Shown piece by piece: positions 1 to 47,347 of a stretch of DNA of 47,347 nt. A program made the position numbers and the translations under genes. The stretch is from Catajapyx aquilonaris. Lineage: Eukaryota. The notes under the pieces were generated by a model. The model saw nothing but the letters and a program-made list of their open reading frames with translations. It ran no database searches and was not told the origin of the DNA. The DNA lies in contig KZ538791.1 of assembly GCA_000934665.2 (NCBI GenBank), forward strand, positions 1 through 47,347, read 5' to 3'. Positions within the stretch are counted from its first letter, which is position 1; each line of letters begins with the position of its first letter.

Positions 1-360
1 AAATCACTCCGGGAGCAGTCCGCCCGGGAGCCAATTAACTTTTGGAACCTGGTGAGGGTAGGGCAGGAACCTCCTCCCTCCAGACAAAAATATGCCACCA
101 AGATCATTCTGCCCCGGGACCAGACCCCCAGAGGCGAGCAAGCAGAGGCCATTTAACATGGGCAGGGATAGGAAAGTCCCGCCTCTGCACAGCTAACGCC
201 GCCATTTTGATGGCAGGCCAAATTTGGCCGCTAGGGGCGTGCAACTGGAAATTGGTCACTTCCTCCTTCCTGCTAACTGGGGGACTTCCCCGCTCTCCGG
301 TCCTTCCCTTCTGTACAGGTCACGCATGGATGCAAGCTTGTTAGGGCACTGAGCGGCCCG

Positions 361-597
361 GGGGCACAAGTCGAAAGAATGGAACACAACACAGCTCAAA
401 TAGGGGCATAAGTCAAAAAGTGCCCCTATTGATGCTGGAACAGATTCGAAATGCAAAACGGCAATAGAGACATATGTCCCATCTAGTGGTGGAATTTTGC
501 ATTTCGAGGTGTGCCCCCTTTTCCTGCTGAATGTGCACACGGTCATGGACCCTGCTATAGTAATAAGTCAAAATCGTCATTTTTTGACTTGTGCCCC
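361..597. mobile_element. MITE with ~20-bp imperfect TIRs
   Basis: ggggcacaagtcgaaagaatg (361-381) vs cattttttgacttgtgcccc (578-597); internal copy ggggcataagtcaaaa at 403-418. Confidence 0.6.
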
Positions 598-1029
598 TGT
601 TATTGCCGGGGTGCGATATATTTTATACGTCTCTTTTCATTTTATAAAGCTCTTTCATATCCGAAGCCTCTTTTAATATACGGCTTTTGTGCAGCTTCCT
701 ATAGTATTTTTAAATGAAACCGTGCGCAGGGGTCACGTGTGAAGTTGTAGCAGAAATTTTGCCTAAGGATACATCCTTATAGCGTTTAGATTGGGTGTGT
801 GTGCCTGTGTCAGGCACACGTAGACGTAATGATTTTCGGAAAGGTCTTGCCAGTATTCAGTGGCAAGGCTATTTCCATCGCATAGCTGGCTCGTGCCTAT
901 TACGAATACCTGTATCATACAATATTTATCTCAACAGTATCTCAACTGATGTGACCAGCAGTCCTGCGCTAATTGCCAGTTGCACCATGGGAAGTAGTCC
1001 AAAGACATCACCATAGCTCCCAAAAGCTG

Positions 1030-1465
1030 AATTTTTGTCCAATACGTTCGTCCAAGCTGCACCTGTGCCAGCATAAACATTTTTGTGTGCAAACGACGCG
1101 ACGCGACGTCTCGTCCATGTAGGCTACCCTTTATTCTGAACGACACTTCAATACATTTTTGTCCAAAAGCAACTCGTCCGACAGAATGCTCCCTGGGTGT
1201 TGATATTGATTATTATTTTAGTTGATTATAAATGAATAATATTAGGCCTACTAATTAATTGAGATCCATTTGCGTAAGCTGTGCCTGGAGGTAACCATTG
1301 TGAATAACAGGGGAGTTTCTTTTTTTTTAAATCCAGAAGGGACTGCCGTAGACGTGTCGTTTGGACGAAAAGGTCTTCTGAGCGATATTCCGTCTGACGA
1401 AATGCCTTTGATCGTTGTGGACGAATGTGGATGTATTTGGACGAATATCGTTTGGGCGATACAAT
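1030..1465. mobile_element. Degenerate MITE with inverted arrays of subterminal motifs
   Basis: Repeated tcgtcc(a/g) and tttgtccaa on the left (1034-1180); the complementary tggacgaa is repeated on the right (1361-1445). Confidence 0.45.
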
Positions 1466-1846
1466 AGGACATCCTCAGAGGTATACTGTATACAGAATGT
1501 AATGTGAACACGTACTGACTTGCGTGGATTCAAGCGCAGTCCCCATAGTTTGGGCTTCATGGAGACGTCACGATGGATGGGGGGAAATGTCAAAATGCTT
1601 TCGCCGGAAAACCGTAGTCTCGTATTTAAAACGCTTATATAGATTGTATATGATGTCTCGGGCCTTAGTGCCAATTACTGCACCGCATGAAGTCGTACCG
1701 TAGATCTAAACTCAATATTTAGAAACGAACTCTCCCGTATATTATGATTACGACAGTATTATTATGATGTTGGCCTCATGATTTTTTTCAAACTAATATA
1801 CGAGTATTCTCGTATTATTATACCTATACAGTATGCATGCTGTTCC

Positions 1847-2430
1847 TTAGCAGGATGTCGTCTGGATCAGATTACTCGTTGGACAAGTCAAAATGTATAG
1901 GGATGTGAAAATAATGTCGAGGGACAAACCCACAGTAACGAGGTAGACGACCAGACACATTGACCTGCCCCTATATGCACTGCAACACCAACGACACCTA
2001 TTTGTAGGAGATCCCCTGAAAGGTGGACCGGCTCGGTCCACCTTTCAGGGGATCTCCTACAAAGAGGTGTCGCATGTCGTGGGTGTTGCAGTTACAATAG
2101 TTGCCTAGGGAGCAAGATATGAGGCAGATAGGATATGAGAGTGATACTCATGACTGCGAAAGAGGCAATCTCGCAAAATACTATCAATAATGAGGATCAC
2201 GCTCATATCCTGCTCTCTTGGCAATCCCTGTGCGGTGAGCGAGTCCATCTGCAAAGAGGCGTCGCGTCGCGTCCGTCGTGTGTGTTGCCGCATGTGTCTA
2301 GGGGTAGGGCAATGTGTCTGGTCGTCTACCTCGTTACTGGTTGTCCCTCGACATTTCTCCCCCTACATTTCGACTTGTTTATATTAGTTTTGGGCCAACG
2401 AGTAATATTCCGATAGAACGACATCCTAAT
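1847..2430. mobile_element. Foldback element with ~150-bp inverted arms and two internal hairpins
   Basis: Perfect 30-bp IR at 1933-1962 / 2310-2339 within longer imperfect arms; perfect 30-bp hairpin at 2001-2030 / 2034-2063 (loop gct); imperfect hairpin at 2101-2225. Confidence 0.75.
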
Positions 2431-3087
2431 AACATCCTGAAACACCCTGTAATTATGATTGGGCCCTTGCGACTGCTACATCCATATGTCCAAATCCAAA
2501 AGGATCAAATACTACAGCATGCTGTCGTGATTGTTTTTATTTTGTTGCTATTTATTGTGACTAACTTGCGTCTCCTTTTTCATCGCTGCCTAACACTTAG
2601 TGGAAAATGTGATAAGTTGTTGCGGAGTAGGATTATGACTGGTCACCTCACTGGATGTCTAATTTGAAATTTTAAAAACTCCATCAACTTACCAAGACAG
2701 TGAGATAATACCTAATAACTTGTACTTGGTGGTTATAAAATCCCGGAAATTCATATAATTTGTATTGGAGACAAGCCCCTACCGGCCTACCCATCATTAA
2801 CATCGGCTCGTATACAGTATAGTCGATTATACACTGTACGCTACACATAGATCCTGCAATCCTAAATCGACGTTTCATACAGAGGATGTTTCATAATTAT
2901 TCGGACAAACGTCTCTAACGTGAGTTCCTGGGCACCAGCGCATGACTTTGTCATTCGGTCTCCGCAGCTCCTTATCGAGATAATAAGCAGTAAACAAAAA
3001 TTATATTATACCACCTTCTAGGCGGACAAGACATGACCATCGCCTCTACTGCTTCACTGACTCAGACTGCCTTCTCCACCTTGCGGG

Positions 3088-3091
<4 letters not shown>

Positions 3092-3120
<29 letters not shown>
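3092..3120. repeat. (CT)n microsatellite at SINE tail
   Basis: ~14 CT units. Confidence 0.9.
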
Positions 3121-3124
<4 letters not shown>

Positions 3125-3506
3125 ATTTTTGAGAAATACCCCGTGCTAGAGCCATGGGCTCTCTTAGGGAAGTGGATTACCACTATCGTGCAGGGACAGG
3201 GTTTCAAGTTGGGGGTCGTGTGCAGTCCCTCAGGGGGGGCCCCCTAAGGGACTGCACACGACCGCCAAGATGACCCCCTAGATGCGAGTCAGAAACTCCC
3301 ACTGACCCGCACCTCCTCCAGGGCAGGGAAAGGAAGGAAGCGGCTGTGGCCTATTTTACGGTACGATCCCGGAAATTATTCCGGGGGTGACCTTGGGAAA
3401 CCACAGAAAACCAAGGTCAGGATCGCTGGCCTCCGGGATTCGAACCCAGGACCTCCCGATTAGCAATCGGACACCATATCCACTAGACCACTATACTGCT
3501 TCGGTC
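3121..3506 (-). mobile_element. tRNA-derived SINE, copy 1 (head A + core + module B + tail)
   Basis: Minus strand: A box tagtggtctagtgg, anticodon-like loop ttgctaa, B box ggttcgaatcc, core ggttttctgtggtttccc, A-rich tail; homologous to 13247-13698 and 44616-44926. Confidence 0.85.
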
Positions 3507-5065
3507 ATATCTCTTTAAATTGCATGGTAAACCCGAATTGAAAGAGAAAGGTTCAGGATCTTTCATATCTTGGTGTTTACAGCTCAGTTTCTCGGTTACA
3601 AGGCTGCAGACACGAAAAAATGACACCTTTACATATTGAAAGTGATCTTCTTCTGCGCAGAACTTTACTCTAGAATAATTATTATGAAACGCGTTCATCG
3701 GTCAACAATAAAAATAACCATATTTTTATGTGGTACCGGTACTTCTCCAAAAAGTAAATTTGCAGTCTTAGGCCTATATTTATGGCATATACAGTATTGT
3801 GCCATCATAGTAAACCTATATCAGGCGATACACTACCTCATTTAACCATAATGACACTCTGAACCAGAGACATCAACCCACATCAACCCACAATAAATAT
3901 ATACTCATACACCCAAACCTGCAATTGTATGCTCAAAGACACAGACGTGCAGTACTTATGCACTGTAAAAATAGTATTATGATAATCATATGGATGATAT
4001 GCCTCACTGACCACTGCTATCTTGATACTCGTATGGTATAATATTATTTTCTCTAGCTATGACAGTGAGAATCGTGCAAATTGACATTACTAAAATAAAT
4101 CCCATCATTATGTGACCAAAAAAACCATTTTGAACCAGTATTTATACACAGAGGCTTGCCACTACTGTCCCCAACTCCGAGAAAAACCTTGCACCTGCAT
4201 CCTGGTTGATTGCTAATTTTCTTTTGATCGAATATGTGGGAGCAGAATGCCCACCAAACAAATGGGGATCCCATCGCCATATGCACCTGTCGCACCTTTG
4301 CTTCAGTTTGTGAGGATACGCCGTCCACGTCGCGTCGTAAAAGTGTCAACACCGGCTTGAATCATGTGTCCATTTTTGTGATGGAAACTACTACTACAGA
4401 TGTCACGATGAATTCAGCGCTTTCAAAACACGTATAGACCGTGCATGTACCGGTACGGTAGTATGAAAGTATGATGCCCTATTATATATCTGTAAATAAC
4501 TGCGCGTAATATTAACGCATTCCAAAATTAATGCTTGTTTAGCCATAATACTTTTAAAAAATAAATCACCACAAAATTCATCATAACTACAGCACAGGAT
4601 GGCGCACATCTTTAGCTACCACTGCACATACGTATATAGACCCCATGTTTATAAAGATAATATCTTTCGAACTGTGGTGCTAAAATATTTTTGTAAGCCT
4701 ATATCGAACACTTTCTCGCCAAACCTATGGTTTTATCTTTCGGCCATTCTCTATTATCTAGCCTGCCAAAAAAATTTAAGGACCTGATGGATCAAATGGT
4801 AAGAAGAAATTGCAATGTTCTTTATGGTAACAATTGTCGCGGACGGGGAAGCAGAGGAGAGTCTGCAAGTACTGGGTCCCTCCAGTGGAATCTTCATATA
4901 CATGTCATATCGCTGTATCAAATTGACAAAATTTTTATTACCAATCAATTACTAATGATCTTAAATGTGAACAACTTGATTCGCATTATTAATAAATCAC
5001 ACGGTGTCTGAGAATGCTATCTACGATACAGGCTTCTTAGCCCAAATCTTAACCATCCCCCTGCA

Positions 5066-5368
5066 ACTCCTACTCCCAGCCTTTTGGAGATCCCTCATCC
5101 CTGTGTACTTGGTTGCTCTACTCTCCACCACCCCTAATTTGGCGCTGCTGGCGCTCCACGCTCACGAAGCGGTTCGGACGGACGCCTTTTGAACCAACCC
5201 ACTGCAGCTGGGTTCGCGGAGTACATTCGCAGACTCGCCCTCCAACCGCCCGAATCCGCCTTGGGCGCTTGATGACGGTGGAGCGCCAGCAGCGCCAAAT
5301 TTGTATTGGTGGAGAGCAGCTAGCTAAGACACACAAAAGGAGGGTGGGGGTCGGTGGGGGTGGGAGTT
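5066..5368. mobile_element. GC-rich MITE/foldback element
   Basis: Perfect 24-bp IR aatttggcgctgctggcgctccac (5136-5159 / 5278-5301), extended by ctctccacca/tggtggagag and degenerate outer arms. Confidence 0.65.
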
Positions 5369-6433
5369 TCCAGTCCTGAGTACGTATCGCGGATCACGAG
5401 TTGATAATGCAAGGAGCTCGGTGGTAGATCGTCGTAAAGCCCAAAGAAATAGTTGATCATTGTTATGAATTGTTTAGAATATTGTTACCAACAATAATTG
5501 AGGAGTTGACATGGGAACAGGCGTACGTCACAATGAGCAATGTGCCACAAAAAAAACAGTAGCTTAGATTTTAATGTTGAACTCATAAACTTCTTTTCTT
5601 GGATTTTTCCCGACTTTTTGTAACAAAATCACGCTTTTGTGTAATAAAGTCTTCTACATAGTGTTCTCATAACTGGGTTTTTTGTGTTTTTTTGCCGAGC
5701 CTAGAGGAGTGCAATAATATTAATGGATCATGATCTTACTAACTTACAGTTATACAGTTATAGTTGTTCATCAGTACAATATTGCATGGGGATCCTCTCC
5801 TCTTACAGAGGTTTTTGAAACGGCGCCTTGCCTCCTAATTTTATCCCTATGCAACTTTGTGTAATTGCCTCTTTATAAGCAGTGCGTTTCTTGACTTCAT
5901 AACAACATTGGTTATGAATTACTAAGGGACCATGAAAACTTGTCCGGGTAAAGCCGATTGTTTTAATGCATCCCAGAGGAGCCGTGGCCTGCATTGTGGT
6001 ATAGTACATTGTTTCCACTGTGACGCATACAGCTTTTTGGGTCAGAAGTTAGAGTAAGCTTAGTACCTTTAAAGGTCAAAATAGGTTTTGACACCTAAAA
6101 TAGGCTACTGTAGACACAAATCCTTTTACGGTACCCTCGACCATTCCTCTTCATGGGGCATAACCATCAAACCATGCGAGTGCTATACTGTAAGGGATGT
6201 TTTTATAACGCTACCGACAAACAACAAGCTTGAAGCCCTCGGGGCCAGAGATTGTTGTATGCAAATATTACGTCCCTACAACCTCATTAATGAAATAATA
6301 TTATTGGTAAGTAAAAAGAAGCGTATCTTTTTTTTGTCAAAACCCTCACTTGTCCAGTTTCACTCTATCCGCACAAGTCTACTTTACGGGCTGGTTATCG
6401 TTGGATTTAGAAATTAGTTTCCATATAGGCCTA

Positions 6434-7020
6434 CAGTAAAACTTCTTTAAGTCGAACTTCCCCAAGTCGAAGTTCTCTATAAGTCGAAGAAAATGATGAG
6501 GTTGGTTGGTCACAATGTAAAATAATAGGAAATAAACTTCCCTAACTCGAATTTCTATAACCCGAAGCTCTCCATAACTCGAAGTGCAGGCAGGGCCTTA
6601 CGATGGGATATCAATGCATTTTCAGTCTCCCTAAGTCGAAGTTCATGTTGGCGAGTACGGCTCATTTCCCGACCGAAGGGTCAGGCCACATCTACAGAAA
6701 GGCTCAACTTCCTGATCTCCGTCTACCAGACGTACCGAAAGAAGTGTTAGACTCGATTGTGACAATTGAATCCTTGAATCTAAGAGTAGGAAAAATGTCC
6801 ATAACGGAGATTTCTTTTGCAACAAAACAACGAGGAACATTGTAAGTGTGATAGTGACAGTTATTTTTAAGTTTTGAAGACCTTTCGCCGCTGGATATAA
6901 AGGTAGGCTTCCTTATAGAGTTATGTGCTTAAAAAATTGCAAACTTCTCAAACTCGAATCTTCTATAACTCGAAGTTTTTTCCCGGTCCCATGGAGATTC
7001 GACTTATAAAAGTTTTACTG
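6434..7020. mobile_element. pogo/Tigger-type MITE (Tc1/mariner superfamily)
   Basis: TA + cagtaaaacttctttaagtcgaa ... ttcgacttataaaagttttactg TIRs; repeated aa(g/c)tcgaa subterminal motifs. Confidence 0.8.
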
Positions 7021-7029
7021 ATATTTCTG

Positions 7030-7215
7030 ACCAGAAGTGTGTCGGGGATTTACCCAAACAGGTGTCATGGTCAACTTCCGGTGACCGGCACTTATTCTTT
7101 CTTTGGGGGAAAACTACCCATAAAGTTTCATACTTGAATGAGAAAAAGTCTACTCTAATCACGCTCACGTGATTTGCCAATCTTGTTTATGCCAACCAGG
7201 ACTAACCGTAGGTAG
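7030..7215 (+). promoter_or_regulatory. Candidate CLEC16A promoter / first non-coding exon with ETS and CLEAR-type E-box motifs
   Basis: ACTTCCGG at 7074-7081, TCACGTGA at 7165-7172, possible donors near 7208-7212, ~850 bp upstream of the ATG exon; TSS not observable from sequence. Confidence 0.35.
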
Positions 7216-8065
7216 TTTAGTTATATATAGGGACCTCAGAGAAAGTTGGTACTAATCTGCTTGCTGATCCCGACTGATCCGAATCATTACAAAATGTCTA
7301 GTATCCTGCACTAAATGTTGCATTCATTTAAATGAATATAATATCTGGCATAATTAATTTTGCGTGAGTATTAATTTAAACATTTCAGTACAGTACCGTA
7401 CCATAGCTTCCCCATTGCCACCACTATTGCCATCTATCATCTGCAACAAAACATAAGTTGAGTCATCTAGTATGTCTTTTTCCTTCTAGAGGTCAGCATG
7501 TGGCAGTAAGACGTGAGGATCTGATCTGAGTTGCTGTGTGCCTGAGATGAAACACACACATCCTCCATTTTTACGGTCAGCATTTCATCGTGGCTGAGAT
7601 TCATTGGCAAATTTATTGTGTAGGTGCGTAAGGAGAAGGAGCTGTAGGAAGTACTTGATCTGTGGGCTGTACATTTTGGGTTGACCTTGAGGAGAAAATG
7701 AAGGGGGGCCAGTGTAAGGGTGGGTCTGGCCCAAATATGTCGTTTTAGACTTTGTACTTGGTTATCATTGGTCCCTATTTTTTGATGGAGTTGTACCAGT
7801 TTTGTTGGGGGGGGGGGGGGNGGCAATCATGTGCAGGTCACCAGGTCATGTGTGTAATTATGGCACGCCTGGTGGTTGGTCTTGTCACAAGATTAAATGT
7901 CCTCGTTCAATGACTTGCGATATGGGAAGTGGCATTGTTTGTGGTGTTGTTCATGGGGGCGTGTGTTGTTGACTAGTTTTGATAGTTTCAGGTGGACTGA
8001 CAATGGGCACTTTACGGCCGTTGCGGTAGCCAGGTGGATTAGGCAGGAGCAAAATCTCTGCAGTC

Positions 8066-8139
8066 ATGTTTCGCAGCCGTAGTTGGTTTGGCGGTGGGTT
8101 TTTCAAGCCTAAGAATCCACACTCTCTGGAGCATCTCAA
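8066..8139 (+). CDS. CLEC16A: CLEC16A coding exon 1 ([25 protein letters not shown])
   Basis: ATG at 8066; donor AA|gtgagt. An upstream acceptor tttcag at 7991 suggests a 5'UTR portion from 7992. Confidence 0.92.
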
Positions 8140-11100
8140 GTGAGTATCAATTAATGCTCAGTGTTACATGTCATTTAATTGCAGAAACATCATGTTCGCA
8201 CCTTAAAATTTATGTTAGTGATGATTTTAAGAGGACACTTCTTTTTTTTGCAATACGCACCTTGTCGACCCAGAACTGTAATTCCTTCAGCTAGAGACGG
8301 GCACAATTCACATCCACACTTAAGAATGAATTAATTCCTCTCAGTGTCTAAAGAGCAAAGATTTTCAGTAACCATGCAATTACATTTTACCCATCTCTTA
8401 CACTGCCATTTAAAAATCATGTAGTAGGCAAAAAGAGACATCTGGAAGAGCTTCAAACATGTGACTTTTAACAAGTGAGTTTAATATCCCCATTGTAACA
8501 AAAAAAGGAACAATTGCAGATGGAGGGGTCAAAATCCTTCACATTACAGTCTCACTCATGCTTGTAAACAAGTTTTATTTGCAGTGTCATATTATTCATG
8601 TGGCCTTGAGTGGACTTTCAGTTTACGCCCCTTTTTGTATTGCCCATGATCAGGTCAGTTGAGGCCCTGGTCACACGTGAAACACATCCTGTGATTTGTG
8701 TCCTGCAGCAAAATTATCCTGTGTAACGAACAGTAGTATCATTCATGCAACTAGTTGCAATGGATATACAGATTCTAACAGGCACTATTTTCACGAGACT
8801 TTTAGGCCGGAAATCCCATGCTTTGACTGCATGATATTGGTCATGGGCAGTGGTAGCATGCCTCTTGTAAGAGAATTTGCCAAAATGTGTCGGAGGAAAT
8901 TTGTTTTGTATGTGACCAGGGCCTAATTCAACTGCATTGTGGAACAAGTAATCATGCGTTATGCTTGGATGCATTGTCATTTGGAAAGTCACTGTGGCGT
9001 GTTTTATTTGTCAGGTGGAAGTTTGCAAATGATGAACCGTCTCTTTTAATGTTTTTTTCTCTACTGCAAAGTGTGTTTTATGCTTTTATACATAAAATGA
9101 TGAAGAGTGGAGCTGATTGTTGTTCCAGTGGGACCAAGTATGTTGATTGTTGACCTTGGAAAAGGGGGGAATAAAATTTTTTCCAACAACCTACTACCCT
9201 ACCTTGCCAAGTAATTGATCTGGACCCTGTTTGAGATTCGAATGGCATTAATTCTAGAGGTGTCAGGTATCCACCAAAGGCTAAATATAAACATTTTTTG
9301 AACAGGGAGCCAAAATATGACAACCAAGGTCATGGCGAGTAATAATAATATTGTTTAATTGATTAGACATTCTTTCAAGATATACCAGGTGGTGCATTTC
9401 CAAAATCCCCACTTCAAGGAAAGAAGTTATGGGTTCTTTGCCCCAGTGAAAAGTTGTAGAAGAAACAACCTGTTGGATTCTGTATTTTTACCCCTATTCT
9501 AAGAAAAAAGAAAATCCTATCTTCATCAAACCTGTCTTCCTGTACATGTTATTACAACACTGGTTGAAAATCCCCATTCACTATCTAATGCATGAATTAC
9601 CATATTTGACAGCATATAAGACACACTCTTTCCCAAAAAAATGGCACAAAAAATCGCCCTGCGTCTTATATATGTGAAAATACATTAAGAACTTTTTCCC
9701 TGAAAATGATCTGCTGAAATGGGGCTGCATCTTATATGCCAGTGGTCTTATATGCAGTCAAATATGGGAATCTATTTGACACACTAGCCATTTTTAATAG
9801 TAGGTTAAGTTGTCCTTTCAAGTGTGAAAGGAGAAGTTCAAAGTGTGCTATAATTGTTGCTTCATTTCCAGATATTTATATAGTGTCTTGTCCAAGAATC
9901 AGACTGTGTCTGAAGGAAACAGAGGATTGTTAGTTGAAACTTTGAGGTCCATAGCAGAAATATTGATCTGGGGAGACCAGAATGATGGGAGCGTATTTGA
10001 GTGAGTTTGTGGCTATTGTAGTACAATATTTTCAGATGTTTCATAAAGAATACAAAATATAATGAGTGAATGATAAAATTGTTTTCAGCTTTTTCCTTGA
10101 AAAGAACATGCTGTCATTTTTTCTTAAAATTATGAAGCAGAAATGTGGGAGCTATGTGTGTGTTCAGCTGCTCCAAACACTCAATATTTTATTTGAGAAC
10201 ATCAGGAATGAAACCTCCTTATGTGAGTACTTGAGGTATTCTATGTTAAAACTAGACTGATTTATTTATTTTTCAGATTATTTGTTATCCAACAATCATG
10301 TGAACTCCATCATTGTACATAAGTTTGATTTTTCTGATGAAGAAGTGATGGCATATTACATCTCTTTTCTAAAAACCCTATCACTGAAGCTAAACACGCA
10401 TACCATTCATTTTTTTTACAATGAGGTAAATATTGTGTGTGTACAGCTTTGTTCAATATGAAGGATTAATTTTGCTTTTTGTTTCCAGCATACTAATGAC
10501 TTTCCATTGTATACTGAAGCCATCAAATTTTTCAACCACCCAGAGAGTATGGTTCGCATTGCCGTTAGGACATTAACGCTTAACGTGTACCGTGTGGATG
10601 ACAAGTCAATGTTAAAGTTTATTCGTGACAAGACTGCTGCCCCGTATTTCTCAAATTTGGTTTGGTTTATAGGCAACCATGTATTAGAACTTGATGCTTG
10701 TATTCGCAATGATGCAGAGTAAGTATCAACTTTTGTTTCATTGTTGGTTCCACTTAACAGTATCCTTCATTTCATTTCATTTCAGCACTCAAAGTCGCAC
10801 CAAATTGGCTGATCTTGTGGCTGAACATCTAGATCATCTACACTACCTGAATGATATCCTATGTTTGGAGATATCCGACCTAAATGAGGTCTTAACAGAT
10901 CATCTTTTGAACAGACTTCTCATTCCGTTGTATGTCTACTCACTCACCAAGCGACGACGACACTCACAGTTGGAAGATGACAAGCCTCACGTTAGCAGTG
11001 TGGTGTCTCTCTTCCTACTGTCACAAGTGTTCTTAATTATTACCCACGTTCCACTGGTCCAAGCACTAGCATGGATTATTCTCAATGGTGATATGGGCAT

Positions 11101-14100
11101 CTTCAGTGAAGGTGGGGCTGAGAAGTTGGCTGCTTACAAGAAGGTACATTGACATTCATTGAAACTAGTTCTGAGTTTTGCACCATGCAAATAAATTGTG
11201 ATGGTTGCCTAGAGTGTAACTTTGTGGAAAATAGTTGCAGTGGGGATTGTGGGTAGTGCAACACTGCTGTTTCAAACCTTAAATGGAACATACAGTAGTC
11301 TTACTTAAAGTTGGTTGCCGTTAGTCATTATTTGGTGATATCCCACGACTGTGAGTGGTAGAGACAATTAGGAAGAGAGGTGCAGCAATTTCCTACTGCT
11401 TTTTATAATTGTATATCAAGAACCTGCTTCATTTTGCCACCCAATCATTTTGGTTGAAGTTGTTCCTAGTTGTGAAATCACTTTTTCCTATCTAGAATCT
11501 TGAATTACAAAAATGTGGGCTTCAAAGTTGCCTCTTTTTTTAGTGATAGTATTTAGTTCAATATGTGTTGTTCTTCAGGGTCTTGGAAGCAAGCCTGGTT
11601 TCATTGCTCCTGCTGAAAGCCTGGAAAAATCACTACAAGTGGGTGTTGGAACAGGCTTGCTTGAATTTGCCCGCACACCTGTAGGCCATCGAAATAGCTT
11701 ACCCGATCTTCCAAGACTAGATACTGTTGATGCTGTTGATGGTGAAGTGGACATGGAGCGACCCTTAGTTTCTGAAGAAATAGTCAGTGAAGAATGTGCA
11801 GGTAGATATTGGTGGATTGCATATGCACCTATTCCTATTAATGTGACTTATTTTAGATCCAACTACAATGGCTAGTGTGACAGAAGAGAGCATTACAGAC
11901 GAGGAGAAAGAACAGAGGCTAGCCACTGAAATGGGTGCAACTGTAGCTGAGGTCTTACAAGATCAGTTCTCATTATCAACTCGACCGTTTCTAGAGGCTA
12001 TATTTAATGCACTGGAATGCTCAGAAAATGACTATGCTGCATTGTTTGGACTATGTTTACTTTATGCAGTTGGACACAATCCAGGTATCCTTTTTTGTAG
12101 CTTATGAACTTGGGATAATTACGTCAGCTCAGCTTTTTTTCAAAATCTTGCACTGAAACCACATTTCCCTTTTCCTCATCCATGCATCCATGGCACGTAG
12201 AGGGTAGGCAGTTTGTCAGTCACTGTCAATGTTTGCTGTCAGTTTGAAGTATGCTGTAACAAGTTCAAAAATGCAAGTTTGTATTTTAGGGATCCAGCAA
12301 GAAATACTGGATGCAGCACTTATGCCAACTGATCGCTCCGAAAACAAGCATTGCTATAACAAGCAGTTAGTGGAGGAGCTTATCACAATCATCACCACCA
12401 GCTGCCATTATGGTATGTTGATGTAAATAATTGACATTAAGAATGGTACTTACACCCTATTCGCAGCTAGTAAAGTTCGATTGGTAACATTGGAGATGGC
12501 ATCACTACTCTTGAAACAGCTAGTCTTTAAGAATGGTTGCAGTTACTTGCAAGATAGTCATCTTGCTGCCATTGAAGGTGCTCGAGAGGAGAGCATCCTG
12601 TTGTTGCGCAGTTTCTACAAGGTGAGTGAGACTGATATCTAGTTAATATCTGTATGTAGGAAGTACCCGATTTACGCAGCTCCATTTTAACCCTTTATCT
12701 CATGCTATCCCGAAAATCAGGGCAACGAAAAAAATCGCTGCATCTGGAGTGTCAAGGTCATGATGTTGATGACTGAGATGTCGTGGGAATCATTACAGTA
12801 TCAGACTCGTGTGACAAATATTTGGTGTTTTTAAGTCAATGACTTGGTTATAAAATGTTGATGCAAAAAAAAATCGCAAATTTTGAATTTCGCGCCATTA
12901 CCTAGCTCTTAGAAGTGCAATAATGCTTATATGGAGTGAAAAACTGTTTGCATGCATGACTCAGGTTCTCTTCTAGACAACACATCAGTTTGACATGTTT
13001 AGGTCCAGCTATAAGACAGTAAAAAAAATAGCCTGAGGATTGGTTACGTTTGCCTGCACTCATCCGATTAGATGCAGCGTTGCCTTATATTTCCTTCCTT
13101 ATGCTAAAATAACCCATGAAAACATTTTGGAGTTGACGCTGGTAATTATTGGCATCATTTAGTTACACTATGGTGAAAAACAAGGCATAACAAATTAGAA
13201 AAAACCCAATGACATGGCAGCCAGCTTTGATATGGATTCTATCAATGTGTGTGGTTTTTTTTAAATAAATTTGCTACCCCATGCTGGAGCCATTGGCTCC
13301 CTTAGGGGGGTGGAATACCACCATTTTTTCTTTCGTATTCTTCTCTCCGGTGCAGGGATCAGGATAGGGATTTATGAGGAGGGGACACATGTGCAAGTGT
13401 GTTGTCTTTATGTTGGGGGTCGTGTGCAGTCCCCCAGGGGGCCAGGTTGCAAGACAACCCCCAAGGTGCGGGTCAGAGACCCTCGCCGACACCGCACCTC
13501 CCCATGGATGGGCCAAGGATAGGAAAGGGAGGAAGCGGCTGTGGCCTATTGTTTACCGAAGCGACCCCGGAAGTTTCCTGGGAGGACCGTGGGAAACCAC
13601 AGAAAACCACGGTCAGGATCGCCGACCCTGGTACTCGAACCCAGGACCTCCCAATTAGCAGTCGGATGCCTTAACCCCTCCAGCAACCGGCTTCGGTAGA
13701 TTCTATCAATTATTATTATGCCGTAATTTCTAAAGGATCTGTTACAACTTTGCCATTGGGTCACAAACGATAGGATCATTACGACTGATATCGTGTTTGA
13801 GCAGCTCCCTGTCTGGCAGCCATCTTGTATCCAATAGTGGGATCTTAATGATCGAGTGTACCGAGCAGGAAAGACCACGGTGGTTAATGCAAGCCTGTTC
13901 TTGTGTTTGCAGCCAGCGTTTTGACCTCCATTGGTAGCAAATACCTGATGCTGCGGGTCAGTTTCCGTCCTTCCCAGCCAACATAGACCTATGCACATCA
14001 CGTTCGAATTCGAACATGCCCAAACAGAGATCAAGCTGAATTGTGCTTTTCTCTGTTTTCTCTTCTTGCGTGGTTCGCCAGATTTTCTTTATTAACCCTT

Positions 14101-17100
14101 TGTCTTCCGCACGATTTTGAACTCTTTGGGTGGTGGTTTAAAAAGAGCGCCCTAGGTGAAAATCGCTGGATATGGCACCATAGGTTTCGCACTCATGCAC
14201 AAGAGGGGGCTGAACATTGCGAGATATACCCACCTACGCTACATATCGAGAGAGGGCAGCAACCACCTCATAAACTATGCCCAAGACGGTGACGTCATCC
14301 TATTGCGTCACCTGCTTGGTTTTTCAAAGGCGGCTTATACCCTCTAAGAAATCCAAGAAAATTCTATATGGTTGCCCAGTCTCTCTGATGAATTATGAAA
14401 ACATTCAGTGTCCGTTAAAATTTTTTTAAAGGTCCGATTTAAAAGGAAGTAATGTGATCCACCAGGTGCAAAAAAAGCTGGCTCAGGTGGCAAGAGGGCA
14501 ACACCCAGGGCTTCGAGCAGTCCGCCTGGCCAATTAGGTGCGAGGATGCTTTTTACGACCAAAATGGCGCCTGGGGAGATTGCCTACCCTTCACAGATTG
14601 TTCTGATTTTTTTCCCCCTGCGAAAAGTAAGTCGCAGAATTTCGAGATTTTTAAAAATGGGTTTCAGCTGGACGTCCACATACCGGAAAGCAAGCGGGAG
14701 GGAGCTGTGGGTATTTAATTTCATGCAGTAAGTGTTTGTTTCAGGTTGTTTTAAATGAATGAAACCTTTGGCCTATGACATAGTGCCATTAAAAATATCA
14801 TGCGAGTGGCGTAAATACTCATTAACATAGAAATTATGAACATTTACTAAGGCTATGGTGAAAGAAATTTCCGTTGGGGTTATACCAGTGAATTTTAAAA
14901 AAATATTTTGTTTGGAGACAAATGGTTAATGAAAAAATGCAATAGAGGTCGCCCCATGGCCACTTGTCAATGCCAGCAGTGGTTTGAAGGCTGACTTTGA
15001 TGCAGGAAAAAAAGACGGGGGACTCATCCAGATGTGGCCGATGACAAGGCGCTGATTTAAAATATAATATAACCCCACGAAATTCCTTATGGTGGTAGAT
15101 AGAGGGTAAAGCTGTTTCACATTAATGCCGGTTTTAAAATTACATTTGGAATTTTTTTTATCGAAAATTTTTGAACAATTTGAAGATAACACAATCTAAA
15201 TATAAACACATCACTGTAACACTTCTGAGTCCAAACACACAACCATAAAGGCTCTTCTTTTAATTTTCGTGGTGCCTTGTGGCAGGTTCTATCGATATAT
15301 AATATACAGTACCATATTGTTGGTCTCGGCACTGCCTGCAGTACTCTAACCATTGTTAAATACCAAACGTGTACTGCAGTTCTTTCCAAAATAAGGAAAG
15401 GAGCCTTCAGAAGCTGATGGCCCTCAACCTGGAACCTCCCATTATTTTTTTTTATTATTTTTTTTTATTTAGTTTACCCCGTGATGACCCTTATGGGTGC
15501 TATAGGGGGGTGGCATACCACCATCAGTTTTCTGTATATATTTTCTGCTTCATTCTCCAGTGCAGGGAAACAGGGACAATGGGAAAGGATAGGGATTTTT
15601 GGGGAGGGAACATGGGTGCTAGGTGCAATGTCGTAGCTAATGGGTCATGTGCTGTTCCCCAGGAGGTTAGGTTGCCAGACACCTCCTTGGTGCAGGTCAG
15701 AGACCCTCCTGACGCAGGTGAAAGGAAAGTTCCCCAGGCGGGGATCGAACCTGGGGCCTTTCACTCAGCAAGCCGAGACGTTACCATCACGGCCACCACA
15801 CCTCCCCGGAACCTCCCATTAATCAATGTTTCAAATATTCTGCATTAAAAACAGCAATGCCTATGGAAAATTTTGGGAAATTTTGGAACCTATCTCATTT
15901 ACTTCCATTATAATATTGTCTTGTTTTACGCCAATTCACTTTACGCCGCGTTTTGCTGGAACCAATTAGCGGTGTAAAATGGGTACTTCCTGTATTGTAC
16001 ACTCAAACCCTAATGAGACGAACTTCAGGATCCAAAATATGAGTATTTCATCTTAAGTTGGGTTGTGCTATCAGATCCATGCCAATTTTTGCAAACACTG
16101 GCTGGCAAATTGGAAGGGTAGAGAAGTCAAGAAAGTAGCTTGGAAGGAGTCACACATGAACCCAGTGTTAGACCACGAAACTTCCTCTTTGGTGCATCAT
16201 ATTTTACTGTAGTTGTAATGTAATTTGTTTGACATTTCAGAGCGAAGAAATTTTTTTGGATATGTTTGAAGATGAGTATAATGAAATGAGAAAGCGTCCA
16301 TTGAATGTTGAGTGTTTGATGATGGACTCCAGTGTGCTCTTACCTCCTGCTGGAACTCCTCTGACTGGTGTTGAATTCAACAAAAGGCTTCCATGTGGAG
16401 AAGTAGAACGTGCACACCGTGCAATACGAGTATTCTTTCTTATTCGAGACCTTTCACTGACGTTGCGAATGGATCCAGAAAAGCAGCTCCCACTTACTAA
16501 CCCCCAAGCTTGCATTCAAGTAAACGACGTGCTAGATCTGAGTAAGTAGCATTTTAAAAAATTATCTTGTTACCGAATACGAATTGAACCTAATTTCAGA
16601 CAATAGTGACCTCTTGGCCTGCACCGTCATATCCAAAGATGGCCAGAAAATCAAACGGTTTCTGGTCATTGATGTCATTCAACTGATCCTTGTTGAGCCA
16701 GACACCAAGAGAGTTGGGTGGGGAGTGGCCAAGTTTGTGGGCTTCCTCCAAGACATTGAAGTGACTGGGGATAAGGATGACTCAAGATGCCTTCATGTGA
16801 CCATCCATCGGTCCCCCAGTGGCACTTCAGGTACCCCCAGTCGGGGCCCTGTCCTCTCTGCCAAATTTATATTTGATGACCACATCCGTTGTATGGCAGC
16901 GAAGCAACGGCTCAGTAAGGGGCGTTTAAAAGCACGCCAGAAGAAGATGCACTTGATTGCCCGCCTGTTGGAAATGCCATGTCACATCCAGCCATGCCCA
17001 TCACCTCCGTCATATACACTCAACAGCCTGAGACTGGAAGCCTCGCAAAGTACTAGGTCGTTCGACAAATAACAGGACTGAGTTTATTGCAGGTTATTTG

Positions 17101-20100
17101 TAAATTGCAGTAATATACAAATGGAGTTCATTTTACCAAAGCTAAAAAATTAGCCACGCATAGGAAAGTTAACCATTTTCTTTGATATTTCCCACAAAGC
17201 AAACATGCTTGCAACTGTGGATAGTTGAACAGACCAATAGTGCAAGCCTATTTTGTTTCAAATGTCTGTGCAGGTTCTTTGGGATGGTTAATTCTTCATT
17301 TTCCATAAGGAAAGTAATGTTCATTTTCTTTAAAACATGATATAATAATTTTGCATTTTTCCCCACTTGGAAGAAGGACAACTCATAATTTAGTATTACC
17401 TTATTCCACAAGTAAGTTCCATTTGGGAATAAATATTAAAGAGTTATTTCCTTCATAATTCAACACGGGCACATGATAGTGCCAAACCGTGGCACCATAT
17501 TCTGTAAGCTAATGTGTCATGAAGGTCATGCAAGGTCTGAACTGTACGTTTTGGAGGATGCTCAAAGATGTCTCACTTTAACTGTAGGAGAAGGCCACAC
17601 AGCAATGCCTGAGTGAAAATGGTAGTTCATGCTTGATTCTAACTCAAATTCTTGAAAATTTAAAGTGGTAGGCTACTAGAAAAACCCTCGCTTCACTCAC
17701 TTTTTTCTAGGCCTATGGCCTGTGGTGGAGACCTTGTTGATGCCTATCCAACAACCATCTGCATCATATTCCTCCCTCTCCCCTTCCCCCCCCCCCCCNC
17801 CAGCCCCCCCTCCGTAAAGGTACGCTAGTTGTGCCAACTGTGTCAACTCAACCTTTTGTGGCTGTCAACAACCCTGCCAGTTGGCACAACTGAAAACTAA
17901 CAATACAATCCGGGAAATTCTGGTGCTTTCACAGGTGGGAAGTATGGTCTTCGAGGCACCCACCTGCACTCAATTTCTTTCAGTGAAGTGTCCAAATGTT
18001 ACTCTGCCGGCAAATATAATCGAACGGGAAAGAGGTGGGATGAAAACCTCCGCATTCAAATCATGGGTACTCCGGCAGTTCTAATGCAGTTCGATTAAAT
18101 ATAGTATAATTCGAAAGGCCATGCATTTCTACACTCGCGCATACATCCATTTTTAAATAACCAGCAACTGATTTGGTGCCCAGTCCCAGCAAAGGGTGGA
18201 CAGGTGTGGGTGGAGAAGGGGGGAGGGTTGAGGTGACAGGAGAGACAAACCATAACCTTCACCCGCCAGCGGCCAACATGCATCTGAATGGGTCCTCCAC
18301 CTACTGCGCATGAGTAGAATGCGGGCCAATAGGAAGCAGTCATGGTAACAATATGCGGTGGGCCAATCAGAAGGCTTGCACGAACATTGCCACTACGAGC
18401 TTAATAATATAGATACTTGAGAACATCTAATGGAGTGACATTCACTTGTTTCACCACCTCTAGAAAATTTTTGCCAGGCAAGCCTATGGAATGACCAAGG
18501 GACTATTTTGCAGCAAGAGTGCTCGACCTGTGCTTGCAAAATATGGTACCACTCCTTGAAAAGTGTTCGTTTGCAGTGGTAGCTAAAGATTTGTCCTATC
18601 ACGTGGCTATGTTGAGTTTGGTGGATAATTATTTTTAAACGTGTCAAGATCAAATGGTACTGGTACTGACTTTTGGAATTACCCAATACATTAACTATTT
18701 TGACCATGGTTTAGACCCAGTTGCAATGTTTCATTTTTTAAATTTTATTTTTTAACGTATAGAAGCACTTCCTTACATGCTCAATATAGTCAACTAAGTA
18801 CCTGAGAGAATAGTGTAGTAGAACTCTAACAAAGAGATGCAGGCTCTCAAGAGTTTTGTCATTAGTGTTTGTTTTTGGTGGGAGACTCATGAGTTCAGCA
18901 TTTGTGTTGTGGAGTTGACATAGAGGCATAGAATTAACAATTAGCAATTAACCTGTATCACGGGGTTTAGTAATTGTATGACCACAAGTATACCACCCAA
19001 TTCTGTGGGTGACAAGAAGTGAACAATGCGGAGGAACAATATGGCGTGCAGGCCTGCATGTGTGAGAAAAACTTGTGGAGAGTGACACTTTTTTTTACCA
19101 TATGTCGGGTAGGGACATTGCCTCAGTCCAGCATTGAAGTGACCCCTCGCAATTATGTTGATTCATTGTTCACCCTTACTAATGTACTGCATGCCTATGT
19201 CCTCAGTTGCAACCCATTTCAATTTCCTATCTTTCACTTATAGACACTATCAACCATCTAATCACTGCAAGTCTTAGCTTGAAAAGCATTTTTATACACA
19301 AATGGCCCTTGAGGAATGCTATAATACTTCAATTTGGAATAATTTATTAATGGAAACTGATATTGATAGATGTTGATACGTCATGGTTTCTTGACTACCG
19401 TGGTCTTGTGTAGTACTGATCTCCCATGGAGAAAGGTTCCTAATACAATGTGTTTGCCTCACTTATTGTAGACATCGGTAAACCCCTTTTCAACATTTGA
19501 GTTTGTCCATTTGTGTTTTGATAAGAGGGAAGTACCTAATGAGCCTGATAGAGGTGCCTAGAATGGCAATGAAATTTTATGCTCATGCACTTGCTTCTCC
19601 TAAAAGAAGAAATAGACAAAACTGATGAGTTTTTTCACTGATGCAGTGTGATTACCAGTATTATGGACTTGGCTGAAACAGCCTAGGTTTTTAACACAAG
19701 TGTGATGGATTGACAAGTATATGTTTATGGCCTGATGTGAAGTTCTATGAAGGGATGCAGTTGGACTGTGTCAATGTACATATTTTCATCAACCCTACTT
19801 CCAAATGAATCTGAATTCTAAAAATATATGCACTGAGCATTGTGAGAAATTAACATGCAGCTAAGAAGGTGTTAACAACTTCTATTACTGACTGTAAGAT
19901 ATAATTATGCAGACCCATATGACTTTTGGAAATGTATCAGTGTTGCAGTCTTTAAAATGATTTCCTGATTTTGTGAAGATTAATCAAGATGTGTCTGCAT
20001 GCAGTGAGAACTGGAATTTTTGTGGATTTATGGGTAGGAAGATACATCTGGATTTGACTTGTGTGGACTGGATGGGAGAAGTTGATCTAATTGGAAGCTA

Positions 20101-23100
20101 CCTGTTCGTAGAACTCAGCACATTTTAAGTGATCATAATAGTGCATTTTTCAATTATCATTGCGGTATTATTGAGTGATAATAAATTGCATCACCATACA
20201 CGTGTTGGATTCGATAATAGTTACCTGCATTTCTACATGTCACAGAAGTTTTGGTACTGGTACATGGAAATATAGCATGTGGAAATTATATGAAATGTAC
20301 ACCAATTTTGTCAATCATTTTAAATTCTATTGTAAAATCATTAGATTCACTCAAAGTGTCACTTTTTAAAACTGCATAAAGAGAACCATAGTTTATGGAA
20401 GCAGTTAATTTCTTTGAGGATGAGGGAGAACTTATGATAGTTTTTGTGGAACTTGTTGCACTGTTGTGGGTCTGGGATACCACTTGTTTATTGTGTTTCT
20501 TTATTTTCCCGATCAAACAATGGCATGAGTAAACTTGTGGCCTCTTCTGAAGCAGTGAAATCATGAGCATATATTCAAGTTAACAACAGGGAAAGGGATT
20601 TCCAGTTATTACTGCCAATTCTCAGAGGTGATCAAGTAACTCGATGATTGGATAAACTTGTAGTATTGTTATTTACAAATAACTTGAAGTTTATACGTGT
20701 AGATACTATGGAGGACTAACATGACACCTTTTTCCCACACTGGTTTTACTTTTGTAGGACGGGCATTGAGGTCCGGGAGCCGCGAGTTGAGCAACAGTGA
20801 GACCCAAAACAGTCCACAGCACCGACCACTCTTCACAGTGAACAAGGTGCCTGGGTTTGCCACAGCTGTGCGGAAGGACTGGCGGAACCATGAAAGGGAA
20901 GGCTCAACTGACAGCAATTGCTCAGGGAAGCCTGCTGACCTGCTTGGTGAGTAACCATTTGGCAAGAATGTGCATGCATCTAGCAGCTCTTTTTCAATGA
21001 TACAGAACGAAGAGCATCACGCCCACAGTCTTCAGGCAGCTCGACTGGGAGCCCCAAGTCTCGGGAAGGTTCTCCCCGTCTTCCAAGGCCTCGGAGTGAA
21101 GAAATTCCACTTGAGGATATGTCTATTGCTCCAAACCAGTCAGACACTGTTCCAGTAAATAACAATACTGCTGTCAAGGTGAGAAACTGAGAAAGCAAAT
21201 GGACTGTTCACACAGTTTTGCACCATTGCAGATGCAAGGCCATCGCCAACTGTGTAGGCTTAAAGGCGCTACCCTCAGCTAGGCTCTTCGAGTAAGATGC
21301 TAACTTGTACTTCAGTTTTGGTGGAGGGGTAGTTACAGGCTGACAATATATTATTTTGATGAAACATTGTTGGTTAAAGACTTGGATGGATAGGAGGAAC
21401 CTAAATTTTTTCACGATAATTGTGATGTGGACCATATGTAGGGGGCAGATATTGAATGTACTGGCAATCTGGGGATGGATCATGGATAAAAACTGGAAAA
21501 TCATAAGTTATGTTTTATTGAATAGTTAGACATTTTATTTTATAAACAAATGCAGGACAGAATAATATGTGGAATAATATATGTGGAAAAGTGATGTGGC
21601 TGGAGGCAGGGAAAGGAGCTGTACAGGTGGACTTTGGGCCAGCTAGATATAATGTGAACTAAATTGGAGTCCATGGGCATATGAGACTTTAATGAGCTAT
21701 AGAATTATTGCCACTTTTATTTCTTCTTCACAACCATGTCTGCCGACATTTGGCTGACTTTTGTACAGTGAAAACCTTGGTGAAAACTGTACTGCGGAAT
21801 CGCACGGGACCCCAAAAATTTTCCGTAATGGATAGGTTTCCGCTATATTCAGACAGTTTTTAAGGAAATTCATAGCTCTCCCATATAACACTGCTGGTAA
21901 TTTTGTAAGATTGGAAACTGGGGTACAAAAACTAGAAGTAAGACTGCTCAGACAAGTAGTGAAATTTGTAAACGCAATACTGGAGCTGTCCAATGAAACA
22001 TTGGTGCATGGATATTTTTCTAGGGCAATTAACAACAGATCTAGGGGCAGAAAGCACATTTGTAACCTGGGTGACACAAATCAGTAACCTGTTGAGGAAG
22101 TATGAGATTGCGGAATTAGGTCTCAATAAAATCATCTAGCTAAATTACAAGTGAATGCGGCTGCTAAATGTGTAACGGATGACATGACCAAACTGCAAAG
22201 CTCAGAACTGTACAAATTCTAGATGAAATCAGACCAACAGAGGAATCAGAAAATTATATGAACTGGAGCCTTCCTTTGCCGATCACTAGACTAGTCTACA
22301 ACTTAGGAATAATTCCCCTTCACTCTGGATTAAAGGAACGACTATGCAGAGCCGTGTTATTTGTGCAACTTAGGCGCTCCCTTTTCAGTCCATCATCTGT
22401 TAACAGAATGTGTCCAAACTCGCTCGCTTAGAAATAAATTCTTATCATGCTTTCCGCTTGTCCGTCCTGATAGAACTCATTGGTTTTTTGTATCACTAAC
22501 TAGGGAGACTGCTTTTCTATTATACTGTTTCTTCACTGGCACAACACACACTCTGGATTTATGTGAAATGTAATAGGGTAATGTATATATAGATTATGAT
22601 TTATTGTTATGTTCTGTATGGCTATTGAGATATTTGGATCCTTTTTCTCTGTATTAAACATTCTGTATTGGGTTGGGTTTTGTATGGGGTGGAGGTCCCC
22701 ATAAAGGGCCTTTATGGCCAAGTACGGGGTAAACCAAATAAATATAAATAAAAATATTCAGATCAAGGACATTACTGATATTTTTTGCCGATGAGAAAGA
22801 GAGGAAAATGGGAGCGCAAAAATCAGCACCTTGCCTCAATACGGTGCAAAATCAGTCCATAGTTCCATACAGTAGCATTTTTATGGAATAGTCTGTTTTC
22901 CTGGCGTACCGCAAATCTAAAAAATGGCAGTTTCGTTGCTGTTGAAAATGTCCTTGGAATATCCCAAACAAATGCTTCCCACCTTCCCACCTTCTCCTTC
23001 CAATTTTCTACTTTGAGATTCACGACACTTACATCACCACACACTGTTTTCCACTAAATTCTGTGCTTGTTACGGAAACTTTCCAACCACCCGTACCCAT

Positions 23101-24491
23101 TTGAAACACTCAATTTCGCCACACCAAGTTTTTGGGCTATAATTTTGCCTGCTCTATTGGACCATCACATGGGCAATACGTTGAGCGTGTGTCAACCTCT
23201 TCCTCTTCCCCGACATTTTAAAACTGGACTGAACAGGGAACTAAACTTGAAGGCAGGGCACCTACGAATCACGAGCCACAATCTTCTTGGCCCTCCCACA
23301 AGCCGTCTCTCTGTTTTCTAACCAAAAATTGTCCCCTTGAACCAATATCTTCAAACCCATGGGCTGATATCAATTCCAGCAATTATGAGACAGTATGGGG
23401 TCAGATGGTCCAGAAAGGGTTACCGCGAGGCCTCCTGGGAGGGCCGAGAGTGAACCCGGCTGTAGTTTCTATTTTTGTGACTTGCAGGAGATAATGTGAA
23501 CCTTTTGATTTCCGTTATGAACAGAGATTTGATCTGAAGGGAGCCAAGAATCCCTTCCGTTTCCGTGATGGGCAGGTTCCGTAATATCCGGCAAAAAACA
23601 CATTGCATGCCCTATGCATACGCCTCTTCCCAGAACAATTCCGCAATAGATAAGTTTCCGCTATACCCAGGGTCCGTAATGAGCAGGTTTCACTGTATAA
23701 TGTTCAGCCAGAGTACTTTCTTCATGTCTACTAGTCATCCATATATTCTTCGACAATTTACACATATTCGACAATTTGCATCATATCCGTATTGTACTGT
23801 ACTATGGCATGCCACAAGTATTCTGGAGGATAATGTACACAATGCATTGTGCAGGTGCTCCTCCCCATTTGGTCGATCCTGTCAGACAGCAAAAATATGT
23901 TGAGATAGGTGATCCACATGCTTGGGATTTAAGATCCTGACTGTGTAGCAACTCCTAAGAGTCCCTGTAGTTCAGTGTAGAATGCTCACTTTTACAAGTC
24001 TGTACTTTGGTTCCATGCCTAGCAGGGCAAGACTTTGAAGAACAGCTACAGTTCATTATTAACTCTTGAAAAACGTCACCACCATGATGTGAGTAGTTAT
24101 TGTACAACTTCCTTCACAGGCTAAGAAGAGTCCTTACGCTCGGCGTAGATGCAGTGATGAAGAAAGACTGCCCTCAAGCCGAAGTTCATCTCGTAATCGG
24201 CGACCTTCAGAAGTGATCTTAGCATCTGACGAGCGAATCACAGATAGGAAGCTGTTCCGTCCAATCAGCAGTGACTTAGCCAATACCACACCCCCACCCA
24301 CACAGCTCCCTCCAACCATTTCTCAGAATGAGAATGCAAACAATGAAGAACCCATTCAGGCTACGCCCAAAGACATGAATGAGACATCCTTCATGACTGT
24401 GGCACAACAAGCTGACCAGGATGCTTTGAGGGAAGAGCAAGGACTCATGGTGAAAAAAGTGAAACGAAAAGGAGCTGTGGAGACTGTGTAG
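8066..24491 (+). CDS. CLEC16A: CLEC16A / ema (endosomal maturation defective) orthologue, FPL-domain endolysosomal/mitophagy regulator; 15 coding exons, ~1095 aa
   Basis: Manually spliced join(8066-8139,9872-10000,10089-10222,10277-10425,10489-10718,10786-11143,11579-11801,11857-12084,12290-12412,12467-12621,16241-16541,16600-17049,20758-20946,21006-21178,24120-24491) = 3288 nt. All introns are GT-AG and phases are consistent. The peptide carries CLEC16A hallmarks: [123 protein letters not shown]. Confidence 0.95.
9600..9767. mobile_element. 168-bp pogo/Tc2-type MITE in CLEC16A intron 1
   Basis: TIRs ccatatttgacagcatataagac / gtcttatatgcagtcaaatatgg (22/23); TA on the left. Confidence 0.8.
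9872..10000 (+). CDS. CLEC16A: CLEC16A coding exon 2 ([12 protein letters not shown]...[15 protein letters not shown])
   Basis: tttccag acceptor, gtgagt donor, conserved peptide. Confidence 0.95.
10089..10222 (+). CDS. CLEC16A: CLEC16A coding exon 3 (FFLEKNML...[10 protein letters not shown])
   Basis: ttttcag / gtgagt; FPL-domain peptide. Confidence 0.95.
10277..10425 (+). CDS. CLEC16A: CLEC16A coding exon 4 ([22 protein letters not shown]...HFFYNE)
   Basis: ttttcag / gtaaat; conserved peptide. Confidence 0.95.
10489..10718 (+). CDS. CLEC16A: CLEC16A coding exon 5 ([28 protein letters not shown]...)
   Basis: tttccag / gtaagt; contains the FPL motif. Confidence 0.95.
10786..11143 (+). CDS. 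CLEC16A: CLEC16A coding exon 6 ([19 protein letters not shown]...)
   Basis: atttcag / gtacat; conserved peptide. Confidence 0.93.
11579..11801 (+). CDS. CLEC16A: CLEC16A coding exon 7 (internal low-conservation/disordered region)
   Basis: tcttcag / gtagat; phase-compatible with neighbours; [12 protein letters not shown] motif. Confidence 0.85.
11857..12084 (+). CDS. CLEC16A: CLEC16A coding exon 8 ([10 protein letters not shown]...[29 protein letters not shown])
   Basis: attttag / gtatcc; conserved peptide. Confidence 0.92.
12290..12412 (+). CDS. CLEC16A: CLEC16A coding exon 9
   Basis: attttag / gtatgt; [13 protein letters not shown]...[10 protein letters not shown]. Confidence 0.9.
12467..12621 (+). 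CDS. CLEC16A: CLEC16A coding exon 10 ([17 protein letters not shown]...[21 protein letters not shown])
   Basis: ttcgcag / gtgagt; conserved peptide, not captured by the ORF track. Confidence 0.93.
12691..15106. mobile_element. piggyBac-like non-autonomous element nested in the Tigger shell
   Basis: TTAA + ccctttatct ... agatagaggg + TAAA (degenerate TTAA); removing it rejoins the host's subterminal motif array. Confidence 0.5.
13247..13698 (-). mobile_element. tRNA-derived SINE, copy 2 (tRNA-Ser(GCT)-like head), with 12-bp TSD
   Basis: TSD gattctatcaat at 13235-13246 and 13699-13710; head ggttaaggcatccgactgctaattggg..ggttcgagt; same core as copy 1. Confidence 0.9.
15445..15807 (-). mobile_element. 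tRNA-derived SINE, copy 3 (different head, module B + tail), with 14-bp TSD
   Basis: TSD ggaacctcccatta at 15431-15444 and 15808-15821; A box tggccgtgatgg, B box ggttcgatccc; shares gagggtctctgacc.gcacc module with copy 2. Confidence 0.85.
16241..16541 (+). CDS. CLEC16A: CLEC16A coding exon 11 ([13 protein letters not shown]...[10 protein letters not shown]...RLPCGEVER)
   Basis: atttcag / gtaagt; conserved peptide. Confidence 0.95.
16600..17049 (+). CDS. CLEC16A: CLEC16A coding exon 12 (NSDLLACTV...[14 protein letters not shown]...)
   Basis: atttcag acceptor. The donor AAA|gtacta is weak but is the phase-compatible one for exon 13. The frame stays open to TAA at 17070-17072. Confidence 0.88.
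20758..20946 (+). CDS. CLEC16A: CLEC16A coding exon 13 ([14 protein letters not shown])
   Basis: ttttgtag / gtgagt; open frame, Ser-rich. Confidence 0.82.
21006..21178 (+). CDS. CLEC16A: CLEC16A coding exon 14 ([21 protein letters not shown])
   Basis: gatacag / gtgaga; phase-compatible; follows a 59-nt intron. Confidence 0.82.
21766..23695 (-). mobile_element. Degenerate pogo/Tigger transposon with transposase remnant (CLEC16A intron 14)
   Basis: TA-flanked TIRs cagtgaaaacct / aggtttcactg. Minus-strand remnant [34 protein letters not shown] and [14 protein letters not shown] (CENP-B HTH and start of DDE domain), with stops and frameshifts. Confidence 0.85.
21854..22753 (+). mobile_element. 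5'-truncated LINE (RTEX-like ORF2 C-terminus) nested in the Tigger element, 9-bp TSD
   Basis: TSD atattcaga at 21845-21853 and 22754-22762. Remnant [23 protein letters not shown]..., CCHC finger remnant [19 protein letters not shown], (TAAA)-type tail. Clade assignment is from motif recall. Confidence 0.8.
24120..24491 (+). CDS. CLEC16A: CLEC16A terminal coding exon 15 (...KRKGAVETV*)
   Basis: ccttcacag acceptor, phase 0, open for 123 codons to TAG; AATAAA at 24619-24624. Confidence 0.82.
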   Translation, partial: AKKSPYARRRCSDEERLPSSRSSSRNRRPSEVILASDERITDRKLFRPISSDLANTTPPPTQLPPTISQNENANNEEPIQATPKDMNETSFMTVAQQADQDALREEQGLMVKKVKRKGAVETV

Positions 24492-24750
24492 GGACCTTTT
24501 GTAAAGTGCCACAATAGAAAAATGATTGTATGTTGTGCAAAATTGCTTTGTAAATAATGAGGCAATAGAAAATCCGTCTCATAGAGCCAGTACCTGCCAC
24601 AACAAAAATTTCCCGCATAATAAATATCCTGTCACGAAGGATATGTGGAAAACAAATGTATTATATTGTAGAATGAAGGTGGATATATCCATTTTGCAGT
24701 TTTCCTCACCAGCAACTCCTTTTGGCTGATTTCAGGATATTGGTAGCCAC

Positions 24751-25121
24751 CAGCCCACGGACACTTATACTACGTTCTGGCGTTATCACCTGCCGAGGAA
24801 TTTTGCATCGGGCGCTCACCTGAGAGCGCCATGAGACATTTCGAGGCCACGATAAGTGGCGACCCTACCGGACTATAGGCTGAACTTTATAGGTAAGAAA
24901 GGGGAGGGCTACATACTGGCCCAACATGGCCGCCGGCGGCCATGTTGGGCCCCCCAATGTAGCCCTCCCCTTCGTATCTATAAAGTTCAGCCTATAGTCC
25001 GGTAGGGTCGCCACTTATTGTGGCCTCGAAATGTCTCATGGCGCTCTCAGGTGAGCGCCCGATGCAAAACGCCCCGGCAGGGGGCGGGTGGGAGTGACCA
25101 GACCTTACTTATATGACCGTG
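24751..25121. mobile_element. Palindromic MITE downstream of the CLEC16A stop codon
   Basis: 92-bp arms at 24801-24892 / 24978-25069 (1 mismatch), a 16-bp inner stem and a perfect 34-bp central palindrome at 24918-24951. CA..TG termini; candidate 8-bp TSD gtagccac (24743-24750, 25122-25129). Confidence 0.85.
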
Positions 25122-25324
25122 GTAGCCACTAATAGTGGTATCAGAACTTAGTTATGACACCACAATGGCTTTCAATAATACATCTGCAATGCAACTAATA
25201 TTAAGGATGCAATCATGAGAACTGTGTCAGTTAAAGTTACTTGAATGGCATTTCTGCTATAAATGTGGTGAAGGATAAAGACGGAGATTACCCTTTTTAC
25301 CCCATCATGGGGGCAGTATAGCGT

Positions 25325-25753
25325 CTAATAGGCTGTTTTCACTACCCGCGTCGTGCAGCGATTTCGTGCCACGTGCAATCTTCGTTTGGAAAGAGGTAGT
25401 CGTTTTGAATACACCCTCCGGTGCCAGGTGACGGCAGTGATCCTCGCTTCGGGCATTTGTGACTAGTCAGGAGGGCGGGGAATTTTGGATGGTGGGGTGG
25501 AAATTGGGCTTTTGAGTGGTGGTGTGGAGGTTGGGGTGGCTGGGGGCTGCTCCACGCGGATATCGTACGCGGATGGCGCGAAAAATATGTCTTGACTGCC
25601 TTTCCATGTGGCCTTCTTGCGCCGTTCACGCACACACCAGGCCCCCTAGAACCCCGCGTCTACGTCCAATGGGAGGGAATGGCACGAGAAAATAATGCTA
25701 TTTTAACTGCGCGGGGTTCGTGCCACGATGGGGGCAGTGAAAACCGCTATTAG
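25325..25753. mobile_element. MITE with ~30-bp imperfect TIRs
   Basis: ctaataggctgttttcactacccgcgtcgtg vs cacgatgggggcagtgaaaaccgctattag; CpG-rich interior. Confidence 0.65.
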
Positions 25754-26388
25754 TGGTTGTTATATTCCATGGATCCAAACCAAGGAAAGGCCTTGAAATT
25801 ATGCCTGCATGGCTCACCAACCAGTGGGAGGCCACCCGACTGCCAAGTCATCTCTGTTGTCTGGAGGTCAGGGTGTGGTATGTATCAAACAACTCAGGGA
25901 AACTGATGGGAAAAGCCAGCCTGTCAATAATTGAATTGGGTGTGTGTGGTGCTGGATTCTGCCAGGTCACTATCAGGACCCTAAGGATTTGGTGATCCCA
26001 GGGCAGAACTGTGTTCTTCCCTGCTTTTCCCAACCCCTCTCTCAAGCCCTGAGATGTTCCTGGCAGCAAACACCAGTGACATGACTATTCTAACAATCAT
26101 GCTGCAGTTCTTGGTGAAGTAGAATCAAGAAAGAGCTGCCATTCTGGTGGCTTAGATTGCTCCATAAGCAACTGTATGTTAGCATGGCTCCCTTACAGTT
26201 AGAGACGGTCCTCCCACTACCATGTTACCCTGTGTTCTACAGAATGGCAGTATGAAACAATGTCCACCACAGGGCCAGTATACCCAGGGGAAACAGGTGG
26301 TATGTATATAAATTGGTATCATTTTTGAATTTTCTTATTCCTTTCATTTCCAGGCTTTTTATACACTGGTATACTTGCAAATCTTTTA

Positions 26389-26939
26389 ATAGGTCTATAC
26401 AAAAGTTCGTGCAGTTGCTTGGAAGAATATAAAATCTGTAGAACTTGATTGCAAAACATACTGTATTTATCAAAATGTCGACCATTACATTCAACGATGG
26501 GGCAGCAGATGAATGCCCTGGTGGTAAAGGTTTCTGGGCTTTGACTCAAAGAAGTTAACCACCCATTTCTTAACATCAATGAGACTGACGGAAGTGCTTG
26601 CCAGACAAGCCATGTTGCATAGAATGGAACAGGTGGTAATCGGAAGGGGCAATGTCCAGCAAGTGCACTGGGTGCAGTATTTAGCACCTCTCATTCCAGC
26701 TCCAGCTACTTCTTTTTTGTCAGACTCGCCCTGGTTAAAATAAAGTCTTGTGAGGGTTCATCTCGAAATGAGGGGAAAAAAGTTGCTGATATAGCAAATT
26801 TTTAAAAATTATCCTGATGGAAGACTTGCACATGTTTTGTTGAGTCATGCAGCCTCCAACAAAACACATGCTGGTGTCAGATTTCTTCAGTTATTTACCA
26901 CGTAAAGTCAACCGCACAAACTTTTGCATATAGACCCAA
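26389..26939 (-). mobile_element. Internally deleted mariner transposon
   Basis: TA-flanked TIRs ataggtctatacaaaagttcgtgcagtt / aaccgcacaaacttttgcatatagacccaa. Minus-strand remnant LDIAPSDYHLFHSMQHGLSGKHF (YSPDLAPSD motif region) and VKKWVVNFFESKPRNLYHQGIHLLPHR. Confidence 0.88.
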
Positions 26940-26955
26940 TATTTTGTGCAGATAC

Positions 26956-27060
26956 TAGGGTTGTTACAGGTGGGCCCACCTTTGAAAACCCACTAAAAAA
27001 CCCACCTTACATAAAACCCACTCAAAAGTAAAAATCCACCTTGGCTTTTTCAGTTTTTCA
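26956..27060. mobile_element. Possible hAT-type element left end
   Basis: tagggttg terminus followed by repeated aaa(a)cccac subterminal motifs; matching right end not identified. Confidence 0.3.
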
Positions 27061-28532
27061 TCCTAATGTTGAAATTTTTTAAAGTATTCGACACACTGAC
27101 ACCGTCCACAACACAACTCCAACTCGTCAACTCCCACTCTCCCAGTCTGGCAGTCACCCATCCAAGATCCAAGTGAAGCAGTGAGAACCAGAAGTTGTTA
27201 AGTCCATTTTTGCCATTTTTCAGGAGAGCAGTTTGAAAGTTTCAAATAATGTTTTACGTACCTTTCGTTGACATTAGAGTCTCGGTAATTTTTCTGTGGT
27301 ATCACTACTATTGTAAGTTAATGTAATGTAAATATGGAGTATCTAGTGCCTACACTATAGGCGAAGAAGAAAAAATCCGTCTTGGACTTAGCAACTTCTG
27401 GCTTGTACAAATTTTAATTTTAATTTTTTAACCACTTAAATGAGGAAATGCAGGGAAATAATATCTACTAAATTAATTTTAGTCCCTTTATTAAGCCTGA
27501 ATGTGATGACAATAATTCTAAACTGATTTTTTATTAAGGCCTTTTTTGGACTTATCAACATCTGGCACGAAATTTTTCTTCAGTGCTAAGAGTATCCCGG
27601 TCTGAAAAGGGGACCTGTAATCATCTGGCTCGGATAAAACATTTTCCTCTGAAAATATGCCTGATAGAGGCCTAGAATTTGCCCTTATCTCAAAATCGCC
27701 AAAAATGGACTTAGCAACTTCTGGTTCTCGCTGCTTCAATTTGCAAATTCTAGCTGCTTCAGTGAGGAATTCCCTCGCATCTTGCACGTGCACATGGCCC
27801 GTTTACCGACATTGCAATTTGTGGAAAAGATGCATAATAGTGTGAATGAAAAATTGAAAGCTGTGGAATTGCAAAAGAGTGACAATCCACTGAGGTACAG
27901 TACATCCTGGGTCAAATATTGCGAATTTACAATATTTCCAACTTCAAAATAATGACTGCATGATTCCAATCTGAATGAGTTTTAATATCAATGTGTATAT
28001 GGTAGGCCTACCGGTAAATGTCCGTCAATTGTTAAAAGTGCATGTTTTTCTTTAAAAATGACATTAGTGAAATCAATAATTGTGCAATTTATTTGCACAG
28101 TGTTACAATGGACAACCTCGTTGATTTTTTCAATATTAATTTCGCAAACAAGGTTCAACTCAAAAAATTAGAACTTCCAATATTATTCCTCCTTCCCAAT
28201 CTCTTCTTGCAATCTCTTTTTTTTTTAATTTAAATCCGCAATATTTTGACCCCTGCATTTCCGATTATTGTCACTCCTACGCAATTCTATAGCTTCCACT
28301 TTTTTATTCACGCTACCTTTTCTACCAGAAATCTTTGTGCCAGGTAGGCCTACTACGTAAGTGTCATACAGGTTTCTCCTACCTTCTTTGTTAGCATTCT
28401 TTTTAGGTAATGTGTAGGCCTATTAATTTTTTAAAAAATGCATTTTTGGGTGAAATATACAGTAAACTGAGAATGGTGATTGGCGGGAGGATGGGAGTGC
28501 GCGGTAAGGGGGAAGTTTTAAAAACAACAATT

Positions 28533-28781
28533 GAAGACCTGATAGCAAAAAGGGCAGATGTCATGAAAAATGCAAATTGCAGATAGCGACGCCAAGTGGT
28601 AGTCAGTAGCAATGCGGAGGTCCCCACAAATTCCATTCCGTGAAAATGGCAGTAGTCTGGTAGAAATAATATAATAATAATAGAATAATATCACCTGGCT
28701 GCATGGGAAGCAGGGAAGTTTTTCTTTGTTTTTTCGAAACTATCCATCATTGACATCTGCCCTTTTTGCTATCAGGTCTTC
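28533..28781. mobile_element. MITE with perfect 31-bp TIRs flanked by AATT
   Basis: aattgaagacctgatagcaaaaagggcagatgtca (28529-28563) is the exact reverse complement of 28751-28785. Confidence 0.8.
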
Positions 28782-28962
28782 AATTTTTTACCATTACTTA
28801 CTTACATGGACGATCGCATAGCATAGCTGACTCGTATACTACTCATTATTTTCCTCTGAAGACATTGTACACAATAGACATTCATACAAGTAGGCCCTAT
28901 AATATACGCAATGTGTCGTGAATATGGATACACTGTGCTACTTAATAAAGGAATCAGTTTAA

Positions 28963-29118
28963 CCCTGTAATGCCCCTTGGATCATATCTGGCACACCATT
29001 TAGTGCAATTTGGCACACTTACAGAAAATATAAAAATGGCAAAAGTTGCAAAAATTGCACTAAATGGTGTGCCAGATATGACCCAGTGGGCATTACTTAG
29101 ATTAGTGGCATTACAGGG
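28963..29118. mobile_element. 156-bp piggyBac-type palindromic MITE
   Basis: TTAA TSD on both sides, ccctgtaatgcc / ggcattacaggg TIRs, internal IR tcatatctggcacaccatttagtgcaattt. Confidence 0.85.
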
Positions 29119-30982
29119 TTAAACTCAATTATCGAGGATTTGGACTAAAAATTGGCACATTCAGCTTTTGACAATATTATTTATGGCTATGTCATTATCT
29201 AGGTGGTATGGATGAGCAGATTTATCAACGTGGTGTTTTTCTCCTTTCGAGACTTCGCCCGTATATTTTATCCCGGTACCAATAAATTGATTGTCCGCCT
29301 CACCGTACTACCTTAATCGATCTATAGAGTGATGGATGATATTAGTGTCGCGCGCCATGTGCTGTACTCTTATCAGGCTAGGGTCAGTTTCAGTTGTCAA
29401 AAACATCTAAAGGTGAAAATGTTCTATGCAGTCAGGCAATAAAATTCATTGAGGATTCAGGACATTTTTATTTCTTTGTATTATGCCACTATATGGATAA
29501 AATATAATAACATTGCCAGTTGTAAAGCATCAGCTTAAATACCGCGTTAGTGTAGTCTAATGCCAAGGGTTAGTACGTTTCATGACTAAAATAATATACC
29601 GTAAGTAATATTAGCCTTATTTCTCGATAAAGTGAGTATACATGCATGTATAGAGAGGCCCTGGACAGTAGTTAATTATTTGCTATTATGGCATTGTAAT
29701 TTATGTTAATGACAGATGCAAGCGAGTAATATTTTGGTCAATGATATACAGTATACTGTAGTTCGATCTGTCTGAGTAACTAGATTGAGGATTAACAGTA
29801 ACATCTGATTGTGCTGGATACGTTAAATAATCAACGCCCTACCAATGTCATATTCTCAGAATTTCCACTCAGCTAAAATGCCATGTTTCATTTCAAGCAT
29901 GCATCGAGCTCAATTACACGTATTGCAACTATATCACGGCCAAAGATACAAAAAAATATGTCACAGAGAGCCTGGAAAAATATTAAGGATACGAAACTTT
30001 CGTGCAGTCGATATCATCACATCTCCGCTTCCATGTACTATTTTAAACAAGCTATTATATTGCAGGTGTCCTTCAATGTAATACTGTATCACATTCTCAA
30101 TAATCCAATAGCACCTAGTTTATAGGGTAGATTGTTTGGGTGCAGTATTACTTCCACACTTTATTGACCAGTTTCACAACCGATACACAAGATTGGAAGT
30201 CGGACATTAATCACGGTTCACAGAATGATATATACACCATTATCAGATAAATATTCCGGCAGTGGTGAAGGTCAATATCACCGGTGTTTTTTAAACACTG
30301 ACGTAGATCCTTCGGACGCATCAAGACAACACAAAGCGCCATAAGATTAGTCACCGACTGCTGTTTGCGACATCGTGGCACGTCCGAATTCACCTCTACT
30401 AAGTTAATGCCCGCGATCTGCATCTTTCTGTCATAATAACACCTATGGCACGCAATATATGTCGGAGTGAACGCGATTGGCTGCACACATGTCGTAACGT
30501 GGGTCGGATGAAATATTCAGACTTGAAATGAGTATAGTTTATCTCGCATTCGTGACTCATAAAATAATCCAAGATGCAATCAGATCACAGTGTATAGAAG
30601 GTTTGTGGTGGAGTATTAAAGGAAAATCAAACAAAGTCAAAGTCAACCACGTCACACCTATAACTGAACCAATATTATGTGGCAGTCCTGACCCACTGCC
30701 TCATTATATACAGTTAGGCAGCTTTCTCGTTTCAGACCCATCGTTTCAGTGTGCAACAGAGTTCAGTGGAGATATTGTATTTTGCTTACAGACTTCTTCC
30801 ATCAGGTTTGGAGTTGTCAAAACCTGGTTGTATAACAATCCAGGAATTTAATTTAGTAAATTGCAACGTGCCATATTGAAACATTACGTGAACACTTCAC
30901 AAACACCTCGCCAACAACCAGAACCTTCATTATACAGGTACTGTGGGTCATAAACCCCACATATTAGAAACTTCCAAAAGAA

Positions 30983-31256
30983 TTATCTTTTGTCTTTGAG
31001 CCTACTTGGGGACAACAAAAGTTCAACACTTTCTGTTACCGGAGGACGAGGCTCCGGTTCAGTTGGGGTCGGGGGTGTCACATTTACTTCCGGACTCTCA
31101 GAAAGTGACAAAGAAGACGGTACATCCAACACCTGACTTTTAGGAATCTTCTGAGGTCCAGTGGAACATTCGGGACCGATTGATTCCAGTCCATCTTCTT
31201 GGCCTTCAGCCTCAGTCTTCGACGCCAATGTTATCCGCCGAGGTGCTTTTTCCGTG
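30983..31256 (-). CDS. Two-TM protein exon 3 (cytoplasmic Pro/Ser-rich tail, ...SRLKDKR*)
   Basis: tttgtttgcag acceptor; open to TAA. Confidence 0.72.
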
Positions 31257-32343
31257 CTGCAAACAAAAGATTGGCAGAACCATTACTATGAAGTATGCCA
31301 CACATGATGCATTAACACTACCTAGGGTCGGTATAGAGCGAGAAACCGGGACGCAGGTGTCCGAACACTATCGATTATCTTAATAACAGAACAGTGTAAA
31401 TAACAGCCAGTTGTTCTCGAGAAACGCATACTTGTTGACGTAGCAACAGTTGACATGAAGGCTTTTTAGAGTGATGCATATCGTAAATGTTTTTTTTTTG
31501 TAAGGGCGTATTTAATTTTAAGCTATCGCATGGAGGTAAAAATAGGCGTTCGTGCTTTAAGCTACATGCATTGACCACTCAACCACGTTATGAAGTGTTT
31601 CTAGTAACGCTGAGTGTTAGGTATGCAATAAATTTTCTATTTAATATTCTTCTTGAAGCCAATTTGATTTGGCAGTTTACCTTGTATAAGCAGTATATCC
31701 GTAATTGAGAAGGTCAGGGTCAATGTGTCTTTTCAGTTCGTCTTCATCTTCACCCCCGATGCGACGAAGAATCCTTTTTCTTCTTATGCACACTTCGATA
31801 GACAGGAGCAGAACCAAAACACCACAACCAATCACAACAGGTCCGATTAACCGGAGTGGATTAGGAGCTGAAATGGACATTACATCATTTCAGGAGATTA
31901 GAGCATCTGATTTGGTCATATCCCATCCATTCGCACATTCGATCAGCTTGTTACGAAATCCTTTCCCTAACGCAAATATAGTTCAAAGCAATTCATTTAT
32001 ACCACTCATTTGACCATGTTTACATATCCGCATCGAGTACACACCAAAATGATGAATGCAAAACATGTTCATCGCTTGTAAAACATTTGGACATGAAAAC
32101 AGCAGTGTTCTTACCGGCCACCACCATGTATCCCAACGTCGTCAGTCCACCCCCCAGGCCACTCAGCAAAAGCCCACTGAGCACTACACAGGTGATGACC
32201 CGCCTGTCAGCCAAATATCGACGTCGAAGACTCATCTCGCGTTGAAACCAGGGCTTTTTCAATTCCTTGTCCAATAGGAGACGAGGATTTTTCTGGATTC
32301 GTAAGCGACGGAGCTTCTCTTTATACAAAAGATATCCTTGCAT
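30983..32343 (-). CDS. Uncharacterised two-TM hairpin membrane protein (~229 aa), TMEM200/PIRT-like topology
   Basis: complement(join(30983-31256,31681-31867,32115-32343)) = 690 nt. Donors gtaaga and gtaaac, acceptors tttcag and ttgcag, phases consistent. TM1 VITCVVLSGLLLSGLGGGLTTLGYMVVA, short loop APNPLR, TM2 LIGPVVIGCGVLVLLLSIEVCI followed by basic RRKR, then a Pro/Ser/Glu-rich tail. An in-frame TAG lies just upstream of the ATG at 32343; an extra 5' coding exon cannot be excluded. Confidence 0.78.
31681..31867 (-). CDS. Two-TM protein exon 2 (TM2 + RRKR)
   Basis: catttcag acceptor; ACAAG|gtaaac donor. Confidence 0.8.
32115..32343 (-). CDS. Two-TM protein exon 1 (MQGYLLYKEKLRR...TM1)
   Basis: ATG at 32343; donor GCCG|gtaaga. 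Confidence 0.72.
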
Positions 32344-32864
32344 TGCCCTTGCCTTCACATCCCTCTAGAAGGCCTGGCATCCGAAAGCATGGGTTGCAGG
32401 CGATTCTTGATTGGTTCTTGTTGTTGATAGATTGTAACATATGCTGAATCGTGACTGGACTATTTTATGTTAGGATAGCACGAAATTGTTCCGTTTTGCT
32501 ACTACCTTGTGAAGAAATCCGTTGGTGTTACCTTTAGAAGTTTCTAGATTGTTGGAAACAATTTTGTTAGTTTTTTGAAGTCGGTTGGATGGTGAAATAG
32601 TTTTCAAAAATGCAGTAGAAGATCAAGACTATTAATGTGTTTCAAGGAAGTCAGAATGCGCTACTGATGTCCTCAGGTGACTGGTAAATGTTGAAGGTGG
32701 TTGGACTGTTGGTATTAACTGGTGGAATGAGCGCAAGCTTTTCAGAAGAGCCCACTCAAAATGTAAATGGTAGGAAACTGTTGTAAACCCAAAAGGGCAA
32801 CCAGGAGAGAAATCCCCGCCACTCTCTCATCTATCCTCAACAATAAACTAATTATTTATTTTGA

Positions 32865-33020
32865 TCCTCCACTTCTTCCTTCTGTTCCTCCTCCTTCTTC
32901 TTCTCTGTCTCTTCTTCCTTCTTCTCCTCCTCTCCCTCTTGCTGCTCCTCTTGGATACACTCCTCCTCCACTTCTTCTTCCTCTTGCTGCTGTTCCCGCC
33001 TTTGCCTCTGCTGCCTCTGG
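32865..33020. repeat. Polypyrimidine low-complexity (CTT/CCT/GCT) tract
   Basis: Degenerate trinucleotide repeats upstream of the two-TM gene. Confidence 0.8.
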
Positions 33021-36000
33021 CGCCGGCGCCTGTCTCTCATTCCCAGGGCGAACATGGCGATGGGCCTGCAAAGAATCACCGGTGGTTGAAAATGGGACAT
33101 AGGAAATCTGCGCAGCCGTGTCTCTTTCTCCGGTCGTGACATGCAGGCCTGCGACCACACTTTGTCACCGCCAGAAAACCTGCTCAAATATTTAACCCGA
33201 GCCATTTTATTTTCCGAGCCGAGGGCTGACGGCCCCCCCGAACTTGCTACACTGCATTTTCCCTTTGGCTACGGTGAATTTAACCCTTTGGGTGTTTGTG
33301 CGGTAAATTGCTGTCATAAAATAGCCTACAGGCACGACACGTGTGAAGTTTGTGGAAAATGTATAGAGTTTTTTTTTTCTCGTTATATTGTTATAAACAC
33401 TGGTGATATTTCCCCAGTGATATAATATACACTGTAGACATGATCAAGGATTATTTAACTATGGAATCGATCTAATCTTTATTAGCAATGTTGGTCACGA
33501 GCTAATAATGTATGGCTTTACAGTGAAGCCTAAATTGAGATTTGCTTTTCAAACGGAAATGACTGAGATTTATTGAAATAAAGGCAAGCATATAACTTGA
33601 TGGTATTAAAGAGAAGTTGTGTCGGAGCGATATAATCCTCGCTTTGAAGTCAAATGAATGAAAAGCTACCTTTCAAAATGCCATAATCTACTTCGTGATA
33701 CATGCTCGCAATTTCAAACACGGGCCATAGAAAAGCAAACTGATTTTCCCGAGACCTGTGTATTGATATTGCAGCCACTGCTTTCCTTATGAAGGTTTCC
33801 TTATGAAGAATTTACAAGCCCCCTTTTTCCCCGTCATGCAATGGTGCCTTCATGAACCTTTTCCTATACACTTTTGCCTGACTGACAATAGCTGGTGATA
33901 TCCAAACGGTCGCATAAACGACTTAAAAACATCAGAATGTCCTTCAGGAACTATTCTTTAATACTGTATGACCTGTGTTATATGAGGGATAAAGTTGAGT
34001 GACATTATTTTTACTGTTATAACACTCGGTTCATTTGCAACTATGGAAACGGTTTTTGCCATCAAGTTCACACGTACCCCTGGGATTAACGGCCAAAAAA
34101 ATGTCAATAGCCATATATGCTAATAACCCAATGTTCATGCCTATAATTCACAGGAAAACACGTACCAGTAAAAATGCTGAGCCTGGATAAGGCAAAGTGA
34201 CCAAACTGCGTCAGTAGTCAAACCAGTTCTAGCCAAATCTATATCGTAGGACTAGGGTGTTGCTCTGAGTGAGTGCATTATGGATGAAGCAGCCGCCTTT
34301 AGTAATAGTCAGGGAACCCTTAGAAACCGGGGCGCTACGTTTCTGCGATAAAGGGAATCGATGAATCACACGTGCCTGCATAGTTACGCCTCGTGCATGC
34401 GTCTCTAAGTGTGTCTGTCCTGCCTGGCAACTCGGTGAAAAATGCGGGTGCCTTCGTCCATTCCTTATGCATGAGCTGAACTTGGCCTGGGCCTGTAATA
34501 TATGAATAATTGAGTGCTAATTGGTTCTACTTCCAATTCTTGCCATCAATGATTCAGATAAGAATATTACGAGGAAGTCTGGGCGGGTAAAGGTAATAAG
34601 AAAGGTATAACAATTTTGAGCAAACGTTTATTTTCCCATTGAGTGACGTCAAGTGATTCAAGTTTTGTCGCGCGTGTACTGTATGCGTTGCCAATCATTC
34701 GGTGAGACAGGAAGGACACCAATTTAAATATTAGGTCAGAAATGACAACGCAATTATTATTGTAAAAACTTTTCACTCGCTTAATTACTGCACCTTCAAA
34801 GGCTGCAAAGAATACAGGGTGGTGCACTGTACAAGTCCACTGCCTAACAGTGGAGGTGGGAGAGAAGTTGTGGGTGATTTACTCCAGCAAGCAGGTTAAC
34901 AGGGAAGCAACAATCACAAATGCTGAATGTGATACCGTTGTTCCTTCCAATAGGTTGCTTCTCGCATTAACAACCCATAACTTTTCTTGCTCCTCACCTC
35001 TTGAAGAGTGTATTTTTGGCCACTTCACCACCCTGTATAAGCAAACAACGGAACATATTGTACCAATAGAAGGTACTGTACAGTACAAATCTACATCGAC
35101 ACTTTATTCCTAGGAAAAATGCAATAGGTCTACGTCCAAGTGCGTTTGGAATGAGGGTAATGGTACAGTAGATTATTAATAAAATCATTTAGTACTGTAT
35201 TTCCTAATAATGCAATCAGGCATTGGTCTATTCATGTCTCATCTAGTGACTGAATATACAGTATTCAATTCAATTCAATTGTTCAAAAATCGAATTTTTG
35301 CATGTATGTGAGGCAGATATATTTTAAGAGATTCATAAATATTAATGAGTAATGAATAATGTTTAGATATGCATGAAAATACTTTGCATTGCGGTCACAT
35401 ACAATCTTATAAAGGTTCTGGTTAGAAATGCACGAAATCGAAGGGTATGGGGAACGAGACACCTGTATAGGCCTATCTATAGTGCAGGAAATAGGGATAG
35501 ATTCATTTTACGATCGAACATGGCATTTATCCACAGTATGTCATGCAGCATCATATTTCAGCTGATGTTATTGGGGCAAACTGCGTCCTATGCCTAATAA
35601 CTAATGCATGGCTTTGGATGCTCTGTGTATGTAGCAACGACTGCGACGTATACATTACATCGCTAAGACGTCGCATGTCTGATGAACCTTCGATTGCAAA
35701 AGGAATAATAAGTTCAGGTTTACGGCCTGCAATCTGTTTCATGGTCAAGTTCATGACAGGTCGTTGTTTTGTTACTGTTGCTCTCTTTCTCTCTTCAGCT
35801 CGTCATGTGATTATTATCCTTCAATATTGCTCGACGGTACTTGAGCAAAGCTGCAAAACTCACCAGAGATTTTAACTGTTCCGTATATACGCAGTACCTG
35901 CAAAAAAAAAAATCCAATTCGCGAATTTTGTTGCCACATATAGTACAGTACGTACTACGATACAGTTGCGCTAACGTGTTGGAGTACACAAAAGTGGACA

Positions 36001-36379
36001 TTAAAGTAGATAGAAGTAGATTAAACATATTAAAAGTTGATATTAAAAGCCTTTTAAATATATCTATGGTGGCATCACAGCAACACCACAGCTAACTATA
36101 ATATCGTGGGCAGGCAGGAGAAACCCACCCAGCCTAAAATAAGAACCAGTTTGGAGATAATCCATGGGAAAGATTCGACCTTTCACTTGTTTACAAGCTA
36201 GTGAAGGTAGCAAATCCTGAATTGCTGGCTCATTATGAATCTTTAGTATACGGTACTACTATACATGGACTTCAACAGGCGATATAACAGAAAAATTATT
36301 ATTAGTGGTGTAAATAGCCTCCAAAATGGAACTTAGTGGATTTCACTTGTATGCCCAGATATTATTGGTAAATAACCAG

Positions 36380-36616
36380 CAAACACGATGTCGTGGTTAT
36401 CGCCACAGTCTTCCACCTGTGAGGTCCCGAATTCGATCACCTAAATCGGACAGAGGTATTTTTCATGTGCAAATAGTTTGGATCGGTTCTCTCCGTGTTC
36501 GCATGAGGTTATCCCGCTTTCTGCAATATCAAAAATCCATCAGCAGAGCAGCAGTTGAATTAAATCCATAATTTAAAAGACAATCCGCTGTAAGAAGCCA
36601 CTTGCTTATCATAGGG

Positions 36617-36685
<69 letters not shown>
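36380..36685 (+). mobile_element. Old tRNA-derived SINE with V/Meta-like core, ending in (TAC)23
   Basis: Degenerate A/B boxes (gtcgtggtt; gaattcgatcac), core gttctctccgtgttcgcatgaggttatccc, microsatellite tail. Confidence 0.5.
36617..36685. repeat. (TAC)23 microsatellite
   Basis: Perfect trinucleotide run. Confidence 0.97.
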
Positions 36686-36686
<1 letters not shown>

Positions 36687-37262
36687 GGTTAACCAGCACC
36701 TTAACTACAGCTAATTTTCAGTTGGTATCCGTAGTTCATTATTTGGATAATGTAGTTTTCCCTGTGCCCTGTGGCGTAAAATAACTATAATTGCTTTGTA
36801 ATATGCTCCTGTCAGTTCCATTTTGTTTGCACTGTGTGTACTGCATGTGTTTTTGTATTGTGGGGTTTCACTACCTAAACAGCATGCAACAGCTTTCAAA
36901 TTGAAACTCGATATTTTTAGTTTTTTACACAAGCAGATAAAGTCATAAAATTTAAACGGCCAATATATATTTTATTAAATGCTGCAGCAATGTTTGTGGG
37001 AAGGAACGAAAGCAAATGTGTCTATCTGGCTATCAGAGTGACATCCGGGTTTCAGCACGCAGCCAATGGGAATGAGCTCTCTTAACAAATCCTGGTTCGC
37101 CGCTTCCGCTGCAACAATGAATTTGCAATCATATTGGTGGGACTGTATAATGCAATAAATATACAATATAACCTACTAAAACTGGACCGTGTCGAGAGCC
37201 AATTAGCTCCTGACAGTGTCAACATAAATAGTGTCCAAAGTCCAAGTTGGAAGAGATTATCT

Positions 37263-37808
37263 TCTAGTATATATAAAGCCCCTATCCTAGGAGGAGGAGG
37301 AGGAGGATGAAAAAGATATCGCACTTCCCGGCGTCGCAGAGATCTCGGACTTACACCGTTGGATTTCCAGCCTCGGTATACCAATGCCAAAAATCATCAT
37401 AATCGCAAAATTCCCAGCCGTTTTCGAGATGGCCAAATTAAATGCAGACGAAAATTCGAGATGGCCAAATTAATGTATCCGCCAACTCCCCCGGATCCCC
37501 GAGAACAATGGCCCACCCACTCCTCTCCACCCGCTGTCACTCAAACCTGCTGTGGGAATGATACGTCACAGATGGTCCCTTGTCCATCATCCCAATCGCT
37601 GTTTTCAACGATACGTCACAGAGGGCACGTTCGCATTCTCCTCATGGCTACCGGTGACGTCACTGATTTCTGTAAGCGAATGGATTAGGCGTAATACGGG
37701 CACCGCGCCGAAGGCGCGCAAGTGGGGCGCAGCCCCACCGGGGGGTCCNNNNNNNNNNNNNNNGGGGGGGGGGGGGGGCAGAGCCCCACCGGCTCGCAAA
37801 GCGAGTTC
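37263..37808 (+). mobile_element. Probable non-autonomous Helitron-like element
   Basis: 5' TCTAGTATATATAAAG start; internal direct repeats (ttcgagatggccaaattaa x2, gatacgtcacaga x2); 3' cluster of four GC-rich mini-hairpins. No canonical CTRR end seen; 15-N gap inside. Confidence 0.45.
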
Positions 37809-40669
37809 ATAATTATATGGTCCATCAGATTCAACATACAGTACATGACAATAAATATGTGCAGTTCTCAAACTATATTCTCGAAGTTGCTTGTTCAGCC
37901 GGTTCAGCAGTTAGCACCGCACCCTTATAAACGCAATAAGCGCAACCAACCAAAAGTGTAGGCCTATTTAAGTTTCTAATTAATTGAACTCAGCAAATCA
38001 AACCATACAAGGCTCTGTTCTAACTTTTGCAATGAGAACCTATAAAGTTCTACTCTTTGCACCCACTACTTGAGTCCGCAGAAAATGTGTTTTCTTGTAA
38101 GCTATAGATTTCAGCTAAGACTAATATTCCGGCCTTCCATTTGATCTCAATGACTTCTCAGCCTCTCTCCAGATATTTTAATACTACCTGGCTAACAATA
38201 GGCCTATCCGCCTTGTGTTCTAAAAGGCTTAATAAATAATAAAATAACTTCGCAGCTGACGAATGCCAGCTTGAACAAAATGACGTCACGCCGCCTTCAC
38301 TTGCCTCTTAGTTTCAAGCCGTACAATAAATACCTCGGAAGTGATGCTCAGAAAACGCGGAAATTGAGCAACTATGACAAGGTCGGTTATAAAAACGGAT
38401 TGCTGGGTTAAATGCCTTTGGGTGTGTTTTGGGGGGACTTGTTTCTGTGCATGCGACACTAATGGAATTCGGATGTAAAGAGGGCCGCTGCAGCAAAGTT
38501 GTGAGGGGGGGGGGGGNTTCTGCTGGCGAAAAGGGCGTTGCGACACTTTCTCACTGCTTTGCGTGCACATTAGATTATGTAACTGTAACGAGGACTTGTA
38601 TATGTTCTGAATACATGCCTGTATGTTTCTGGTAACCGTTGTCAACGTGGTCAGTGCTTACGGAAAGCTTGAGGGGGCACCAGCTTCGATTTTTCTATTT
38701 TTTTTTTTGTTTCTTGCAAACACCAACAGCCATCTTTGGCCAAATGGTCAAGTGGAACCAAACTGCTGGGGAGTCTCTCAAAAGTTTGATACTCCCTTTA
38801 GAAAAAAACGTACTCCAATAGTTCCAAACTACTTTTGGGTTTCAAAGAATCTGACAATACCACACTGTAAAACAAAACAAAAAAAAACCAGATAATTCGG
38901 AAACACCAATATTAAAGCAACATACTGCAACAAAACCCCAATTACTCGAGCATGTCTTTTAAATCCGTTTGGCATAATTATTATACAGGGTGTTCCTACT
39001 CAAATGTGTACGATTTAGTTGGATATTTTTGCCCCTGATTATTTTTAAGTAGTTATAGGCCCTACTTTGGAGAAGGTTGAGAGGTTATCAAAAGTGCGTG
39101 AGTCCATCCTTTTCAATGCCTGCAAGGGGATCTGGACAGCAAAATTATTATTTTTAAGGCTTCCAGTTCTGCCGTTGACGTTCGATTCCATCAGTTTTGT
39201 TCCAAATATCTATTCATAATATATTAAATGCTTCAATATATGGTCCAATTCGGCATAATATTATCATCGAATACGGCTTTTGATAGCCACTAACAGTCCC
39301 TACTCCAAAGTATAATGAGCAGCTTATAGATCTCTAAAAATTGCTAACCGAAACAGGCATTTCTCCTGATAAGAATTATCGATGAAATGAACTATTTTAC
39401 TGTAAGTTATTAGTTCCATGTTGAACTGTTACTATCACTATAATATTCTCTGTTCCAGGATTCAATCCAGCAGGAAAGATGTTTTTATCGATTACAACTA
39501 AATCATATTGTCATCAAAAGAAAGAGGCCGGTCATTCTAAGTTTCTTTCTGCGTGGCAACAGTGTGCCTATTTTTAGGATGTGGCGGTCTTGTGGATCCA
39601 TTATTAAGCAGGACCTGGGGCTAAGCCAGAGAAGTATCCTTAGTTTTCGTATTCCCTCAAATGTGAATTTTCTCTTCTTTAAAAAAAAAAACACTTACGT
39701 CTCTCCTGATAGGTGCAACCCATTGAACAGCTAGGCTCATCGTGGTTTAATATGCATAGCTAATAACTTTCAGACGTGCATGACTTGCTTTACTCACGCC
39801 ATGCAATAGTATGGTCGATAACCTGTTAGTTCATGTAGCGTATCTGTTTATATGGGGACAATTTATGGTCGTCCCGGTATTACCATATTTGTCACGACCC
39901 TGGAATGATTTTTACTTTATACAACTTCTTTAAAACTGAAAAATGTTGCTCTTCACCATACTAATGGTGGACGTAACCGAGCCGGAAGGGAGTAAAGTAA
40001 TAATGGATAAGGTCCAAGTTTTGGCGACAATCTCTCGAATTTTGCCACCGAGTGAATTGAGGCCAAGGAAGGGAAAACCTACTCGTACATTTGCATGAAA
40101 TTACAAGTCAAGCAAAGCTTGATGAATATCTGTGCAGATTAATTACTCTTGCAAATGTGTGCACATCATTTTTAGCACCAGGTTGCATTAAAATCAAAAT
40201 ATTAAAAAAATACTGTAGTCACATTTTCCAGTCATAATTGAAATGTGCACAGTAATAAAAGTGCTAAAATCAGTATTATCTCTAAACACGAATTGTAATG
40301 GCTTGCATTAGATACTATACAGGTACCAAATAAGGCAATTCCCCTGGGGGATACGGTGGTTTAGTGATTATACCAGGATTATACCATTGGCCAGACAATC
40401 AAATCCCGTCACATTCACTTGGTCGCGTCTTTGAGGTCCATGAAATGTAACAGGTGTTCAGTGTCAAGGATTAAGGGCCTGTAACCTGTAGATATCAGAT
40501 ATGACGGCCAGCAACCGAGAAATAGCCACCTATAATTGATAAATAACTGCTAGTAACCGACAGTGACCTCCTCCAGAGGGATTTTTGGCAATCATATCGA
40601 GATGCAACGGAGTATATAAATGAAAAATATGCTCACGCAGGGGAATGTGAAGGCAACTCCGGTGGGACC

Positions 40670-41838
40670 TTCAGAAAAAATATAATCGGTAGCGTCATAC
40701 GCATATCTATGAATTCCTTTTAAGAGCTCTGGCAAATTTAATTTAGTGGCTGAGCAAACAAAAAAGAAAGCCCTTGTTGCAATAAATGGTCTTTGACCAA
40801 CGCTGATAAATTTAAAACTCCGGATCTGCAAATAGCCATGAAACTCTTTCCCTCCCATATCATACCAATACTCATGTAGAGTACAATGCGCACATATGGG
40901 GCCCAAATCATTTGGATGTGATAAACCAGGTACAAATTTTCTTTATTAAAAATGTCTTGGTTTTCCCAAAAACACAGCAAATTATTTTATTTATTTGGAA
41001 ACAGGAGTACTACCCCTATAACATCAGTGTTAATAAAATTAGTCATTAATAACATGCAAAAATTAATTAATATGGACAACCAGAGGCTAGTAAAAGAAGC
41101 CTACAATATTATTACTCCATGAAAACCAACCTCGAAAATCCAACACTCAGGGAAAAGCTGAGTTTTGCCTGCAATAATAGTATACAAAAGAACGGAGTAA
41201 ACTGGAGTGACCTCTTCATAGATATATTTTCAAACATTGAAATCATAAATAGTCTACATAATACATACCAAAAAACTAATATTATGAATATGCTACAGCA
41301 CACCACCAGATACACACACTACAGAGAAATTAAATCCAGTTTTGAAAAAGAACACTACTTGTCGTATGGTTTACCGATAACACAGACTAGAATGATATGT
41401 AACCTAAGAAACAATACAAAATTCTTACGTGTGAAAGACAGTGCTATATAAAACTATACGTTGACGATTTTTGTGAATGGTGTGACACGCAAGAACCTCT
41501 GACAGCGTACCACATACTATACCGTATGAATGCAGATATTTTGAGGTCCCCAGAAAAAGAAACTTGTATACGACTTGCCCTCCTATCCTCCAACGCATTT
41601 CCATCTTCTGTTTCAAGATATAACCAAAAAAAAAATCTGTCTATTTTCTTTTTTTCATAATGTAAACAAAAGGATAAAGTTTTCAATGTATTAATCAAGA
41701 GTTAAATAGAAAATGCAAACCCTATTAATGTCGTAGGCCTAATGTAGAAATTGGGAATATATCCCCCGAAACAGGGCTCGGCTAGAGCACTGAGCAAGGG
41801 GTATGTAAATAAATAAAAATAAATAAATATACATAAAT
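40670..41838 (+). mobile_element. 5'-truncated degenerate LINE (RTEX-like RT C-terminus + CCHC finger), 15-bp TSD
   Basis: TSD aactccggtgg(g/a)acc at 40655-40669 and 41839-41853. Remnants SYAYL*IPFKSSGKF, YGAQI, NTANYFIYLETG, MDNQRLVKEAY, CEWCDTQEPLTAYHIL.EC; (TAAA)n tail. Confidence 0.85.
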
Positions 41839-43096
41839 AACTCCGGTGGAACCAAATAATAATAATTCATCTTCCGACTAGATTTCGGATTCCTATTAAC
41901 AAATACGGTTCGAGGTATACTCGGAACATGACCTTATTTTCTTATTCGCCCCATCCTCACCCCTGTAAATATTTTAAAATAATTTTATTAATAACATTTT
42001 GGTGCTTTGCTCAATAAAGCCCTGCATGCATGAAGTGGCGTGTAAGAAACCTTTTTGACTGTGCTATTTTATTTCACATTGTATATTTTGGATTGTAAAG
42101 CTTTCCCCTCCACATCTAACTGTACCGACGTTTTCTTTATCGCGCTGTTACAACTGTTACAAGGCGAGCAGTCAGCGGGAAGACAGACTTTGTTAAAGTC
42201 AGTCCTGTTTCGTCTTTGGGGAACCTTGTTCTCTTACCGTATACCTCAAGCTTCCATTGCACCTTTTCCGCTGCGTAACCCGGTTACATGGGGCCTGTTT
42301 TTCACCACTTGTATAATAAGTAGAAGCCTGTAAACTAGTAACGGGTTATGAAGGGTTATCTCTTGTAACCGCTTGTAAGCACCGATAGCTAACCATAACC
42401 GGTGTACACTTGGGGAAGTTGCTAACCCTTTAGGTAGTAGACACATTCTAGATGCGAATAGTCTGGTAGCCGCACAGAAAATATGTAAAATTCCCCTCTA
42501 TGCATTAGCTAGTATAGTCTACTGAGGTAACAAAATAACGCTACACATACGGTACTGTTATAAATAATGATTATGTGATTAGAATAATCGCTTCTCTAAT
42601 ATAAATGTTTTACCACTGCAAAACAAATGAGAACCCTGCATGCAAAATGTAATTACCCAACCCCGTTGTTCTTTTTTGTTCATTGGCGCAGTTTATTTCT
42701 AAATAAACAGGCTACTGTTTCAGTACAGTACCTAGTGTGATAGTGAAGATGAATGAAAACTGCAGATTTTATGAAGCATTCCGAGTACCATGGGGCAGGG
42801 AGGGGGCTTCTGTGTCCTGACAACCCCGAGAGCTATATCGGCGGTAACTTCGTAGACTAGCGACCATTGCACATTTTGAGATTTCAATACTGGTAGTCCC
42901 CGGTTTATGAACTTACTAGGTAGCCAGTTGCCAAAAAAAAACGATGATATCTCCACCTTATCGTGGTGATGGGGGGGGGGGGGGGGNGCTGCGTTTCTCC
43001 CATGACCCAGAGAGCTATGCCGGCGGTAGCTTCGTCTACTGGTAGGGCCATCCAAGCCGGACAGGTCTTTGGGATAGGAGACAGACTAAGAGAGAT

Positions 43097-43942
43097 ATCA
43101 GTCTTTCCTCTCTTCTTTTTCCTCTTCGTTTCTCCCTCCATCTGTCCCACCTTTGCTTCTTCTATTATATCTATTATACGAGTATAGCCATATCTATTAT
43201 ATAGCCATCTCTATATCCCAGCCAGCTCTGATATTCTGATATTCTGATGATATTCTGATGATATTCTGATATTCTGATGATCCTGGATGTCACCACTCCA
43301 TTCGAGAACCGTCCGGAGGCGTTGGCGGAGGCCCGAAGGCTGAAGGAAGTGAAGTATGCGGCCATTGCTGACCATTATCGGCCTAATTTCAGGAGGGTCA
43401 CCGTAGATGCTATTGTAGTTGGGGCCTTGGGAAGCTGGGACCCAGCTAATGATCGGGTAATGAGAAGGCTCTGCGGCAGATCATACCTGAAGCGACTGCC
43501 TGCGGTGGTCACGCAATGTCTACATCGAGCACATCACTGGAGTGAGGCAGTTCTAACTTTGCCTGCTTGTTTATGTAAAACGTCCCTGTTTGTTTATGTA
43601 AAACCCCCCCATGGGTGTCATAATGTCTTTTGTTTATGTTATTACAGCTGTGACCAATTTTTTAAATATGGCATAGTGTTTTGCTGGGTTTACATGATTG
43701 TGTGTCTATATGTGGCATGTTGAATTATGTTTTTAAAACATTGTTTACAGTTTTTATGTCGTTATGACCATCAGCATTTGAGATATTCAAGTCAAAGACA
43801 TAAATAAAAATCAGTCTTTCCTCTCTTCTTTTTCCTCTTCGTTTCTCTCTCCATCTGTCCCACCTTTGCTTCTTCTATTATATCTATTATACGAGTATAG
43901 CCATATCTATTGTATAGCCATCTCTATATCCCAGCCAGCTCT
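43097..43942. repeat. 133-bp direct repeat pair (43097-43229, 43810-43942)
   Basis: 131/133 identical by manual alignment. Confidence 0.95.
43230..43809 (+). mobile_element. 5'-truncated Utopia/NeSL-clade non-LTR retrotransposon (restriction-like endonuclease C-terminus + 3'UTR)
   Basis: ILDVTTPFENRPEALAEARRLKEVKY...VDAIVVGALGSWDPAND..RRLCGRSYLK then, after a frameshift, LRWSRNVYIEHITGVRQF* (stop 43554-43556). AT-rich 3'UTR ending aataaaa; flanked by a 133-bp direct repeat. Confidence 0.88.
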
Positions 43943-44003
43943 ATATCTATATCCCACTATAGCCCACTATATCTATAGCCCAGCCAGCTCTACATCTATT
44001 ATA

Positions 44004-44331
44004 CAGGGTGTCTCATCTTTTTTGTCCGAACAGTTATCGGAAAATTGCGCGTAGCTGCTACTTTTTAAGCAGTGACTTGCAAACGGTGATTTTTCGGAGG
44101 AACAGGGAATATTCCCTGCGAATCGTAGGTTGAAGTGGCATACGTGCTACCCGCTGAAAATCGAGGAGCAAGCCTGGAAAAAACAGGGTCACACATGCCA
44201 TGAGATGTGTGACCCTCTTTTTCCCCATTCCCCATTCCTCCGACAAATCACCAGTTGCAATCACTGCTTAAAAATAGCAGCTACGCGCAATTTTCCGATA
44301 ACTGTTCGAACAAAAAAGATGAGATACCCTG
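44004..44331. mobile_element. Tc1/mariner-type MITE with ~105-bp TIRs
   Basis: TA + cagggtgtctcatcttttttg... / ...caaaaaagatgagataccctg + TA. Confidence 0.9.
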
Positions 44332-44360
44332 TATAGGGTATAGCCATTATATCTATTATA

Positions 44361-45111
44361 CAGGGTGTATCTGAACTCAGTGCCCCGACGTATATGACTG
44401 CCTTCCTAGCCACCAGAGGATCGATTTAAGTATAGGAGTCATTATGTCTGGCCGCCGCATTACTGAGATAATTATTGGCCGCACACATGTAGTACAAAAT
44501 ATCTTGTCGGTTAGGCCACCCATCGAACCCTCCCCCAGTCAGAAGGCTCTGGAAGGTCTGGGGGCGGGACTTTGTTGGTTTTTTGCCCACAGGTGGTAAG
44601 GCCTCTTTGGCTAGTAATAATAATTAATAATTTGATACCCCATTATCAGCCTACGGGCTTTCCTAGGGGGGGATTTCTCCCAATTTTTTTTGTCTGGAAC
44701 TCTTCCATTTTTACTATTTTTCTCATCACCGGAATGAAGCAGGGAAAGGGTAGGAAGAAGGCGGCTGTGGCCTATATTGGTAACGACCCCGGAATTATCC
44801 TGCAGGGACCATGGGAAACCACAGAAAACCATGGTCAGGGTTGCCGGCCTCCGGGATTCGAATCCAGGACCTCCCGATTAGCAGTCGGTCACGGTCACCA
44901 TACCACTACACCACTACTGCTTCGGTCTCTTTGGCTAGTTACACCAGAAAATTCTCTTTAAAAGTCAGAAGGAGCGATTAGGCAAAAATCGCTAAAGAGA
45001 GTATCTCAGTAATGAGGCTGCCCAGACATGTGACTCCTATACTTAAATCGATCCTCTGGTGGCTAGGAAGGCAGTCATATACGTCTGTGCACTGAGTTCA
45101 GATACACCCTG
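44361..45111. mobile_element. Tc1/mariner-type MITE with ~110-bp TIRs, containing SINE copy 4
   Basis: TA + cagggtgtatctgaactcagtgc... / ...gcactgagttcagatacaccctg + TA. Confidence 0.9.
44616..44926 (-). mobile_element. tRNA-derived SINE, copy 4 (head A + core + tail, no module B), 13-bp TSD
   Basis: TSD ctctttggctagt at 44603-44615 and 44927-44939; same head and core as copies 1 and 2. Confidence 0.9.
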
Positions 45112-46150
45112 TATAGCCAGATAGGCCATAGTTGCTTTGGCTTCTTCATAATAAACCAAACCAAACCAAACCAAAATTTGGCAAAAATGGTTAGTCTCTT
45201 TCCCTCCATCCCTCCCTCCCTCCCGCTCTCTTCTGCCTGGAAGACATCCATCTTATTGGATCTTGCCCCGGTGTAGTTGAGGATGGTGTTCATGATCAGG
45301 TTGCCTGTATGTTGGCCGCACCTGTTTTCCTCTCTACCACGTCTTCCAGTAAAGTTATTTTGTCGAACAGCAGGACCGGACAAGCCCCAGGACACTACCC
45401 TCCTCTTATCGCCTTTGGGGGTCTAGCGGAGCGGTTTGTGGGAGGTGACCGCTTCAGAGCGCTTTGCCCAGTTTTCTTCAGGGGCTAGGCTAAACCAGTG
45501 GCGACACCACCGGACTCAGTAGAAGAGAGCCTCATGGTATTTGCGATTTGCAAATTCCCTGAGCACTTTTCAACAAAAAAAAGTCTATTGCAGATATAGA
45601 CCACGCGGGCTAAATTTTGGGGCCACTCCCAACTCTGTAGGCCGTGCACAGCGGGAGAAATCGTAATCACAAGTAGGGTATTAATAATACAGATTAGAAG
45701 ATGGAATGACTTACGGCGATCCGTACTTACGAACGGGCTCCCAAGGCTCCCGTGAATGAAAATTTATAATTATTCCGCCACTTTTAATCACCTCTTCGTA
45801 TGTTGACCGACACCAAGTTCAACATAAATACTGAATAATTGATAAGTAATTGGGAAATTACGTTCTTTGCGCAGGCATACGTGACGCTATAGCGGTTCGT
45901 TGGAGCAAAATCTTGACACTGTATACGGTATGTGCGCTGTTTCTTAGGGATTCGAGTTACCATAGTACTAATTCGACTTATGGACATTTTCACGAACGTA
46001 ACCACGTTCATAAGACTGGGGTCTGGGGACTACCTGTATTCCCATTCGTTTGTGCTCATTTGTTCTCATTTATTTCCGGGTTTCGCGATGTCTTCCGGAT
46101 ATCCGTTCAAGAGCTATTTGAGTCTCAATTTGGCTCGGACGTGTCTTTAT

Positions 46151-46308
46151 TGGGTAGGAGACAGATAAAGTGAGTCTTTCCTCTTGTCTTTCTCTTTTCG
46201 TCTACATTTCCATCAGTCTCTATCCATCTGTATATATCGTGATATAACCAGATAACCGTACCGTATAGTTGATTTGGCTTCTTCTCACTCGAACAAGCAA
46301 ACAAACAT
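46151..46308 (+). mobile_element. Diverged 3' part of the same RTE-derived non-autonomous family as 42951-45175
   Basis: gggtaggagacaga..agtctttcctct.. and tatagttgatttggcttctt..(CAAA)n align with 43071-43150 and 45112-45175; 5' boundary uncertain. Confidence 0.6.
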
Positions 46309-47347
46309 AATTATACTGCAGGGAAAAGTAGGCCTACCAAGACAGTATAGGCGTCCCTATATGGAGTCAGAATGAAATAAAGTTTACCCTCATAAACTCG
46401 TGCATGTTAACATAACGAGGGCCAGTGCCCTTAAATAACCCATAAATTTGTTTATAAAAATGCCGAATGAATCGTTCCCTAAAACACTCCTCAAAGTGTT
46501 GTGATAATTGCTTTTCATTGCGAATTTAAGCCCCCCCCCCCCCCCAAAANGATGTAGGCGAGTGACGTCAGGGGGCGTGACTCCTGGTCATATGGAACGT
46601 TGGTTATGACAACTTCTGGCAATATCGTATATGGCGATATGGTTATATTTTCCGGTAATTGATCCCCCAATGGCACGCAATTTTGGGCCCGCGTGAAGTG
46701 GCCTATCTCGGCTGGAAAGGTTTGGATAAACACGTGTACCATTACATGATCAATGTTGTAGATTCAACACTGATATATTTGGCACAGGTCACCCGATGAA
46801 TGTCAGGTTTTCCCTGCACTGGTGCCGCATAATTATGTTTCTGAATGCTAAGCGTCTTTTGGCGACTTTTAAAGTCCTTGATTGACATTTTAAAAACCTT
46901 AATGCAGCCATTATAAAATTTCATAAGTAGGGCCTATAACTGAATCCGCCGTGCCTCTGTCTAGCTATGAAATCTGTGTCACATCTACGAGGCAGTTGAT
47001 TACACGGTAGTTGGCACCGGCTGCAATTGCAGTCCACTCTCAACAGTCATATCGATTTAAATGTAAACACAATGATGTTTGTGTACCCGAGAAGCTCCAG
47101 GTTGACTTACTATATTATAGCCATGCCTAATGTATATAAGTACTCTGCAGCAGTATTAAGAGCTAATTAGCGGAGGTTAATATATTTATTTGTGCTGACA
47201 ATGTGAGTGCCTATATCCTCCTGAGACCTGAGAAGCATTTTTTAACGCAATGTCAGTTCCTATTGCATTTTCTGAACATGTTCCCAATAAGAAACGAGAA
47301 AAAAAATTTAGTTTTAAAATATCGACAAAAATGGCGACAAACAACCA

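Follow-up and report, generated by a model that had tools for sequence, protein, structure and literature searches.

Why does a fragment of a non-LTR retrotransposon lie exactly between two long direct repeats, at a site outside U2 snRNA genes? One locus in the window, which is the whole 47,347-nucleotide stretch of Catajapyx aquilonaris DNA that we analyzed (C1515), raises this question. The preliminary description reported 133-bp direct repeats around a 580-bp insert, and we confirmed this: 43097-43229 and 43810-43942 differ at 2 positions in 133 bp (131/133 identical). Of the 580 bp between them, 36 bp are reiterated filler (43230-43265) and 544 bp (43266-43809) come from the element, a Utopia copy truncated at its 5' end, of the NeSL clade and with a restriction-like endonuclease (RLE). 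The features of the locus are listed here.

42942 to 43096, plus strand: head of a host non-autonomous retroposon (the target), with expanded poly-G, stopping at the insertion site; 89% identity to the intact copy L127
43097 to 43229, plus strand: left copy of the 133-bp unit, very probably a target-site duplication; ~67 bp of retroposon tail and ~66 bp of locus-specific low-complexity scar
43230 to 43265, plus strand: templated filler; native element sequence picks up again at 43266
43266 to 43809, plus strand: 5'-truncated Utopia copy, with a C-terminal RLE remnant and 3' UTR
43810 to 43942, plus strand: right (original) copy of the 133-bp unit, beginning at the family's fixed first-strand site
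43943 to 43999, plus strand: low-complexity scar, continued
44000 to 44335, no strand assigned: putative MITE-like element with 66-nt inverted ends, inside the retroposon tail
44357 to 45115, no strand assigned: second MITE-like element, with 85-nt inverted ends
45112 to 45175, plus strand: displaced rest of the retroposon tail, with (AAACC)n at its end
46136 to 46301, plus strand: old empty copy of the host retroposon, ~70% identity

Low-complexity reiterations of the retroposon's own TA-containing tail (43164-43229, 43877-43999, and 44336-44356) surround the two MITE-like insertions and resemble templated repair scars. A tRNA-SINE-like element (44601-44939, minus strand), with a ~15-bp direct repeat on its flanks, lies within the second MITE-like element. 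Elsewhere in the window, 3433-3490 (minus strand) gave a weak Rfam tRNA match (33.8 bits) that was not called by ARAGORN. It is probably a SINE head.

The repeated unit had been assigned to a host repeat. This is correct for its first ~67 bp, which are the tail of the host retroposon, but the other ~66 bp are low-complexity sequence specific to this locus. Similarly, the relative noted near 46136-46301 is a copy of the host repeat, but it does not have the second half of the unit. A 24-mer from the low-complexity half has exactly two matches in the whole assembly, both in the window, and a rare T at +1 is common to both copies of the unit. Therefore, the 133-bp unit was copied from the window locus, and the long duplication is a true one. 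It starts exactly at the family nick site and ends exactly at the truncation point of the element. We consider it very probable that the insertion generated this duplication. The filler follows a 2-nt (CT) microhomology and is built of copies of the element's first 8-14 nt.

Apart from indels, the window element is ~98% identical to its sister copies. Compared with these, it has a stop at 43554-43556, a 23-bp deletion at ~43490, and a 21-bp duplication at ~43584-43604. Two of the motifs on which the preliminary description relied, DVTTPFEN and VVGALGSWDPAND, are both in frame within 43262-43723. The other, WSRxxYxEH, is present but frameshifted by the 23-bp deletion. The sole Pfam match to the window fragment was a sub-cutoff one to UL97, which we take to be chance. 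Longer copies of the family encode zinc fingers, RT, a CCHC knuckle, and RLE in a single ORF. Their RT matches Pfam RVT_1 (E=2.4e-14), and the CCHC knuckle is accompanied by RPDL...ILDV...KEVKY motifs, which we take to be the PD..D..K motif of a restriction-like endonuclease. Three N-terminal C2H2-type zinc-finger motifs were recognized by eye across C11287 and C6989. Rfam had no match for the element's 5' end.

Several observations place this family in the Utopia lineage. Its best database matches (E 1e-166 to 1e-71) are in arthropods, turtles, and nematodes, whereas R2 structures match far more weakly (8e-25). The best named relatives are from spiders, ticks, a springtail, aphids, and crustaceans. 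The same genome contains canonical Utopia copies at U2 nt 39 (L060, L061, L063, and L064), one of which has an intact 1568-residue frame. The U2-targeting and retargeted sister proteins are 57-59% identical over RT and RLE. A quick maximum-likelihood tree was made with IQ-TREE from 294 columns of 127 RT-region sequences, after 2 of the initial 129 had been dropped as too short. In this tree, which contained neither named Repbase Utopia/NeSL sequences nor an R2/R4/HERO outgroup, the retroposon-targeting copies fell into one clade with the U2 nt-39 families (SH-aLRT 98), in agreement with the Utopia/NeSL identity first proposed. The branch joining the retroposon-targeting family to two other families had an SH-aLRT of only 80.

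Other copies were collected from the assembly (G000; 286 Mb in 20,583 contigs), in which a DNA search gave 44 matches and a 3'-end pattern gave 23. We examined 35 loci, 33 of them with a recognizable 3' end. In 32 of the 33, the intact 3' end is followed, beyond a short A-rich run, by the same position in one host retroposon. These were assigned by script score (29), by a 14-nt match (C2224), or by eye across later insertions (C2758 and C6663). The single 3' end off the retroposon site is C107. The insertion that breaks the C2758 3' end is a tRNA-SINE-like element similar to window 44601-44939. U2 snRNA followed the element in 0/33. The site is therefore outside U2, in agreement with the preliminary description, but the target is not relaxed, as had also been suggested there: it is one site of one host repeat.

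The host retroposon is a non-autonomous repeat of ~280 bp that has (AAACC)n as its tail and is flanked by short duplications. At least 353 of its target sites are intact in the assembly. Just 3' of the nick, 6-7 of 10 bases agree with U2. Flank variants are locus-specific and occur on both sides of the element (the T at +1 in the window; C2452). Because these variants match on both flanks, the retroposon tail must belong to the target and not to the element. The possibility that the host tail is part of the element's 3' UTR was thus ruled out, since variants and truncations differ per locus; retroposon heads preceding elements cut at many points also argue against it. One variant of the host retroposon sits in a larger repeat (L122, L128, and L031:2400-5230) with a hairpin and CTAG at its end, which is presumably Helitron-like. 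This variant is also targeted by the Utopia family.

The 3' junction is fixed in the retroposon, and the family belongs to a clade with U2-inserting families. Therefore, we are confident that this Utopia-lineage family switched its target from U2 snRNA genes to the retroposon site. It is Utopia by descent and mechanism, not by target.

The host retroposon may be of RTE origin. For its head, an HDV-like double pseudoknot can be drawn (P1, P2, P3, P1.1, an L3 loop, and C-N-A in J4/2), and in this drawing the insertion site would be within the 3' strand of P2. An HDV-like descriptor found 8 of 11 copies and 1 of 5000 shuffled sequences, but it was fitted after seeing the sequence and is biased. 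The folding energy of the head (z-score, -0.23) does not support an HDV-like fold, and Rfam had no match for it. PMC3774820 was used for the features of R2 ribozymes. The portion available of Kojima 2018 (PMC5786205) describes bipartite elements derived from RTE as well as RTE ribozymes. Like the bipartite non-autonomous RTE LINEs described there, the host retroposon has no tRNA head, short flanking duplications, a microsatellite tail, and, at its 5' end, a candidate HDV-like pairing pattern. An autonomous RTE partner was not found in one pattern search, which gave only 2 more short-repeat copies.

The 5' junctions are variable. We scored 23 of them: 13 are deletions of 1-33 bp, 2 are duplications of ~25 bp, and 8 are long duplications of 66, 81, 133, 167, 229, 235, 273, and up to 314 bp. 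Long duplications thus recur, as expected of the long-duplication lineage that had been postulated. C3450 and C5758 were scored as one junction. C2758, in which the two flanks differ, and C2786, which has an inverted tail and no head, were dropped from the count, and loci without a retroposon head or with a 5' end running off the contig were not scored. Two of the 8 long duplications are proven within one contig, and the rest are inferred as follows.

C1515 (window): 133 bp; both ends in one contig
C2745: 235 bp; both ends in one contig; 186/192 identical over the retained part, with a later insertion and a gap
C11287/C10158: 273/273; paired across contigs; probably a full-length copy
C8982/C13881: 80/81; paired across contigs
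C8580/C7324: 66/66; paired across contigs; pairing uncertain, because the flank is multicopy
C2397/C10144: 167 bp; partner contig starts within the tail of the retroposon, so it might be an empty allele
C5375/C6089: 229 bp; partner contig likewise starts within the retroposon tail and might be an empty allele
C6989: at least 121 bp and up to 314 bp; no partner contig found in the assembly

The C11287, C8982, and C8580 pairs were matched by sequence identity, and in each the partner contig starts with the element 3' end. Even at the weaker loci, a duplication is a reasonable call, given that almost all 3' ends lie at the nick. The 273-bp unit is not the element's 5' UTR, which we had also considered, because it consists of retroposon tail and a fragment of a host transporter-like gene, the two paralogues of which are only 93-95% identical. 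The element's 5' end starts after the unit and matches the 5' end of a sister family. At least three copies of the transporter-like (MFS; labeled by eye) gene segment exist (L132:221-1094, L151, and L152; 93-97% identity), and one copy, fused to a truncated retroposon, makes up the 273-bp duplication.

Microhomology of at least 2 nt was present at 8 of 11 direct junctions (chance, about 0.16 each; the 2 nt at C2397 were scored by eye), and 7 of the 11 had 3 nt or more (chance, about 0.05 each). Templated filler occurs at C1515 and C5986, and inverted pieces of target occur at C499 and C2786. Of 14 inserts of at least 500 bp, 8 have a long duplication, compared with 0 of 9 shorter inserts (Fisher p=0.007, with hand-estimated insert lengths), but an assembly may collapse short inserts that lie between long repeats, which would bias this contrast. 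Three U2-type 5' junctions were also seen: a duplicated piece of the U2 5' end (L103:3796-3859), a short deletion (L104:67-97), and a 21-nt U2 stub between tandem copies (L150:3558-3578). All are short alterations and are too few for comparison with the retroposon-targeted set.

These observations suggest that the long duplications have a repair-type origin, to which we give a probability of about 0.6. The element's endonuclease would nick the bottom strand at the fixed retroposon site, and reverse transcription would be primed precisely from this RLE nick. The 5' end would be joined by microhomology-primed, repair-type synthesis, with no fixed second nick. If the cDNA end annealed upstream of the nick, a 1-33-bp deletion would result. 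If it annealed downstream and copied back to the nick, tens to hundreds of base pairs would be duplicated. Annealing downstream might take place within the same duplex or on the sister chromatid, or it might use a top-strand break some distance away. The 133 bp of the window is one draw from a broad spread of lengths. For R1/R2 (PMC2718515) and L1 (PMC11702581 and PMC2881922), first-strand junctions are described as precise, and 5' junctions as variable and rich in microhomology. These precedents support the junction style and not the length, because only short duplications are described in the available text of those papers.

The preliminary description envisaged a second-strand cut at ~133 bp from the first nick, roughly nucleosome-scale, in a relaxed-target lineage. 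The window duplication has this length, and the 8 long ones average 187 bp. However, their standard deviation is 84 bp, with no mode, and no other copy is near 133. The junctions range from -33 to +273 (possibly +314) with no cluster near 133-147, and no 10-10.5-bp helical periodicity was found in their positions (Rayleigh p 0.2-0.95, n=10). Junction microhomology and templated filler also point to repair-type joining and not to a fixed nucleosome-scale second nick, and the target is strict (32/33), so we find this explanation hardly credible. A second nick by the element's endonuclease at variable, often distant downstream positions, with strand displacement filling in the duplication, is another alternative to repair-type joining. 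Long duplications at 8 of 23 junctions are frequent for an accident, and in the classical model, as given in the available part of PMC2881922, the second nick sets duplication length. Microhomology does not distinguish between the two, because it fits host repair as well as a distant nick after which the polymerase of the element does the priming. A relevant example is R9 of Adineta vaga, an RLE element said to have been reported by Gladyshev and Arkhipova in 2009 and to make an exceptionally long target duplication. It reportedly belongs to the R2 clade, targets 28S, and makes a fixed 126-bp duplication, whereas in our family length varies copy by copy, so an R9-like nick would have no fixed distance. 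But the lengths extend from 24 to about 300 bp with neither mode nor helical periodicity, 13 of 23 junctions are deletions, and up to 273 bp of duplex would need unwinding. We therefore regard variable distant nicking as possible but unlikely.

The window duplication could also have nothing to do with insertion. The scar, the two MITE-like elements, and the 23-bp deletion and 21-bp duplication show repeated repair at this locus, so an unrelated break repaired after insertion might have produced the second copy. However, the unit is bounded exactly by the nick site and the truncation point of the element, and the same geometry is found at 7 other loci, which makes this improbable. Alternatively, filled and empty alleles might have been concatenated in a fragmented assembly. 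The two mismatches between the copies would fit this, and among the unitigs listed for four runs, none extends across the right junction or across the entire locus. However, in one of the four runs a 165-bp read-derived unitig (depth, 35.7) spans the left junction (43136-43300) with 0 differences, although this run may be the source sample and is not independent. Allele collapse cannot create that unique left junction, and we consider an artefact very improbable.

Repair-type joining could be taken further. Perhaps copy-back without a nearby second nick is this RLE element's normal route and duplicates 60-300 bp of target, the element having moved from U2 to one fixed site within the last helix of a retroposon with a ribozyme head. 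We offer this only tentatively, as a possibility with the odds against it. If it is true, duplication-type junctions would keep the candidate host ribozyme intact upstream and could give new copies a transcribed, self-processing leader. The family would also lend itself naturally to studies of how endonucleases are retargeted and how the second strand is completed.

In the available text of Kojima and Jurka 2015 (PMC4640811), Utopia includes strict U2 families, weakly specific families, and NeSL and YURE offshoots, and its duplications are given as none in arthropods and 20 bp in reptiles. Our family resembles these elements in its single ORF with N-terminal zinc fingers, RT, CCHC knuckle, and RLE and in its precise 3' and variable 5' junctions. 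It differs in that its target is a retroposon, neither U2 nor scattered U2-like sites, and in that 8 of 23 junctions are duplications of at least 66 bp. The weakly specific families of reptiles and some ants use diverse U2-like sites, whereas here there is one site in one repeat family. NeSL-1 and YURE also changed targets from U2-specific ancestors, but to spliced-leader genes and a U2-derived satellite, respectively, and not to another mobile element. The supplements of PMC4640811 had no match to the element's 3' end or target motif.

LINEs that target another transposon do exist in the APE-type Tx1 clade, namely Tx1-Mar and Tx1 (Kojima 2015, PMC4494074, as available). Tx1-Mar groups with Keno, which is U2-specific, and thus offers a parallel in which a U2-linked lineage inserts into transposons. 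However, these elements have APE and not RLE, their named targets are DNA transposons or LTR elements, and the duplication quoted for the partner SINE is 16 bp. Precedents therefore exist for each half of our observations, transposon targeting in the Tx1 clade and, reportedly, long duplication in R9. The title of the R9 long-duplication paper appears in the reference lists of PMC3636483, PMC5035012, PMC13580325, and PMC7650587. A literature search whose coverage did not extend to subscription journals and Repbase Reports gave no report of a Utopia/RLE element targeting a SINE, and no published Utopia with a retroposon target or such long duplications.

How site-specific retrotransposons change target and complete the second strand matters for R2-type genome-writing tools. 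Because U2-targeting and retargeted sisters are present in one genome, comparing them directly can map the determinants of specificity. The long duplications, with their wide spread, record the 5'-joining step in a way that is not predicted by a fixed-nick model. Furthermore, a low-copy essential gene was left for a dispensable repeat of several hundred copies, which bears on how Utopia persists in few U2 genes, a puzzle raised in the available text of PMC4640811.

Two minor observations concern U2 and Utopia elsewhere in the assembly. Diverged copies of the first ~35-50 nt of U2 lie ~100 bp downstream of several U2 genes (L051:1796-1829, L053:406-444, and L060:1808-1856). A further Utopia family (L036:250-5450 [G000:C7132] and L106:6680-8720) has no U2 match in its flanks, and its copies appear nested within Utopia-internal sequence. 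It has a ~150-bp 5' module in common with the retargeted family, at 87% identity.
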